Below are positions 1-64,000 of a DNA stretch of 64,000 bases, piece by piece. The translations under genes were made by a program, and so were the position numbers. The number at the start of each line of letters is the position of its first letter. The stretch's first letter is position 1. Under the pieces are notes generated by a model. That model saw nothing but the letters and a program-made list of their open reading frames with translations, was not told the DNA's origin and searched no databases. The DNA comes from Alistipes sp. (GTDB taxonomy: Bacteria; Bacteroidota; Bacteroidia; Bacteroidales; Rikenellaceae). The stretch is from positions 36,621 through 100,620 of the forward strand of contig JAZKYX010000029.1 in the NCBI GenBank assembly GCA_045612405.1, written 5' to 3'.

Positions 1-436
1 CAATGTAGGCAAACACCCAACCCTTGGCTTTGAGTTCATTGACAAGTGACTTGATTACATCACCACGGTACTCCTTCGAGGCATTCTCGTAGCCATCGGT
101 CACAATCGTCACAAGCACATTATCCGCATCGGCGACCTTGGGACGAAGTGCACCAAGCGAAAGTCCCATAGCATCATACAGAGCCGTCAGGTAAGATGGG
201 CAATAGTCATCCTCATTGAGTTCCTTTACCTCACACACTGGCACACAATCATAGATGGTCTTCACTTCGCAGTTGAAGCTCACCAGGCTAACAAAATGTT
301 CCTGGTCCTCATACTTCTTCTGCGCCAGGCGAATGGTCTGGATGGTTTCGTTCACGCTGTTGATAGCCTCGGTCTTGATGCTCTGCATTGAGCCACTCTC
401 ATCAATGATGATAAGATTAAAAATTCTTTTCTTCAT
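1..436 (-). CDS. von Willebrand factor type A (VWA) domain protein, 3' end runs off the window
   Basis: Not in the ORF track. Manual translation from ATG at 436: MKKRIFNLIIIDESGSMQSIK...LTALYDAMG...VLVTIVTDGYENAS...GWVFAYI. Has MIDAS DxSxS plus downstream T and D. Confidence 0.85.
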   Translation of the reverse strand, partial: MKKRIFNLIIIDESGSMQSIKTEAINSVNETIQTIRLAQKKYEDQEHFVSLVSFNCEVKTIYDCVPVCEVKELNEDDYCPSYLTALYDAMGLSLGALRPKVADADNVLVTIVTDGYENASKEYRGDVIKSLVNELKAKGWVFAYI

Positions 437-492
437 AACTTTAATAAATTTAAGTTTGTCACTCAATCTTATTGAGAACATACAAGCCCAAC

Positions 493-505
493 TTCTATCA
501 CTTTT
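493..505 (-). promoter_or_regulatory. 13-bp motif AAAAGTGATAGAA (minus strand) upstream of the VWA gene
   Basis: Exact copy of 1426..1438, which lies upstream of the DUF1810 gene. Confidence 0.5.
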
Positions 506-540
506 GCGCAAAAAAAAATCCACAAAAAGTTGATTTTTCT

Positions 541-936
541 TTACTCCTTATATCCAATCACAGCAATAATACTCACATCATCTGTGCTTTCAGAGTTTTC
601 ACCCACACCCCACATAATATTGCAATTTTCACCCATCTGCACAGCCCTTAACAGCTCCATCACCTGGCCGTAACCTACCGAATCCATATCTTCTCGCACG
701 GTAACGCCAAGCATCAACATCTTCGCTTTGTCGCGTCCAGCCTCGGTAAGTTCATCAACCAATGTAGTGTTCAGCTCCGCATTCCAGCTATTGCCCACCA
801 CCTTGACGGCTTTAATCTGGTCTGATGAGTGTTTCAACAACGCGTAATCATTCATATCAAGGGCCACCAATGCTGATGTGTAAACCAATGACTGCTCAAC
901 CATCTGGTCAATCTTCTGAATTTGTGTAAGAATCAT
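541..936 (-). CDS. Stand-alone FtsZ/tubulin C-terminal-domain-like protein (no GTPase domain)
   Basis: LVALDMND resembles FtsZ LINLDFAD; KAKMLMLGVT resembles GARGVLVNIT; NCNIMWGVGEN...DDVSIIAVIG resembles NATVVIGTSLD...DELRVTVVATG. 131 aa. Confidence 0.6.
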   Translation of the reverse strand: MILTQIQKIDQMVEQSLVYTSALVALDMNDYALLKHSSDQIKAVKVVGNSWNAELNTTLVDELTEAGRDKAKMLMLGVTVREDMDSVGYGQVMELLRAVQMGENCNIMWGVGENSESTDDVSIIAVIGYKE

Positions 937-941
937 AATTT

Positions 942-1388
942 TTAGTTTTTAAGTTTTAATATTTTCAATGTCATATCGCATCTCTCGCCTTGATAAAAGG
1001 CATCGAGTACCTGAGCAAAAATATCGTCTGGCGACAAGGCGTCAAACAGAGTCATCGAAGAGCGCAGCTTCAAAGCATCCGCACAACCAAGGATTGTCTC
1101 CACCTGCTTCTGCTTATGACACAGCAACGCACCACATATCTCACGCAGACGCTCCACGAGCAGAGGGTGCTGCAAATAGCTCAACGCCTCGGCCCTATCC
1201 TCAATTCCGTAATAGATAGCAATATCGCTGCGCGACAACATCCTCAACTGAGGAAAAATATACCATATCCAATGGCTTCGTTTCTCACCTCCACGAATCT
1301 CGCTCAGCGCCTGAACATAACTACCATAATAGGGTGCGTTTTGCGCCTCTACAAATCTCTCAATCTCATTTGCCGCAAACTTTTTCAT
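942..1388 (-). CDS. DUF1810 family protein
   Basis: Signature 'ERFVEAQ..Y..ALSEIRGGEKRSHWIWYIFPQL' and 'YLQHPLL..RL', 'DALKLRSSMTLF', 'FAQVLDAFYQGERC'. Confidence 0.9.
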   Translation of the reverse strand: MKKFAANEIERFVEAQNAPYYGSYVQALSEIRGGEKRSHWIWYIFPQLRMLSRSDIAIYYGIEDRAEALSYLQHPLLVERLREICGALLCHKQKQVETILGCADALKLRSSMTLFDALSPDDIFAQVLDAFYQGERCDMTLKILKLKN

Positions 1389-1425
1389 AAGCGTTTTTAT
1401 TTGTTAGAGTTTACGACTCTTGGAT

Positions 1426-1438
1426 TTCTATCACTTTT
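1426..1438 (-). promoter_or_regulatory. 13-bp motif AAAAGTGATAGAA (minus strand) upstream of the DUF1810 gene
   Basis: Exact copy of 493..505. Confidence 0.5.
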
Positions 1439-1442
1439 CTCG

Positions 1443-1478
1443 AAAAAAAAGCGACTCTCAGAATTTTCAGAGAGTCGC
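1443..1478 (-). terminator. Rho-independent terminator of the steroid reductase cluster
   Basis: gcgactctc/gagagtcgc stem with A8 (U-tract on minus strand), 12 bp past the SDR stop. Confidence 0.8.
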
Positions 1479-1489
1479 TATTATAAAAT

Positions 1490-2299
1490 TTACTGTTGAA
1501 ACTTCATTGTGAAATTGCGTAACCATCGCATAATCGGGCCGCTAACAAGCATCGCAAACGGTATAAATAGGCGAAACCACCAATCAGGCACCTTGCAACG
1601 CTGACCTCTAAACATTCCATTCAATGAACGACGGGCACAACTTTCGGGAGTCATCAGAATACCCGTTTTGACACCAAACTTCTGCAATTCCTTGCTCAAT
1701 CCATACAAATCTGTAGCAATACCCGCCGGACATATAGCCGTCACGGTCACGCCCTTATCCTCAACCTCCTTCGAGAAGGCCACCGAAAAACTCTTCAAAT
1801 AGGCCTTACTTGCACTATACAGCGACAATCCAGGGTAAGGCATCCAAATCGAATATGACGACATATTGAGGATTCTTCCTCCGCCTCTTTGAATCATATC
1901 CTGAGCATAGACTCTACACATCAAGGTCGAAGTAATGTCGTGGAGGTAAATCATTCGCTGAATTCTCTCAACAGGCGTATTGAGAATATCACAGAACGAG
2001 AATATTCCTGCATTGTTAATCAGCACATCAACTTTGATTCCCTCCTGCTCGGTCCAGGCAAACATCTCCTCAGCCGCCGTAGGTGACGCCATATCCTTGG
2101 CATAGGCTCTCACCCACACCCCTTGGTTGATTTTCGCTACTTCCTGGGCGCTCTCTTCCAGAGCCTCAGCTTCGTCGGCTACCATCAACACATTATATCC
2201 CAGCATAGCCAATCGCTGGGCATAGCACTTGCCAATACCCTTCGATGCGCCTGTTACCAGGGCTGTCTTTGTTCCTGCTACAACTTCTCCTCTACGCAT
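1490..2299 (-). CDS. SDR family NAD(P)-dependent oxidoreductase (putative hydroxysteroid dehydrogenase)
   Basis: TGASKGIG, NNAG and YSASK motifs. ATG at 2299 follows the upstream TAG by 1 nt; the ORF track uses TTG at 2311. Confidence 0.85.
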   Translation of the reverse strand: MRRGEVVAGTKTALVTGASKGIGKCYAQRLAMLGYNVLMVADEAEALEESAQEVAKINQGVWVRAYAKDMASPTAAEEMFAWTEQEGIKVDVLINNAGIFSFCDILNTPVERIQRMIYLHDITSTLMCRVYAQDMIQRGGGRILNMSSYSIWMPYPGLSLYSASKAYLKSFSVAFSKEVEDKGVTVTAICPAGIATDLYGLSKELQKFGVKTGILMTPESCARRSLNGMFRGQRCKVPDWWFRLFIPFAMLVSGPIMRWLRNFTMKFQQ

Positions 2300-2300
2300 C

Positions 2301-3530
2301 CTACAATCCAAGTTCTTTTCGTATAACCTTAGGCAAGTTTTCGCAATGGTGACAGCACTTCATATCCACCGAGTACATACGTGCAATGCAGTAATCCTTG
2401 TGGTCACAACCCGAACGGGTAGCAATATCACCAGCCTTCATCTTATTGACAAAACCTGGGTCGTTAATCAATGCACGCGCCATCTGCAACATCTCAAAGC
2501 CCTCGTCCAAAGCCTTCTCGCAACCCTCGCGCGACACCAATCCGCCCACATATACCAACGGGCCCTTCAATGCTGCACGGAACTTTTTGGCATTCTCCAA
2601 GAAGAAACACTCCTCAAAGTCATACTGTTTAATCATCCACTGACCAAACAACGACACCACAATCTTCTGCAACCACTCGTTCCAGCCCATATAGTACCCC
2701 ATTGTCTTGGTAGGGATTCTACCGCGCATCACCGCCATAGGAGCGCGCGACACAAAACCCGACGAAAGGACAATACCGTGAACGCCAAATGACTCAATCT
2801 GCTTGGCGATCTCGATTGACTCTGGCACCTGAATTCCGCCACGGAATCCATCCTCCATATTATGTTTAACCAACACAGCCATATTACACTTGGCAGCCTG
2901 CTCCATAACCTCCTCCAAACACATATTCATAAATCGCATACGATTTTGGAGCGAGCCACCAAATTCGTCTCTACGACGATTGGTCCAAGGCGAGAGGAAC
3001 TGTGAAATCAAATATCCGTGACCTGCGTGCACCTCCACACTATCAAAGCCAGCATCGTGAGCCGTCTTGACAGCCTGACCAAAATCCTTGGCCATAGTGA
3101 CCAACTCCGCAGGCTTTAATTTGCGGTGGAACGTAGGTGAATAGAGGTTAAAGCCATTAGACGCTGACACGGGGAAACAACCCGCCGTATCCCAGTGAGT
3201 CATATTTCCGCAGTGGCCAATCTGAATACCCACAGCGGCGCCCTCACGATGCACTGCATCGGTAATGTCACGCAACTGAGGCACAATCTCATCGCGCAAC
3301 CACAACTGAGAGTTGAACGAAATACCGCTACGATTTACCGAAGCATAAGCCAGAGTTGTCATACCAACTCCACCACGCGCAACACTGACGTGATAATCCT
3401 TCAAAGCCTGAGTAGGCGAAAAATCCTTACCCATAGACTCAAATGCGGCAGAGCGTATCGTACGATTACGCAATGTCACAGGACCCATCTGATATGGGGT
3501 GAACAATAATGATTCCTTGATAACCTTCAT
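2301..3530 (-). CDS. NADH:flavin oxidoreductase (Old Yellow Enzyme family), putative steroid 5-beta-reductase
   Basis: LRNRTIRSA, VEVHAGHGYLISQFLSPWTNRRRDEFGGSLQNRMRF; C-terminal Cys cluster; adjacent to a 5-alpha-reductase. Confidence 0.85.
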   Translation of the reverse strand: MKVIKESLLFTPYQMGPVTLRNRTIRSAAFESMGKDFSPTQALKDYHVSVARGGVGMTTLAYASVNRSGISFNSQLWLRDEIVPQLRDITDAVHREGAAVGIQIGHCGNMTHWDTAGCFPVSASNGFNLYSPTFHRKLKPAELVTMAKDFGQAVKTAHDAGFDSVEVHAGHGYLISQFLSPWTNRRRDEFGGSLQNRMRFMNMCLEEVMEQAAKCNMAVLVKHNMEDGFRGGIQVPESIEIAKQIESFGVHGIVLSSGFVSRAPMAVMRGRIPTKTMGYYMGWNEWLQKIVVSLFGQWMIKQYDFEECFFLENAKKFRAALKGPLVYVGGLVSREGCEKALDEGFEMLQMARALINDPGFVNKMKAGDIATRSGCDHKDYCIARMYSVDMKCCHHCENLPKVIRKELGL

Positions 3531-3544
3531 TCCTAATGATATTT

Positions 3545-4315
3545 CTAATAAACAAACGGTATGATACGCTTTCTACCGAGCGATGTGAATTCCTGACCGA
3601 ACTCCTTCTCATAACGCTTATATAGCGACGAGGAGCGTGGTGCGAGATTTGCAAACGTCCACCACACAAAGACAACACCTGCCCACGACCACGAGGCAAT
3701 AGCGAAGCCCGTCCACTCCAAAATCTCACCAAAATAGTTTGCCGACGATACAAACTTAAACATTCCGCCACGAGGAATATAATGATTCTTATCTCCTGGC
3801 TTTCGCAGATTGCGGATAATATAATCGGAGTGAAGGTTCACAGCCATACCAGCCACAAACACCGCAGCACCAATCCAGATAAAAGGCTTAGAGAACCAAT
3901 CGGCATAATAGTTCTCGGGCGCCAAGTAGAAGATCCAACCACCCTGCATCAAGGCGTTGAGTGTATTAAATACCATACCCATCACCACAATACCCAATGG
4001 CATCTTCGAATTACCACGCATCAGGAGCGGGAAGATAAACGAACGCTGGAAATAGTGAATCTGGAACAGAGAAAACAGCACCAAAGGTACGGCATCCCAC
4101 TGGCGTGGCGACATAGCCCACAACACACACATCAAAATGAATACGGGCGACTCCATCATCACCCAACCAACCTTGTTTGGTATTGGTCGGCCATAGCGTC
4201 TATCGAACAAATAACCATAACCAGCCTCGAAGAATTGCAATCCCACGAAGACAAATAGTGCGACCACAGCCATCACTATCAAAAAAATATTATACGTCGA
4301 AACTAAATTTTCCAT
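3545..4315 (-). CDS. 3-oxo-5-alpha-steroid 4-dehydrogenase (steroid 5-alpha-reductase family)
   Basis: Multi-TM protein with GWVMMESP, HYFQRS, NLHSDYIIRNLRKPG, YIPRGGMFKFVSSANYFGEILEW motifs. Confidence 0.9.
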   Translation of the reverse strand: MENLVSTYNIFLIVMAVVALFVFVGLQFFEAGYGYLFDRRYGRPIPNKVGWVMMESPVFILMCVLWAMSPRQWDAVPLVLFSLFQIHYFQRSFIFPLLMRGNSKMPLGIVVMGMVFNTLNALMQGGWIFYLAPENYYADWFSKPFIWIGAAVFVAGMAVNLHSDYIIRNLRKPGDKNHYIPRGGMFKFVSSANYFGEILEWTGFAIASWSWAGVVFVWWTFANLAPRSSSLYKRYEKEFGQEFTSLGRKRIIPFVY

Positions 4316-4350
4316 TGCTACACATTTAATATAAAGTTTGGATAAACGCG

Positions 4351-4358
4351 CAAAGGTA
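4351..4358 (-). promoter_or_regulatory. Bacteroidetes sigma-A -7 element for the steroid reductase operon
   Basis: caaaggta = TACCTTTG on minus strand (TAnnTTTG). Confidence 0.6.
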
Positions 4359-4517
4359 GCAAAATTTCGCCACTCTGACCCACTATTTTCTCGATTTTAA
4401 TCATTATTCACAATTATTGGTCAAAATAGTCCAATGAGAGAGCGACTCAAACGAGGATTTTAACAAAGTGTTGATAAATTACTCACCGAAATAACTTGCC
4501 GTTGTCAAAAAAATATG

Positions 4518-4525
4518 TATCTTTG
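4518..4525 (+). promoter_or_regulatory. Bacteroidetes -7 element for purA
   Basis: TATCTTTG. Confidence 0.6.
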
Positions 4526-4568
4526 GGTGCAAAAAATGTCTTTTGCATAAATTGCTAACTTGATTATA

Positions 4569-5837
4569 ATGAAAAAAGTTGATGTAGTTCTCGGATTACA
4601 ATGGGGTGATGAGGGTAAAGGTAAGGTAGTTGATGTATTGACTCCTAACTATACCGTTGTAGCCCGTTTCCAGGGTGGACCTAATGCTGGTCACTCGTTG
4701 CATTTTGGCGACAAGAGTTTTGTATTGCGTACAGTACCTTCTGGTATCTTCCGCGAGGGTTCGATTAATGTCATCGGTAATGGCGTAGTGGTTGATCCTG
4801 TATCTTTGGCTGAGGAGTTGAAGAATATCGCCGAGCAGGGTATTCCTGTTAAGGAGAAGCTCTTAATCTCAAAGAAAGCTCATATCATTTTGCCTACTCA
4901 CCGTATGTTGGACGCTGCAAGCGAGGCTGCCAAGGGCAAATCTAAGATTGGCTCTACATTGAAGGGTATCGGCCCTACATATATGGACAAGACAGGCCGT
5001 AACGGTTTGCGTTTCGGTGATGTTATCTCGTCTGACTTTATTGAGCGTTACAATAAGCTCAAATCAAAGCACGAGGAGATGCTCAGCCAGTACAAGGGCT
5101 TTGAGTACGACGTTACAGAGTACGAGAAGACTTGGATGGAGGGTATTGAGTACTTGCGCGACTTTAAGTTCATCGACTCAGAGCAGGTTGTAAACGATTT
5201 CATCAACGACGACGTAGCCATCTTGGCTGAGGGTGCTCAGGGCTCACTTTTGGACGTTGATTTCGGCACATATCCATTCGTTACATCATCTAATACAGTT
5301 TGCGCTGGCGTCTGCACCGGTTTGGGCGTTGCTCCTACCAAGATTGGTGATGTATATGGTATCTTCAAGGCTTACTGTACTCGCGTAGGTAGCGGTCCAT
5401 TCCCAACAGAGCTCTTCGATGAGACTGGTAAGGAGCTTGGTCGCATTGGTCACGAGTTTGGTGCCGTTACAGGTCGTCCACGCCGTTGCGGTTGGTTGGA
5501 TTTGGTAGCGTTGAAGTATGCTGTGATGGTTGATGGCGTTACTCAGCTCATAATGATGAAGTCTGACGTAATGAACGACTTTGACACTATCAAAGTTGCT
5601 ACTGCATACAAGATTAATGGCGAAGTTGTTGATCACTTCCCATACGAACTTACCGACGACTTGGAGCCAGTATATACTGAGTTCAAGGGCTGGAAGTGCG
5701 ACATCTGCAAGGTGCGCAAGTATGAGGATTTCCCAGTAGAGTTCAAGGAGTATGTTGAGTTCATCGAGAAGGAGACAGGTTGTCCTATCAAGATTATCTC
5801 AGTAGGTCCAGACCGCGAGGAGACTATCGTTCGTTAA
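4569..5837 (+). CDS. purA: Adenylosuccinate synthetase
   Basis: GLQWGDEGKGK, RFQGGPNAGH, EGAQG, TGRPRRCGW motifs; ATG at 4569. Confidence 0.98.
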   Translation: MKKVDVVLGLQWGDEGKGKVVDVLTPNYTVVARFQGGPNAGHSLHFGDKSFVLRTVPSGIFREGSINVIGNGVVVDPVSLAEELKNIAEQGIPVKEKLLISKKAHIILPTHRMLDAASEAAKGKSKIGSTLKGIGPTYMDKTGRNGLRFGDVISSDFIERYNKLKSKHEEMLSQYKGFEYDVTEYEKTWMEGIEYLRDFKFIDSEQVVNDFINDDVAILAEGAQGSLLDVDFGTYPFVTSSNTVCAGVCTGLGVAPTKIGDVYGIFKAYCTRVGSGPFPTELFDETGKELGRIGHEFGAVTGRPRRCGWLDLVALKYAVMVDGVTQLIMMKSDVMNDFDTIKVATAYKINGEVVDHFPYELTDDLEPVYTEFKGWKCDICKVRKYEDFPVEFKEYVEFIEKETGCPIKIISVGPDREETIVR

Positions 5838-5855
5838 TTTCTAATTAACATAAAT

Positions 5856-5889
5856 AAAAAACCGAAGGTTTTCACCTTCGGTTTTTTTT
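5856..5889. terminator. Bidirectional terminator between purA and rubrerythrin
   Basis: aaaaaccgaagg-ttttca-ccttcggtttttt. Confidence 0.85.
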
Positions 5890-5904
5890 GTTGTTTGTAT
5901 TAAA

Positions 5905-6459
5905 TTACTTCTTGAAGTAGCGGTTATAAAGGCCCTGGAAACCAGCACCGTGGCGAGCCTCATCCTTTGCCATCTCGTGGATTGTATCGTGGATAGCATC
6001 GTGGTTCTCCTTCTTAGCCATCACTGCCAAGCGGAACTTATCCTCGCAAGCACCCTCCTCGGCATTCATACGCTTGAAAAGGTTAGTCTTTGTATCCCAT
6101 ACAACCTCACCGATGAGCTCAGCAATCTTAGCAGCGTGCTCAGCCTCCTCCCAAGCGTAACGCTTGAAAGCCTCAGCAACCTCAGGATAACCCTCACGGT
6201 CAGCCTGGCGACTCATAGCCAAGTACATACCTACCTCAGTGCACTCACCCATAAAATGCTCCTGCAAACCAGCCCAAAGCTCCTCGCTTGCGCCCTTGCC
6301 GTCACCAAGCTTATGCTCTGTCACGAACTCCAACGCGCCTGACTTCTCCTCTACCTCTACGAACTTCTCAGCTGGAACCTTACAAAGTGGACACTTCTCA
6401 GGAGCTGAATCACCCTCGTGAATAAAACCGCATACTGTACAACGAAATTTCTTTGCCAT
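5905..6459 (-). CDS. Reverse rubrerythrin / NADH peroxidase
   Basis: N-terminal rubredoxin CTVC...CPLC, then ferritin-like diiron EE..HA and DE.RH motifs. Confidence 0.9.
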
Positions 6460-6597
6460 AATAGTAAAATTTTTAAGTTTGTTCTATGTTTTAGTTTTTC
6501 TTATTTTTCCTGATGCAAAGATAGATGGAAAATCAATTTTTGCAATAGGTTATTGATAACACTTTTTTATAGTTTAATAATCTTGACTTATACCACT

Positions 6598-7551
6598 CTA
6601 CTCCGACAACAACCTCTCGATATACTCCACATCAGCGCAATCCTTGGCCATCACTCGCTTATCCTTATCCAGGAGATATAGAGCAGGGATAGCTCTCAAA
6701 TCATAGAGTCTTTCGCTCTCGATACGTTGTCCTGCATCATAACCATTAATCCACGACTTTGGATAATCATCCAACTTATCGCGCCAAGCCTCAATGTCCT
6801 TATCGGGATAGATAACCACAACCTTCAAATCCCCTCGTTCGATCAACTCCTGCAACATTGGCGAGGCAATAATCTGTTCCTTCACATCACGACACATCGG
6901 ACAGCCAGGGTTACTTATAAATATAAGTGTATAATCGGCCTTAATCTGATATAGTCTTCCCTCCTTACCCGAAGCAAGCGTAAATTTAAAATCATTCGCA
7001 AGGCGATTAATACGATTCTGTCGTGCTATCTCCAAATCAAACTCATAAGGCATACGCTCATATTCATCCAACCACTCGCTCTGAACAATACTCTCTAAAA
7101 CGGGAATATATCTCTCGTCGCTTCGCAAATGTGAGTTCGGATCGTTCAACACCGTCTGTGCAAGCCACATAAAATACTCATACATCCGCTTCGAGGTTGA
7201 GGCTCGCTGCATCAAACGTGGCATATATTTATAAGCCAACGTATCAGGAACATAGCCCACCGCATATACTGCAAAAGCTGTCAACATACGCGCAGAATCA
7301 ATCTCGGCAATAAAAGTAGTATCGGCAAAATCAAACTTATCCCAATAGTGCTCACGCATATACTCTCCCTTGTGCTCCTCGGTCATAGTCGATGGCGGCA
7401 AAGCAGGGATAAAGACCCTTGGTGACTTTACCTCCCCTTGATTCAAGGCTACCACTGATCCAGCCTCAGCCGGTATATTCTTAGGCGTATTGCGACATCC
7501 AGTAATCATCGCCAACACAAAAATCAAAACTACGATTACTCTAAAACTCAT
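6598..7551 (-). CDS. DUF5106 domain lipoprotein with C-terminal thioredoxin-like domain
   Basis: Lipobox (ITGC), 'YMREHYWDKFDF', CPMC motif, 'LYDLRAIPALYLLDKDKRV'. Confidence 0.8.
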   Translation of the reverse strand: MSFRVIVVLIFVLAMITGCRNTPKNIPAEAGSVVALNQGEVKSPRVFIPALPPSTMTEEHKGEYMREHYWDKFDFADTTFIAEIDSARMLTAFAVYAVGYVPDTLAYKYMPRLMQRASTSKRMYEYFMWLAQTVLNDPNSHLRSDERYIPVLESIVQSEWLDEYERMPYEFDLEIARQNRINRLANDFKFTLASGKEGRLYQIKADYTLIFISNPGCPMCRDVKEQIIASPMLQELIERGDLKVVVIYPDKDIEAWRDKLDDYPKSWINGYDAGQRIESERLYDLRAIPALYLLDKDKRVMAKDCADVEYIERLLSE

Positions 7552-7595
7552 AACATTAGCTATTTGTAATTACAACGTCAATTCAGACTCTCAAA

Positions 7596-8111
7596 TTACA
7601 TTTCATCTCCAAAATCTATCATCGAGAACAAATCCACCTCCCGTGGATAGATATTCTCAACCGTTACATATTGACGCTTAGCGTAACCCACCGTATAGGC
7701 CGTACCGCTACCCTTCTCTCGATTCCACCACGCCACCAAGTGCGAGGCGTTATCCACCAGATAGCGATTACGCTCCATCAAGCTCTTGACGCCAGACACC
7801 TCTCCGACCACCACTCTATCATCGGCCGCCGCCAGAATATCATCATACATCACCGCATCGTCACCCTTAAACAGCAAGCGAAACCCACAATAAGGTTCCA
7901 CAGCAACCAATTCAACATCTGGCTTACAAGATTTTAACCTCACAACTAACCGCGCCGCCGCCAAATCAAAGCCCCACGCCATACCCACAAGGAAACGGCG
8001 AAATCCTACATCGTAGAGTTGCTCGATTATGGCATAGAGTTTTTCATCATCTCTACCATCATAGCTTCGATGACCACTAAACGCTGCCGTAATATTTTTT
8101 TCATCATTCAT
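7596..8111 (-). CDS. SLOG family protein (YpsA/DUF1273)
   Basis: AFSGHR, GMAWGFDLAAA, ERNRYLVD, SGTAYTV motifs; ATG at 8111 preferred. Confidence 0.85.
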   Translation of the reverse strand: MNDEKNITAAFSGHRSYDGRDDEKLYAIIEQLYDVGFRRFLVGMAWGFDLAAARLVVRLKSCKPDVELVAVEPYCGFRLLFKGDDAVMYDDILAAADDRVVVGEVSGVKSLMERNRYLVDNASHLVAWWNREKGSGTAYTVGYAKRQYVTVENIYPREVDLFSMIDFGDEM

Positions 8112-8179
8112 ATCATACAAAAATAATATTATGGCTCGTAATTTGCAACATAACTCCACGAATTAATACTAATAATATT

Positions 8180-8353
8180 ATGAAACACACAGGTATTTGC
8201 AGCCTCATCTCATTCTTCGGAGGCATTTTGGTTGGCTCGGTTGCCGCTATGCTCACAACCCCACAATCAGGTGCTGAATTGCGCAACAAGATTCGTGATT
8301 ATGTAGATCAGGAGGCTGAGAAAATGCGTTGTCACTGCAACGACGGTAAGTAA
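8180..8353 (+). CDS. YtxH-like small protein (57 aa)
   Basis: Not in the ORF track. MKHTGICSLISFFGGILVGSVAAMLTTPQSGAELRNKIRDYV... matches the YtxH pattern G..vGa.aalL.aP.SG.ElR..I. Confidence 0.8.
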   Translation: MKHTGICSLISFFGGILVGSVAAMLTTPQSGAELRNKIRDYVDQEAEKMRCHCNDGK

Positions 8354-8365
8354 AATTTCCGACCT

Positions 8366-8704
8366 ATGGCCAACGATAAGACGCTTTATAAAAAGAGATT
8401 GCTGCTGCCCCTGCTTAGCTTTGGCTCAACCATCCTCGCCGCCATCATTTTGTTGATGACAGCATTGGTGATTTGGCTCACCGAACTAATCGGCTCAGCC
8501 TCATTGGCAGCCCTCATCCTGGCCTGTGGATTTTTGGCTATCTCGTGGATTATCTACTCCATCTGGACACGCGATGTGGTGGAGTATATCGACAACAAAC
8601 TAAACACAATCTACGACGTCGCCTACACCGCACGCTCAGGCTATGAAGCCCTACGCTCGTTCGCCGTCAAGCTCTTTTTCAGCTTGGTCAAGCACCCTCA
8701 ATAG
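8366..8704 (+). CDS. Two-TM membrane protein, YqjE / phage-holin-like family
   Basis: Two hydrophobic helices, directly downstream of the YtxH gene. Confidence 0.55.
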   Translation: MANDKTLYKKRLLLPLLSFGSTILAAIILLMTALVIWLTELIGSASLAALILACGFLAISWIIYSIWTRDVVEYIDNKLNTIYDVAYTARSGYEALRSFAVKLFFSLVKHPQ

Positions 8705-8717
8705 GGTGCTTTTCTTT
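8690..8717 (+). terminator. Rho-independent terminator
   Basis: aagcaccc-tcaata-gggtgctt followed by T-rich tail. Confidence 0.7.
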
Positions 8718-8810
8718 TGCCCAAAACATTTGGAGCCAATATTTTGAAATTAACAATTTTTTGCTAAATTTGTATGATGTAAATTATTAACCTACTAAAA
8801 CTATAATCAA

Positions 8811-9653
8811 ATGAGAAAATTAATCTATTTTGTTGCCACAATGTTGGCTGTTGCTACATTGGCAAGTTGCGCCTGCAATAAGAAGGTAGGTTTGCAGCTC
8901 TATTCTGTTCATCAAGATATGAACGATGTGGCAGCCTCGTTGCAAAAGGTCGCTGACGCTGGTTACAATGTTGTCGAGACACTTGGCAGTCCTATTTGCT
9001 TTGGTATGTCGGCCGAGGATTTCAAGGCCTTGTGTGACGAGAAAGGTTTGCAGATTATCTCGACCCACACATCCATCGGCAAGGATGATCCCGAAGCCAC
9101 CCAGAAGTGGCACGACATCTTCGCTGGTTTGAAGACTATGGGTGCAAAATATTGCGTTATCCCAGGCTTTAACTTGGGCAGTAATTTGCAGGAGTTGAAG
9201 GAGGTATGCGATTACTTCAACGAGGTGGGCAAAATCGGCCAGGAGTACGGCATCAAGCTCGGCTACCACAACCACTCGCACGAATACCGCGAGATGGAGG
9301 GTCAGGTGATGTGGGAGTATATGATCGAGAACACCGACCCTGAGTTAGTATTCTACCAGATGGACGTATATTGGACAACACGCGGCGGCAAAGACCCTGT
9401 TGAGTATTTAAAGAAGTACCCCAACCGTATCCAGATGCTCCACATCAAGGATGAATTGGTAATCGGCGACAGTGGCAAGATTGATTTCGAGGCTATCTTC
9501 AAGCAGTTCTACAAGAACGGTTGGAAGGATTATGTTGTAGAGCAGGAGATGCCATTCAACCGCGAGGCAAGCCGGGAGCAAAATTTTGCCACAATGTGGG
9601 ACGGCGTTGCTAAATCGGCTGCTTACCTTAACAACGCAAAGTTCGTAAAGTAA
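8811..9653 (+). CDS. Sugar phosphate isomerase/epimerase family TIM-barrel lipoprotein
   Basis: Lipobox LASC; GLQLYSV, YHNHSHE, MDVYW, LHIKD, VEQE motifs (xylose-isomerase-like barrel). Confidence 0.88.
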   Translation: MRKLIYFVATMLAVATLASCACNKKVGLQLYSVHQDMNDVAASLQKVADAGYNVVETLGSPICFGMSAEDFKALCDEKGLQIISTHTSIGKDDPEATQKWHDIFAGLKTMGAKYCVIPGFNLGSNLQELKEVCDYFNEVGKIGQEYGIKLGYHNHSHEYREMEGQVMWEYMIENTDPELVFYQMDVYWTTRGGKDPVEYLKKYPNRIQMLHIKDELVIGDSGKIDFEAIFKQFYKNGWKDYVVEQEMPFNREASREQNFATMWDGVAKSAAYLNNAKFVK

Positions 9654-9734
9654 TAAAAAGTTGTTATTATAGCAGAAATTTATTAACTTTGCCAAGAATT
9701 GAGAAACATTAACTCACTAAATAAGTAAAACATT

Positions 9735-10967
9735 ATGACACAGGCTATTGCTATCCTTACTGGTGGCGGTCCAGCACCAGGTATGAACACCGTTGTTGGT
9801 TCAGTTGCCAAGACATTCCTTGCTAAGGCTTACCGTGTAATCGGTTTGCACTATGGTTATTCAGGTCTTTTCAACTCAAATCCACGTTATGAGGATTTGG
9901 ATTTCTCAAAGGCTGATTTCATCTTCAACCAGGGTGGTTCATACCTTACAATGAGCCGCTTCAAGCCAACTGACAAGGATTTTGAGGAGAATTTCAATCT
10001 TACATTCTTCCAGGAGAACAACGTTAAGTTGCTCGTAACTGTTGGTGGTGACGATACAGCTTCAACAGCTAACCGTATCGCTAAGTTCCTCGAAGCTAAA
10101 AACTATCCTATCGCTAACATCCACGTTCCTAAGACTATCGACAATGACCTTCCATTGCCATCAGGTACTCCTACATTCGGTTACCAGTCAGCTAAGGAGG
10201 GTGGTACAGTTATCGGTCGTGCCGTTTACAACGACGCTCGCACATCAGCTAACTGGTTCGTAGTTGCAGCTATGGGTCGCTCGGCAGGTCACTTGGCATT
10301 CGGTATCGGTTCTGCTTGCCACTACCCAATGATTGTTATTCCTGAGATGTTCAACAAGACAGAGATTACAGTTGAGAAGATTGTAAACTTGGTTGTTTCA
10401 TCTATCATCAAGCGTAAGATTATGGGTATTGACTATGGTGTTGCAATGATCTCTGAGGGTGTATTCCACTCACTTTCTGACGAGGAGATCCGCAACTCAG
10501 GTATCCACTTCACATACGACGACCACGGCCACCCAGAGCTCGGTAAGGTATCTAAGGCTAACATCTTCAACGAGTTGTTGGAGAACAAGCTCAAAGAGTT
10601 GGGTATCAAGGTTAAGTCTCGTCCAGTAGAGATCGGTTACGAGGTTCGTTGCCAGACTCCAATCGCTTACGATTTGGTTTACTGCTCTGAGCTCGGTATG
10701 GGCGTTTACAAGCTCTTCTCTGAGGGTAAGACTGGCTGTATGGTTTACATCTCACAGGACGGTTTCGTATCACCTCTCTACTTGAAGGATTTGCAGGATC
10801 CTACAACAGGCAAGATTCCACCACGTTTGGTAAACATCGAGTCTGATAAGATTCAGCAGGTTATCAACAACCTTCTTCACTACGTAACAGAGGCTGACTA
10901 CGAGGCTGCTAAGGCTTATGTAGCTAACCCAGAGGCTTACGACTTCAAGAAGATCTTGAACTGGTAA
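9735..10967 (+). CDS. pfkA: 6-phosphofructokinase, probably pyrophosphate-dependent
   Basis: TGGGPAPGMN, GGDD, PKTIDND and MGR motifs; GGDD and PKTIDND indicate PPi specificity. Confidence 0.9.
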   Translation: MTQAIAILTGGGPAPGMNTVVGSVAKTFLAKAYRVIGLHYGYSGLFNSNPRYEDLDFSKADFIFNQGGSYLTMSRFKPTDKDFEENFNLTFFQENNVKLLVTVGGDDTASTANRIAKFLEAKNYPIANIHVPKTIDNDLPLPSGTPTFGYQSAKEGGTVIGRAVYNDARTSANWFVVAAMGRSAGHLAFGIGSACHYPMIVIPEMFNKTEITVEKIVNLVVSSIIKRKIMGIDYGVAMISEGVFHSLSDEEIRNSGIHFTYDDHGHPELGKVSKANIFNELLENKLKELGIKVKSRPVEIGYEVRCQTPIAYDLVYCSELGMGVYKLFSEGKTGCMVYISQDGFVSPLYLKDLQDPTTGKIPPRLVNIESDKIQQVINNLLHYVTEADYEAAKAYVANPEAYDFKKILNW

Positions 10968-10990
10968 TTCCTCGCGTTACAATAACAATG

Positions 10991-11025
10991 GTCGCAATCC
11001 CAATGTGGGATTGCGACTTTTTTTT
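10991..11025 (+). terminator. Rho-independent terminator of pfk
   Basis: gtcgcaatccc/gggattgcgac 11-bp stem followed by T8. Confidence 0.9.
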
Positions 11026-11125
11026 GCACTCTTTCTCAAAATAACACTTTCAACTATTCTATACAAAAACAAAGGCTACCAATCCCAAAGGATAAGTAGC
11101 CTCGTAAAATAGAGATATTGATTAT

Positions 11126-11434
11126 TTACATATCATCATCGCCCATCTCGTCATCAACGAGTTCATCTGCGCCCTTGATTTCGTCATCTGCGTAGAAATC
11201 TTCTGCACCCTCGTCATCCGCGCCGTCATCAACCTTAACGTCAATCTTCACCAAATAAGAGACCTCCTCAGTTTCAAAAGGAACTACATAGAAAAAGTCA
11301 CCATTAGGTTTATCAATACGTGTCATCACCTCAGAGAATCCACGAGGATAGAGAGTCTTGACAGCCTCCTGCTGCTCAACTGTGAGGTTGTGCAATGATG
11401 TTACCAATCTTTTTTTAGTCATATTTTCTGCCAT
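11126..11434 (-). CDS. Hypothetical protein with highly acidic C-terminal tail
   Basis: About 100 aa with typical host codon usage; D/E-rich tail; start uncertain (11422, 11434 or 11455). Confidence 0.7.
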   Translation of the reverse strand: MAENMTKKRLVTSLHNLTVEQQEAVKTLYPRGFSEVMTRIDKPNGDFFYVVPFETEEVSYLVKIDVKVDDGADDEGAEDFYADDEIKGADELVDDEMGDDDM

Positions 11435-11569
11435 ACATTTCAAAATTTTATGCAAGTATAAGCAAAATTTGTTTTCGCAACAAATAATAATATTTTTTTT
11501 GCATTTTTTTTATTTTTTGCCTTTGTTCCGAACAAAATGTGTACCTTTACCACTAAATTTATCCTTAAT

Positions 11570-13657
11570 ATGACCGTAGAGCAGAAGATCAATGAGTTAC
11601 GCCGCGAGCTGAACTCTCACAACCATAAATACTATGTCGAGAACGCCCCCACGATCTCCGACTTTGAGTATGATCAGATGCTCAGGCAACTTCAAGATCT
11701 TGAAGCACTTAACCCCGAATTTTACGACCCAAATTCGCCTACGATGCGTGTCGGCAGCGATCTAAGCAACGCCTTCCGCACCGTCAAGCACAGCTTCCCT
11801 ATGCTCTCACTTTCGAACACCTATTCAATAGAAGAGCTCGGCGAGTGGGTCAGCAAAATCGAGGCTGAGATTGATGATGCCGAATTTGTCTGCGAGTTAA
11901 AATTCGACGGTACCGCCATTTCGCTCTGTTATGAGAATGGCCGCTTGTTGCGTGCCGTAACTCGTGGCGATGGCGAGCAGGGCGACGAGGTCACAGAGAA
12001 CGTCCGCACAATACGCAGCGTACCTTTGGTATTGCAGGGTAATGATTACCCATCATATTTCGAGATTCGCGGCGAGATTTTTATGCCCTACCAATCGTTC
12101 GACCGCCTCAATATCGAGCGCGAACAGCAGGGCGAAGCACTTTTTGCCAACCCACGCAATGCTGCGGCAGGAACCCTCAAACAGCAACAATCTCAGGTTG
12201 TGGCTCGCCGAGGCCTGGACTGCACATTATACCAACTTGCGGGCGACAATCTGCCCTTCAAATCCCACGCTGAGAGTCTTGATGCTGCTCACTGCTGGGG
12301 CTTCAAGGTATCGCAGCACACCGCACTATGCAATAACCTTGAACAGATCAAGGAGTTTATCCACCACTGGGATAACGAGCGACATCAGCTACCGTTCCCT
12401 ACCGATGGCATCGTCATCAAGCTCAACCGCTATGCCGATCGCCGCGTGCTGGGCTCTACGGCCAAGGCTCCAAAGTGGGCCGTTGCCTATAAGTTCAAGG
12501 CCGAGCAGGCGCTCACCCGACTGCTCAAAGTCACCTATCAGGTAGGACGTACGGGAGCCATCACCCCTGTGGCTAACTTGGAGCCTGTGTTGCTGGCTGG
12601 CACTACGGTAAAGCGTGCTACGTTGCATAACGCCGACCAGATTGCAGCACTTGACCTTCGCGAGGGCGATATGGTCTATGTCGAAAAAGGTGGCGAGATT
12701 ATACCCAAGATTACGGGTGTGGAACTCAGTCAGCGCCAAGCCGACAGCGCTCCATTGCAATATATCACCCACTGTCCCGAGTGCGGTGCCGAGTTGGTAC
12801 GCTACGAGGGCGAAGCCAAGCACTACTGCCCCAACCAGAGCCATTGCCGCCCCCAGATTGTGGGCCGCATACTTCATTTCATACGCCGCAAGGCTATGAA
12901 CATTGAGTCGCTGGGTGAGGAGACCGTAGAGCTTATGTTCAACAATGATCTTGTCAGCAATTTTGCCGACCTCTACGATTTACGCAGCGAGCAGATTGCT
13001 ACACTACCCCGCCTAGGCGAAAAATCGGCTCGCAACATCATCCAAAGCATACGTTCATCGTGCGAGCTGCCATTCCACAGAGTGCTTTTTGCATTGGGAA
13101 TACGCTTCGTGGGCGAGACAACAGCAAAATATCTGGCAGCACACTTTGGCAATATGGACGCCGTAATGCAGGCCGACAAGGAACAGTTGCTCCAAGCCGA
13201 GGAGGTAGGCGACAAGATTGCCATCTCTATTTTGGACTACTTTGCCGACGAGCAAAACCGAGCCATCATCGAACGTTTGCGTGCAGCGGGGCTTCAATTT
13301 GAGGCCGAGGCCAAAAGCCTTTCATCCGTTGCACTGCAAGGTAGCAACATTGTCATCTCTGGAACTTTCGAGATTCACTCGCGCGACGAGTTGAAGGCCC
13401 TAATCGAGGCTCACGGTGGCAAGAACCAGGCTGCTGTTTCGGCAAATACCACATATCTTTTGGCGGGCGCCAAGATTGGCCCAGCCAAGTTGCAAAAGGC
13501 GCAAAAGTTGGGCGTCAAAATCATATCGGAGCAGGAGGTTATAGCGATGATTGAGGGGGCAGAAGAGCCAGCACTGCCCATACAAACCGAGCAAGCCAAA
13601 CCAGCGGTCAAACCCAAGGAGGCGACAGCTCAACCAATACAAGGAAGTTTATTTTAA
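11570..13657 (+). CDS. ligA: NAD-dependent DNA ligase
   Basis: ELKFDG active site, RGDG, Zn finger CPECG...C, HhH repeats, BRCT; ATG at 11570. Confidence 0.98.
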   Translation: MTVEQKINELRRELNSHNHKYYVENAPTISDFEYDQMLRQLQDLEALNPEFYDPNSPTMRVGSDLSNAFRTVKHSFPMLSLSNTYSIEELGEWVSKIEAEIDDAEFVCELKFDGTAISLCYENGRLLRAVTRGDGEQGDEVTENVRTIRSVPLVLQGNDYPSYFEIRGEIFMPYQSFDRLNIEREQQGEALFANPRNAAAGTLKQQQSQVVARRGLDCTLYQLAGDNLPFKSHAESLDAAHCWGFKVSQHTALCNNLEQIKEFIHHWDNERHQLPFPTDGIVIKLNRYADRRVLGSTAKAPKWAVAYKFKAEQALTRLLKVTYQVGRTGAITPVANLEPVLLAGTTVKRATLHNADQIAALDLREGDMVYVEKGGEIIPKITGVELSQRQADSAPLQYITHCPECGAELVRYEGEAKHYCPNQSHCRPQIVGRILHFIRRKAMNIESLGEETVELMFNNDLVSNFADLYDLRSEQIATLPRLGEKSARNIIQSIRSSCELPFHRVLFALGIRFVGETTAKYLAAHFGNMDAVMQADKEQLLQAEEVGDKIAISILDYFADEQNRAIIERLRAAGLQFEAEAKSLSSVALQGSNIVISGTFEIHSRDELKALIEAHGGKNQAAVSANTTYLLAGAKIGPAKLQKAQKLGVKIISEQEVIAMIEGAEEPALPIQTEQAKPAVKPKEATAQPIQGSLF

Positions 13658-13686
13658 CACTACATATATACAGTAACGATATTAAT

Positions 13687-14577
13687 ATGAAAAAGCATAT
13701 TCTCAGCGGCTGCGGAGCCGCAATGATTACACCATTCAGAGCAGATATGTCTATCGATTGGGACCAACTTGCCCATATGATTGATTATGTGATTGATGGT
13801 GGCACCGACTACATCGTCGCTCTCGGTACAACAGCCGAAACACCTACCCTTTCAAAGGAGGAGAAGCGTGATATTATCCGTTTCTTCAAGCAGCAGATTG
13901 CAGGCAGAGTGCCTCTGGTTATTGGTGCAGGTGGTAACAACACCCTCGCCCTGACCAAAGAGCTTCAGGAGATGGAGCTTGACGGCGTGGAGGCTATCCT
14001 GAGCGTAACGCCATACTACAACAAGCCATCGCAGGAGGGTCTTTATCGCCACTTTGCGGCTATCGCCGAGGCATCGCCTCTGCCCATCATCCTCTACAAC
14101 GTACCAGGACGTACAGGCGTAAATATGTCGGCCGACACCACTTGCCGCTTGGCACAGGATTTCGACAACATCATCGCTGTAAAGGAGGCTTCGGGCAAGA
14201 TTGACCAGATTGAGCAGATTATCAAGAACTGCCCAAGCAACTTCCTCGTCTTGTCGGGCGACGATGGTATGACAGTTGATGTTATGCGCAAGGGTGGCGA
14301 CGGAGTTATCTCGGTAGCAGTCAATGCCTTCCCAAAGCGATTCTCTCACGTCGTGTATCTTTCTAAGCAGGGTCTGTTCGACCGCGCCGAGGAGGCCTAC
14401 GCCCCACTCCACGAGGCTGTATGCGCACTTTTCGAGCAAGGCAACCCAGTAGGCGTCAAGGCTGCGCTCACAATTATGGGTCACATCGACAATAACTTAC
14501 GTCTGCCATTGGTACCAGCCACCGAGTTGTTGATGAAAAAGATGGAAAGATTGATTCGCGAATACGAATTGTGCTAA
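13687..14577 (+). CDS. dapA: 4-hydroxy-tetrahydrodipicolinate synthase
   Basis: GTTAE, PYYNKP, LYNVPGRTG, VKEAS, NPVGVK motifs. Confidence 0.97.
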   Translation: MKKHILSGCGAAMITPFRADMSIDWDQLAHMIDYVIDGGTDYIVALGTTAETPTLSKEEKRDIIRFFKQQIAGRVPLVIGAGGNNTLALTKELQEMELDGVEAILSVTPYYNKPSQEGLYRHFAAIAEASPLPIILYNVPGRTGVNMSADTTCRLAQDFDNIIAVKEASGKIDQIEQIIKNCPSNFLVLSGDDGMTVDVMRKGGDGVISVAVNAFPKRFSHVVYLSKQGLFDRAEEAYAPLHEAVCALFEQGNPVGVKAALTIMGHIDNNLRLPLVPATELLMKKMERLIREYELC

Positions 14578-14606
14578 ACCCATCGTTAGGAGAATAAACC
14601 AAAGAT

Positions 14607-15350
14607 ATGAAACGAACTTTATTTTTCTTTCTCGCAGCCGTAGTGATGCCCCTGCTTTCGTGGGCCAAGGTTCCCGATGAGGAGGATATCTTGCGTAAGA
14701 TTATCGACAACTCATCGCCCTATTACTACTCAAACCTGATGATGCGTTACATAGCATTGGAGCGCCTAACGGAGGACGACTATCACTACCTCTATTATGG
14801 TTACACCTATGATGAGGGATACAAACCTATGGCAAGCAACCCCGCCCTCGACGAGCTCTACGCCACGATGGCTACCATCGATATGACTCGCCCCGACAAA
14901 GATGATTTGGAACACATCATCACCAAATGCAACCAGGCGATGCTAATTGATCCGTTCAACCCGACAGTGCTCAATATGCTCACATTTGCCTATGGCAACC
15001 GAGGCGACAAGGTGCGCGAGGAGGCATACTTCCGCCATATGAACGGCATCTTGGAGACCATAAAATCCTCAGGCGATGGACGAGGAGAAAAATACCCTAT
15101 GCACATCATTATGTTCTCCCACGCAGTGGATTTGATGGCTTCGATGGGTTTGGAGTGTCGTGATGCTCAGATTGTTAGCCGCAACTGCGAATACATACCT
15201 CTTGTCGAGCCACGCCGCGTACCCGATGGCAGGATTAAGGGATTTTATTTCGATTATAGTCGCATCTATCGCAACAAACCTGACGATGTGACATTCAAGA
15301 AGAAAAGAACTTGGCAATTTAATAACCTTGGAGTAAAGGAATACAAATAA
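14607..15350 (+). CDS. DUF4919 domain periplasmic protein
   Basis: Signal peptide; 'SPYYYSNLMMRY...LT..DYHYLYYGY' pattern and helical repeats. Confidence 0.7.
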   Translation: MKRTLFFFLAAVVMPLLSWAKVPDEEDILRKIIDNSSPYYYSNLMMRYIALERLTEDDYHYLYYGYTYDEGYKPMASNPALDELYATMATIDMTRPDKDDLEHIITKCNQAMLIDPFNPTVLNMLTFAYGNRGDKVREEAYFRHMNGILETIKSSGDGRGEKYPMHIIMFSHAVDLMASMGLECRDAQIVSRNCEYIPLVEPRRVPDGRIKGFYFDYSRIYRNKPDDVTFKKKRTWQFNNLGVKEYK

Positions 15351-15354
15351 AAAA

Positions 15355-16572
15355 ATGAAGAGATTTTTAAACTACTGTATCATCATACTTTTTGCGGTTT
15401 TGACACTTGCTTCGATGCAGAGCTGCATACTTGAAAAAGAGAGCGAGCCAGAGCCACATACCCAGACTCTCATATTCTACTTTGCTGGTACAGATTTAAC
15501 ACTATACTACTACAATAACATTTCGGCCATCAAGGACGCTCTGCGCCAGGACATCAAAGGCAAAAGCCGTGTGGTTATGTTGTTCCAAGCATCCAACAAG
15601 AAGAGCGCCAGCATCATAGAGCTCACCTACAACAAAGGCCTATGCGAGGAGAAGATTTTGGGTTCAGTCACATTGCCAAGCGCAATGAATGCCGATGATT
15701 TGGGCGATATCCTATCGCGTATCATCGAGCTTGCACCTGGCGATAGTTATAGCCTTATTATTGGTTCTCACGGTCTGGGCTGGATTCCTTTTGGTGCCAA
15801 TCCAGATGACCCCGAGGAGCGCTCGTCACTTCGCTCAGTTACTCAGCCTGACGATTTCTGGCAACAATCGGGCGACATCAAGACTCGCTTCATCGGCGAG
15901 GTAAGCAACCCCGAAAATGCTTTCAACATCACCACTCTTGCCGAGGCAATCGAGCAGACAGGTGTCAAGTTTGAGTATATCCTTTTCGACGCCTGCTTTA
16001 TGGCCAATGTTGAGTCGGCCTACGACCTACGCAACAGTGCAAAGTATATCATCGGCTCGGTGTGCGAGATTATGGGCGAAGGTTTCCCCTATGCCGACAT
16101 TCTGCCCAAGATGCTGTTGGATAATGGCACACGCTACGACCTTGACGGCATCTGCCAGAGTTTCCACTCATTCTATGAAAGTAAGAAGGGATACTCGGGC
16201 TCCATCTCGCTCATTGACTGCTCCCAGATGGAGGCATTGGCTGGTGCTATGCGTGCAATTAACAATGGTGCTAAAAACAGCAACTACAAATTGGATTATG
16301 TCCAATTTTATGAAGGTCAGCCACGCCACGTCTTTTTCGATTTGGGCGACTATGTGAATGAATACACAGCTGATGCTGAACTAAAAGCCGCCTTCGATGA
16401 GCAGATGCGACGCACAGTTGTCAAGGCCTACACACTTTCGAAGTACTACTCAGCCTATGGCAACCGAGGATATTACAACATCGACTCTTACTCGGGTCTC
16501 AACACCTCAGCCCCTGCTTCGGTATATCAAAGCCACTATATTAAGACTGCGTGGTATAAGGCAACACATTAA
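15355..16572 (+). CDS. Clostripain-related (C11) cysteine peptidase lipoprotein
   Basis: Lipobox MQSC; catalytic His in SHGLGW and Cys in FDACFM. Confidence 0.9.
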   Translation: MKRFLNYCIIILFAVLTLASMQSCILEKESEPEPHTQTLIFYFAGTDLTLYYYNNISAIKDALRQDIKGKSRVVMLFQASNKKSASIIELTYNKGLCEEKILGSVTLPSAMNADDLGDILSRIIELAPGDSYSLIIGSHGLGWIPFGANPDDPEERSSLRSVTQPDDFWQQSGDIKTRFIGEVSNPENAFNITTLAEAIEQTGVKFEYILFDACFMANVESAYDLRNSAKYIIGSVCEIMGEGFPYADILPKMLLDNGTRYDLDGICQSFHSFYESKKGYSGSISLIDCSQMEALAGAMRAINNGAKNSNYKLDYVQFYEGQPRHVFFDLGDYVNEYTADAELKAAFDEQMRRTVVKAYTLSKYYSAYGNRGYYNIDSYSGLNTSAPASVYQSHYIKTAWYKATH

Positions 16573-16591
16573 ACGCTGTTGGATTGTACAC

Positions 16592-16620
16592 AAAAAGGCT
16601 CCCCGTAAGGGAGCCTTTTT
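16592..16620. terminator. Bidirectional terminator
   Basis: aaaaaggctccc-cgtaa-gggagccttttt. Confidence 0.85.
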
Positions 16621-16774
16621 ATTTAATTTTTGTAGGTGATTGAAATCAAGTGCGGAGGTTGTCCACCATCACTCCAAGGCATTTTTGTCACTTTAATTTC
16701 AGCTACTTTCTCAATCATAATACTCTCGCGAGAGGATTCTTAGGCATTATGAAGTTGTCTGGTGGACAATTTCA

Positions 16775-18022
16775 CTACTCGTAGCGGCCGCTCTTCAAGC
16801 GATCAACCTCCTCACGAGTGAGAAAACGCCACTGGCCACGTTTGAGGTTCTTCTTTGTGATACCTGCGTAATATACACGGTCGAGCTTCTGCACCGCATA
16901 ACCCAAGTGCTCAAACATACGACGCACGATACGGTTACGACCTGAGTGAATCTCAATACCTACATCCTTCTTGCTCTCGCTAACGTAAGCCACCTCGTCG
17001 GCATAAATCTCGCCATCCTCCAAAGTGATACCCTCGGTGAGCTGCTCCATATCAGCACGAGTAAGTGCCTTGTCGAGTGTCACCTGATAAATCTTCTTCT
17101 TTTCAAGTGAAGGGTGAGTGAGCTGACGTGTCACATCGCCATCGTTAGTGAAGAGAAGCAGACCGAGTGAGTTCTTATCCAAACGACCCACAGGATAGAT
17201 GCGCTCCGAGCAAGCATCCTTAACGAGCTCCATCACTGTCTTATCGGCGTGAGGATCCTCCAATGATGTCACATAGCCCTTAGGCTTGTTCAACACCAAA
17301 TATACCTTCTTCTCGCCCTGTACACGCTCGTCGTTGAACTTCACCTCGTCAGTAGAACGCACCTTTGTACCGAGCTCTGTCACAATCTGGCCATTCACAG
17401 TCACCAAACCTGCTGTGATAAAGTCATCAGCCTCACGACGTGAGCAAAGACCCGACTGAGCCAAGAAACGGTTCAGACGCATCTCGCCAATCTGCTTGGC
17501 TGCATACTTTGGATATGAACGTGGAGCATCGCCATCCTTGCGGAACGAACGCTTGCCCTTATCGCCAAATGAACGCTCCGAACGCTCGCCGCGCTCCGAA
17601 TTGAACTTCTTACCATAACCTGCCTTTGCTGGCTTCTCGAAACGACCACCCTCGCTGCGCATTGGCTTCTCGAAGCGGTTACCCTCGCCACTCATTGGCT
17701 TCTCAAAACGACCCTCGCCGCGTGAGCTACCAAATGAGCGAGCTGTGCGAGGCTTCTCATCACGCATACCGCGCTCGCCATAACCGCGACCCACGCCACG
17801 GCTCTCGCCGCCACGCAAACGGTTATCAGATGAGAAATTAGGATTGTACGATGCACGATGAGCATCCTCACGGCGAGAATTTCTCGCTGGGCGTCCCTCG
17901 TTGTCGGCATCACGCTGAGGACGGGGACCACGCTCTACACGCTCTGACGATGTTGCACGCTGACGCTTATCACGCGAAAAACGCGACAAAGCCGATGTAG
18001 AGTCCTGACTAAACTTTTTCAT
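16775..18022 (-). CDS. rluB: 23S rRNA pseudouridine synthase (RluB/RluF family) with long disordered N-terminus
   Basis: S4 domain MRLNRFLAQSGLCSRR, GRLD catalytic motif, GRNRIVRRMF; ATG at 18022 preferred. Confidence 0.9.
   Translation of the reverse strand: MKKFSQDSTSALSRFSRDKRQRATSSERVERGPRPQRDADNEGRPARNSRREDAHRASYNPNFSSDNRLRGGESRGVGRGYGERGMRDEKPRTARSFGSSRGEGRFEKPMSGEGNRFEKPMRSEGGRFEKPAKAGYGKKFNSERGERSERSFGDKGKRSFRKDGDAPRSYPKYAAKQIGEMRLNRFLAQSGLCSRREADDFITAGLVTVNGQIVTELGTKVRSTDEVKFNDERVQGEKKVYLVLNKPKGYVTSLEDPHADKTVMELVKDACSERIYPVGRLDKNSLGLLLFTNDGDVTRQLTHPSLEKKKIYQVTLDKALTRADMEQLTEGITLEDGEIYADEVAYVSESKKDVGIEIHSGRNRIVRRMFEHLGYAVQKLDRVYYAGITKKNLKRGQWRFLTREEVDRLKSGRYE
17630..17717 (-). repeat. 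33-bp tandem repeat, about 2.7 copies, in the rluB N-terminal region
   Basis: Units start tggcttctc at 17630, 17663 and 17696; encode (EG)xRFEKPM. Confidence 0.8.
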
Positions 18023-18175
18023 AATGTTTGATTTATCTTCTAATTTTGCGGGTGCAAAGGTAATCCAAATTTCCGACAATTAACGACAATTTACCCGCCA
18101 TTAAAGTTAAAAAATCGTTATCAATCACCTTCCTGCCTAAATATCGCAGAATATTTCTATCTTTGCCTAACGGTT

Positions 18176-19495
18176 ATGAACATCAATAGGGAGATACTAC
18201 GCATAGCAGTGCCCAACATCATCTCCAACATCACTGTACCAATTATGGGTATTGTGGGTACGATGATTGCGGGACATTTGGGCGAGGCGGTGACCAACAT
18301 CGGCTCGCTGGCAATCGGTGTGACCATCTTCAATTTCATCTATTGGAACTGCGCCTTCATCCGTATGGGCACAAGCGGCATTACAGCCCAGGCCTTTGGC
18401 GCGGGGGATAGTCGCACCACCACCCTGATGCTTGCCCGCTCGACGATGGTTGCGCTGGCGGTGGGTGTACTGATGCTCCTTTTGCAACACCCCATCGGCA
18501 ATGCGGCTATAAAAATTATGAATGGCGGCGATCAGGTGGCCGAATACTTCTTTGCCCGCATCTGGGCCGTACCAGCAGGCGTGCTGCTCTTTGCGCTGAA
18601 CGGCTGGCTCACGGGTATGCAGAACGCCATCATCCCGATGATTGTAGCCATCGTGGTAAACATAATCCACATAGTGTGCAGCCTTTGGTTTGCCTTCCCG
18701 CTGGGTTGGGGTATCACGGGCATCGCCTACGCCTCGGTTGTAGCGCAATGGACTGGCGTGGCCATCACTGCACTCATCACCTGGTGGCACTATCGCCACA
18801 AAATGGTACGCATCTCGTTTGCAGAAATTATCGACCTTAAAACCTTGAAGGCGTTCTTCTCAATCAACGGCGACATCATCATCCGCACACTCTGCATCGT
18901 CGCAGCCTACACCTTCTTCACAGCCGCTTCGGCTCGTATGGGTGACGACACAATCCTTGCGGTGAACACCATTCTTTTAGAACTATTCACCCTATTCTCA
19001 TATATGACCGATGGTTTCGCCTATGCCGCCGAGGCGCTCACGGGGCGTTTCATCGGCGCTAAGGACAGCGGCTCGCTGCGCCTATGCGTGAAGCGCTGTA
19101 TGCTTTGGAGCATCTTTGTAGGAGTTGCTTATTCGGCTCTCTACACTGGTTTTTGGCAGGAGTTGCTCGGTATGTTTATCGAAGATGGCGCGGAGAACAC
19201 CGCACAGATTTTGGACTATGCAAGGCGTTATATTGGCTGGATAATAGCCATTCCGCTGGCGGCATCGTTGCCGTTTATGATGGATGGCGTGATGGTTGGT
19301 GCAACCCAGTCGCGCATTATGCGTGACTCGATGCTTATCGCCACCGCGCTCTATTTCGGACTATTTTTCTCGCTCCGCCCCGTGATTGGCAACAACGCCC
19401 TCTGGCTCGCCTTCACATCGTTTATGGCTCTGCGAGGCATATTCCAATACTTTATGTCCAACCGCCTGAAAAGCATCTACCGCCAGGCAGAGTAA
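18176..19495 (+). CDS. MATE family efflux transporter (DinF-like)
   Basis: IAVPNIISNITVP, RMGTSGITAQAFG, DGFAYAAEALTGRFIG; about 12 TM. Confidence 0.92.
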   Translation: MNINREILRIAVPNIISNITVPIMGIVGTMIAGHLGEAVTNIGSLAIGVTIFNFIYWNCAFIRMGTSGITAQAFGAGDSRTTTLMLARSTMVALAVGVLMLLLQHPIGNAAIKIMNGGDQVAEYFFARIWAVPAGVLLFALNGWLTGMQNAIIPMIVAIVVNIIHIVCSLWFAFPLGWGITGIAYASVVAQWTGVAITALITWWHYRHKMVRISFAEIIDLKTLKAFFSINGDIIIRTLCIVAAYTFFTAASARMGDDTILAVNTILLELFTLFSYMTDGFAYAAEALTGRFIGAKDSGSLRLCVKRCMLWSIFVGVAYSALYTGFWQELLGMFIEDGAENTAQILDYARRYIGWIIAIPLAASLPFMMDGVMVGATQSRIMRDSMLIATALYFGLFFSLRPVIGNNALWLAFTSFMALRGIFQYFMSNRLKSIYRQAE

Positions 19496-19529
19496 AAAAA
19501 AAGCGAAAACCTCCGCAGAGATTTTCGCC
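19494..19529. terminator. Terminator between convergent MATE and M56 genes
   Basis: A-run then gcgaaaa...ttttcgc stem. Confidence 0.7.
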
Positions 19530-19552
19530 AACCTATCATTGATAACTGCTTA

Positions 19553-21349
19553 TTAAAGAGTAAATGTAATTGGAACAGTAAATTTCACTCTCACCGCCTT
19601 ACCGTTCTGCTCGCCAGCCTCCCACTTTGGAGTGAGTTTAAACACTCGTTCAACCTCTGCCGAGAGCAACTTATCGGGGGTATTCAAAACCTTAAATTCG
19701 CTTACCGAACCATCTATCTCAACTACAAACGAGAAGATTACACGACCATTAATACCCTTTTCTTTTGCCTCGGCGGGATACTGCAACTGCGACTGAAACC
19801 AATTACGATACGCATTCAAATCGCCACCCTGGAATGTAGGCATATACTCACACTTAATAAACGCCTCCTGCACAGACTGTTGTGTCTCTTCGATTGGAGT
19901 TCCTTGCGAAAATACTCTATTATACTTTGCTTTCTTTGTTGTAATCAATATAACGCCATTCTTACCCTTCTCGCCATAAGCTTTGAGCGCCTCCTCGTTT
20001 TTGACAACGGTAAAATATTCTATATCTTCGACTTTCAAATCTTCCATATTACCCTCCTTGCCATCAATCAGCACAAGTACAGATGAGCCATCTCCAATAT
20101 ATCTCACCCAAATAGACTCGCCCGTTGCCGACTTCATCTCAATGGTATCACTCTTTTTAAGGTCTTCCATAGGGACTGACTTTACAGACTTTACCGTGAG
20201 ATGTTGGGTCGAATTTATCTTCACCGTATCATTCGCAAGATAATTCACCTTCAACTCTGGGTTCACTCGCAACTCCGACCTAACATCGGCCACCTCGCCC
20301 ATAGTAGTTCCATCGTCGGCTACGAGGTTGATTTGGCGAAAATCCTGCACACGCTCTTTCAACTCATCGAAAGGTATTTCCTCGCTATTGAGATATATCT
20401 TCTCATCAGATATTCTAATTGTTGAATTTTCTGATTCTTGCTCAATAGCAAAATTTTCATTACCTTTGTCTTGCTGTTTTGTAACATAGACAGTTGTGGC
20501 AGTCGCCGCCAGCGACACAGCCACCAATGGCAGTACAAGCAACAACTTTGCTGCCGACCACCTTGAAGAATTTTTCTTACACATCATAGTTATTCTATTT
20601 TTAAGATTACTGTGATTCAAGCAGTTGGCAACGGAGTGGAGTCTTGAGCCAACTGCCCTTTTTATTAATAATATTTGATAGGTCTTTACATCAATGCCCC
20701 TACGGAGTACCGCCTCATCAGCTTGATACTCGTGCAGGCTCTGCAATTCGCGGCGCAAAAGCCACAGCGCAGGGTTAAACCACCACACGCACAGAGCAAT
20801 ATCCACCGCCAGCACATCCCACGAATGGCGTAGGCGAATATGCGCCAACTCGTGCTCAAGCACAAGGTCGAGGTTCGACTGCTCGTCATCCCTATCGACC
20901 ACCACACGCGAAAACCAACTAAACGGCGTCGGCAACTTCTCAACCACCGTGAGCGTCACATCATCCACCAGAGGTCTTTGCTCGCCGCTACGCACCACGC
21001 GCCACACAGAAAGCTGACTTATCACAAGCCTTGCAACCATCACCGCCACACCCAGCAGGAAGAGAACCATAACAACACCCTGAGTCACCGCCACAGCATC
21101 CACACCCTGCTCCGCCACGACCATATCCATCGCACCATCGCCAGCCACTGCCATCTGCGGCACAGCCTCAATCTCCTTCTCGATTTTGATATGGCACAAT
21201 GGCAACACCGCCGCCAGCACGACCGAGCCGAGCAACACCACGCGATTTAGTCGATGGAGCGTCTCATAACTCATCGTCGCTTTATAGAGCAGATACAACG
21301 CAGCAAGGCACACCGCCGACTGCCCGAGATATAGGATAAAGTCCCACAT
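19553..21349 (-). CDS. M56 family (BlaR1/MecR1-like) metallopeptidase with C-terminal TonB-related domains
   Basis: N-terminal TMs; HELAH (HExxH), WWFNPALW, EYQAD, LKNRITMM; C-terminal TonB_C (YPAEAKEKGINGRV...G..VRVKFTVPITF). Confidence 0.92.
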   Translation of the reverse strand: MWDFILYLGQSAVCLAALYLLYKATMSYETLHRLNRVVLLGSVVLAAVLPLCHIKIEKEIEAVPQMAVAGDGAMDMVVAEQGVDAVAVTQGVVMVLFLLGVAVMVARLVISQLSVWRVVRSGEQRPLVDDVTLTVVEKLPTPFSWFSRVVVDRDDEQSNLDLVLEHELAHIRLRHSWDVLAVDIALCVWWFNPALWLLRRELQSLHEYQADEAVLRRGIDVKTYQILLIKRAVGSRLHSVANCLNHSNLKNRITMMCKKNSSRWSAAKLLLVLPLVAVSLAATATTVYVTKQQDKGNENFAIEQESENSTIRISDEKIYLNSEEIPFDELKERVQDFRQINLVADDGTTMGEVADVRSELRVNPELKVNYLANDTVKINSTQHLTVKSVKSVPMEDLKKSDTIEMKSATGESIWVRYIGDGSSVLVLIDGKEGNMEDLKVEDIEYFTVVKNEEALKAYGEKGKNGVILITTKKAKYNRVFSQGTPIEETQQSVQEAFIKCEYMPTFQGGDLNAYRNWFQSQLQYPAEAKEKGINGRVIFSFVVEIDGSVSEFKVLNTPDKLLSAEVERVFKLTPKWEAGEQNGKAVRVKFTVPITFTL

Positions 21350-21360
21350 AAGCGCTTGTT

Positions 21361-21717
21361 TTACTGATTTTGCACCATACGGATAAGTTCCTCAAGTTCG
21401 CTCACCGAGATTTTCTCCTCCTCGATAAGTGCCGACACCGCGCGCTTGTAAGAGTTGTCGAAATAGCGCGTCACAACCGAGCCGAGCACCCCTTTTGAAA
21501 ACTCCTCCTGCGACACCACTGGGCGGTAACGATAGGTATTGCCGAAAGCCTCGTGGTCGAGAAAACCCTTTGTCTCCAATGTACGCACCATAGTAGATAC
21601 GGTGTTAAAGTGTGGTTTCGGGTCATCGTAAAGCATCACGACATCCCTGACGAACATAGCACCATACTGCCAAAAATAGTTCATCAACTCCTCCTCTTTA
21701 TTGGTAAGTTTCTGCAT
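21361..21717 (-). CDS. BlaI/MecI/CopY family transcriptional repressor
   Basis: KLTNKEEELM..FW, HFNTVSTMVRTLETKGFL, YRYRPVVS; ATG at 21717 preferred. Confidence 0.93.
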   Translation of the reverse strand: MQKLTNKEEELMNYFWQYGAMFVRDVVMLYDDPKPHFNTVSTMVRTLETKGFLDHEAFGNTYRYRPVVSQEEFSKGVLGSVVTRYFDNSYKRAVSALIEEEKISVSELEELIRMVQNQ

Positions 21718-21752
21718 AGCGAATCTGTTTTTAGGTTTCACAATGCAAATAT

Positions 21753-21811
21753 AACTAAAAAAAAATCACATACAACTAATTATTATAGTTTTTCAACTAA
21801 AATATTTAGTT
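21753..21811. promoter_or_regulatory. Putative BlaI operator array (AACTA-N7-TAGTT) over the blaI promoter
   Basis: Full palindromes at 21774..21790 and 21795..21811, half-site at 21753; -7 box TATATTTG (minus) at 21746..21753. Confidence 0.65.
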
Positions 21812-21861
21812 ACTCTCAATTGTCGATAAAGAAAGGACTTATAAATAAGTCCTTTAACAAA

Positions 21862-21928
21862 ACACCCGCAGGGTGTATCTTCGGGGCATAGCGCGTTTCA
21901 CTCGCACCCGTCCCTGCCCCCGAAGATA
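21862..21928. repeat. REP-like palindromic element
   Basis: acaccc-gca-gggtgt hairpin, plus 11-bp inverted repeat tatcttcgggg (21876) / ccccgaagata (21918). Confidence 0.45.
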
Positions 21929-21933
21929 AAAAC

Positions 21934-21968
21934 AAAAAAAAGCGAAAACCCCACTTGGGGATTTTCGC
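21934..21968 (-). terminator. Terminator of the serine hydrolase gene
   Basis: A8 then gcgaaaacccc/ggggattttcgc stem. Confidence 0.8.
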
Positions 21969-21991
21969 CTTTCGTATCTAATGTAGTCTAA

Positions 21992-23218
21992 CTACTCTGT
22001 TCTTCCAGTATAAGCCTTCACGCCCGCATTGTCGAATGGCTGCGAGAAGAACTTCTCCGCCGCCTTATCCACCGCTGGCATCCAAGGCTGACCGCCGCCC
22101 GCATTCTGGATAACCCAAAGGCGCAACTGCTTTGTATGCCAATTCACCGAGCAGTTTGTACCCCACGCACCTCCGTGACCGAACCAAGCATTCTCGTTAT
22201 CCTGCACTGGTGCCGCCAAACCGAGTGAGTAACCCGACATATTCGATGGACGAGTCGAACGAGCCAGAATATCCTTCACGGTCTCCTCCTTCAAAATGCG
22301 CACGCCATTGTCACCCACACCGAGATTCATCAACATCTTGTAGAATTTAAGCTGATCATTAGCTGTTGTCCAAAGACCTGCACCTGCCGAAGCAAATACG
22401 TGACCATCATTATAAGGACGCTGCTGCATATCCATCTCCTCCACCCACTTGGCTGGAGCGTTATTCTGTGTGGCATACAACTCAATCTTTGTTTTGAGCT
22501 GCTTGTCGGTAGGCCAAAACCAAGTAGAGGTCATACCAAGAGGATTGAGCACCTCCTGCTTTAAGTAATCCTCCCACTTCATACCTGTAACAACCTCGAC
22601 AATAGCCGCGCCGATGTCAATTCCTGTATTAGAATACATCTCGGCTGTACCTGGCTCAAACATAATAGGAGAAGCTGCCGCGATAGCTGCCACTTGACGC
22701 AGAGGAGCACCGCCTGACCAGCCACCACCACGAATATTGCCCTGCTTTGCACTGATCTCAAATGGGAAACCGCCAGTGTGGTTAAGCACCATACGAACTG
22801 TCAGCACATTCTTCGCGCGGCGCAACATACGAACACCATCCTTATTATACTCCTGCACCCACAACTCACCGAACTCTGGAAGATACTTTGACACGGGATC
22901 ATCAAGCGTGATTTTGCCCTCCTCCACAAGTTTTGCAATGGTCACACCACAGAAACCTTTTGTCTGCGAGCACTGCATAAAGACATTATCCATATCGATA
23001 GCTCGCTTTTGAGAAACATCGGCATAACCTATACAACAAGTCTCCTGAACTCCATCTTTGTAGAATACACTGATAGCACCAGCCAACTGACCGCTCTCCA
23101 CATAGGGCTGCAACGCCTCCTTGGCAAAAGTAGTCTTCGACTCCTTAACCTTTGTTTGAGCCTGCACTGAAAGCACCATACACAACGATGCCAACAGTAA
23201 AACAAGTGTTCTTTTCAT
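21992..23218 (-). CDS. Serine hydrolase, beta-lactamase class C / esterase family, secreted
   Basis: Signal peptide; SQTK (SxxK), YSN (YxN), HGG motifs; LNHTGG; ATG at 23218. Confidence 0.9.
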   Translation of the reverse strand: MKRTLVLLLASLCMVLSVQAQTKVKESKTTFAKEALQPYVESGQLAGAISVFYKDGVQETCCIGYADVSQKRAIDMDNVFMQCSQTKGFCGVTIAKLVEEGKITLDDPVSKYLPEFGELWVQEYNKDGVRMLRRAKNVLTVRMVLNHTGGFPFEISAKQGNIRGGGWSGGAPLRQVAAIAAASPIMFEPGTAEMYSNTGIDIGAAIVEVVTGMKWEDYLKQEVLNPLGMTSTWFWPTDKQLKTKIELYATQNNAPAKWVEEMDMQQRPYNDGHVFASAGAGLWTTANDQLKFYKMLMNLGVGDNGVRILKEETVKDILARSTRPSNMSGYSLGLAAPVQDNENAWFGHGGAWGTNCSVNWHTKQLRLWVIQNAGGGQPWMPAVDKAAEKFFSQPFDNAGVKAYTGRTE

Positions 23219-23326
23219 AATTATCAAACTATTAATTGGTTATTAAATCCATTTCAAGTTAAACAAAGATACAAATTATCTTGCAAACCGAGGCTCGATT
23301 TGAGGTAATAAATCACATAAAGCCAC

Positions 23327-23357
23327 AAAAAAAAGACACCTCCAATGGAAGTGTCTT
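23327..23357 (-). terminator. Terminator of secG
   Basis: A-run then agacac...gtgtct stem. Confidence 0.65.
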
Positions 23358-23378
23358 GACTCATTAAGTTCCGACTAA

Positions 23379-23729
23379 TTACTCAGCAGACTCAGTAGTC
23401 TCAACTGGAATCTCAGCCTGTGGCATAGCGTCAGCTGCTACGTTTGCATTAACCTGCTCCATCAAAGCAGCAGCGTCCTTCTGCAATGAGTTCTCTGTTG
23501 CAACACCATCCTTCATTGAGATGGTAGCAACCAAACTCAAAACAACTACAACAGTTGCCAAAGTCCAAGTAGTCTTCTCCAAAATATTTGTTGACTCACG
23601 AACACCCATTACCTGATTAGCAGCGCCGAAGTTAGCAGCCATACCACTCTTAGGGTTCTGAACCAAAATCGCGAGAATAAGAATTACACTCGCTACGAGA
23701 ATCAATCCGATGCAAATTGAATACAACAT
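23379..23729 (-). CDS. secG: Preprotein translocase subunit SecG
   Basis: ILVQNPKSG...FG..NQVMGV...LEKTTWTL. Confidence 0.95.
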   Translation of the reverse strand: MLYSICIGLILVASVILILAILVQNPKSGMAANFGAANQVMGVRESTNILEKTTWTLATVVVVLSLVATISMKDGVATENSLQKDAAALMEQVNANVAADAMPQAEIPVETTESAE

Positions 23730-23751
23730 AATTTTATCCTGTTTTTAATTA

Positions 23752-24228
23752 CTAATTTTCTATCTTTGAAATAATCTCCGCAAAGTAAACACTTTTTTCG
23801 GGATTTAGCAAACTTAATTTACGATAAGTTTCAATTGCCATATCTTTCAGCCCCTGTGCAAGGTAGACTTCTGCAAGCTCTTCGCTGACCATATCCTCCT
23901 CGTCAGAAAACTCAGCCTCGGTGGTTATCTCGTGTTCTACTTCACCTTCTTCGGCTACGATTCTATGGGTTTCAGTTCTTAGAAACTTATCTATTATATC
24001 ACTTGAAGTGATGTGTGTAAGTATATCAACATCAATCTCTTTACTCTCAATCTCGGGTCTTAACAAAAGAACTTTGATTGGCGAACTAAAATCGCCCACC
24101 TCATCTTTTACTTCATCTGAATTCAACCCCCATCTGCGACCCTGCTCCAACACAGACAAATCGCTTTCCGAGATGAATATCTGCTCGCCATCGATGGCAA
24201 TATTTTTTTTACATTTTTTTGTCATCAC
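23752..24228 (-). CDS. Hypothetical protein with C-terminal TPR-like motif
   Basis: 'SEELAEVYLAQG..DMAIETYRKLSLLNPEKSVYFAEII' pattern; lies between lptE and secG. Confidence 0.75.
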   Translation of the reverse strand: MMTKKCKKNIAIDGEQIFISESDLSVLEQGRRWGLNSDEVKDEVGDFSSPIKVLLLRPEIESKEIDVDILTHITSSDIIDKFLRTETHRIVAEEGEVEHEITTEAEFSDEEDMVSEELAEVYLAQGLKDMAIETYRKLSLLNPEKSVYFAEIISKIEN

Positions 24229-24229
24229 A

Positions 24230-24763
24230 CTACCAATTTGATGCTGCTGCCTGGAAAATATCAGTCACCAACTGTTTTACAATCTCTGCGTCCAAATCTG
24301 ACTGAATATCAGTCAAGAGCTGAGATGAGTCATATTCGGTGAAGGCCGAGAAGGTTTGATTAAACGAATTCTCAGGAACAATCTTATTAGTAAACCTCAC
24401 CTTGACCGTTATCGTCAAACGGTTCAACAAGGCATAGTTATCACCCGAAACCGAAGATGTTGTCGAGCTATAACCCGTAATATCACCCTCGAACGCAAAA
24501 TCACCATCCGACTCTACGAGCTGCAACTTTGTCTGGCGCGAGAACTTATCCTTCAACTCCTCAACCAACGTTGTACTCAACGTAGGTGACACCATAGGTG
24601 CATTATTGGGAAAGTAAGCAACGCTAAACGTCTTTGCAGCGTCAGGGATACTCGCTCCGGTGAAGGAGTAACCGCCCTTCATAAAAATACAACTACTCAG
24701 CAGCGTTGAACACAAAATCAACGCCACAGCCAACATTCGCTTAAATATCTTTTTAAGTTTCAT
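24230..24763 (-). CDS. lptE: LptE-family LPS assembly lipoprotein
   Basis: Lipobox LSSC; YSFTGASI, FEGDITGY, RLTITVKVRF, IFQAAASNW. Confidence 0.8.
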   Translation of the reverse strand: MKLKKIFKRMLAVALILCSTLLSSCIFMKGGYSFTGASIPDAAKTFSVAYFPNNAPMVSPTLSTTLVEELKDKFSRQTKLQLVESDGDFAFEGDITGYSSTTSSVSGDNYALLNRLTITVKVRFTNKIVPENSFNQTFSAFTEYDSSQLLTDIQSDLDAEIVKQLVTDIFQAAASNW

Positions 24764-24784
24764 ACTCTACCTATTACGAAGACC

Positions 24785-25993
24785 CTAAATTTCGTCCTCG
24801 TTGATATCCAAATCCTTAATTCTACGATACAGCGTACGCTCCGACATAAACAACTCTCGTGCAGCATCACGACGACGGCCATTATTATTACGCAACGCGC
24901 GAATTATCTGTTCGCGCTGCACGTCGGCCTTCGTGAGTTCTCGGTGAGGAACCTCCTCGACCTCCTCGCTCTCAGCAAAATCTGTTGCCTCACCGACTAC
25001 CGAAGATGGCAACAAACCCACTACTTCACGCGTAACGGGTTGCGACTGAGGTGCGTGACCACGCATAAGTTCCGAGAGCATACGCTTCAAGTCATTGATA
25101 TCGCTGCGCATATCGAACAATATCTTATACAAAAGTTCGCGTTCCGTTGAGAAATCATCGCCCCTCATTCCATTATCTATTCGCATTGTTGGTGTCGATG
25201 AATTCATCGGAGTGAGGTACTTAGCCAAAGTCTGGGCTGAAATCTCGCGCTCTTGCTCCAAGGCCGACACCTGCTCAGTAACATTCTTTAATTGACGTAT
25301 GTTTCCACGCCAATAGTAATTCATCAACATCTCACGAGCATCGTCCGTCAAACGAGCCGTAGGCATCCCATATTGCACCGAAACATCGGCAGCGAACTTC
25401 CTGAAAAGCAGTGGAATATCCTCCTTACGCTCACGCAAAGGTGGAACAGATATCGAAATTGTACTCAGACGATAATACAAATCCTCACGAAAACGGCCAC
25501 TATCAATAGCCTTCAACAGATCGTTGTTGGTTGCTGCCACAACTCTCACATCGGTCTTTCTCACAGTAGCCGAGCCCACGCGAATATACTCTCCTGACTG
25601 TAACACTCTCAGCAGACGTACCTGGGTAGCCAAAGGCAACTCACCCACCTCGTCAAGAAAGATAGTACCGCCATCAGCCTCCTCGAAATAGCCTTTACGC
25701 GCCTCATTAGCTCCCGTAAATGAGCCCTTCTCGTGACCAAACAGCTCGGAATCAATCGTTCCCTCTGGGATGGCGCCACAGTTTACCGCAATATATCGTT
25801 CGTGCTTACGAGCCGAATAGGCGTGAATTATCTGAGGGAAAAACTCTTTTCCCACGCCACTCTCTCCCGTCACCAGCACCGACAAAGAGGTCGGAGCCAC
25901 ACGCAAAGCCATAGACAGAGCCCTGTCCATCGCTTCCGAACGGCCTATAATACCGAATCGCTGTTTGACTGTTAGCAAATCGACTTCCGACAT
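24785..25993 (-). CDS. Sigma-54-dependent Fis-family transcriptional regulator (no receiver domain)
   Basis: GESGVGKE Walker A, GSFTGA loop, FLDEVG, FREDLYYRL, C-terminal Fis HTH. Confidence 0.93.
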   Translation of the reverse strand: MSEVDLLTVKQRFGIIGRSEAMDRALSMALRVAPTSLSVLVTGESGVGKEFFPQIIHAYSARKHERYIAVNCGAIPEGTIDSELFGHEKGSFTGANEARKGYFEEADGGTIFLDEVGELPLATQVRLLRVLQSGEYIRVGSATVRKTDVRVVAATNNDLLKAIDSGRFREDLYYRLSTISISVPPLRERKEDIPLLFRKFAADVSVQYGMPTARLTDDAREMLMNYYWRGNIRQLKNVTEQVSALEQEREISAQTLAKYLTPMNSSTPTMRIDNGMRGDDFSTERELLYKILFDMRSDINDLKRMLSELMRGHAPQSQPVTREVVGLLPSSVVGEATDFAESEEVEEVPHRELTKADVQREQIIRALRNNNGRRRDAARELFMSERTLYRRIKDLDINEDEI

Positions 25994-26004
25994 AACCTAC
26001 AAAT

Positions 26005-26868
26005 TTACTTCTGAATATACTGCAAATCTGGATTCTCAATACCCTTTTCGGCAGTCGAGATAGGCTCATCAAAGATGCCCTCCTCTATCGTCTCCGAACC
26101 GAAGCTCTGCATATTCTTCCAATCGCACCACATACCGTATCCCAACGCAAACATAGCAATCAAGGCAGCAGCAATGGCTATTTTCATAATAATATCGCCA
26201 GCCTTACTCTTGCCTGATGTGGCATATTCGCGACCCGTTACAATCTTACCCTCCTTGCCATAGCGCAAGCCTTTGACATAGGAAGCTGGGCGCTTCTGTG
26301 TCGAGGCAGTCAGATTCTCATTATCGAGCATCAACTCACGCGCAGGTTTCTTCTCTGGCTCGCCCTTCGATACCACCTTGATGACGATCTCCTCACCATC
26401 ATCCTCCACAATCTCGCGCTGCTCGGTCTTCACCTCAACCTTTTCAATCTTCTCAGCCTCCTCTTCTTTTTCAGGCTTAGATGATTTCTCGGCCTCAGCC
26501 ACCCTCTTCTCTGTGAGGTGCTCCTCCAAGCCTCCATCCAACACCTCTCCCTGAGCTGCTGGGTTGATAATGAAAGATATTGTACTGTTTGCACCACGCT
26601 TCAATGCTCCGAAACGGTCCAAACCACAAACGCCATCGCGATCCAATCTAAAATTCACCTCAAAGACAAAACGGTCGATGGTGCCAGCTGCCTCCAACTC
26701 CGAAACGCCGTGCTCGATGAGTAACTTGCGCAGTACTCCATCATCGGTCTTCATCAAGTTGGAAAACAACACCTTATGACCTTCCTCCTTAACGATGAAA
26801 GTACCCAAATTAGGTATCACCAGGCGCTTGTTACTCTCCAAATATTTTGATATAATCTTAATTATCAT
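26005..26868 (-). CDS. HU/CCDC81-like domain membrane-anchored protein
   Basis: 'ISKYLESNKRLVIPNLGTFI', 'LLFSNLMKTDDGVL' pattern; acidic linker; C-terminal TM. Confidence 0.65.
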   Translation of the reverse strand: MIIKIISKYLESNKRLVIPNLGTFIVKEEGHKVLFSNLMKTDDGVLRKLLIEHGVSELEAAGTIDRFVFEVNFRLDRDGVCGLDRFGALKRGANSTISFIINPAAQGEVLDGGLEEHLTEKRVAEAEKSSKPEKEEEAEKIEKVEVKTEQREIVEDDGEEIVIKVVSKGEPEKKPARELMLDNENLTASTQKRPASYVKGLRYGKEGKIVTGREYATSGKSKAGDIIMKIAIAAALIAMFALGYGMWCDWKNMQSFGSETIEEGIFDEPISTAEKGIENPDLQYIQK

Positions 26869-26962
26869 ATTCTATACATAAATTTGGGTTAAAGTTACGA
26901 ACTTTTTTTGGAATAGCGAAATTATAGCTTGACAAGCTGGCAGAATCGGCCATTTTTGGCAT

Positions 26963-26992
26963 AAAAAAAAGAGCTTCGATTTCTCGAAGCTC
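26963..26992 (-). terminator. Terminator of rpsU
   Basis: A8 then gagcttcga/tcgaagctc stem. Confidence 0.85.
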
Positions 26993-27016
26993 CCGATATG
27001 CTTATCCAGCCGAGGA

Positions 27017-27208
27017 TTACTCCTCCTGACGATAAGTATGCTCAACGTAGATAGCGTGCTGCATAGCCTCACGCTTAGCGATTGATGGCTTTGTGAAGTA
27101 CTGACGACGACGCAACTCCTTCAAAACACCTGTACGCTCATACTTACGCTTAAACTTCTTAAGGGCCTTCTCGATGTTCTCGCCCTCCTTAACTGGCATA
27201 ATAATCAT
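27017..27208 (-). CDS. rpsU: 30S ribosomal protein S21
   Basis: VKEGENIEKALKKFKRK...ELRRRQYFTKPS. Confidence 0.97.
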   Translation of the reverse strand: MIIMPVKEGENIEKALKKFKRKYERTGVLKELRRRQYFTKPSIAKREAMQHAIYVEHTYRQEE

Positions 27209-27314
27209 AACTGTAAATCTTTTTATTTTTTGTTGTTAATTGTTTCTTTTTATCTTTTGTTTTGTTGTGGCTACCCTCTCCTTGAAAGGGCAATTGCCTA
27301 ATGTTTACAAAGCT

Positions 27315-28283
27315 CTACTCGGTGGCATCAAGCCTGAACCAAAGATATGGGGCCAAACGCTTAGCCTCATCCTCGGATAATATTTCATCTTCGACCATCT
27401 CTTCGATTCTACTCCAACCTCCTTTCAATTGTCTTTGCTTAATAATCTTCCTTAAAGCAGTGCGTGACACATAAGGATGCCTACCAACCGCTTTAGCGGT
27501 CGCAAAGTTAATATCTATTTTTGATATTTTGCAACTATCACAACAAATTTGTTGCAAAATTTTCTCATAATTTTGCTCTGTGATGCATTTTAACTCCGAA
27601 ATTTGCTCTACGGAGTGGTATCCGCCCAGCAAATCGCGGTATTTCACTATCTCGGCTGCACTTTTTGCTCCTATACCATACACTCCAACAAGCGAAGCCG
27701 AATCCGCACTGTTAATTTCAAGTAGTTCCTTTTGGCGATTCTTTTTATTGTATTTTGTAGAGTCACTACTATTCTCTTCACTATTCCGCCTTGACCTCGA
27801 CGAGTCCTGCCACTTATCACCTCGCGATGAACACTCTTTTGCATATTCCGCCACCTTATGTTCTCCTGACTTATCAGACCTATAACGACTAACATTAGCA
27901 TATAAATCTGTCTTTGGCTTTGGGCGCAAAGAGTCCGAAATCACAATATATGGTTCCAAGCAAAGATAAAGAGAGTCGGTCATTGCACTGACTAATGCCA
28001 AATCCTCCTTGATGCGATAGACCTTACCATAACTGCGCCAGCGAATAATACCCACCGCCACATCGGCAGGAACTCCTGCTCCTCTCAACTTATCATAAGA
28101 GTCCTCATTGGGATTAAACATCCCCAACGGCAAACTATCACACCTTTCCTCCGGCTCAACAACATCGAGTAGCAGTCGAGGCTTTTTCGCAAGTTCAATA
28201 CCCACAGCCAACACCACCAACAGCACAGCTATTGGCAACAGAATTAAAAATCCTCGGTATTGCTGGTCGGTAAATAGTTTCAT
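27315..28283 (-). CDS. ComEA-like helix-hairpin-helix domain protein
   Basis: N-terminal TM; EINSADSASLVGVYGIGAKSAAEIVKYRDLLGGY; IDINFAT; start uncertain (ATG 28283). Confidence 0.8.
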   Translation of the reverse strand: MKLFTDQQYRGFLILLPIAVLLVVLAVGIELAKKPRLLLDVVEPEERCDSLPLGMFNPNEDSYDKLRGAGVPADVAVGIIRWRSYGKVYRIKEDLALVSAMTDSLYLCLEPYIVISDSLRPKPKTDLYANVSRYRSDKSGEHKVAEYAKECSSRGDKWQDSSRSRRNSEENSSDSTKYNKKNRQKELLEINSADSASLVGVYGIGAKSAAEIVKYRDLLGGYHSVEQISELKCITEQNYEKILQQICCDSCKISKIDINFATAKAVGRHPYVSRTALRKIIKQRQLKGGWSRIEEMVEDEILSEDEAKRLAPYLWFRLDATE

Positions 28284-28290
28284 ACAAGGC

Positions 28291-30144
28291 CTACCACTCT
28301 GCCCTCGACGAGAGCCATAGTTTTCTATATCGGCGCGATGGCGAGTCAATCTTTTCACCCAGGCCATACTCCGCCCAACGCTCATCGACCTGGCGAATGG
28401 TCTCTACCGACGACATCACCACATTGGGGAAGCGCTTGGGGTTATCGCCCACACCAGGATGCTTACTGCGTGCATCGAGCAATAACTCTCCGCCCGACAA
28501 GAACGTCACATCACGACGCGGATCGCTATTAGCCATCGCCAGCCACAACAAATCGCTTGGCTTCATCGACATTGCCGCCTGATAATCAAACAAGGCGACG
28601 TATTTCATTCCCTCTATATTATTGCTTCTCAGATAGAGTTCAACATCCACCTCCACAGGGCGCTGCTCATCGGCAAAGAGCAACAACAAGCCACACTCCT
28701 CGACAAAACGCGTATCAAACAGACTCACACCACCCATTGGCTCGGCCTGACGTGGCTCCGCAATCGCCTCTACCGCCTCATCGGGGTTTACATCGGTCAA
28801 ATCAATCGCCAACTTACCTCCAAAGCCACACGTTGCCGTAGCGTGATCCAGAACATCGAGCACACCCTCGGAACGGATAACCGTTTTGCTCAAATCGGCT
28901 CTTCGCATAAGTTTTGCCAACTCCGCAAAGGAACGGATGTTCACAGCTGACGATGCCACTACCATATATTTATTAAACATCATCTGTCCAGCTCCCCACA
29001 ACGACTGCGCCACCTTGTTGGACTGTCCACAGTAACGCTTATCGATAGAAACAACGGCCAAATTATGAGCCGTACCCTCCACTGGCATCCACAAATCATT
29101 CACCTCGGGCTGTACCGCCAGACGAATCGGTGCCAAGAATATTCGCTCAGTAGCCTCGGCAATATAAGCATCCTCCTGAGGCGGCACACCAACCACCGTA
29201 GCGGGATAGATTGCACCCTTGCGATGAGTAATACAAGTGACGTGGAAACGAGGATAGAAATCCTTCAACGAATAGAAACCCGTATGGTCGCCGAAATCTC
29301 CCTCTACGACCTTTGGCTCCTGAGGGTCAACATAGCCCTCGATAACAAAATCACAATCCTCAGGAATGCGTATATCACACGTCAAAGCCTTGACCAATTT
29401 CACCGGCTTTTGGCGCAGAAAACCCGCCAACAAATACTCATCCATATTATCGGGCATAGGAGCCGTAGCCGAATAGGTATAGACCGGATCACCTCCCAGA
29501 GTCACCACAACAGGCATCCTCTTACCCTGACGCTTGTAGCCATCATAATGGCGCGCACCCGTTTTGTGAATATGCCAGTGCATTCCCGTAGTACGCTTGT
29601 CGAAGCGTTGCATACGATACATTCCCACATTAGGGATTCCCGTTTCAGGGTCCAGGGTATGCACCATTGGCAGTGTCACAAAAGCGCCACCATCCGACTC
29701 CCACGAATGAAGCATTGGCAGGCGCTCCAAATCCACATCTTCACCCTGCCACACCACCTGCTGACACTCGCCTCTACCCGACACCTTCTTGGGAAACCAT
29801 TTCGCCACATCGGCCAGCAAAGGCAACATCTTCATTTTATCCCACATCGTAACTTTGGGGCTCAATGCATCACCCAGCAGAGCCTCAATACGCTTGCCGA
29901 TATCCTCCAACTTCTCGACACCCAAAGCCATCGCCATACGACGCTTTGAGCCCATCATATTGGTCACAACAGGAAACTCTGTGCCCGTATTCTCAAAGAA
30001 CAAAGCCTTGCCTCCGCCTTCACTCTTTGCCATACGGTCAGTAATCTCGGCTATCTCGAAGCGTGTTGATACAGACGTTTTAACCCTTATCAGCTCACCC
30101 TCTTGCTCCAAACGAGCTATGTATTCTTGCAGATTTTTATACAT
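28291..30144 (-). CDS. UbiD family decarboxylase (menaquinone biosynthesis decarboxylase-like)
   Basis: NVGMYRMQ, EGYV, EGDFGDHTGFY, VVGVPPQED motifs; 617 aa long form. Confidence 0.88.
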   Translation of the reverse strand: MYKNLQEYIARLEQEGELIRVKTSVSTRFEIAEITDRMAKSEGGGKALFFENTGTEFPVVTNMMGSKRRMAMALGVEKLEDIGKRIEALLGDALSPKVTMWDKMKMLPLLADVAKWFPKKVSGRGECQQVVWQGEDVDLERLPMLHSWESDGGAFVTLPMVHTLDPETGIPNVGMYRMQRFDKRTTGMHWHIHKTGARHYDGYKRQGKRMPVVVTLGGDPVYTYSATAPMPDNMDEYLLAGFLRQKPVKLVKALTCDIRIPEDCDFVIEGYVDPQEPKVVEGDFGDHTGFYSLKDFYPRFHVTCITHRKGAIYPATVVGVPPQEDAYIAEATERIFLAPIRLAVQPEVNDLWMPVEGTAHNLAVVSIDKRYCGQSNKVAQSLWGAGQMMFNKYMVVASSAVNIRSFAELAKLMRRADLSKTVIRSEGVLDVLDHATATCGFGGKLAIDLTDVNPDEAVEAIAEPRQAEPMGGVSLFDTRFVEECGLLLLFADEQRPVEVDVELYLRSNNIEGMKYVALFDYQAAMSMKPSDLLWLAMANSDPRRDVTFLSGGELLLDARSKHPGVGDNPKRFPNVVMSSVETIRQVDERWAEYGLGEKIDSPSRRYRKLWLSSRAEW

Positions 30145-30145
30145 A

Positions 30146-31450
30146 TTATTTTAATGGTGAATAAGGCACCTTATATTTATCATCAAGTGTTAGAATCTTA
30201 TTTTCACGCATTGCTCTATCGGCCAACAGAGCAAACTGAGTTGCATAGTATGACTCCTCCAACACCTTCTCGGGCTGTTTGCCCGTAACCACGGAATGAA
30301 GGAACGCCTCCAACAACTCCTTCGAGCCATCAGCCTCGGCACCCACCGAACTCTCGCCCGATACTACCTTCACATTCTGCATAATCGGCCTACCAGGTGC
30401 AAGCGTAGCCGATTCGGCTGCCCACGACGTGCCAGCAAAGACCGAATTACTCATCACGCCCTGCTCAATCTGCTCGATTAGTTGCTCGATACCACTGCCC
30501 TTTGGTGCGGGCTCATCGGTATAATGGAGAGCTGTAACCAAATCAATCGTACCCTTGGTGCCGAGAATCTGTTCACCCATACCAAAATGCTTATTCGAGA
30601 TAATCGATTCAAAAGTCATATTCACACCATTTGGATAGGTAAAAATAGCACTCACGCTATCATATACATCGCGCTCATCCTCCTTAGTCCAATGTAGCAA
30701 ACTACCAGCACCCATCACCTGAGAAGGCAACTGACCCATAGCCCACGAGCCGTTCTGCAACTGGTGGCACGCCAACTCGGTCATCAGGCCACGCGAATAC
30801 TCGCTATACAATCGCCAGTTTATATGACGCTCCAACTCGGGAGAGGGGACCTCGCGACGCCAATTATTGTTGCGATACCAATAGTTTCTCACACCAACGA
30901 CATCGCCTATCACGCCCTCGTGAATCATCTGCATAGCCTTCACATATTTGGGATCAAACAGACGCTGCTGACCAATAAAGAGCACTCCATTGAGCTCCTT
31001 GCGACGATTATAGACTTCAAGAGCTTCGTCCATCGTATAGGCCATCGACTTCTCGCAAAAGACCCTCTTACCAGCCTCCAATGCCGCGATAGTCATCGGA
31101 GCGTGGAGATACAGAGGTGTGGCGATAATCACACCCTGAACGTCACCATTCTCCAACAAACGGCGATAGTCATCATAGAGTTTCGCCTCGGGATAATACT
31201 GTGCAGCATCCTCCAAATGAGGGCGATAGTTATCACACAAAGCCACAACCTCCGCCTGAGGCATCTGCACAAGGTGTTTAATGTGGAACAAGCCGCGCGA
31301 GCCGGTACCTATGATACCTATACGTACCTTCTCGCCCTGCACCTCCCGCTTCGACTTCTCGCTACACGACTCCAACCACGGGAAGAGCGAGAGTGTCACT
31401 CCCGCCAAACCCATCTTACCACAATCGGACAAAAACTCTTTTCTGTTCAT
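30146..31450 (-). CDS. Gfo/Idh/MocA family oxidoreductase with Tat-like signal
   Basis: MNRKEFL signal; GIIGTGSRG, ATPLYLHA, EK motif, ELACHQL; ATG at 31450. Confidence 0.9.
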   Translation of the reverse strand: MNRKEFLSDCGKMGLAGVTLSLFPWLESCSEKSKREVQGEKVRIGIIGTGSRGLFHIKHLVQMPQAEVVALCDNYRPHLEDAAQYYPEAKLYDDYRRLLENGDVQGVIIATPLYLHAPMTIAALEAGKRVFCEKSMAYTMDEALEVYNRRKELNGVLFIGQQRLFDPKYVKAMQMIHEGVIGDVVGVRNYWYRNNNWRREVPSPELERHINWRLYSEYSRGLMTELACHQLQNGSWAMGQLPSQVMGAGSLLHWTKEDERDVYDSVSAIFTYPNGVNMTFESIISNKHFGMGEQILGTKGTIDLVTALHYTDEPAPKGSGIEQLIEQIEQGVMSNSVFAGTSWAAESATLAPGRPIMQNVKVVSGESSVGAEADGSKELLEAFLHSVVTGKQPEKVLEESYYATQFALLADRAMRENKILTLDDKYKVPYSPLK

Positions 31451-31463
31451 TTTATTTGTGTTA

Positions 31464-32321
31464 CTATATTTTTCTACACTCTGCAACACCAGACTTCGAA
31501 CATAAAATCTCGGTAGCCGAGTAACCTTCAAATTGTTTTAGTATAGCCTCTCGCTCGGAACTTGGGGCTGCGTATAAAGCTGTGGAGAGAATCTCGGCAA
31601 CCAACGCCGAACGACCCTCGACCAAGATTAACTCATCCTGCGCCACTCGCGCTCCCGTATGAGGATTCACGATATGATACTCACCCGAAGGCGCACGCCC
31701 CGACACCGATATTGCCGAGTCGCAAAGGTGCACCTCACAAGCCATCTCGCCACGTCGCTCAGGATTCTCGACGCCTACCTGCCACCACTCGCCATAGGGA
31801 TGATGACCTATGGAGGCAATCGAGCTATTGCCAAAATTAACCAATCCCGACTCTACCCCATTCTGGCGAGCCAGCTTAATGACCTGCTCCAAGGCAAAGC
31901 CTTTGGCAAAACCGCCCATATCGAGCAAGGTGTGGTGATTAATAAACTTAACGCTATGAGTTGCTGGCTCCAAGCTATATGGCTTTGCCATCAGCGATGA
32001 TGGCGCCACCGAGAAATATCCCTTTGTGGCCACACGAAACACCTCACATAGTTCCAGTGCCATATACAACTCATCATCCACACCAACACTCTCGGCCGCT
32101 GCACGAGAATTGAGCATCGACAATGGACTACGCATATCGAAGCGATTGAAGCGTCGCTCCATATCCTTTGTTACGCGATGAATTTCATCAGCCAACGCCT
32201 CTCCCGACTTCTCCGCCAAACCCACAAAGAGCATCTCGATGCGGGTATGCATAGCATCAAACCTACACGATGAGATTGGATGCTTGGGATTGTGGTTGCT
32301 GAAACGAAACTGCATCGTCAC
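31464..32321 (-). CDS. apbE: FAD:protein FMN transferase (ApbE family)
   Basis: AMHT, SPLSMLN, LDMGGFAKGFA, GNSSI, HIVNPHTG, AEILSTALY. Confidence 0.85.
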   Translation of the reverse strand: MTMQFRFSNHNPKHPISSCRFDAMHTRIEMLFVGLAEKSGEALADEIHRVTKDMERRFNRFDMRSPLSMLNSRAAAESVGVDDELYMALELCEVFRVATKGYFSVAPSSLMAKPYSLEPATHSVKFINHHTLLDMGGFAKGFALEQVIKLARQNGVESGLVNFGNSSIASIGHHPYGEWWQVGVENPERRGEMACEVHLCDSAISVSGRAPSGEYHIVNPHTGARVAQDELILVEGRSALVAEILSTALYAAPSSEREAILKQFEGYSATEILCSKSGVAECRKI

Positions 32322-32557
32322 TACTTTTTACCAAATACGCGACTCAACACCCACCAGGCTACGCGTACCAATGCCACCAGAAAATAGATTACCAGCGACA
32401 ACATCACCACATAGCCAATCTGCGTAAACGCCTCATACCAAGGCGCAGAGAATCTCACAATTGAGATCCAATTAGTCACATTGGCAATAACAAAACATAC
32501 GAGCCATACAATCAACTCACGACGCTTGGCGTGAGCTGTAATTATGCTATCCTTCAT
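32321..32557 (-). CDS. Small two-TM hypothetical membrane protein
   Basis: 78 aa, two hydrophobic helices; ATG/stop overlap with apbE. Confidence 0.75.
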   Translation of the reverse strand: MKDSIITAHAKRRELIVWLVCFVIANVTNWISIVRFSAPWYEAFTQIGYVVMLSLVIYFLVALVRVAWWVLSRVFGKK

Positions 32558-32568
32558 ATTTTAGTGGA

Positions 32569-33882
32569 TTATAACTCCCTGATTTTGAGATTACGGAAGT
32601 GCACCTCATCGAAATGATCCTGCAACAAAATATGGCCACCGTCACCACCAGCAAAATTCTTAACATCGGCAAACTTACTATGCGACACCAATGTCTGCCA
32701 CATCTGACCACCCTTCTCATATGAGAGAATCTTCACTCCGTTGAGCCAATGCTCGACCTTATTACCCTGAACCACGATGCGAGCTGTGTTCCAGCCATAA
32801 TGGTCGGCGTGCTTCCAGCCCTGAGCCGGGATGATGTCATAGAGCGAGCCCAAGCGGCGATTACCCTTGAAGCCCATCTTGGCATCGGGGTGGTTCTCAT
32901 CATCCAAAAGCTGGAACTCGCATCCGATGCTACCATTCTCTGAGATGAAATATTTGATTCCGCTATTAGCACCCTTTGTAATCTTGAAGTCAATCGAAAG
33001 TTCAAAATTGCGATACTTCTTTTCTGTGATGATATCGCCTGCGCCAGACTGTGGCTTAATTACCAATATGCCATCTGTTGGAGTCCAACCCTTGGTCATA
33101 TCATTCTTAGGATCAAGACTCTTCCAGCCCGACATATCCTCACCATTCCACAACAGAGCCCAACCCTGAGCCTGCTCGCGCTTTGACAGGTGATTAGCCA
33201 CATAGTTACGCTGAGGAATCTCGCTAATCTCAGGCAACTGTTCGCGCTCCAAATCCGCAGTCTTAATAAAGATGTTACGCCAACGAATCTCACGACCCAC
33301 CATCGCCTTGTTGGCGCCAATCTCGTGGACCTGCAAAGCGATAAAGCCCTTGGCATCGGCATCGTCAAGCATATCAACCGTAGGTTTACCATTGAGCCAA
33401 ACTCTGATGTGGCTACCAACAGCCTCAACTCTTATCTTGTTCCACTCACCCTCGCGGTAGTCGCGTTGAATCTGAGGCTCGTTGTAGAGCCAACCTCGAC
33501 GCTGCTCATCATAAATTGAAGCGGTAGTTGTAGGTGAATCAATCTCGCACTGATATCCGTAAACCACACCATCACGATAGTCCTCGTCGGAGTGACTACG
33601 CAACTGCACGCCAGAATTCACACCATCATCGGCCTTGAACTCGTACTCCAAAATAAAGTCGCTATACTCGGCCTTGGTAGCCAAGAATGTATTGGGCTGA
33701 CCTGCGGTGCAAATGCCCACCAACTCACCTTTATCGACCTTATACTGAGCCTTGCCGCCCAACTTGGTCCAACCATTAAGGTTACGACCATTGAAGAGTG
33801 CAGTCCAGCCCTCTCTCTCCTGCGCTCGTGGCGCACATATCACACATACGGTAAATACCGTCAACAAAAACAACCTCTTCAT
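32569..33882 (-). CDS. Tandem DUF1080 (3-keto-disaccharide hydrolase family) protein
   Basis: Signal peptide; two repeats of LFNG..L.GW / NSG(V/I) / GYQCEI or CEFQL / WN..RI / G.I.LQ.H / RN..I. Confidence 0.92.
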   Translation of the reverse strand: MKRLFLLTVFTVCVICAPRAQEREGWTALFNGRNLNGWTKLGGKAQYKVDKGELVGICTAGQPNTFLATKAEYSDFILEYEFKADDGVNSGVQLRSHSDEDYRDGVVYGYQCEIDSPTTTASIYDEQRRGWLYNEPQIQRDYREGEWNKIRVEAVGSHIRVWLNGKPTVDMLDDADAKGFIALQVHEIGANKAMVGREIRWRNIFIKTADLEREQLPEISEIPQRNYVANHLSKREQAQGWALLWNGEDMSGWKSLDPKNDMTKGWTPTDGILVIKPQSGAGDIITEKKYRNFELSIDFKITKGANSGIKYFISENGSIGCEFQLLDDENHPDAKMGFKGNRRLGSLYDIIPAQGWKHADHYGWNTARIVVQGNKVEHWLNGVKILSYEKGGQMWQTLVSHSKFADVKNFAGGDGGHILLQDHFDEVHFRNLKIREL

Positions 33883-33914
33883 ATTCTTTTGGATTATTTA
33901 TATTCAAATAAAAA

Positions 33915-34877
33915 TTACAACTTAATATCGTAGATCTGGATCACGCCCTGCAACGCTCCCTCGTCAGAAGTCACAAGCAACGAATTGACCTTATGTGCAG
34001 TCATCATCTTCTCGGCCTCAACGAGTTTTGCATTTACGTTGATTGACTTTGGCGAACGGGTCGCAATATCAATGGCACGAATGTTAAAGAACTCAGCCTG
34101 ACGACTCTCCATAGCGCGTCGAACATCGCCATCGGTCACAATACCCTCAATCTTATTGCCATCCATAATCACAATAAGACCCAAGCCACCACGGCTCATC
34201 TTGTGAATCATCTCGGTAGCCGTACAATCGGGAGCGACAATAGGCAACTCACTCTTACGCATCACATTGCCCACAGTCATCAGCAATCTACGACCCAGGC
34301 TACCACCTGGATGGAAACGTGCAAAATCCAGCGCAGTGAACTCCCTGGCCTTCATCAGAGCCACAGCCAACGCATCACCCATAGCAATCTGGGCAGTTGT
34401 CGATGTGGTAGGAGCCAAGCGAAGGATACAAGCCTCCTCCTTAACACTCACATCGAGGTGGATATTAGAATTTTTGACAAGCGTCGATTCCTTGTTACCC
34501 GTCATAGAAATCAGGGTGTTGCCGTTAGAGTGGATAAATGGTACAATCTTCAACACCTCATCGGTTTCGCCCGAGAACGAGAGTGCGAGAATCACATCCT
34601 CCTTGGAAATCATACCCAAATCGCCGTGGAATGCCTCGCCGGGATGGAGATAGAAACTTGGAGTTCCAGTACTTGCCAATGTTGCCGCAATCTTACGGCC
34701 CACCAAGCCCGACTTACCCATTCCTGTGACAATGAGTTTGCCTGTGCTCTCCAAAATACGGTTCACAGCAGCGACAAACTGTTCGCCTATTCCGTTTGAC
34801 ATTACCTCCAACGCCTCGGCTTCGATACGAAGCGTGCGCTGAGCCAACTCTATGATTTGTTGTGATGTAAAATTCAT
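33915..34877 (-). CDS. kdsD: Arabinose-5-phosphate isomerase (KpsF/GutQ) with CBS domains
   Basis: GMGKSG, HPGEAFHGDLG, APTTST, HPGGSLG; CBS pair. Confidence 0.95.
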   Translation of the reverse strand: MNFTSQQIIELAQRTLRIEAEALEVMSNGIGEQFVAAVNRILESTGKLIVTGMGKSGLVGRKIAATLASTGTPSFYLHPGEAFHGDLGMISKEDVILALSFSGETDEVLKIVPFIHSNGNTLISMTGNKESTLVKNSNIHLDVSVKEEACILRLAPTTSTTAQIAMGDALAVALMKAREFTALDFARFHPGGSLGRRLLMTVGNVMRKSELPIVAPDCTATEMIHKMSRGGLGLIVIMDGNKIEGIVTDGDVRRAMESRQAEFFNIRAIDIATRSPKSINVNAKLVEAEKMMTAHKVNSLLVTSDEGALQGVIQIYDIKL

Positions 34878-34905
34878 CTTTTAAGTTTTAAGGTTATGAT
34901 TAGGA

Positions 34906-35655
34906 TTAAATCAAGCTCGCAACAACAGCCTCCAACTGATCCAAATAGAGCATATTAGCCGCATCGCTCATACCCTTGTCTGGATCGGGATGAACCTCAA
35001 AGAAGAAGCCATTTGCTCCAAACGCCTTGGCCGCCTGAGCCATAGCTGGCACAAACTCGCGGTTACCGCCCGTCTTACCACCAGCCGCACCTGGACGCTG
35101 CACGCTATGAGTACAATCCATCACCACAGTCGATGCAATCTTCTTCATATCGGGGATATTGCGGAAATCTACCACCAAATTGTTGTAGCCATACATATTG
35201 CCGCGCTCGGTAAGCCATACCTCCTGGGCACCCGACTTAACAGCCTTCTCGTAAGGGTAAATCATATCCTCACCCGAGAGGAACTGCGCCTTCTTGATGT
35301 TTACAATCTTGCCTGTTTTAGCCGCTGCTACCAACAAATCGGTCTGACGGCACAAGAAAGCAGGAATCTGCACCACGTCGATAACCTCGCCCGCTGGGGC
35401 TGCCTGCCACGCCTCGTGAATGTCGGTGCAGAGCTTCAAACCCCACTTTGACTTCACATCAGAAAGCATCTGCAAACCTTTATCCAAACCCACGCCACGA
35501 TACGACGTGAGAGATGTACGGTTAGCCTTATCGAACGAAGCTTTGAAGATAATATCAACACCCAAACGAGAGTTAATCTCTACCAATTTTGCCGCTACGC
35601 AGTCAAGCAACTCAGCCGACTCAATCACGCAGGGACCTGCAACAAATTTATTCAT
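34906..35655 (-). CDS. kdsA: KDO8P synthase
   Basis: AGPCVIES, KASFDKANRTS, QIPAFLCRQT, NIKKAQF, DCTHSVQ. Confidence 0.97.
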   Translation of the reverse strand: MNKFVAGPCVIESAELLDCVAAKLVEINSRLGVDIIFKASFDKANRTSLTSYRGVGLDKGLQMLSDVKSKWGLKLCTDIHEAWQAAPAGEVIDVVQIPAFLCRQTDLLVAAAKTGKIVNIKKAQFLSGEDMIYPYEKAVKSGAQEVWLTERGNMYGYNNLVVDFRNIPDMKKIASTVVMDCTHSVQRPGAAGGKTGGNREFVPAMAQAAKAFGANGFFFEVHPDPDKGMSDAANMLYLDQLEAVVASLI

Positions 35656-35737
35656 AGTTTTAAGATTTTATTTCAATACTGTTTAGATTGCTATTTCAAT
35701 ATTTTTCAAAAACAAAAACTTAATTTTGAATCTTGAA

Positions 35738-36502
35738 TTATGAATTTTGAATCAAAAACTGCTCAGCACGCTCCAAATCCTCGGGAGTATCGACGCCAAC
35801 AGTCTCCACATCGGTAATACCGACGCCAATCTTATAACCATTCTCCAACCAACGAAGCTGCTCCAAAGACTCAGCCTTTTCGAGCGTAGATTGAGGCAAC
35901 GACGTCACCTCACTCAACGCCTTGCGACGGAAGGCATACATACCAATATGCTTGTAGAAGGTATGGCTTGACAACCACTCCTGTTCATCCACTCCGCGCA
36001 AGTATGGGATTACCGAACGTGAGAAATAGATTGCTCGCGACTGATTGTCTAGGACCACCTTGGGCGAGTTGGGATTCTGCAACGCCGCAAGACCATCCTC
36101 AGGAACAAATGGCTTCACAAGGGTCGCGATGTCGGTTGCCTCGTCATTGAAGCACTCCATAATGGAGCGAAGTTGCGACTCAGCAATGAAAGGCTCATCA
36201 CCCTGAACATTGATTACCACATCGTACTCCTCGCCCTGTTTCAAGTAGGCCTCCCAGCAACGGTCGGTACCACTCTTGTGGTCAGGCGAAGTCATAACAA
36301 CTTTTCCACCAAAAGCCTCAACAGCCGCATATATACGCTCATCATCTGTGGCTACAACTGCATTTGAGATAACCGAGGTAACTCGCTCATAGACACGCTC
36401 AATAACGGGCTTACCTCCCAACTGTGCCAGCGGCTTACCAGGAAAGCGCGTCGAGGCATAGCGGGCAGGGATAATAGCAATGAATTTCAACTCCTTAGCC
36501 AT
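35738..36502 (-). CDS. kdsB: CMP-KDO synthetase
   Basis: IPARYASTRFPGKPL, SGTDR, NVQGDEP, LEQLRWLENG. Confidence 0.97.
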   Translation of the reverse strand: MAKELKFIAIIPARYASTRFPGKPLAQLGGKPVIERVYERVTSVISNAVVATDDERIYAAVEAFGGKVVMTSPDHKSGTDRCWEAYLKQGEEYDVVINVQGDEPFIAESQLRSIMECFNDEATDIATLVKPFVPEDGLAALQNPNSPKVVLDNQSRAIYFSRSVIPYLRGVDEQEWLSSHTFYKHIGMYAFRRKALSEVTSLPQSTLEKAESLEQLRWLENGYKIGVGITDVETVGVDTPEDLERAEQFLIQNS

Positions 36503-36516
36503 TGTGATATAATATT

Positions 36517-38940
36517 TTACTTTAACGCCAATTTCAAAACTTCGTCAATCTGCTTGACATAGTGGAAGGTAAGGCCCGCAACATACTCAGCCTTAACCTC
36601 TTCCACATCCTTGCGGTTATCCTCACACAATATGAGCTCGGTAATACCAGCACGCTTGGCTGCCAAAATCTTCTCCTTGATACCACCCACAGGCATTACC
36701 CTACCACGCAAGGTCATCTCGCCCGTCATAGCGATTCGCTCCTTGATCTCGCGCTTTGTAAAGGTTGAGACAATAGAAGTGACCATAGTGATACCTGCAG
36801 AAGGTCCATCCTTTGGAATGGCACCCTCGGGAACGTGGATATTAAGGTTCTTCTTCTCGAAGAGCTCGGCATCAATACCCAACTCCTCGTGATGAGCCTG
36901 CACCCATTCGTAGGCAATAGTAGCCGACTCCTTCATCACATCGCCCAAATTACCCGTCAAGTTCAAACCACCCTTACCAGGAGTCAAGACTGACTCAATG
37001 TAGAGAATATCGCCGCCGACAGCTGTCCACGCAAGACCTGTCACAACACCAATCATACCCGCAATTTCGTACTCATCGTTGCGGAACTTAGCCTTACCCA
37101 AGATTGTCTCCAAATCCTCACTTGTAAGCGAGGCGGTATACTGTTCACCAAAAGCGATATGCTTGGCACGAGCACGCGCCAACTTGGCGATATTCTTATC
37201 CAAAGAACGCACACCCGACTCACGAGTGTAGTCCGAAATAATCTTCTCCATCATCTCACCAGAGAGTTGCAACTCGCTCTCGGCCACGCCGTGGGCCTCA
37301 CATTGCTTGCGCAACAGGTGCTTCTGGGCAATCTGTACCTTATCTTCGAGGATATATCCAGGGATATTAATCATCTCCATACGGTCGCGCAACGCTGGAT
37401 TGATGGCACCGATATCGTTGGCCGTAGCTATGAACAACACCTTTGACAAATCGTACTCTGTATCGAGATAGTTATCGTGGAATGTTGTATTCTGCTCGGG
37501 ATCCAACACCTCCAACAATGCTGATGATGGGTCGCCGTGGTTGCTCACCGTGATCTTATCAATCTCATCGAGGATAATCACAGGATTAGATGAGCCACAA
37601 CGCTTGATGGTCTGGATAATACGACCAGGCATTGCGCCAATGTATGTACGGCGATGACCACGAATCTCGCTCTCGTCGTGAAGACCACCCAACGAGATGC
37701 GACCAAACTTACGCTCCAACGCAGTGGCAACAGAGCGGCCGAGCGATGTCTTACCCACTCCCGGAGGGCCATAGAGGCAGATGATAGGCGACTTCAAATC
37801 GCCCTTCAACTTAATCACTGCCAAGTGCTCCAAGATGCGCTCCTTGACCTCCTCCAAACCGAAGTGGTCATCATCGAGTTGCTGACGAGCACGCTCCAAA
37901 TCGAGATTATCAGCTGTCACATCATCCCAGGGAAGTTCCAACATCAGTTGCAGATAGGTCATCTGAACTGAATACTCAGCAACGGCAGGGTTCAAGCGCT
38001 CAACCTTTGCAAGTTCCTTCTCGAAGAGTTCGCCAACCTCCTTTGACCAATTTTTCTTCTTGGCAGCCTCACGCATCTGATCAATTTCGGCATCGGTTGT
38101 GTCGCCCAACTCATCCTGAATTGTACGCATCTGCTGTTGGAGATAGTAATCGCGCTGCTGCTTATCAATCTCGCGCTTAACCTTCTCCTGAATCTCGTTT
38201 TTAAGCTCTGCCATCTGCTGCTCGCGCACCAAAATCTCCAACAATTTACGAGTACGGGCCAGTAAACCAGGAGCCTCCAACAACGCCTGACGATCATCGT
38301 CCGAGAAGTCCATATTGGTACAAACGAAATTAACCAAGCCACGAGGAGAATCCAAGTTCTTCAACGCAAAGACTGCCTCCTTTGGCATCGAAGCCGAGAT
38401 ATTGATGATATTGAGAGCCACCTCACGAACTGAATCAACCAAGGCCTGAAACTCAACATTATTTTCATCAGGTTGAGAGTCTCGAATAGTACGCACAGTA
38501 GCCTTCAAGTAAGGTTCTGACTGCAAATACTCACCCACCTCGATCTTCTCCAAACCGCTTAAAATAACCGTAAGATTGCCGTTGGGCATCTCCAAAATCT
38601 TGATGATTCTAGCAGCAGTACCGACCTTGTACATATCATTGGGCGATGGCACCTCTACATCGCTCTCGCGTTGGAGTACAGCACCCAAGATACCCTTATC
38701 AGCATTAACATCGCGCACCAACTTGATGCTCTTCTCGCGGCCTACCGTAATAGGGGTAATAGCACCTGGGAACAACACCGAGCTACGCAAAGAGAGGATA
38801 GGCAACGATTCGGGAAGAGTAACCTCCTCTACAATATCATCGCCGCTGGTAATAATTGGCACAACGTGATGGCGGCCATCCAAAAGTTCTGGCATAGCGT
38901 CCAAATCTGCCAATTCAATATTATTATTCTTCTTAGTCAT
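36517..38940 (-). CDS. lon: ATP-dependent Lon protease
   Basis: LON N-domain; GPPGVGKTS; [15 protein letters not shown]; GGIKEK; ATG at 38940 preferred. Confidence 0.97.
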
Positions 38941-39323
38941 AATCCTAAATTTTAACTCATCGTTTAAGTACACATTCCCTACCAACTCGCTCCGTAGAGA
39001 AACTCCAAGCACTCGTAACGACACATTTTCTCAATTGCAAAAATAATAAATTTATATCACAATACCATATATTTATTAAAGATTGTTAATAACTATTAAT
39101 AAACGAAGCGATTTGCACTATTGTTGCTCAACAAAGGAAAGTATTTTTAATTCACAGGAAATGACACAAACCACAATACCACACAAGCAAAATCACAAAG
39201 TCATCGAACGCAAACAAAAGAGATAAACCCGCCGCTTGCGACAACATAAATTCGCAGATTTAATGCATATTAATACAATCGCAATAGAAAATTAATTAAT
39301 CCACAAGAATAAGAGATAAAACT

Positions 39324-40625
39324 ATGCAACAAATAGAGATTTGGGCATTAATTCCTTTCGTTTTAATGCTGATGAGTATAGCAATTCTACCCCTGACGGC
39401 CAAGGCTTTTTGGCATAAGAATATCAATAAACTTTTAATCGCCATCATTCTCAGCATCCCAACTGCTATATACCTGATTAAAAGAGATATGGGCAATGAA
39501 CTTTCACACCAAATACTATTCGACTACACTCCTTTTATCGTTCTTCTGGGCAGTCTTTTCACCGTCACCAGCGGAATACTCATCAAAGGACATATCCGAG
39601 CCACACCAAGCAACAACACAGCCATTTTAACCATCGGTTACATCCTGGCGTCGTTCATAGGCACAACAGGAGCCGCAATGCTATTAATTCATCTACTTCT
39701 GAAAATAAACAACCACAGAGAGCATAAAACACACACAATCTTATTTTTCATAGCTCTGGTAGCCAACTGCGGAGGCATTTTATCACCTCTGGGCGACCCG
39801 CCACTCTTCCTACTATACCTACAAGGAGCTGACTTTGGATGGTTTTTCAAAATGCTCCCACAATGGGCAAGCCTTGGAGTATTACTCCTTTGCACATACT
39901 ACTTTACCGATAGACAATATTATTGTCGAGAGGAGAAAACCGAGATAATAATAGCCGATTTCAGAGAGCGAAGCCCAATTAAAATCGAGGGCAAGATCAA
40001 CATTCTATACCTCGCTCTAATCATTCTTGCCGTATCGTTTATCAATAGCTCATACATACCCAAAATAGAGTTCGCAACATCGCCGTTACATATCAAATTT
40101 CTAAGAGAATTGACACTCACAGCAATAGCCATTGCCTCATTAGCCACAACTCGCAAGCAAATCAGAGCGGAGAATCATTTTTCGTGGGATCCAATCATCG
40201 AAGTTGCATATATATTCATCGGAATATTCATCACAATGACCCCCGCGCTGCTGTTTTTAGGTCAGAACGCCGAGAGATTGGGCATCACAAAACCATGGCA
40301 ATTCTACTATTCAACGGGACTCCTTTCCGCATTCCTTGACAACTCACCAACAGCCATTGCATTCAACGCCGTAGCAAGAAATATCCCCACCACAAGCGGA
40401 GCTACCGTAGCAGGCGTGAACGAATTGATACTAAAAGCAATAGCGATGGGTGCCGTATTCTTTGGGGCGATGAGCTACATAGGCAATGGCCCAAACTTTA
40501 TGATCAAAGCAATAGCAGAACACGAAGGAGTGAAGATGCCAACCTTTTTCAAATACATAACGTCGTTTTCGATAAAGATTTTACTGCCGACATACATACT
40601 AATACAACTTTTGTTTCTGCATTAA
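39324..40625 (+). CDS. Putative Na+/H+ antiporter / ion-transporter superfamily membrane protein (CitMHS_2-like)
   Basis: About 12 TM; GTTGAAMLLI, ANCGGILSPLGDPPLFL, LSAFLDNSPT, YIGNGPNFM. Confidence 0.85.
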   Translation: MQQIEIWALIPFVLMLMSIAILPLTAKAFWHKNINKLLIAIILSIPTAIYLIKRDMGNELSHQILFDYTPFIVLLGSLFTVTSGILIKGHIRATPSNNTAILTIGYILASFIGTTGAAMLLIHLLLKINNHREHKTHTILFFIALVANCGGILSPLGDPPLFLLYLQGADFGWFFKMLPQWASLGVLLLCTYYFTDRQYYCREEKTEIIIADFRERSPIKIEGKINILYLALIILAVSFINSSYIPKIEFATSPLHIKFLRELTLTAIAIASLATTRKQIRAENHFSWDPIIEVAYIFIGIFITMTPALLFLGQNAERLGITKPWQFYYSTGLLSAFLDNSPTAIAFNAVARNIPTTSGATVAGVNELILKAIAMGAVFFGAMSYIGNGPNFMIKAIAEHEGVKMPTFFKYITSFSIKILLPTYILIQLLFLH

Positions 40626-40640
40626 ACGAAAAAGCACCAC

Positions 40641-40669
40641 TCCCGACCCGAAAGTCGGGATTTTTTTTT
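40641..40669 (+). terminator. Rho-independent terminator
   Basis: tcccgac/gtcggga stem followed by T9. Confidence 0.85.
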
Positions 40670-40786
40670 GGCCATAAGAGCCGAGAATAACTATTTATTT
40701 TGTATCTTTGCCAAATCGCGCGTATATATGCGCAAGCGAGGCATTAGAAAAACACGAAAAGAAAAACAATAATAAATTTCACAATT

Positions 40787-43411
40787 ATGGTAGCAGATAA
40801 ATACACGCCACAAGATATCGAATCGAAGTGGTATGAGTATTGGATTGACAACAAACATTTTCACTCGGAGCCAGATGCTCGCGAACCCTACACAATAGTT
40901 ATCCCACCACCCAATGTAACGGGTATGTTACATATGGGTCATATGCTTAACAACACGTTGCAGGATGTGTTGATGCGTCGCGCACGCCAGGCTGGCAAGA
41001 ACGCTTGCTGGGTACCAGGTACCGACCACGCATCTATCGCCACTGAGGCAAAAGTTGTGGCAAAGCTCGCAGCCGAGGGTATCAACAAGGCTGACCTCAC
41101 ACGCGAGGAGTTCCTTGCTCACGCTTGGGAGTGGAAGGAGAAGCACGGTGGTATCATCTTGCAGCAGTTGCGCAAGTTGGGTGCTTCGTGTGACTGGGAC
41201 CGCACTTGCTTTACAATGGATGAGCCTCGTACAGAGAGCGTCATCAAGGTATTCTGCGACCTCTATGAGAAGGGCAAGATCTACCGCGGTGTGAGAATGG
41301 TAAACTGGGACCCATCGGCAAAGACTGCCCTTTCGGATGAGGAGGTAATCTACAAGGAGTCACAGGGTAAGCTCTACTACTTGCGTTATAAGTTGGAGAA
41401 CAGCGACCGCTACTTGGTTGTTGCGACAACACGTCCAGAGACAATCTTGGGCGATACTGCCGTATGTTTGAACCCTAACGACGAGCGTTATGCCGACATC
41501 CCTGAGGGTGCAAAGGTTATCGTACCTTTGGTGGGCCGTGCTATTCCAATCATCCGCGACGAGTATGTGGATATCGAGTTCGGTACAGGTGCATTGAAGG
41601 TTACACCTGCTCACGATGTGAACGACTATATGCTCGGCGAGAAGTACAACTTGCCTTCAATTGACATCTTCAACGACGATGGTACAATCAACAACAAGGT
41701 TGGTATGTATGTTGGCGTGGATCGTTTCGAGTGCCGCAAGCAGATTGAGGTTGCATTGCAGGAGGCTGGCCTGATGGAGAAGGTCGAGGCTTACACCAAC
41801 AACGTGGGTTACTCAGAGCGTACGGGTGTGGCTATCGAGCCTAAGCTCTCGATGCAGTGGTTCCTCTCAATGAAGGAGATTGCAGAGCCAGCGACAAAGG
41901 CCGTGATGGAGGATGTGATTAAGTTCGTTCCTGCAAAGTATAAGAACACCTACCGCCACTGGATGGAGAACATCAAGGATTGGTGTATCTCACGTCAGTT
42001 GTGGTGGGGTCAGCGCATCCCTGCATACTACTTACCAGAGGGTGGTTATGTAATCGCCGAGACTGCCGAGAAGGCTTTGGAGCTTGCTCGCCAGAAGACA
42101 GGCAACACAGAGTTGCAGATGAGCGATTTGCGACAGGACGATGACGTATTGGATACTTGGTTCTCATCTTGGTTGTGGCCAATCTCGGTATTTGATGGCA
42201 TCCGCAACCCAGACAACGAGGATATCAAATACTACTACCCAACAAACGATTTGATTACTGGTCCAGATATCATCTTCTTCTGGGTGGCTCGTATGATTAT
42301 GGCGGGTTATGAGTACCGCGGCGAGATGCCATTCGGTAATGTATATTTCACGGGTATCGTACGCGACAAGTTGGGCCGCAAGATGTCGAAGCAGCTCGGC
42401 AACTCGCCTGACCCACTCGATTTGATTGCAAAGTATGGCGCCGACGGTATGCGTGTAGCGATGATGCTCTCATCATCGGCTGGTAACGACGTGATGTTCG
42501 ACGAGGCTCTCTGCGAGCAGGGTCGTAACTTCGGTAACAAGATTTGGAATGCCTACCGCTTGATATCAATGTGGCAGGTGGATGAGAATATTGCCCAGAG
42601 CGAAAACAACAAGATTTCAACAGAGTGGTTCAAGCACACTTTGTCGAAGGCTATCGAGGAGATTAACTCTCTCTTCGCTACATATCGTATTTCGGAGGCA
42701 TTTATGCGCATCTACAAGCTCTTCTGGGACGATTTCAGCGGTTGGTACTTGGAGATGGTGAAGCCTGCGTACCAGCAGCCTATCGACAAGGCTACAATGG
42801 ATATAACACGCCACTACTTCGACCTGTTGATGCGTCTTATCCATCCATTTATGCCATTCGTTACCGAGGAGATTTGGCAGGACATCACACCACGCGAGGC
42901 TGGCCAGACAATTATGTTTGCACCAATGCCTGAGGCAAGCGAGGTGGACGAGGCTATGCTCGCACGCTTTGCTTTGGTAATGGAGGCTATCTCGGGTGTG
43001 CGCAACGTTCGCAAGCAGAAGAACATCCCACAGAAGCAGGCACTCGCATTGAACGTAATCAGCGACGAGAACTATCCAGCTGAGATGGCTGCAGTGATTA
43101 TCAAGATGTGTAATTTGGAAGGCATCACCGCAATCACCGAGAAGGATCCTACCGCCGACTCATTCATCGTAAAGACCACTCAGTACTTCATCCCAATGGG
43201 TGACAAGATTGACAAGGAGGCCGAGATGAAGAAGTTGCAGGAGGAACTCACTTACCTGGAAGGTTTCTTGGCAAGCGTAATGAAGAAACTCTCAAACGAG
43301 CGTTTCGTAAGTTCTGCACCTGAGAAGGTTGTGGCTAACGAGCGCGCCAAGCAGTCAGACGCCGAGGCTAAGATCGCTGCTATCAAGGAGCGTATGGAGG
43401 CAATGAAATAG
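40787..43411 (+). CDS. valS: Valine--tRNA ligase
   Basis: PPNVTG.LHMGH (HIGH), KMSKQLGN (KMSKS), C-terminal coiled coil. Confidence 0.98.
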
Positions 43412-43417
43412 TCATAA

Positions 43418-43873
43418 ATGGCACAGATAACCATATACACCGACGGCTCTTCGTTGGGCAACCCCGGACCGGGAGGCTACGGAATAGTGCTCCTCTCGGG
43501 GCCCCACCGCAAAGAGCTGTCGGCAGGTTTTCGACTTACGACCAACAACCGTATGGAGTTGATGGCTGTATGTGTGGCATTGGAGGCATTGAAATATGAT
43601 GGCAACGATGTGACGATATACTCCGACTCGAAATATGTGGTCGAGGCTGTAAATCAGCGTTGGGTATTCGGTTGGGAGAAGAAGGGCTTTGCAGGAAAGA
43701 AAAACCCCGACCTCTGGATGCGTTTTCTGCGTATCTATCGCCGCCACAGAGTGAAGTTTGTGTGGGTGAAGGGTCACGCCTCAACCGTAGAGAATAACCG
43801 TTGTGACGAATTGGCTGTGACAGCCGCATCGGGCACAATGCTGTGCGAGGATACGGGATATATACCTGAATAG
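43418..43873 (+). CDS. rnhA: Ribonuclease HI
   Basis: YTDGSSLGNPGPGG, TTNNRMEL, SDSKY, WVKGH, NNRCDELA. Confidence 0.97.
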   Translation: MAQITIYTDGSSLGNPGPGGYGIVLLSGPHRKELSAGFRLTTNNRMELMAVCVALEALKYDGNDVTIYSDSKYVVEAVNQRWVFGWEKKGFAGKKNPDLWMRFLRIYRRHRVKFVWVKGHASTVENNRCDELAVTAASGTMLCEDTGYIPE

Positions 43874-43875
43874 AG

Positions 43876-44232
43876 ATGGATATTGAGAGTATTCGAGAAT
43901 ACTGTCTGCAAAAACAGTTGGTCACAGAGGAGTTTCCCTTTGATGACAGCACATTGGTGTTTAAGGTTGCAGGGAAGATTTTCGCTTGTATGCCGCTGGA
44001 AAGACCAGGATTTTTGGCCTTGAAATGCGACGCTGACTATGCGCTGAAACTTAGGGAGCGATACTCAGCCATTGAGCCTGCGTGGCACCTCAACAAGAGA
44101 TATTGGAATCAGTTGCTGATTCACTCACTCGACGATGATCTCATTCGACACCTGATAGACCACTCTTATGAGGAGGTTGTCAAAAAATTTAGTCGGCGCC
44201 GTAGAGCAGAGTTGAATCTTATGGAGTTGTGA
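43876..44232 (+). CDS. MmcQ/YjbR family DNA-binding protein
   Basis: EEFPFDDSTLVFKVAGKIF, LKCD, PAWHLNKRYWN. Confidence 0.9.
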   Translation: MDIESIREYCLQKQLVTEEFPFDDSTLVFKVAGKIFACMPLERPGFLALKCDADYALKLRERYSAIEPAWHLNKRYWNQLLIHSLDDDLIRHLIDHSYEEVVKKFSRRRRAELNLMEL

Positions 44233-44233
44233 T

Positions 44234-45016
44234 ATGAAACTCACATTTTTGGGAACAGGAACGTCACAAGGTGTGCCCGTCATAGGGTGCCATTGCAATG
44301 TGTGTCAATCCTCGGATTGGCACGACAAACGTCTGCGCACCTCGGCAATGGTTGAGGTCGAAGATATACGCATTGTGATAGATTGGGGACCCGATTTCAG
44401 GCAGCAGATGTTGCGGGCGGGAGTCAGAGAGATTGATGCCATATTGCTTACACATCAGCACAAAGACCATATAGGAGGATTGGATGATGTAAGAGCTTTT
44501 AACTTTGTCGATTTCCCCACCATTCGCCCCGTGGATATTTACGCCAACGAGGCGACAGCAGCTTGCGTGAGAAAGGATTTCGACTATGCCTTTGCCGAGA
44601 ATAAATATATAGGTGCACCAGAGATGCGTCTGCACGAAATTAGCGCCAAAGAGAGTTTTAGGATTAAAGGCGTGGAGATTATTCCTATACAGGGTAAACA
44701 CTCCGACAGATTTGAAGTGCTGGGTTATAGAATTGGGCGATTGGCCTATATGACCGACTTCAAGACTATTGAGCCAGAGGAGGAGAAAAAACTTCAAGAT
44801 GTGGATACGTTGGTGATAAACGCACTAAGATTCAAGCCTCACCACTCACACTTCAATGTCGAGGAGGCGATGGCCGTCATCGAACGAGTGAAGCCGCGAC
44901 AAACATTTTTAACCCATCTATCCCACGATATTGGGCTGCACGAGGAGTCAAAGAAAAGACTCGCTGCGGGAGTTGAATTGGCATACGACACGCTAACAAT
45001 AGATATTAAGGAGTAA
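44234..45016 (+). CDS. MBL-fold metallo-hydrolase (PhnP-like)
   Basis: FLGTGTSQGVP, CxC..C, THQHKDHIGGLDD, HLSH. Confidence 0.92.
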   Translation: MKLTFLGTGTSQGVPVIGCHCNVCQSSDWHDKRLRTSAMVEVEDIRIVIDWGPDFRQQMLRAGVREIDAILLTHQHKDHIGGLDDVRAFNFVDFPTIRPVDIYANEATAACVRKDFDYAFAENKYIGAPEMRLHEISAKESFRIKGVEIIPIQGKHSDRFEVLGYRIGRLAYMTDFKTIEPEEEKKLQDVDTLVINALRFKPHHSHFNVEEAMAVIERVKPRQTFLTHLSHDIGLHEESKKRLAAGVELAYDTLTIDIKE

Positions 45017-45022
45017 TACGTT

Positions 45023-45841
45023 ATGGCAAACTTTATGAACGGGAAAACGGTGATTATCACCGGTGCATCATCTGGAATTGGCGAGGCTATGGCTTGCGAA
45101 TATGCCAAAATGGGGGCCAATGTTGTACTTGGGGCACGTCAGGTAGACAAATTGGAGGCGCTTGCCAAGGAGATTTGCGCCAACGGCGGTAAGGTAGCTT
45201 GGACAGCAACCGATGTGACCAAGATGGAAGATTGCGAGAGGTTGATACAAACAGCTGTTGAGAATTTCGGTGGCATCGATGTAATGATTTGCAATGCTGG
45301 CATATCGATGAGAGCCCTGTTCGACGATTTGGATATGAGCGTTATGCACCGTTTGATGGATGTAAATTTCTGGGGAACGGTATATTGCACGAAGTATGCA
45401 CTACCCTATTTGCAGAAATCAAAAGGCTCGCTGGTAGGCATATCATCGGTAGCAGGTATTCACGGTCTACCGGGCAGAACGGGTTATTCGGCATCAAAAT
45501 TTGCAATGACGGGATTTTTGGAAACCATACGCATTGAGAACCTTAAAAAAGGGGTACACGTTATGGTTGCCTGCCCAGGATTTACGGCATCGAACGTTCG
45601 TTTCGCAGCACTCACGGCCGACGGTTCGCCACAAGGTGCAACACCTCGCCAGGAGGGTAAAATGATGACTCCCAAAGAGGTGGCACACATCGTGGCACGC
45701 GACATTGCTCGTCGCAAGCGTCTGTGTTTGATGGAGGCCGAAGGTCGCGCAACACACTTCATCAAGAAGTTTGCCCCAGCCCTGGTGGATAAAATCTTCT
45801 ATTGGGTAATGTCGAAAGAGCCAGATTCGCCGTTTAAGTAG
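45023..45841 (+). CDS. SDR family oxidoreductase
   Basis: TGASSGIG, CNAG, YSASK. Confidence 0.92.
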   Translation: MANFMNGKTVIITGASSGIGEAMACEYAKMGANVVLGARQVDKLEALAKEICANGGKVAWTATDVTKMEDCERLIQTAVENFGGIDVMICNAGISMRALFDDLDMSVMHRLMDVNFWGTVYCTKYALPYLQKSKGSLVGISSVAGIHGLPGRTGYSASKFAMTGFLETIRIENLKKGVHVMVACPGFTASNVRFAALTADGSPQGATPRQEGKMMTPKEVAHIVARDIARRKRLCLMEAEGRATHFIKKFAPALVDKIFYWVMSKEPDSPFK

Positions 45842-45862
45842 GCAATGATTATTACTATATCG

Positions 45863-45899
45863 AAATAAAACCGAGATGAAAATCATCTCGGTTTTATTT
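45863..45899. terminator. Bidirectional terminator
   Basis: aaataaaaccgagatga-aaa-tcatctcggttttattt, 17-bp perfect inverted repeat. Confidence 0.9.
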
Positions 45900-45900
45900 A

Positions 45901-47937
45901 TTAATCCACCTTCCTTAATACAATTGCAGTACGCGAAGTGTTGTAAATCTTCAAACGTGGATAGAGCGTTCCATCTTCTCCCTCGATGTTAAATGTGAAG
46001 TGCTCCTCGCCCGCCTTCTGTCGTGCCAAACCACCAAAGCGTTTCTCGTCGGTAGAGAGTACAACCTCGTACTTACCAGCCTCGTGAACAGGCAACTCAT
46101 AATCGGGAATTGCCGCCGTTGGATGCCAGTTGAAGACAAAAATTAGATCGCGGTGAGAATAGACCATAGTCTTATTCTCCTCATCCATCAACAGATTGTA
46201 AGGATAGCCATCGGAAAGTATCTTCTTATCCTTCACAAGCTCAATCATAGCCTCATCGAAATCGGCCAAGAAGGCGTAACGCAAGAAGCCATTATCTCGC
46301 AACGACCACTGACGGCGTGCATAGCTATAAGACCAGCCATTTCCCTCGCGTGGGAAATCAATCCACTCTGGATGGCCAAACTCATTACCCATAAAGTTAA
46401 GATAGGCCTCACCGCCGGTAGTGATGGTCAAAAGGCGGATCATCTTATGCAGAGCCATACCGCGATCAATAACCATACTCTCGCTCGCACGGTCCATTGA
46501 ATCATACATCAACTTATCCAGCAAGCGGAAGGCAATGGTCTTGTCACCCACCAACGCCTGGTCGTGCGACTCGGCATAGGCCACAGTCTTGACATCGGGC
46601 AAGCGATTGGTCATAATGCTCCACATCTCCCATATATTCCAATCCTCATCAGGGATATCCTTCAACAACTTAATCCAGAAATCGGGGATAGCCATACCGA
46701 GTCGGTAATCAAAGCCTATACCACCATCATCAATCTTGCAACACATACCCGGCATACCGCTAACATCCTCGGCAATGGTGACAGCCGTAGGACGGAAGTC
46801 GTGAATGAGTCGGTTGGCAAGCGTGAGGTAGGTCACAGCATCCAAATCAACACCCTCATCAAAGAACTTGTCGCGTGTATCAAAATCGGTATAACCGCGA
46901 TGATAATACAACATAGAGGTTACGCCATCAAAACGGAAGCCATCGAAATGGTACTCATCGAGCCAATACTTGACATTAGAGAGCAGGAAGTGTTCAACAC
47001 CTCCCTTACCATAGTCAAAGACCATCGAATCCCAATATTTCTGATAACCAGCCTCACCTTGCTTGGAGTAGTGATAACCCGAGCCATCAAGATCGAGGAT
47101 TCCCTCGTTCATATTCTTGACATAATGAGCGTGTACCAAATCCATAATCACTGCAATACCCATCTTATGAGCAGCATCGATGAGTGCCTTCAACTCCTCG
47201 GGCGTACCACAACGAGATGATGGCGCGAAGAAGTTGGCAACGTGGTAACCAAACGAGCCATAGTAAGGGTGTTCGGCAATAGCCATCAACTGGACAGCAT
47301 TATATCCCGCCTTTTTAATTCGAGGCAACACCTTCTTTGTAAACTCTTTGTAAGTTCCCACCTTAGCCTCCTCCTGCGACATACCGACGTGGGCCTCATA
47401 GATGAGCAGATCACCCACCTGAGAGATATCGAACTTCTTGTTCTTCCACTTATATGGTTTTTCGGCATTCCAGAATTGGGCAGTATAGTTTTTGGTATTC
47501 TCATCCTGAACCACTCGTGTGGCGTAGGCTGGAATACGGTCGTGCCAACCGTTCTTACCGTGAACGTGGAGCTTATAGAGTGAGCCGTGGGTCAAGAGAT
47601 GACCATACATAGCATTGGGCAGGAAGATGCTCCACACACCATCACGATTCTTATCCAGGCGCAGCTGGGTACGCTGCCAAGAGTTGAAGTCGCCAAAGAT
47701 GAAAACATCATAAGCCTCAGGAAGCCACTCCCTGAACCACCAGCCATCCAATACTGCATCCCACTGCCAGCCATAATAGCGATAGCCATTGGCATAATCA
47801 ACAATCGATCCCGCCTGCTGCTCGATGGCATTCATACGGGCTACATAACGATTATGACGGTCGGCAATGCGCTCAGCAACAGGGTGCAACCACTCATCTC
47901 GCTCGACCATCGGCAATATCTTATTTATGTTCTCCAT
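45901..47937 (-). CDS. glgB: 1,4-alpha-glucan branching enzyme (GH13)
   Basis: IYEAHVG, YGSFGYHV, DGFRFDGVTSM, AEDVSG, YAESHDQ, FMGNEFGHPEWIDFPR; ATG at 47937 preferred. Confidence 0.95.
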   Translation of the reverse strand: MENINKILPMVERDEWLHPVAERIADRHNRYVARMNAIEQQAGSIVDYANGYRYYGWQWDAVLDGWWFREWLPEAYDVFIFGDFNSWQRTQLRLDKNRDGVWSIFLPNAMYGHLLTHGSLYKLHVHGKNGWHDRIPAYATRVVQDENTKNYTAQFWNAEKPYKWKNKKFDISQVGDLLIYEAHVGMSQEEAKVGTYKEFTKKVLPRIKKAGYNAVQLMAIAEHPYYGSFGYHVANFFAPSSRCGTPEELKALIDAAHKMGIAVIMDLVHAHYVKNMNEGILDLDGSGYHYSKQGEAGYQKYWDSMVFDYGKGGVEHFLLSNVKYWLDEYHFDGFRFDGVTSMLYYHRGYTDFDTRDKFFDEGVDLDAVTYLTLANRLIHDFRPTAVTIAEDVSGMPGMCCKIDDGGIGFDYRLGMAIPDFWIKLLKDIPDEDWNIWEMWSIMTNRLPDVKTVAYAESHDQALVGDKTIAFRLLDKLMYDSMDRASESMVIDRGMALHKMIRLLTITTGGEAYLNFMGNEFGHPEWIDFPREGNGWSYSYARRQWSLRDNGFLRYAFLADFDEAMIELVKDKKILSDGYPYNLLMDEENKTMVYSHRDLIFVFNWHPTAAIPDYELPVHEAGKYEVVLSTDEKRFGGLARQKAGEEHFTFNIEGEDGTLYPRLKIYNTSRTAIVLRKVD

Positions 47938-48048
47938 AGAAGAGGTTGTTTTTAGTATATTTATACACAAATATACAAAATATTTCGTTATCTTTGTCGG
48001 AAATTGTTAGAAACAATATAATATTAACTATTAAATAACTAAAAAACT

Positions 48049-49575
48049 ATGTTTAAAGGACAACCAAAAGGTTTGTACGCCTTGGCTCTTGCCAACACTG
48101 GTGAGCGTTTTGGCTACTACACTATGCTTGCGGTATTCGCACTCTTCTTGCGCGCCAACTTCGGTCTGGACGCTGGTGTAGCTGGTACTATCTATTCTAC
48201 TTTCCTCGGATTGGTATATTTTATGCCTCTCATCGGTGGTATTATGGCCGACAAGTTCGGTTTTGGTAAGATGGTAACAAGCGGTATCTTCATTATGTTT
48301 ATCGGTTACTTGTTGCTCTCATTCCCACTCGGTGGCGACACTTTGGCGATGATTGCAATGCTCGGCGCACTTTTGTTCATCAGCGTGGGTACAGGTCTCT
48401 TCAAGGGTAACTTGCAGGTAATGGTAGGTAACCTCTACGACGATCCAAAGTATGCTGACAAGCGTGACTCGGCGTTCTCAATCTTCTATATGGCTATCAA
48501 CATCGGTGCTTTGTTTGCACCAACTGCTGCCGTTAAGATTAAGGAGTGGGCAGAGACTTCACTCGGCTTCTCGGGCAACGACGCTTACCACTTCTCATTC
48601 GCTGTGGCTTGCGTGGCGCTGATCGCATCAATTGCTATCTACTACATCTTCCGTCCTACATTCCGTCACGTTGAGGGTGGTGCAAAGAAGAAGGGCGAGG
48701 CTGACCAGGTGGTTGATACACTCACTCCAGAGCAGACAAAGGCTCGTATGATTGCTTTGTTCTTGGTATTTGCCGTTGTAATCTTCTTCTGGATGGCATT
48801 CCACCAGAACGGTTTGGCTCTTACTTACTTCGCTGATGAGTTCACCGAGAAGACTTCAGAGGGCTTGCAGAGTATGGCATTCAACGTATGGAACTTGGTT
48901 CTTATCATCGTGGCTGTGTATGCTGGTTTCTCTTTCTTCCAGAGCGAGGAGGCAAAGTCGAAGATCGTTTCAGCAGCTATCGGATTGGGTGTGATTGGTA
49001 TCTTGGTTTACAAGTGCCTCAACGTCCTCAACCTCACCCATTCAGTAGCAGTTAGCGCACCTATCTTCCAGCAGTTTAATCCATTCTATGTAGTTGCTTT
49101 GACCCCTGTATCTCTTGCAATCTTCGGTTCGTTGGCAGCAAAGGGCAAGGAGCCTTCAGCACCTCGAAAGATTGCTTACGGTATGTTGGTTGCAGCTATC
49201 GGTTTTGCAGTGATGGCATTCGGTTCATTTGGTCTTTTGACTCCAAACGAGCAGGCTGCTGCTGGCGAGGCTGGTACATTCGTATCTGCTAACTGGTTGA
49301 TCTCAACTTACCTCGTATTGACATTCGCAGAGTTGTTGCTCTCACCAATGGGTATCTCATTCGTATCGAAGGTTGCACCTCCAAAGTACAAGGGTATGAT
49401 GATGGGTTGCTGGTTTGTAGCAACTGCTATCGGTAATATGCTCGTAGCTGTGGGTGGTTTGCTTTGGGGTAACATTCCATTGTGGATCGTATGGTCAGTA
49501 TTTATTACTCTCTGCTTGCTTTCAGCGCTCTTTATGTTCGTTATGATGAAGCGTTTGGAGGCTGCTACAAAGTAA
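48049..49575 (+). CDS. POT/PTR family peptide MFS transporter
   Basis: GQPKGL, ERFGYY, GTGLFKGN, FYMAINIG, ELLLSPMG.S.V.K.AP. Confidence 0.95.
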   Translation: MFKGQPKGLYALALANTGERFGYYTMLAVFALFLRANFGLDAGVAGTIYSTFLGLVYFMPLIGGIMADKFGFGKMVTSGIFIMFIGYLLLSFPLGGDTLAMIAMLGALLFISVGTGLFKGNLQVMVGNLYDDPKYADKRDSAFSIFYMAINIGALFAPTAAVKIKEWAETSLGFSGNDAYHFSFAVACVALIASIAIYYIFRPTFRHVEGGAKKKGEADQVVDTLTPEQTKARMIALFLVFAVVIFFWMAFHQNGLALTYFADEFTEKTSEGLQSMAFNVWNLVLIIVAVYAGFSFFQSEEAKSKIVSAAIGLGVIGILVYKCLNVLNLTHSVAVSAPIFQQFNPFYVVALTPVSLAIFGSLAAKGKEPSAPRKIAYGMLVAAIGFAVMAFGSFGLLTPNEQAAAGEAGTFVSANWLISTYLVLTFAELLLSPMGISFVSKVAPPKYKGMMMGCWFVATAIGNMLVAVGGLLWGNIPLWIVWSVFITLCLLSALFMFVMMKRLEAATK

Positions 49576-49592
49576 TAGGCCAACAAATAAAG

Positions 49593-49628
49593 AAAACGGC
49601 AATGCTCTGCGGAGTGTTGCCGTTTTTT
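49593..49628 (+). terminator. Rho-independent terminator
   Basis: aaaacggcaatgctc-tgcg-gagtgttgccgtttt. Confidence 0.85.
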
Positions 49629-49676
49629 ATTTTTGCGAGTTTTGCACTATATTTGCCCAAACACAACTAACAAGCA

Positions 49677-50765
49677 ATGAAAACAATACTCCTTATAACT
49701 TTACTCGCATATCTGGGCGGCAATACATACCTATTCATCCGCGTGCTGCAACAGATGGCCAGCGTAAACCCTTTGTGGATAGTAATATTTGGAATCATAT
49801 TTTGGCTTTTTGCCGTGGCTCTATTCATTGCCATCGGCACACGCAACATCGCATTACCAGAAATACTGGCACGCGCTCTTTTCCAAATAGGCTCGGCGTG
49901 GATGGTATTTTTGCTATATATGGTATTGCTTTTGACAGTGGCCGATTTAGCACATCTTATATTTCCATCGTTTAACGGCTTCTACTACGCCTTGGGACTT
50001 ACACTCTGTTTATTGGTATATGGCCATTGGAACTACCGCCACCCCAATGTCAATATGGTTGAGATATCGCTCGAAAAACCACTTTCAAAGCCATTTAGAG
50101 TAGTAGCAGCGAGCGATATACACCTTGGCTACGGAACAGACAAGAAACGGCTAAAACAATATGTGGATTTGATAAACGAGCAACATCCCGACATCGTTGT
50201 GATTGCAGGTGACCTTATAGACAATAGCATCAAACCAGTGGAGAAGCATCGTATGGATGAGGAATTGCAAGAGATTGAAGCTCCTTGCGGAGTCTATATG
50301 GTGATGGGCAACCACGAATACATAAGCGGCAGGAAAGAGTGCGAAAAGTTTATCAGTTCGGCAAAGATTAACCTCCTAAGCGATAGTATCGCCACCCTAC
50401 CAAATGGTGTACAAATCATTGGTCGCGATGACCGTAGCAACCGCCACCGCAAGCCTTTGGAGAAGCTGGTTGCAGGATGCGACAACTCGATGCCAATGAT
50501 TCTTCTTGATCATCAACCCTATCTACTGTCACAGACCGACTCATTAAAGATAGACCTACAAATTTCAGGACACACCCACCGAGGACAGATATTCCCCATA
50601 AACCTACTCACAGACTATATCTATGAGCAGAGCCACGGCTACCGCCATTGGTCCTACTCCCACATCGTGGTATCAAGCGGGCTCTCGTTATGGGGACCAC
50701 CATTCCGCATTGGTACCAATAGTGATATATATGTAATCCAGATTTGCGGAAAGAAAAAAGACTGA
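49677..50765 (+). CDS. Membrane-anchored metallophosphoesterase (YkuE-like)
   Basis: 4 N-terminal TMs; SDIHLG, GDLID, GNHE, DHQP, SGHTHRGQ. Confidence 0.92.
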   Translation: MKTILLITLLAYLGGNTYLFIRVLQQMASVNPLWIVIFGIIFWLFAVALFIAIGTRNIALPEILARALFQIGSAWMVFLLYMVLLLTVADLAHLIFPSFNGFYYALGLTLCLLVYGHWNYRHPNVNMVEISLEKPLSKPFRVVAASDIHLGYGTDKKRLKQYVDLINEQHPDIVVIAGDLIDNSIKPVEKHRMDEELQEIEAPCGVYMVMGNHEYISGRKECEKFISSAKINLLSDSIATLPNGVQIIGRDDRSNRHRKPLEKLVAGCDNSMPMILLDHQPYLLSQTDSLKIDLQISGHTHRGQIFPINLLTDYIYEQSHGYRHWSYSHIVVSSGLSLWGPPFRIGTNSDIYVIQICGKKKD

Positions 50766-50787
50766 GCCTTGGGCCCAGTCTTTTTCA

Positions 50788-51351
50788 TTAAAGGAATTTC
50801 ATTACATATCCCGTAAGCAAATATGCCAAGATGTAGCATAAAATAAATATCGCAACACCCTTGCCGTTCTTTACATTTGTAGCCTCAGCAAATGCTTTAT
50901 AGCTCCAAATAAAGTACCAGATACTAAATAGCGCTGACGCAAAACCAACGATTGCAAGCAACGACATATGCTGCATCAGAATATCAATATTGCCATCAGT
51001 AGCATAGCCCATTATACTTTTAACGCTTGGCACTGCAAACATCAGCAGAGACAAATCAAAAGGAATACGAGCAAATAGATTAAAGGCTGCGACGTCAGAA
51101 AATCTGACTTTCGACTTAGAGGCAGCAACACCCAGGGCGAAAAGGATTACACTGAATGTAATCCACAACACCACTTGGCGAACAGTCGCACTCAACAAAG
51201 TACCGCCACCAAAATCAACCTGGGTGAGCGACGTTGCTCGCAGGCCACACTGCCAATTAAAAATAGCTGTCAAAATCATCGCCACCACGCCCCAACAGAT
51301 AGCTTGGCGCAAAGGTAAATAGCGAAACGGATTGATTAATTTCTTCATCAT
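50788..51351 (-). CDS. YIP1-family-like membrane protein
   Basis: 5 TM; 'INPFRY' N-terminus and 'KAF....NVK.GK' C-terminal pattern. Confidence 0.6.
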   Translation of the reverse strand: MMKKLINPFRYLPLRQAICWGVVAMILTAIFNWQCGLRATSLTQVDFGGGTLLSATVRQVVLWITFSVILFALGVAASKSKVRFSDVAAFNLFARIPFDLSLLMFAVPSVKSIMGYATDGNIDILMQHMSLLAIVGFASALFSIWYFIWSYKAFAEATNVKNGKGVAIFILCYILAYLLTGYVMKFL

Positions 51352-51365
51352 AATGGAATTTTTCG

Positions 51366-51638
51366 TTACTTTACATTCAACTGATTTAACTTTTCGATGA
51401 TGTCATCAAGGCGATTTCTCACGGTCGGATAACTAAGGCCCATTCTCTGTGCCATCTCTTTGAGCGAACCACTCGACTTCACAAAATCGCAGACAAAAGC
51501 CTGGTCCTCCTCCGCAAGTTGCATAAGCGGAGGCAGAGGATAGTCGCCATCAATCCTCGTATCGCACGCTGAGCAAAACATTGTCTTAACGCTCAATACC
51601 TCGCCACACGATGGGCAATTCTTGGGTAGTTTTTTCAT
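51366..51638 (-). CDS. DUF2089 family protein (Zn ribbon plus HTH)
   Basis: CPSCG..L.V....C..C.T.I.G.Y; SGSLKEMAQRMGLSYPTVRNRLDDII. Confidence 0.9.
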   Translation of the reverse strand: MKKLPKNCPSCGEVLSVKTMFCSACDTRIDGDYPLPPLMQLAEEDQAFVCDFVKSSGSLKEMAQRMGLSYPTVRNRLDDIIEKLNQLNVK

Positions 51639-51690
51639 AGGCGTATTCTTTTAGATTGCAAAATTCAACTTTAACAAACCTTGACTAAAC

Positions 51691-51714
51691 AAAATTAAGT
51701 ATTATATTAATTTT
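51691..51714. promoter_or_regulatory. Palindrome AAAATTAA-N8-TTAATTTT upstream of DUF2089
   Basis: Perfect 8-bp inverted repeat 53-76 bp upstream of the ATG; AT-rich, so chance is possible. Confidence 0.35.
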
Positions 51715-51771
51715 ACGCAAGTAATTGCGAATATTTTTACTATTATGTAGAATTATTACGGCTAAATTGAC

Positions 51772-51804
51772 AAAAAAAAGCGACCACCCTTGAAAGGTGG
51801 TCGC
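51772..51804 (-). terminator. Terminator of the gyrA-TPR unit
   Basis: A8 then gcgaccacc/ggtggtcgc stem. Confidence 0.85.
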
Positions 51805-51828
51805 CATTTGGGGAACAAGTAACAAATA

Positions 51829-53205
51829 TTACTGCTGATCCTTCATCTCGTTGTAGAGCTTGTTGTACTTAGTGTACTTCTCAGTCATACCCTCCTCCTC
51901 ATCACGAAGACGGAATGTAAGAATCTTCAAAGTCTCAACAGTAGAGAAATCCTTTGGATTGAGCTCAAATGCCTTCTCCAAGTATGGGATAGCCTGCTTG
52001 TAAACATCTGTTACCTTCTGAGAGTCAGCCTTCCACTCAGCGCTGCTCTTATAGTCACGCTTGTTGATCTCCTCACTCATAGCGTCACCCTTAGCAATGT
52101 GGAAATAACCAAGGAAGAAAGCTGCCTGAGCGTTAGTAGGCTCCAATTCGAGAACCTTCTGGAATGACACGATACTCTCATCGTAGTTCTTCAAGTTGTA
52201 GAATACCTTACCACGACCGAACCACATATCACGGTTCTTAGGATCGCGCTGCAAAGCTGCATCAATCATCTCAACCAACTCTGATGGATCACCCACGTTG
52301 TCACCTGCTGTGTATACATCAATCAACGCTGCAATGATGTTATCATTTGATGGGAACTTAGAGAGACCCTCCATCAAGAGCTGCTTTGCGCGCTGCATAT
52401 TAGCCTCACGAACAGCTGAGTCAGTCTGGCCATTGTAAGCGTGGTAAATAAACTGGTAGATATCACCCTTCTCGTCTGTGTAACCTGCTGCCAAAGCCTT
52501 ATCGAAAGCAACAATAGCCTTCTTGAAAGACTCCTGCTTCTTTGAACCTACGTTACCGTCCAATACCCACAAGTAACCCGCAAAATAGAGGAACTTAGCA
52601 TCCTTAGGATCCTTGAATGCTGGGTGCTCCTGAACCTCGTATGCACGGAAGTAGTTCTCAGCAGCACTGCCCCAACGAGCTGCATCCTGGTCAGCGTTAC
52701 CCGACATTGACAAGAAGTTGTTCAAACGCTTCAAACCAACCTCAACCTTTGATGCAGCCTTAGGATCAAGCTCAATAGCCTTGCTGTATGAGTTCAAAGC
52801 CTCAGTTACGAAATCAACACCATCCTTCACCTGCTTGGTCTGAATCCAAGTAATAACTTTATTATTAGCAACATAGATTTTTACCCAAGGGTAAACCATC
52901 TCAGTGTAAGTAACACCATTCAATACAACGCCATCAGTCTTTGACTCTGGAAGACCCATAGCTACCTCAATAACAGGATAATCAACACCTGTAAAGAGAT
53001 CCTTAGTTGGGATAATCGCAGCATCATAGTAAGCATTACCACGATTGATCCAAGTAGCAGCCTTAGAACCCTTCTTTGCATCCTTAACCGCTGCATCTGC
53101 ACTCGCAATCTTGTCAAGAAGCATCTGCTGGTTGACCTTCTGTGCCTTAACAACTGGTGTAGCCATAACCATTACAGCCATCACCGCAAAAATTAATCTC
53201 TTCAT
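51829..53205 (-). CDS. Tetratricopeptide repeat protein, secreted
   Basis: Signal peptide and multiple TPR helices; directly downstream of gyrA. Confidence 0.85.
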   Translation of the reverse strand: MKRLIFAVMAVMVMATPVVKAQKVNQQMLLDKIASADAAVKDAKKGSKAATWINRGNAYYDAAIIPTKDLFTGVDYPVIEVAMGLPESKTDGVVLNGVTYTEMVYPWVKIYVANNKVITWIQTKQVKDGVDFVTEALNSYSKAIELDPKAASKVEVGLKRLNNFLSMSGNADQDAARWGSAAENYFRAYEVQEHPAFKDPKDAKFLYFAGYLWVLDGNVGSKKQESFKKAIVAFDKALAAGYTDEKGDIYQFIYHAYNGQTDSAVREANMQRAKQLLMEGLSKFPSNDNIIAALIDVYTAGDNVGDPSELVEMIDAALQRDPKNRDMWFGRGKVFYNLKNYDESIVSFQKVLELEPTNAQAAFFLGYFHIAKGDAMSEEINKRDYKSSAEWKADSQKVTDVYKQAIPYLEKAFELNPKDFSTVETLKILTFRLRDEEEGMTEKYTKYNKLYNEMKDQQ

Positions 53206-53247
53206 AAAATTAATCTTTAATGAAACCGTTTAACTAATTATTATTAT

Positions 53248-55824
53248 TTATTCATTTGCCTCTGTTGGAGTTGCATCAGCTACCTCTGGCGATTCAACAA
53301 CAGCCTCAGCAGCCTCACCCTCGGCAACCACTACGTTCTCCGCAACCTCCTCATCTTCGCTAACAGGCACAGCCATCACAGATGCGATAACATCGCCCTC
53401 GCGCAAGTTGATAATCTTTACACCCTGGGTAGCACGACCTGCCAAACGAATCTGATCCACCTTGGTACGGATTGTCACGCCCGAACGGTTGATAATCATC
53501 AAGTCATTCTCGTCGGTCACAGCCTGGATAGATACCAAATCACCTGTCTTCTCGGTAATGTTGATAGTCTTAACACCCTTACCACCACGGTTGGTGATAC
53601 GATACTCGTCCAAATCGGTACGCTTACCATAACCATTCTCAGAAAGAACGAGCACGTCCTGCTTTGAGTCAGGCTCAATGCAAATCATACCTACAACCTC
53701 GTCGCCCTCGTCAAGTTCGATACCTCGAACACCCTGACCTGTACGACCAATAGGACGAACCTTATCCTCGTTGAAGCGGATAGCCTTACCGCCACGTGCC
53801 GCAATCATAATCTCGGCGCTACCGCTGGTAATCTTAGCCTCCAAGAGCTGGTCGCCCTCGCGGATAACGATAGCATTAACACCTGTCTGACGTGGACGTG
53901 AGTACTCCTTGAGCTTAGTCTTCTTCACGATACCCTCACGAGTACACATCACGATGTAGTTATTGTTGATATACTCCTCATCGCCCAAGTTCTTGGTATT
54001 GATGTATGCTCTAACCTTATCATCTGGCTCAATTTGGATAATATTCTGTATTGCGCGTCCCTTAGAAGAACGTGCGCCCTCAGGAATATCGTATACTTTA
54101 AGCCAATAACAACGACCCTTTTCAGTGAAGAATATCATTGTATTGTGCATTGAAGCCACATAGATGTGCTCGATGAAGTCCTCATCACGTGTAGCACTAC
54201 CCTTCACGCCTACACCACCACGGTTCTGAGTGCGATACTCAGCAAGTGGTGTACGCTTGATGTAACCCATATGCGAGATGGTGATAACCATATCATCATC
54301 GGCATAGAAATCCTCTGGGTTGAACTCCTCTGAAGAGTAAACAATCTCAGAACGACGCTCGTCGCCATACTTCTGCTTAATCTCGATAAGCTCATCCTTG
54401 ATAATCTGCATCTGCATATCGTTGCTTGCCAATACATCGTTGAAGTAGTTAATCTTACGCTCCAACTCTGCGTGCTCAGCCTCCAACTTCTCACGCTCCA
54501 AGCCTACGAGCTGACGCAGACGCATATCCACGATAGCCTGAGACTGAATCTCGCTCAAACCAAAACGCTCCTGCAATATCTGCTTAGCAACGTCGGTGCT
54601 ACGTGAAGACTTGATAATCTGTACAATCTCGTCAATGTTGTCCTGAGCGATGAGCAAGCCCTTAACGATGTGCATACGCTCCTGAGCCTTACGCAAGTCG
54701 AAACGTGTGCGGCGAACCACTACATCGTGACGGTGCTCCACGAAATGCTTGATCATATCCTTCAAGTTCAAGAGCATTGGACGGCCATTCACCAAAGCGA
54801 TGTTGTTTACCGCAAATGATGATTGAAGCTCGGTATTCTTGAACAAAGTGTTAAGCACAACATTTGCCGAAGCATCCTTCTTGACGAAAATTACGATACG
54901 CAAACCCTTACGGTCACTTTCGTCGTTGATGTATGAGATACCCTCCAACTTCTTCTCATTAACCATCGTGCCGATTTTCTTAATCATCTCGGCCTTGTTG
55001 ATCATATAAGGAATCTCAGTCACAACGATACACTCACGACCAGAAGGTGTGGTCTCAATCTCGGTACGGGCACGCATAATAACACGACCACGACCTGTCA
55101 AGAGAGCCTGCTTTGCACCCTCATAGCCATAAATCAATGCGCCTGTTGGGAAATCGGGACCCTTGACATATTTGAGCAACTCCTCGCACTCGCACTCAGG
55201 ATTGTCGATATATGCACAGCAAGCATCAACAACCTCGCCCAAGTTGTGGGGAGCCATATTGGTTGCCATACCTACGGCGATACCGCTCGCACCATTGACC
55301 AAAAGCAATGGAATCTTGGTTGGTAACACAGTTGGCTCATCAATTGTATCATCAAAGTTTTTAGTCCAATCGATAGTCTCCTTCTCGATATCGGCCATCA
55401 CCTCGTCGGTAATCTTCTGCATACGGGCCTCGGTATAACGCATAGCCGCAGCTTTATCACCGTCCATAGAACCAAAGTTACCCTGACCCTCAACCAATGG
55501 ATAACGCATAGCCCACTCCTGAGCCATACGAACCATAGCCTCGTAAACCGAGCTATCACCGTGAGGGTGGAACTTACCGAGTACGTCACCGACAATACGG
55601 GCAGACTTACGGGTTGGCTTATCAGAGTAGAGATTAAGCTCGTGACTCATATCATACAAAATACGACGATGCACAGGCTTCAAACCATCACGCACATCAG
55701 GCAACGCACGCGATACGATAACCGACATCGAGTAGTTGATATAAGCAGACTTCATCTCCTGCTCAATATTAATGGGAATAATTCTACCCACCAACTCCTC
55801 TTTCTTTTCTTCTTCGTTCAACAT
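53248..55824 (-). CDS. gyrA: DNA gyrase subunit A
   Basis: [32 protein letters not shown], GyrA-box QNRGGVG. Confidence 0.98.
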
Positions 55825-56272
55825 ATTCTTCTTATTCGAAATTAGCGCTTTTGCGCAACATTTTAATCCAATATATTAATAAACAAAAGTAGTGTTTTTT
55901 TCTCAAATAAGCAATTTTAAGGGTGATTTTTAAGGTCTGTATTAGCTCATATTTTCAAAACTTTGCATTTGCGACCATTTTTGGGCGATTTGAGCGCAAA
56001 AAATATTTTTTACGACAGGGGGTCGGGGAAAAATCATCTTTTTTTGAAATATTTTACTAAAAAAAAGAGAGGTCAGAGTAACAACACCTAACTCCTCTTT
56101 CCAGATATGAAGCACAATAAATACCACACAAATAAAATAGCAGCGATAGAACTACCACGATATAAAAAAGCAGCACCTACCTCGATTAAAGGCAAGCGCT
56201 TGCAATAATTACCAAAATCTATTTTAGACTACTAAGCCATCCAACCCTTATTTGGAGCCTTTACGACCAAAG

Positions 56273-56305
56273 TCCCCCTTTGCCAAAGGGGGATTTAGAG
56301 GGATT
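56273..56305. repeat. REP-like palindrome TCCCCCTTT-GCC-AAAGGGGGA followed by TTTAGAGGGATT
   Basis: Perfect 9-bp inverted repeat in an intergenic region. Confidence 0.55.
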
Positions 56306-56399
56306 GTAAATATGGGTGGTTTACCACCACACTATATTAAGGGTTAAAAAAGAAAGCCCTCCCAAACGAGAAGACCACAACCATCCCAAGCGTGAGACC

Positions 56400-56526
56400 A
56401 ATTTTTCGTCAGAGTGGTGCAGATGTGGTGCTGACATAAAAAAGCCACCGATGGGTAGTACTAAGCGTACGTCCCATTGGTGGCTTTGATTGAAGCGCCG
56501 CAGATGCGCCGCTAGCACGGAAAATT
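56400..56526 (+). ncRNA. Candidate structured RNA (long imperfect hairpin); its core also serves as the CoA-transferase terminator on the minus strand
   Basis: Manual pairing of 56400-56432 with 56494-56526 and 56441-56455 with 56473-56487; six G-U pairs on the + strand. Confidence 0.45.
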
Positions 56527-57841
56527 ACTTGCCCATATAGCTTTTAATATAATGATGATGTGAACCGTAGCGCTCGAACGCAGCACGATCCAACTCCTCC
56601 TGTGCTGATGGGTGAGCAACCGAAATCAAGAGGCGCGCGCGCTCCTGAAGGCTCTTACCATACAAATCTACGGCACCATTCTCAGTTACAAACCAGTGCA
56701 TATGGCTACGAGTTGTAACAACACCTGCACCTGGCATCAACGCATCGCAAATCTTCGATACGCCCTTGTTTGTGATAGATGGCATAGCGATGATAGCCTT
56801 ACCACCCTTCGACATTGAGGCTCCATATACGAAGTCAACCTGACCACCTACGCCAGAGTAGAACTTGCGACCGAGTGAGTCGGCGCAAACCTGACCTGTG
56901 AGGTCAATCTGCAATGCAGAGTTGATAGCTGTAACCTTGTCGTTCTTAGCGATGATGTATGGGTCGTTGGTGTAACCTACGTCCTTCATCAAAACTGCTG
57001 GGTTATCGTCGATGAAGTTGTAAACATCGTTAGAACCCATCAAGAATGTAGATACCATCTTACCCTTATCGATATTCTTTGCCTCGCCGTTGATAACGCC
57101 TGCGCGAACCAATGGCAACACGCCGTCAGCGAACATCTCGGTGTGGATACCCAAGTTCTTGTGACCACCCAACTGTGCCAACACTGCGTTAGGAATAGCA
57201 CCGATACCCATCTGGAGTGTAGCGCCGTCCTCAATCAAAGCAGCACAATGCTTACCGATAGCAACCTCAACCTCGTTAGGAGCTGTGAAGTGAGCCTCCT
57301 CCAATGGCTGGTCGTCCTCAACAAAGAGGTCAATCTTCGACATAGGAATCATAGCATCACCGAACGCACGTGGAACATACTTATTCACCACTGCGATAAC
57401 AGTATCAGCGCACTCAACAGCTGCCAATGTAGCATCAACAGATGTACCGAGTGATACGAAACCATGCTTGTCAGGACGAGACACCTGAATCATAGCCACA
57501 TTACAAGGCACAGCACCGCAACGATACAAACGCTGAGTCTCGCTCAAAAATACTGGAATATAGTCAGCATAACCAGCCTGTGTAGTCTTACGCACGTTAC
57601 CGCCCACGAAGAATGAATCGAGCTGGAATACGCCCTCAAACTCTGGCTCAGAATATGGAGCTGGACCCTCAGTGTGGAGGTGGTGGATATGAACATCCTT
57701 CAACTCACCTGCACGACCGCGCTCGCACATAGCCTTAATCAAGCACTGTGGCGCAGATGCAACAGAACTCAAATGAATGTGATCACCCGACTTGATAACC
57801 TTAACAGCCTCCTCAGCTGTTGTAAATTTTACCTGTGTCAT
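56525..57841 (-). CDS. Acetyl-CoA hydrolase/transferase family (4-hydroxybutyrate CoA-transferase-like)
   Basis: TAEEAVKVIKSGD, GFVSLGTS, LQMGIGAIPNAV, HTEM, SGVGGQVDF, VTENG. Confidence 0.92.
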   Translation of the reverse strand: MTQVKFTTAEEAVKVIKSGDHIHLSSVASAPQCLIKAMCERGRAGELKDVHIHHLHTEGPAPYSEPEFEGVFQLDSFFVGGNVRKTTQAGYADYIPVFLSETQRLYRCGAVPCNVAMIQVSRPDKHGFVSLGTSVDATLAAVECADTVIAVVNKYVPRAFGDAMIPMSKIDLFVEDDQPLEEAHFTAPNEVEVAIGKHCAALIEDGATLQMGIGAIPNAVLAQLGGHKNLGIHTEMFADGVLPLVRAGVINGEAKNIDKGKMVSTFLMGSNDVYNFIDDNPAVLMKDVGYTNDPYIIAKNDKVTAINSALQIDLTGQVCADSLGRKFYSGVGGQVDFVYGASMSKGGKAIIAMPSITNKGVSKICDALMPGAGVVTTRSHMHWFVTENGAVDLYGKSLQERARLLISVAHPSAQEELDRAAFERYGSHHHYIKSYMGK

Positions 57842-57870
57842 TTTGTTTAGTTTGTAGTTTATGTTAGTAT

Positions 57871-60555
57871 TTAGTTCTTACGTTTTACCTCAACCTGCTC
57901 GTAACCCTCGACAATATCACCTACACGGATATCGTTGAACGACTCGATGTTAAGACCGCAATCCTGACCGATTGTAACCTCCTTCACATCGTCCTTGAAA
58001 CGACGCAACGAACCGAGCTTACCTGTGTAGATTACGATACCATCACGAATCACACGGATAGGCGTATTGCGCTGCAACTTACCCTCGCGTACGATACAAC
58101 CAGCCACGGTACCAACCTTCGAAATCTTGAAGGTCTCCATAACCTCGATAGAGCAGCAGATAACCTCCTTCATAACAGGCTCCAACATACCCTCGATAGC
58201 GTCCTTGATATCGTTCACCGCATCGTAGATGATAGAGTACAAGCGAATCTCAATCTCCTCCTTCTCGGCAGTCTTACGCGCTGCGGCTGATGGACGTACC
58301 TGGAAACCGACGATGATGGCGTTAGATGCCGTAGCGAGCAACACGTCAGACTCAGAAATCTGACCCACAGCAGCGTGGATAACGTTCACCTGAACACTCT
58401 CCTTCGAGAGCTTAATGAGTGAGCCCGACATAGCCTCAACCGAACCGTCCACGTCACCCTTAACGATGATGTTAAGCTCCTTAAACGAACCGATAGCGAT
58501 ACGGCGACCAATCTCGTCCAACGTGATATGCTTCTGAGTCATAATACCCTGCATACGCTGCAACTGCTCACGCTTGTTGGCAATCTCACGAGCCGAGCGG
58601 TCATCATCCATCACATTAAAGCTATCACCCGCCTGTGGCGCACCGTTCAAACCGAGCACCTGAACAGGAGTTGATGGGCCTGCCTCCAACACCTTCTTAC
58701 CGTTCTCGTCGAACATAGCCTTCACACGACCTGTATATGTACCTGAAAGCAATACATCACCAATGCGCAAAGTACCACTCTGTACCATAATTGTAGCTAC
58801 ATAACCACGACCCTTATCCAAAGTTGACTCGATTACACTACCCTGAGCCTTCTTATTAGGATTTGCCTTCAAATCGAGCATCTCAGCCTCCAACAACACC
58901 TTCTCCAACAATTTATCGAGGTTCATACCCTTCTTTGCCGAGATATCCTGGCTCTGGTACTTACCACCCCACTCCTCAACAAGGTAGTTCATCTGTGCCA
59001 ACTGCTCCTTGATGTGCTCTGGGTTAGCTGCTGGCTTATCAATCTTATTAATAGCGAAGACCATAGGCACACCTGCTGCCTGAGCGTGGTTGATAGCCTC
59101 GACAGTCTGTGGCATAACGTGGTCATCAGCCGACACGATGATAATCGCCACATCGGTAATCTTGGCACCACGCGCACGCATCGCTGTAAAGGCCTCGTGA
59201 CCCGGAGTATCGAGGAAGGTAACCTTCTGACCATTGTAGTTCACCGAGTAAGCACCGATGTGCTGTGTGATACCTCCGGCCTCGCCCTCGATGACGTTGG
59301 TCTTACGGATGTTATCCAACAAAGATGTCTTACCGTGGTCAACGTGACCCATTACGGTTACGATTGGTGGACGAGCAACCAAATCCTCCTCCTTATCTAC
59401 ATCCTCGTCGATAGCTTCTGCAACCTCAACTGTAACGAACTCTGTCTTGAAGCCAAACTCCTCGGCAACCACCACCAAGGCCTCGGCATCCAAACGCTGG
59501 TTGATAGATACCATCAAGCCCAAGTTCATACAAGCCGAGATGACCTCCATAGGTGAAACGTTCATCATTGTAGCGAGCTCGCTAACGGTAACAAACTCTG
59601 TTACCTTCAACACTGAACGCTCCATCTGCTCGCGCTCCATCTCCTCCGACATCTTCTCGCGAATCTCGTCGCGCTTCTCCTTACGATACTTTGCACCCTT
59701 ATTCTTAGCACCCTTTGCAGTCAAACGAGCCAAAGTATCCTTAATCTGCTTTGATACCTCCTCATCGCTTACCTCAGGACGAACAACAGGCTTTGGCTGA
59801 TGCTTCTCCTTCTTCTTATTGCGACGACCCTCGCCCGGCTTAGGCTGGTTCTGCTGGTTATTCTGATTCTGATTGTTCTGAGCTGGCTGACCCTGAGAAG
59901 GCTTATTCTTCTTATCCTTCTTACCGCCATCCTTACCCTGATTCTTACTCACATCAACCTTCTCCTTATCCAGACGCTTGCGCTTGTGCTTACCACCTGG
60001 AATCATACCCGACACATCCATAGTACCCAAAATCTTTGGACCTGCCAACTGATTCTGGCTCGCGCGAGGCTCCTCAACCTCGGGCTTTGGCTCCGGTTTA
60101 GACTCCACCTGAGGCTCTGGCTTAGGTGATGGCTCTTGTTTTGGTTCAGGCTTTGGATCTGGCTTCACTTCGGGAGCCTGCTTCTTTTTAGGGTCGAGAT
60201 CAATCTTACCCAAAATCTTTGGCTGAGGAACCTCATCCTTAATGTTGATGACATTGCTCTTGACAATCACCTCATCATCATCGGCGTTATCCTCCTTCTT
60301 CTGGTCACCGAGTGACACAGTAGCCTGCTTGTTGAGCGAGATACGCTCACGCACGTTATCGCGCTCATTACCTGTTATACTACGATTTGAGCCAAACTCC
60401 TTTTCGAGCATAGCATATACATCGGGACTCACAGGCGAGTTGGGCGACAAATCGGCACCCACACCCTTTTTGAGCAAGAAGTCCGTAATGGAACTAATTC
60501 CCACCTTAAACTCCTTTGCCACTTGAATGAGCCTTATCTTTCTATTATTTGTCAT
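57871..60555 (-). CDS. infB: Translation initiation factor IF-2
   Basis: [24 protein letters not shown]; Pro/Lys/Gln-rich N-terminal linker. Confidence 0.98.
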
Positions 60556-60587
60556 ACTTAAATCCTCAATTGATAAATGTTAAACTT

Positions 60588-61823
60588 CTACTCCTCGTCG
60601 AACTCTGCTTTCAGAATCTCAACGACCTTCTCTGCCTGCTCAATTTCGAGGTCGGCGCGTGTAGCGATCTCCTCAACTGGGAGCTCCAATACGCTCTTAG
60701 CAGTGTCGCAGCCCGCAGCCTTCAAAGCCTCGATAATCCAAGCCTCGATCTCGTCTGCAAACTCGGTCAATGCTACGTCCTCCTCCTCAATCTCGCGATA
60801 TACGTCGATGTCGTAGCCTGTAAGCATCTTTGAGAGGCGGATGTTCAAACCACCCTTACCGATAGCAAGCGATACCTGATCTGGTTTGAGGTAAACAGCA
60901 GCTGTCTTGCGCTCCTCGTCGATTGTAATAGACGACACCTTTGCAGGGTTGAGCGAACGCTGAATCATCAACTGTGGATTTGATGTGTAGTTTACAACGT
61001 CAATATTCTCATTACGCAACTCCTTTACGATGGTGTAGATACGAGAACCCTTCATACCCACACAAGCACCTACTGGATCAATACGGTCATCATAAGACTC
61101 TACGGCAACCTTAGCACGCTCACCTGGGATACGAGCGATAGTCTTGATTGTAATCAAACCATCGTAAATCTCAGGCACCTCCTGCTCGAAAAGACGCTCC
61201 AAGAACTGGTTGGCTGTACGAGAGAGGATAATGCGTGGCTGGTTGTTGTTCATCTCTACGCTCTTCACGATAGCCTTGATGGTATCGCCCTTGCGATAGA
61301 AGTCGTTAGGAATCTGCTCGCTCTTTGGAAGAATCAACTCATTCTTCTCCTCATCCAAAAGCAACACCTCGCGCTTCCATACCTGATATACGTCAGCAGA
61401 GATAATCTCGCCCACCTTGTCAGAATACTTATCATAGATGTTAGCTTTCTCCAAATCGAGCAGACGTGATGCCAAGTTCTGACGCAATGACAATACAGCA
61501 CGACGACCAAACTGATTCATCTTAATCTGGTCTGAGTACTCGTCACCAACCTCATAAGTAGCATCGATAGCCTTAACCTCCGATACTGAGATTTGAGTGT
61601 TAGGGTTCTCTACCTCGCCATCCTCAACAACCTCGCGGTTGCGCCAGATTTCCAAATCGCCCTTCTCAGGGTTGATGATGACATCAAAGTTTTCATCGCT
61701 CTCGAACTGCTTCTGCAATGCGTGACGCAGAACATCCTCCAACACGCCAATCATCGTAGCCTTGTCGATGTTCTTCTGATCCTTGAACTCAGCAAAGTTG
61801 CTGATAAGATTAAAGTTTTCCAT
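60588..61823 (-). CDS. nusA: Transcription termination factor NusA
   Basis: S1 and KH domains; ARIPGERAKVAV, DPVGACVG, SLAIGKGG. Confidence 0.98.
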   Translation of the reverse strand: MENFNLISNFAEFKDQKNIDKATMIGVLEDVLRHALQKQFESDENFDVIINPEKGDLEIWRNREVVEDGEVENPNTQISVSEVKAIDATYEVGDEYSDQIKMNQFGRRAVLSLRQNLASRLLDLEKANIYDKYSDKVGEIISADVYQVWKREVLLLDEEKNELILPKSEQIPNDFYRKGDTIKAIVKSVEMNNNQPRIILSRTANQFLERLFEQEVPEIYDGLITIKTIARIPGERAKVAVESYDDRIDPVGACVGMKGSRIYTIVKELRNENIDVVNYTSNPQLMIQRSLNPAKVSSITIDEERKTAAVYLKPDQVSLAIGKGGLNIRLSKMLTGYDIDVYREIEEEDVALTEFADEIEAWIIEALKAAGCDTAKSVLELPVEEIATRADLEIEQAEKVVEILKAEFDEE

Positions 61824-61854
61824 TGTTATATGTTTTTATTTATTTTGTTTTCTT

Positions 61855-62322
61855 CTACTTAAAATCAAGATACTCCTTGGTGTACTTAATCTCGTCAAAA
61901 TTGTATGTGCGCTCGACATTGACCAACACCTTACGCTTCTTGCCCTCAACAGCCTGCTTCTCCTCGTATGAGATTGCGATACCCTCATCGGTCACAGCAT
62001 CGAGCTTAGCCAAAATCTTGATTCCACTCAGCAGCAACACCTCAACCGAAGAACCAATCAACTTGCGATACTGACGGATATTCTTCAACTCCGAGCCGAT
62101 ACCTGCCGACGCAACGGTCAAAGAGAAATCCTCCACCTCACGGTCGAACTCCGCCTCGATGGTACGGCTCAACTCGGCACAACGATCGATTGTCACATAA
62201 GTGTCGCTATCAATCAAAAGCTCAACCTCATTCATTGGGGAGCACTTACAGCTCACCGCAAACATATCCGTGCCTGACAGTTCTCTGTCGGCAATAGCTA
62301 ATATTTTCTCGCAATCTATCAT
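61855..62322 (-). CDS. rimP: Ribosome maturation factor RimP
   Basis: IDRCAELSR, FSLTVASAGIG..LK; position in the rimP-nusA-infB operon. Confidence 0.95.
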   Translation of the reverse strand: MIDCEKILAIADRELSGTDMFAVSCKCSPMNEVELLIDSDTYVTIDRCAELSRTIEAEFDREVEDFSLTVASAGIGSELKNIRQYRKLIGSSVEVLLLSGIKILAKLDAVTDEGIAISYEEKQAVEGKKRKVLVNVERTYNFDEIKYTKEYLDFK

Positions 62323-62349
62323 TTTTGATGTGTTTTTTCAAGTCAAGAT

Positions 62350-62385
62350 ACGAAATAAGGGGACATTATCGTCCCCTTACTCCTT
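62350..62385 (-). promoter_or_regulatory. rimP-leader hairpin/attenuator
   Basis: TAAGGGGAC-GATAAT-GTCCCCTTA-TTT lies between the -7 box (TATTTTTG, 62398..62405) and the rimP start. Confidence 0.6.
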
Positions 62386-62480
62386 CATTCACGATGCAAA
62401 AATAGTGAAAATTTCCTATACTACAAATATTTATGGTGAAAAATTTACTCTTTTAGCATTTCTCAACTCTTTAATAGGAA

Positions 62481-64000
62481 CTAAAATTTCAACACCACCA
62501 ACGAGTGAGGAGGCAACTCAACACAACCATCCTTCACTTCGAATGTCATATCCTGTGGAACAACGCGATTTTCAGCACCAATCTCGTTGAAATCGTCAGG
62601 CGACGAGCCGCTCAACACCTTCCCCGAAACCCTCTTTGGAGTCTTAATATTCATCTCCTCAAAGTCGATATTCAGCATACGAGACTTCTCGGGATCTTTA
62701 TTCGCAACAGCGAGAGCATAGCGTGTACCCTCCTTGTCGGATGTAAGGATGCAATCGAGCACGCCAGTCGACGACTTGCCGTGAACAAGGCGCTCGGTGC
62801 GCAGATTGGTAGGCACCATATACTCCTCAAGCATATTGACATACATATCGAAGACATGATATGTCGTACGCTTCAAGATACCCTCAGGATGAACAAATAT
62901 CGCTCCAGTAGTGTTCACGATTGGAGAAAAGCAGGCTATATCAACGATGTCGGCGTGGCGCAGACACGAGTTGAGGAAACAAGCCGAGAAGATAGCATCA
63001 GCCATTGTATATTCCGAAGGGGTATCGTTCTTGCGGCGTGCTGCCAGGTCGTGACCCTTACGCAGATTGATATGCCAAGGATGGTGCCAGCCTCGCAAGT
63101 TCCACTCGTCGTATGAAATCTTAATCCTACCGCCTCCAAAACCAGCCACATCGAGGATGTTGATTGTCTTCTGGATGTCCAGTTCTGGAGCGTCGGTCTT
63201 CATCATACAAGTCATATATGGAAGGACATCGTAGGTGCTGGAGTTGAAATCCCAGTAGCCATGGATAGATACATAGTTAAGCAGGCTACCTGCCTCCTTC
63301 AGCAGAGGCAAAATCCACTCCTTATTGGAAACCGCCGCAGAGAAGAGTTTGATATCCTTATCGGCACACAACATCAACTTACCCGACTCGCGCACCAGCG
63401 GACCCCACTCCTGAACGGTGCGGGCACCGAGTTCGTGGAAGCCCCAATTCTCGTTACCTATGCTCCAATACTTCACATTGTGAGGCTCGGGATAGCCATT
63501 TGCGATACGCATACGACCGAACTTACCGACTGACAGGTTACAATACTCAACCCAATCACTCATCTCCTCGGGAGTACCCGTACCCGCATTGGTGCAGATA
63601 TAAGGCTCACAACCCACCTTGCGACACCATTTTATATACTCATCTGTGCCGAAAGTGCTTGGGTCCTCGACGTGCCAGGTCTTATCATAGACTGGAGTGC
63701 GCTCCTTACCTACGGCGTCCATCCAGTGGTAAGACGACACAAAGCAGCCACCTGGCCAACGCACAATAGGCACTTTGATTTGCTTCAACGCCTCGATGAC
63801 ATCTGTTCTGAAACCATCCTCATCAGCAAATTTCGATTCGGGGTCAAAGATACCACCATAGACCTGATTGTCGAAATGCTCGATGAAGTGACCAAAAATC
63901 ATATTATTATACTTGATTTTATTGGCACTGATATCAACCGTAATGCGATTTCCGACAGGCTCTGCTGCAAAAGATAGTGTAACAACAAACACACTCATCG
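62481..64000 (-). CDS. Alpha-L-arabinofuranosidase (GH51), N-terminus probably off-window
   Basis: GHFIEH, RWPGGCF, FGTDE, GNE acid/base, DEWN nucleophile; frame open to the window edge within a signal-peptide-like stretch. Confidence 0.92.
   Translation of the reverse strand, partial: MSVFVVTLSFAAEPVGNRITVDISANKIKYNNMIFGHFIEHFDNQVYGGIFDPESKFADEDGFRTDVIEALKQIKVPIVRWPGGCFVSSYHWMDAVGKERTPVYDKTWHVEDPSTFGTDEYIKWCRKVGCEPYICTNAGTGTPEEMSDWVEYCNLSVGKFGRMRIANGYPEPHNVKYWSIGNENWGFHELGARTVQEWGPLVRESGKLMLCADKDIKLFSAAVSNKEWILPLLKEAGSLLNYVSIHGYWDFNSSTYDVLPYMTCMMKTDAPELDIQKTINILDVAGFGGGRIKISYDEWNLRGWHHPWHINLRKGHDLAARRKNDTPSEYTMADAIFSACFLNSCLRHADIVDIACFSPIVNTTGAIFVHPEGILKRTTYHVFDMYVNMLEEYMVPTNLRTERLVHGKSSTGVLDCILTSDKEGTRYALAVANKDPEKSRMLNIDFEEMNIKTPKRVSGKVLSGSSPDDFNEIGAENRVVPQDMTFEVKDGCVELPPHSLVVLKF

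Follow-up and report, generated by a model that had tools for sequence, protein, structure and literature searches.

The long imperfect hairpin at positions 56400-56526 of the window, by which we mean the whole 64,000-nucleotide stretch of Alistipes sp. DNA that was analyzed, is almost certainly one copy of a dispersed repeat of about 127 bp and not a locus-specific RNA gene. The first-pass annotation had read the hairpin as an antisense sRNA, an antitoxin-like RNA, an attenuator, or a switch belonging to its own locus, a reading that is not supported, as the element is dispersed behind unrelated housekeeping genes. The origin from a mobile element that had also been entertained fits the membership of the hairpin in a mobile-looking repeat.

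BLAST returned many copies, dozens per genome, in 15 of 36 genomes of the same genus and none in 24 other families of Bacteroidales. The CM model R1 detected the repeat in 75 of 121 congeneric genomes and in 3 of 31 genera of Rikenellaceae, namely, the genus itself and two neighboring genera. The genomes are mostly MAGs that are 80 to 99% complete; NCBI labels the MAGs of the carrier genus "Alistipes sp.," and the apex pattern was matched only in MAGs labeled Alistipes sp., Rikenellaceae, or "Bacteroidetes bacterium," which came from ruminant and human guts. Among congeneric genomes, copy number ranged from 0 to more than 80, and per-genome CM counts from the large searches are to be read as "at least." The richly populated, 98%-complete genome G127 gave 138 CM matches, both strands counted, and the 1.26 Mb of it that was examined held 84 copies grouped into 56 arrays. 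The source genome of the window contained one intact copy, and the family was otherwise nearly absent there. No copies were found on phages, plasmids, or IMG/VR viral contigs.

Copies often stood head to tail in tandem arrays, within which they joined at AAA^TTT, different subfamilies were found side by side, and partial, decayed copies lay mostly on the side away from the gene. Since many copies lay at contig ends, MAG assemblies are broken by the element. Median nearest-neighbor identity among 182 copies was 93%, and several pairs at unrelated loci were 97 to 100% identical, indicating that the family spread recently. The flank upstream of the element was unrelated between loci.

The copy in the window matched the CM with 149 bits and an E value of 2.7e-45, the E values of model R1 being rough. 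Its parts were as follows.

56400..56526, plus strand (the well-folding strand, which bears the G-U or G-T pairs): full hairpin of the repeat element, from RNA and DNA folds and the CM match.
56402-56524: repeated unit, with AA (56400-01) and TT (56525-26) outside it, from the boundaries of near-identical paralogs.
56400-56409 (AATTTTTCGT) with 56517-56526 (ACGGAAAATT), plus strand: basal stem of 10 bp.
56410..56412, plus strand: CAG side of a 3x3 internal loop, facing 56514-56516, which is AGC here and ATC in the consensus.
56413..56432, plus strand: left arm, with 9-bp helices at 56413-21 and 56424-32 around a tandem G-A at 56422-23.
56494..56513, plus strand: right arm (AGCGCCGCA GA TGCGCCGCT), the partner of the left arm.
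56441..56487, minus strand: inner stem-loop, from a terminator scan, with a highly conserved apex (GATGGGTAGTAC..GTACGTCCCATT).
56438..56443, minus strand: T6 tract right after the inner stem, from the sequence and the terminator scan.
56321..56437, minus strand: 38-aa ORF with an ATG start (MSAPHLHH...NIVWW), not a conserved gene.

The pairing described in the first-pass annotation was borne out by the sequence. GTGGTGC-AGAT-GTGGTGC (56414-56431) pairs with GCGCCGC-AGAT-GCGCCGC (56495-56512) with four U-G wobbles, all carried by the left arm, and a tandem G-A/A-G, such that 56413-21 pairs with 56505-13 and 56424-32 pairs with 56494-502 on either side of the tandem G-A. Pairing extends out to 56400/56526 in both sequence and fold, and the 15-bp inner stem (56441-56455/56473-56487) carries the GTAC/GTAC cap. 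All six G-U pairs of the hairpin lie on the plus strand, and an alternative, competing GTCAG/CTGAC hairpin is present between 56408-12 and 56431-35. With RNA parameters, the plus strand folded at -79.3 kcal/mol (z, -9.6; matched by 0 of 200 shuffles) and the minus strand at -54.4 kcal/mol (z, -5.3). The claim that the fold is strand specific and antisense to the gene holds. With DNA parameters, the plus strand formed the full hairpin at -35.5 kcal/mol, and the minus strand, at -27.4 kcal/mol, formed local hairpins only: one within the arm, the inner stem-loop, and GTCAG pairing weakly with CTGAC.

Covariation was assessed on alignment A1, which comprises 42 full-length copies. RNAalifold predicted 41 pairs, 30 of which showed compensatory double changes. 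In the named structure, 95.6% of cells were paired versus 79.8% in shuffles, and the covariation score of 0.452, against 0.167 for shuffled alignments, was reached by 0 of 500 shuffles; control structures slid by one to three columns scored at most 0.077. Changes were concentrated in the helices, with strong family-wide covariation of the three middle pairs of the basal stem and both-side changes in 6 of the 8 pairs of helix 1. The loops (CAG/ATC, GA/GA, and the apex, GATGGGTAGTAC...GTACGTCCCATT) were conserved, and within the CAG of the 3x3 internal loop, A17 and G18 were invariant and C16 was at least 90% conserved. We conclude that the hairpin structure is far beyond chance and that hundreds of copies share its architecture and carry compensatory changes.

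Every gene around the hairpin is on the minus strand, and the features of the locus outside the element were as follows.

56525-57841, minus strand: acetyl-CoA hydrolase/transferase gene.
56525..56527, minus strand: TAA stop codon of that gene, the two A's of which are the outermost hairpin pairs.
56377..56399, minus strand: tail of about 23 nt from the element to the native terminator (sense, GGTCTCACGCTTGGGATGGTTGT).
56355..56376, minus strand: native intrinsic-terminator-like hairpin of the transferase gene, also present in empty-site species.
57871-60555, minus strand: infB.
53248-55824, minus strand: gyrA, 700 nt beyond the transferase gene.

The element thus sits between the stop codon of the transferase gene and the native terminator of that gene. 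Among 19 species of the genus, only the source genome (G000) and G012 had the element behind the orthologous gene, and the site was empty in the two species whose transferases are closest in sequence, G002 (95% protein identity) and G006 (94%). The native terminator was kept 24 to 35 nt 3′ of the transferase stop in all 19 species, and its retention 3′ of the element marks the element as an addition. Moreover, the elements of G000 and G012 were 97% identical but the adjoining gene ends only 77%, indicating that the addition was recent. From these sequence comparisons, the copy would be the product either of an insertion or of recombination with a donor resembling G012. The tail was common at this locus only to the other element-bearing species and is probably part of the inserted DNA, since similar GGGT..GGTGCTAAT tails occur 3′ of many copies elsewhere. 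At the level of the locus, the outcome is deflationary, in that the "hidden ncRNA" is a recently added repeat copy between a gene and its own terminator.

The ORF that had been pointed out within the stem exists and is the ATG-initiated part of a 65-aa GTG ORF, but it was rejected as a gene: its ATG is kept in only 57 of 183 copies, and the length of the ORF at that place varies from 2 to 147 aa across copies, the common part being the first 12 or so residues, which are encoded by the arm.

Copies were oriented and placed with respect to genes, which were called by a simple ORF rule. An opposite-strand ORF ended at the 3′ side of the element in 40 of 41 scorable first copies and overlapped the element end in 33. 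Upstream genes were housekeeping genes such as dnaN, dnaA, rnc, radA, ychF, fba, aspS, efp, prfC, and proS, and at other loci presumably infB and guaA, the identity of which was read by eye. On the sense strand of the gene, the family junction is TAA^TTTNTTGTGATAG, or NNN TAA TTT NTT GTGATAG. Among 150 anchored copies, the stop codon fell exactly at TAA^TTT in 65, one to three bases further upstream in 22, and inside GTGATAG (as TGA or TAG) in 10.

Near-identical paralogs delimit the unit as TTTCTTGTG...CACAAGAAA, given also as TTTCTTGTGATAG...CTCTGACAAGAAA, and in most copies, the unit lies between AA and TT without a visible direct repeat. In copies with differing flanks, the terminal bases still pair, which is the behavior of a stem and not of a target duplication, and the base after AAATT was an A in just 20% of copies. 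The paralog boundaries, together with one diverged empty site, are what insertion at AA^TT and the lack of a target duplication are read from. AATT sites in unoccupied 3′ intergenic regions of G127 overlapped a TAA stop in 5.9% of cases versus 43% observed for the element (p = 2e-39), but if insertions are tolerated only in the first 20 to 40 nt behind the stop, 22 to 33% would be expected. Most of the abutment, though not all of it, is therefore explained by a preference for AA^TT and by counterselection of insertions lying further downstream, and it can in good part be accounted for without a stop-directed mechanism.

A consensus scan of the minus strand at the window locus found a terminator-like site within the inner stem followed by CTTTTTT, in agreement with the early description of the core plus U6 as a terminator. 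Across the family, 98 of 183 copies had five or more T's at the position of this sense-strand T-run. We conclude that the element is predicted, with good though incomplete confidence, to act as a terminator on the sense strand of the gene.

The strand asymmetry of the window copy is a property of the family. On the element strand of A1, 175 cells were G-U and 20 were A-C, and one G-U within the inner stem, which corresponds to an A-C mismatch in the sense-strand terminator stem, was kept in 39 of 42 copies. The element strand folded better than its complement in 159 of 183 copies, by a median difference of -14.5 kcal/mol and in every divergence class, and the well-folding strand was always antisense to the upstream gene. 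A terminated sense transcript would stop at the T-run and would not reach the distal arm, so that the covariation cannot be due to pairing of the two arms in sense RNA.

The element was also biased with respect to replication. Only GC skew was used to assign the leading and lagging strands, and as the skew of single 20-kb pieces was too noisy, whole-contig skew and a gene-wise skew test were used instead. In G127, the sign of whole-contig skew predicted the element strand on five of five contigs: copies were on the plus strand of the negative-skew contigs (21 of 21 on C13 and 12 of 12 on C6) and on the minus strand of the positive-skew contigs (21 of 25 on C10, 8 of 8 on C12, and 15 of 18 on C4). 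Counted by array, 51 of 56 lay behind genes on the G-rich (leading) strand, against a gene split of 486:480 (p = 1e-10). Four of the five exceptional arrays adjoin a lagging-strand gene in the usual gene-coupled orientation, all at convergent gene pairs, and the fifth lies without an adjacent gene in that orientation. The bias was replicated on 98 loci of other genomes by the sense-strand skew of genes not adjacent to the element (p = 5e-19), where the mean skew was +0.065 for genes codirectional with the gene upstream of the element versus -0.008 for genes on the element strand, a contrast that agrees with the leading and lagging values of 0.072 versus 0.017 in G127. The contig of the window (C29) has a skew of -0.095 and carries the element on the plus strand. 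We conclude that the well-folding strand is located on the C-rich strand, which serves as template for the leading strand, and that the preference for leading-strand genes is about 10-fold in genomes without a gene-strand bias.

Mutation bias was considered as the cause of the G-T excess and rejected by reasoning, as skew on the C-rich strand would create A-C pairs. Because the element strand is on the C-rich strand and skew pressure there is toward A-C, the G-T asymmetry, which runs against local GC skew family-wide, is not a by-product of mutation bias.

The account that we consider the likelier, on analysis of these patterns taken together, is that the family is a nonautonomous hairpin element comparable to REPINs or attC sites, that it is tolerated as a terminator, and that its antisense DNA strand would be the folded form under selection. 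The narrower proposal that the selected form would be single-stranded DNA used for mobility has, in our judgment, somewhat less than an even chance. The element would spread, or would once have spread, through a folded single-stranded form of its antisense strand, as REPINs and attC sites do, and would insert at AA^TT without visible target duplication. Copies would persist where they are least harmful, between the stop codon and the native terminator, and would keep their orientation relative to the gene because the mRNA then receives a terminator instead of a long duplex. They would also persist with the strongly folding strand on the leading-strand template because that strand is rarely single stranded there. 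The replication bias would then arise in one of two ways, by insertion that is strand specific or by loss of those copies that have their strongly folding strand on the lagging-strand template, the latter being a logic shown experimentally for chromosomal integrons (PMC5371416).

Several searches were made for a gene that might mobilize such an element, and none came to light. Retro-copying by a reverse transcriptase, which would yield the G-T strand as the cDNA of a sense transcript, was set aside, as the enzyme was present in 44 of 121 genomes and did not track the element: copy-rich G012, G013, and G010 were without it, and element-free G004, G023, and G024 had it. An autonomous longer parent, with the two halves of an element kilobases apart, was not found in 1.26 Mb of G127. 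Two inward-facing copies enclosed a candidate gene, but this turned out to be an ordinary ORF of 182 aa, which by eye we take to be GNAT-like and to lie between guaA and an acyl-CoA ligase gene. As MAG bins are often without mobile elements, a trans-acting gene may be missing from the assemblies.

It is unlikely, if worth keeping in mind, that the family represents an unrecognized class of hairpin mobile DNA that is attC-like outside integrons, with the antisense-strand hairpin as the recombination substrate of an enzyme outside the Y1 HUH, reverse transcriptase, and integron integrase families that were tested. The hairpin would in that case insert, with no duplication of its target, at the first AA^TT to follow a stop codon, with survival or insertion almost only behind leading-strand genes, and the mover could be a host Xer-type recombinase or a mobile-element gene missing from MAG bins.

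That the G-U strand is instead transcribed and that the family is a structured RNA, either cis-antisense over gene 3′ ends or protein binding, with the DNA regularities secondary, seems to us improbable. Conserved loops with covarying helices and G-U far above A-C are the classical signature of a structured RNA on that strand, and the apex is nearly invariant. An Rfam 15 scan of 55800-56900, a search that the first-pass annotation had advised, gave only chance-level matches at E values of up to 10 (best E, 0.14, far below the gathering score), and no Rfam family matched. A promoter scan of 55700-57000 found no promoter-like site, in line with the early remark that no canonical plus-strand -7 box was found upstream, the scan being of the sigma-70 type, which is without Bacteroidota promoters. 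Moreover, the unrelated upstream flanks speak against a transcribed unit, head-to-tail arrays with degenerate partial copies are typical of mobile DNA, and a 10-fold preference for leading-strand genes is not predicted by an RNA function.

We think it quite improbable that the element is a REPIN, or a palindromic MITE derived from IS200/IS605 (PATE), that a Y1 HUH transposase (RAYT or TnpA) moves in trans. As in REPINs, two inverted arms, each with a small palindrome (GTCAG...CTGAC), fold together into a single long hairpin (PMC3116915); a target duplication is not visible; the strong replication-strand bias recalls single-strand transposition (PMC5027513); and CGTC precedes the arm in some copies, that of the window included (PMC3733652). 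As to the conserved GTAG or CGTC tag at the foot of each REP, GTCAG is nearly invariant here, and CGTC comes before it only in copies, such as that of the window, in which C happens to be the last base of the covarying basal stem. The Y1/RAYT transposase (PF01797) was found in 2 of 121 genomes of the genus, one of them without copies, and was absent from all of the most copy-rich genomes, with positive controls. In addition, orientation is fixed relative to the neighboring gene, unlike that of REPINs, and the better-folding strand is on the leading-strand and not the lagging-strand template.

We regard as highly improbable the idea that these are terminators of the host whose likeness is maintained by gene conversion and selection, without transposition, the outer arms serving insulation, nucleoid structure, or the like. 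A terminator-like module is present on the sense strand of most copies, the upstream genes are housekeeping genes, and no transposase was found. Presence at orthologous sites, however, does not track relatedness, as G000 and G012 are filled and the closer G002 and G006 are empty, and a native terminator still lies downstream, so that the element is an addition. The near-identical paralogs at unrelated loci, the mixture of subfamilies in tandem arrays, and the spread in copy number between congeneric genomes likewise speak against it.

The notion that the copies are integron-type attC sites, that is, folded bottom-strand substrates of an integron integrase, is very hard to credit and already contradicted on three defining features. 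The element is an imperfect hairpin of attC size directly after an ORF, its folding strand is antisense to that ORF, and, as sedentary chromosomal integrons also show (PMC5371416), this strand is on the leading-strand template. Integron integrase (TIGR02249) nonetheless exceeded its curated cutoff in 0 of 121 genomes, which gave only generic tyrosine-recombinase cross-matches; the core sites RYYYAAC/GTTRRRY were found in 0 of 183 copies, the window copy included; and copies are scattered behind core genes (dnaA, dnaN, aspS, and efp) without cassette arrays. A locus-specific attenuator or switch, or a toxin-antitoxin-like pair involving the 38-aa ORF, to which the alternative GTCAG/CTGAC hairpins and the start of the ORF within the stem would lend themselves, can be dismissed for practical purposes, as the element lies behind dozens of unrelated genes, the ORF is not conserved, and the element is absent from the transferase locus in the closest relatives.

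The favored reading of a nonautonomous, REPIN- or attC-style element places the family among known hairpin systems, with each of which it shares some features. REPINs are REP doublets that form hairpins and are associated with RAYT transposases in Pseudomonas and E. coli (Bertels and Rainey 2011, PMC3116915; Ton-Hoang et al. 2012, PMC3333891). Like REPINs, the Rikenellaceae element is noncoding, is about 100 to 130 nt long, has two inverted arms that form one long hairpin in single-stranded DNA or RNA, and occurs in tens to hundreds of extragenic, sometimes clustered copies per genome without a gene of its own. Unlike REPINs, it has no RAYT/Y1 gene in the carrier genomes and no sequence similarity to them, and its arms are asymmetric, with G-T on one strand. 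Whereas REPINs are random in extragenic placement and orientation, copies of the Rikenellaceae element adjoin a stop codon, are strictly oriented to the upstream gene, and are strongly biased to leading-strand genes.

Single-strand transposition of IS200/IS605 elements takes place at the replication fork (Lavatine et al. 2016, PMC5027513), and the present element shares with it a strong orientation bias to replication and would share hairpin-based recognition, with no direct repeat visible at the AA and TT that flank the unit in most copies. It differs in that the TnpA Y1 gene is missing from copy-rich carriers, in that it forms one hairpin of both ends and not two subterminal hairpins, and in that the better-folding strand is on the leading-strand template (51 of 56 arrays), whereas the active strand of IS200/IS605 is on the lagging-strand template. 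The likeness to attC sites (Loot et al. 2017, PMC5371416) extends to an imperfect hairpin right after an ORF that sometimes shares the stop codon, to folding of the ORF-antisense strand, to loops that are conserved and stems that covary, and to a folding strand preferentially on the leading-strand template. Unlike attC sites, the copies come without an integron integrase, R″/R′ core sites, or a cassette array and lie chromosome-wide behind core housekeeping genes.

Imperfect palindromes of about 127 bp are also known as ERIC or IRU (127 bp) and YPAL in enterobacteria and as Correia elements in Neisseria, reportedly described by De Gregorio et al. and by Delihas. These elements lie in transcribed intergenic regions near gene ends, are cotranscribed with the gene, and affect mRNA ends; they duplicate a TA target and occur in both orientations. 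The Rikenellaceae element resembles ERIC and Correia elements in length, imperfect palindromy, and proximity to gene ends, but it shows no visible duplication, its orientation is fixed, and its terminal bases covary as a stem. A comparison with the E. coli repeats (ERIC, REP, and BoxC) gave no match in 5,426 genomes of E. coli, a species that carries ERIC. Within Bacteroidetes, a 132-bp palindromic terminator candidate, HMP2_4205, has been listed (Fremin and Bhatt, PMC8040213) and was considered as a possible member of the family.

Four properties of the element, namely, gene-fixed orientation, near-exact abutment of the stop codon, G-T asymmetry, and a preference for leading-strand genes, were not found described together in the literature searched. 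The element adds putative terminators behind core genes of abundant gut and rumen Rikenellaceae. If the asymmetry does reflect a folded single-stranded DNA intermediate, the family would provide a natural system, outside integrons and IS200/IS605, for the relation of hairpin DNA to replication and transcription.

Head-to-tail arrays of two or three element copies were common across many loci, and a short GGTGGCGCTGATATG tandem repeat precedes one of them. Tandem copies were found, for example, at the following positions:

Locus L008, 1199-1632 (genome G015, contig C5, about 67040-67470): head-to-tail array
Copy-rich genome G127, C6:111995-112312 and C13:151756-152011: tandem pairs behind dnaA and dnaN

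Adjacent copies within an array often belonged to different subfamilies, which suggests that the arrays arose by repeated insertion at the same junction rather than by slippage. Element loci L024 and L145 carry copies that are 100% identical (129 nt) in two species, behind orthologous genes. The 3′ ends of those genes had, as judged by eye, noticeably diverged, and their last codons before the stop differ (...GGC TAA versus ...TTG TAA). Identity of the copies next to diverged gene ends points to either recurrent insertion at one gene end or transfer between species.

The GC skew kept its sign across dnaA on the G127 contig that carries the pair behind that gene, and thus oriC may not neighbor dnaA in the lineage of G127.

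Many copies were followed on the sense-strand 3′ flank, the sense strand being that of the gene whose stop the element adjoins, by a tail of approximately 16 to 20 nt resembling GGGTTGTGGTGCTAAT, which looks like the degenerate start of another copy. The tail may have been left by the insertion mechanism as a footprint, or it may be what remains of a tandem copy that was deleted. The tail and two further features lie near the transferase gene in the window:

56377-56399, sense-strand 3′ flank: tail, with further examples at loci L028, L027, and L009
56311-56345, immediately past the native terminator: motif TTAATATAGTG(G/T)TGGTG, then a short hairpin (GGTGGTAAACCACC)
56262-56300, minus-strand sense: small hairpin repeat ACATTCCCCCTAAATCCCCCTTTGNCAAAGGGGGA

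The ACATTCCCCCTAAATCCCCCTTTGNCAAAGGGGGA repeat is unrelated to the ~127-bp element and occurs three times in the window's own genome, the other occurrences being on contigs C5 and C26. A similar CCCCC...GGGGG hairpin was seen behind the transferase gene in approximately nine other species of the genus, with the native terminator on one side and gyrA on the other. The TTAATATAGTG motif and its hairpin were found again at the transferase-gyrA locus in approximately 10 species and could represent either the gyrA upstream region or a piece of a longer conserved intergenic element.
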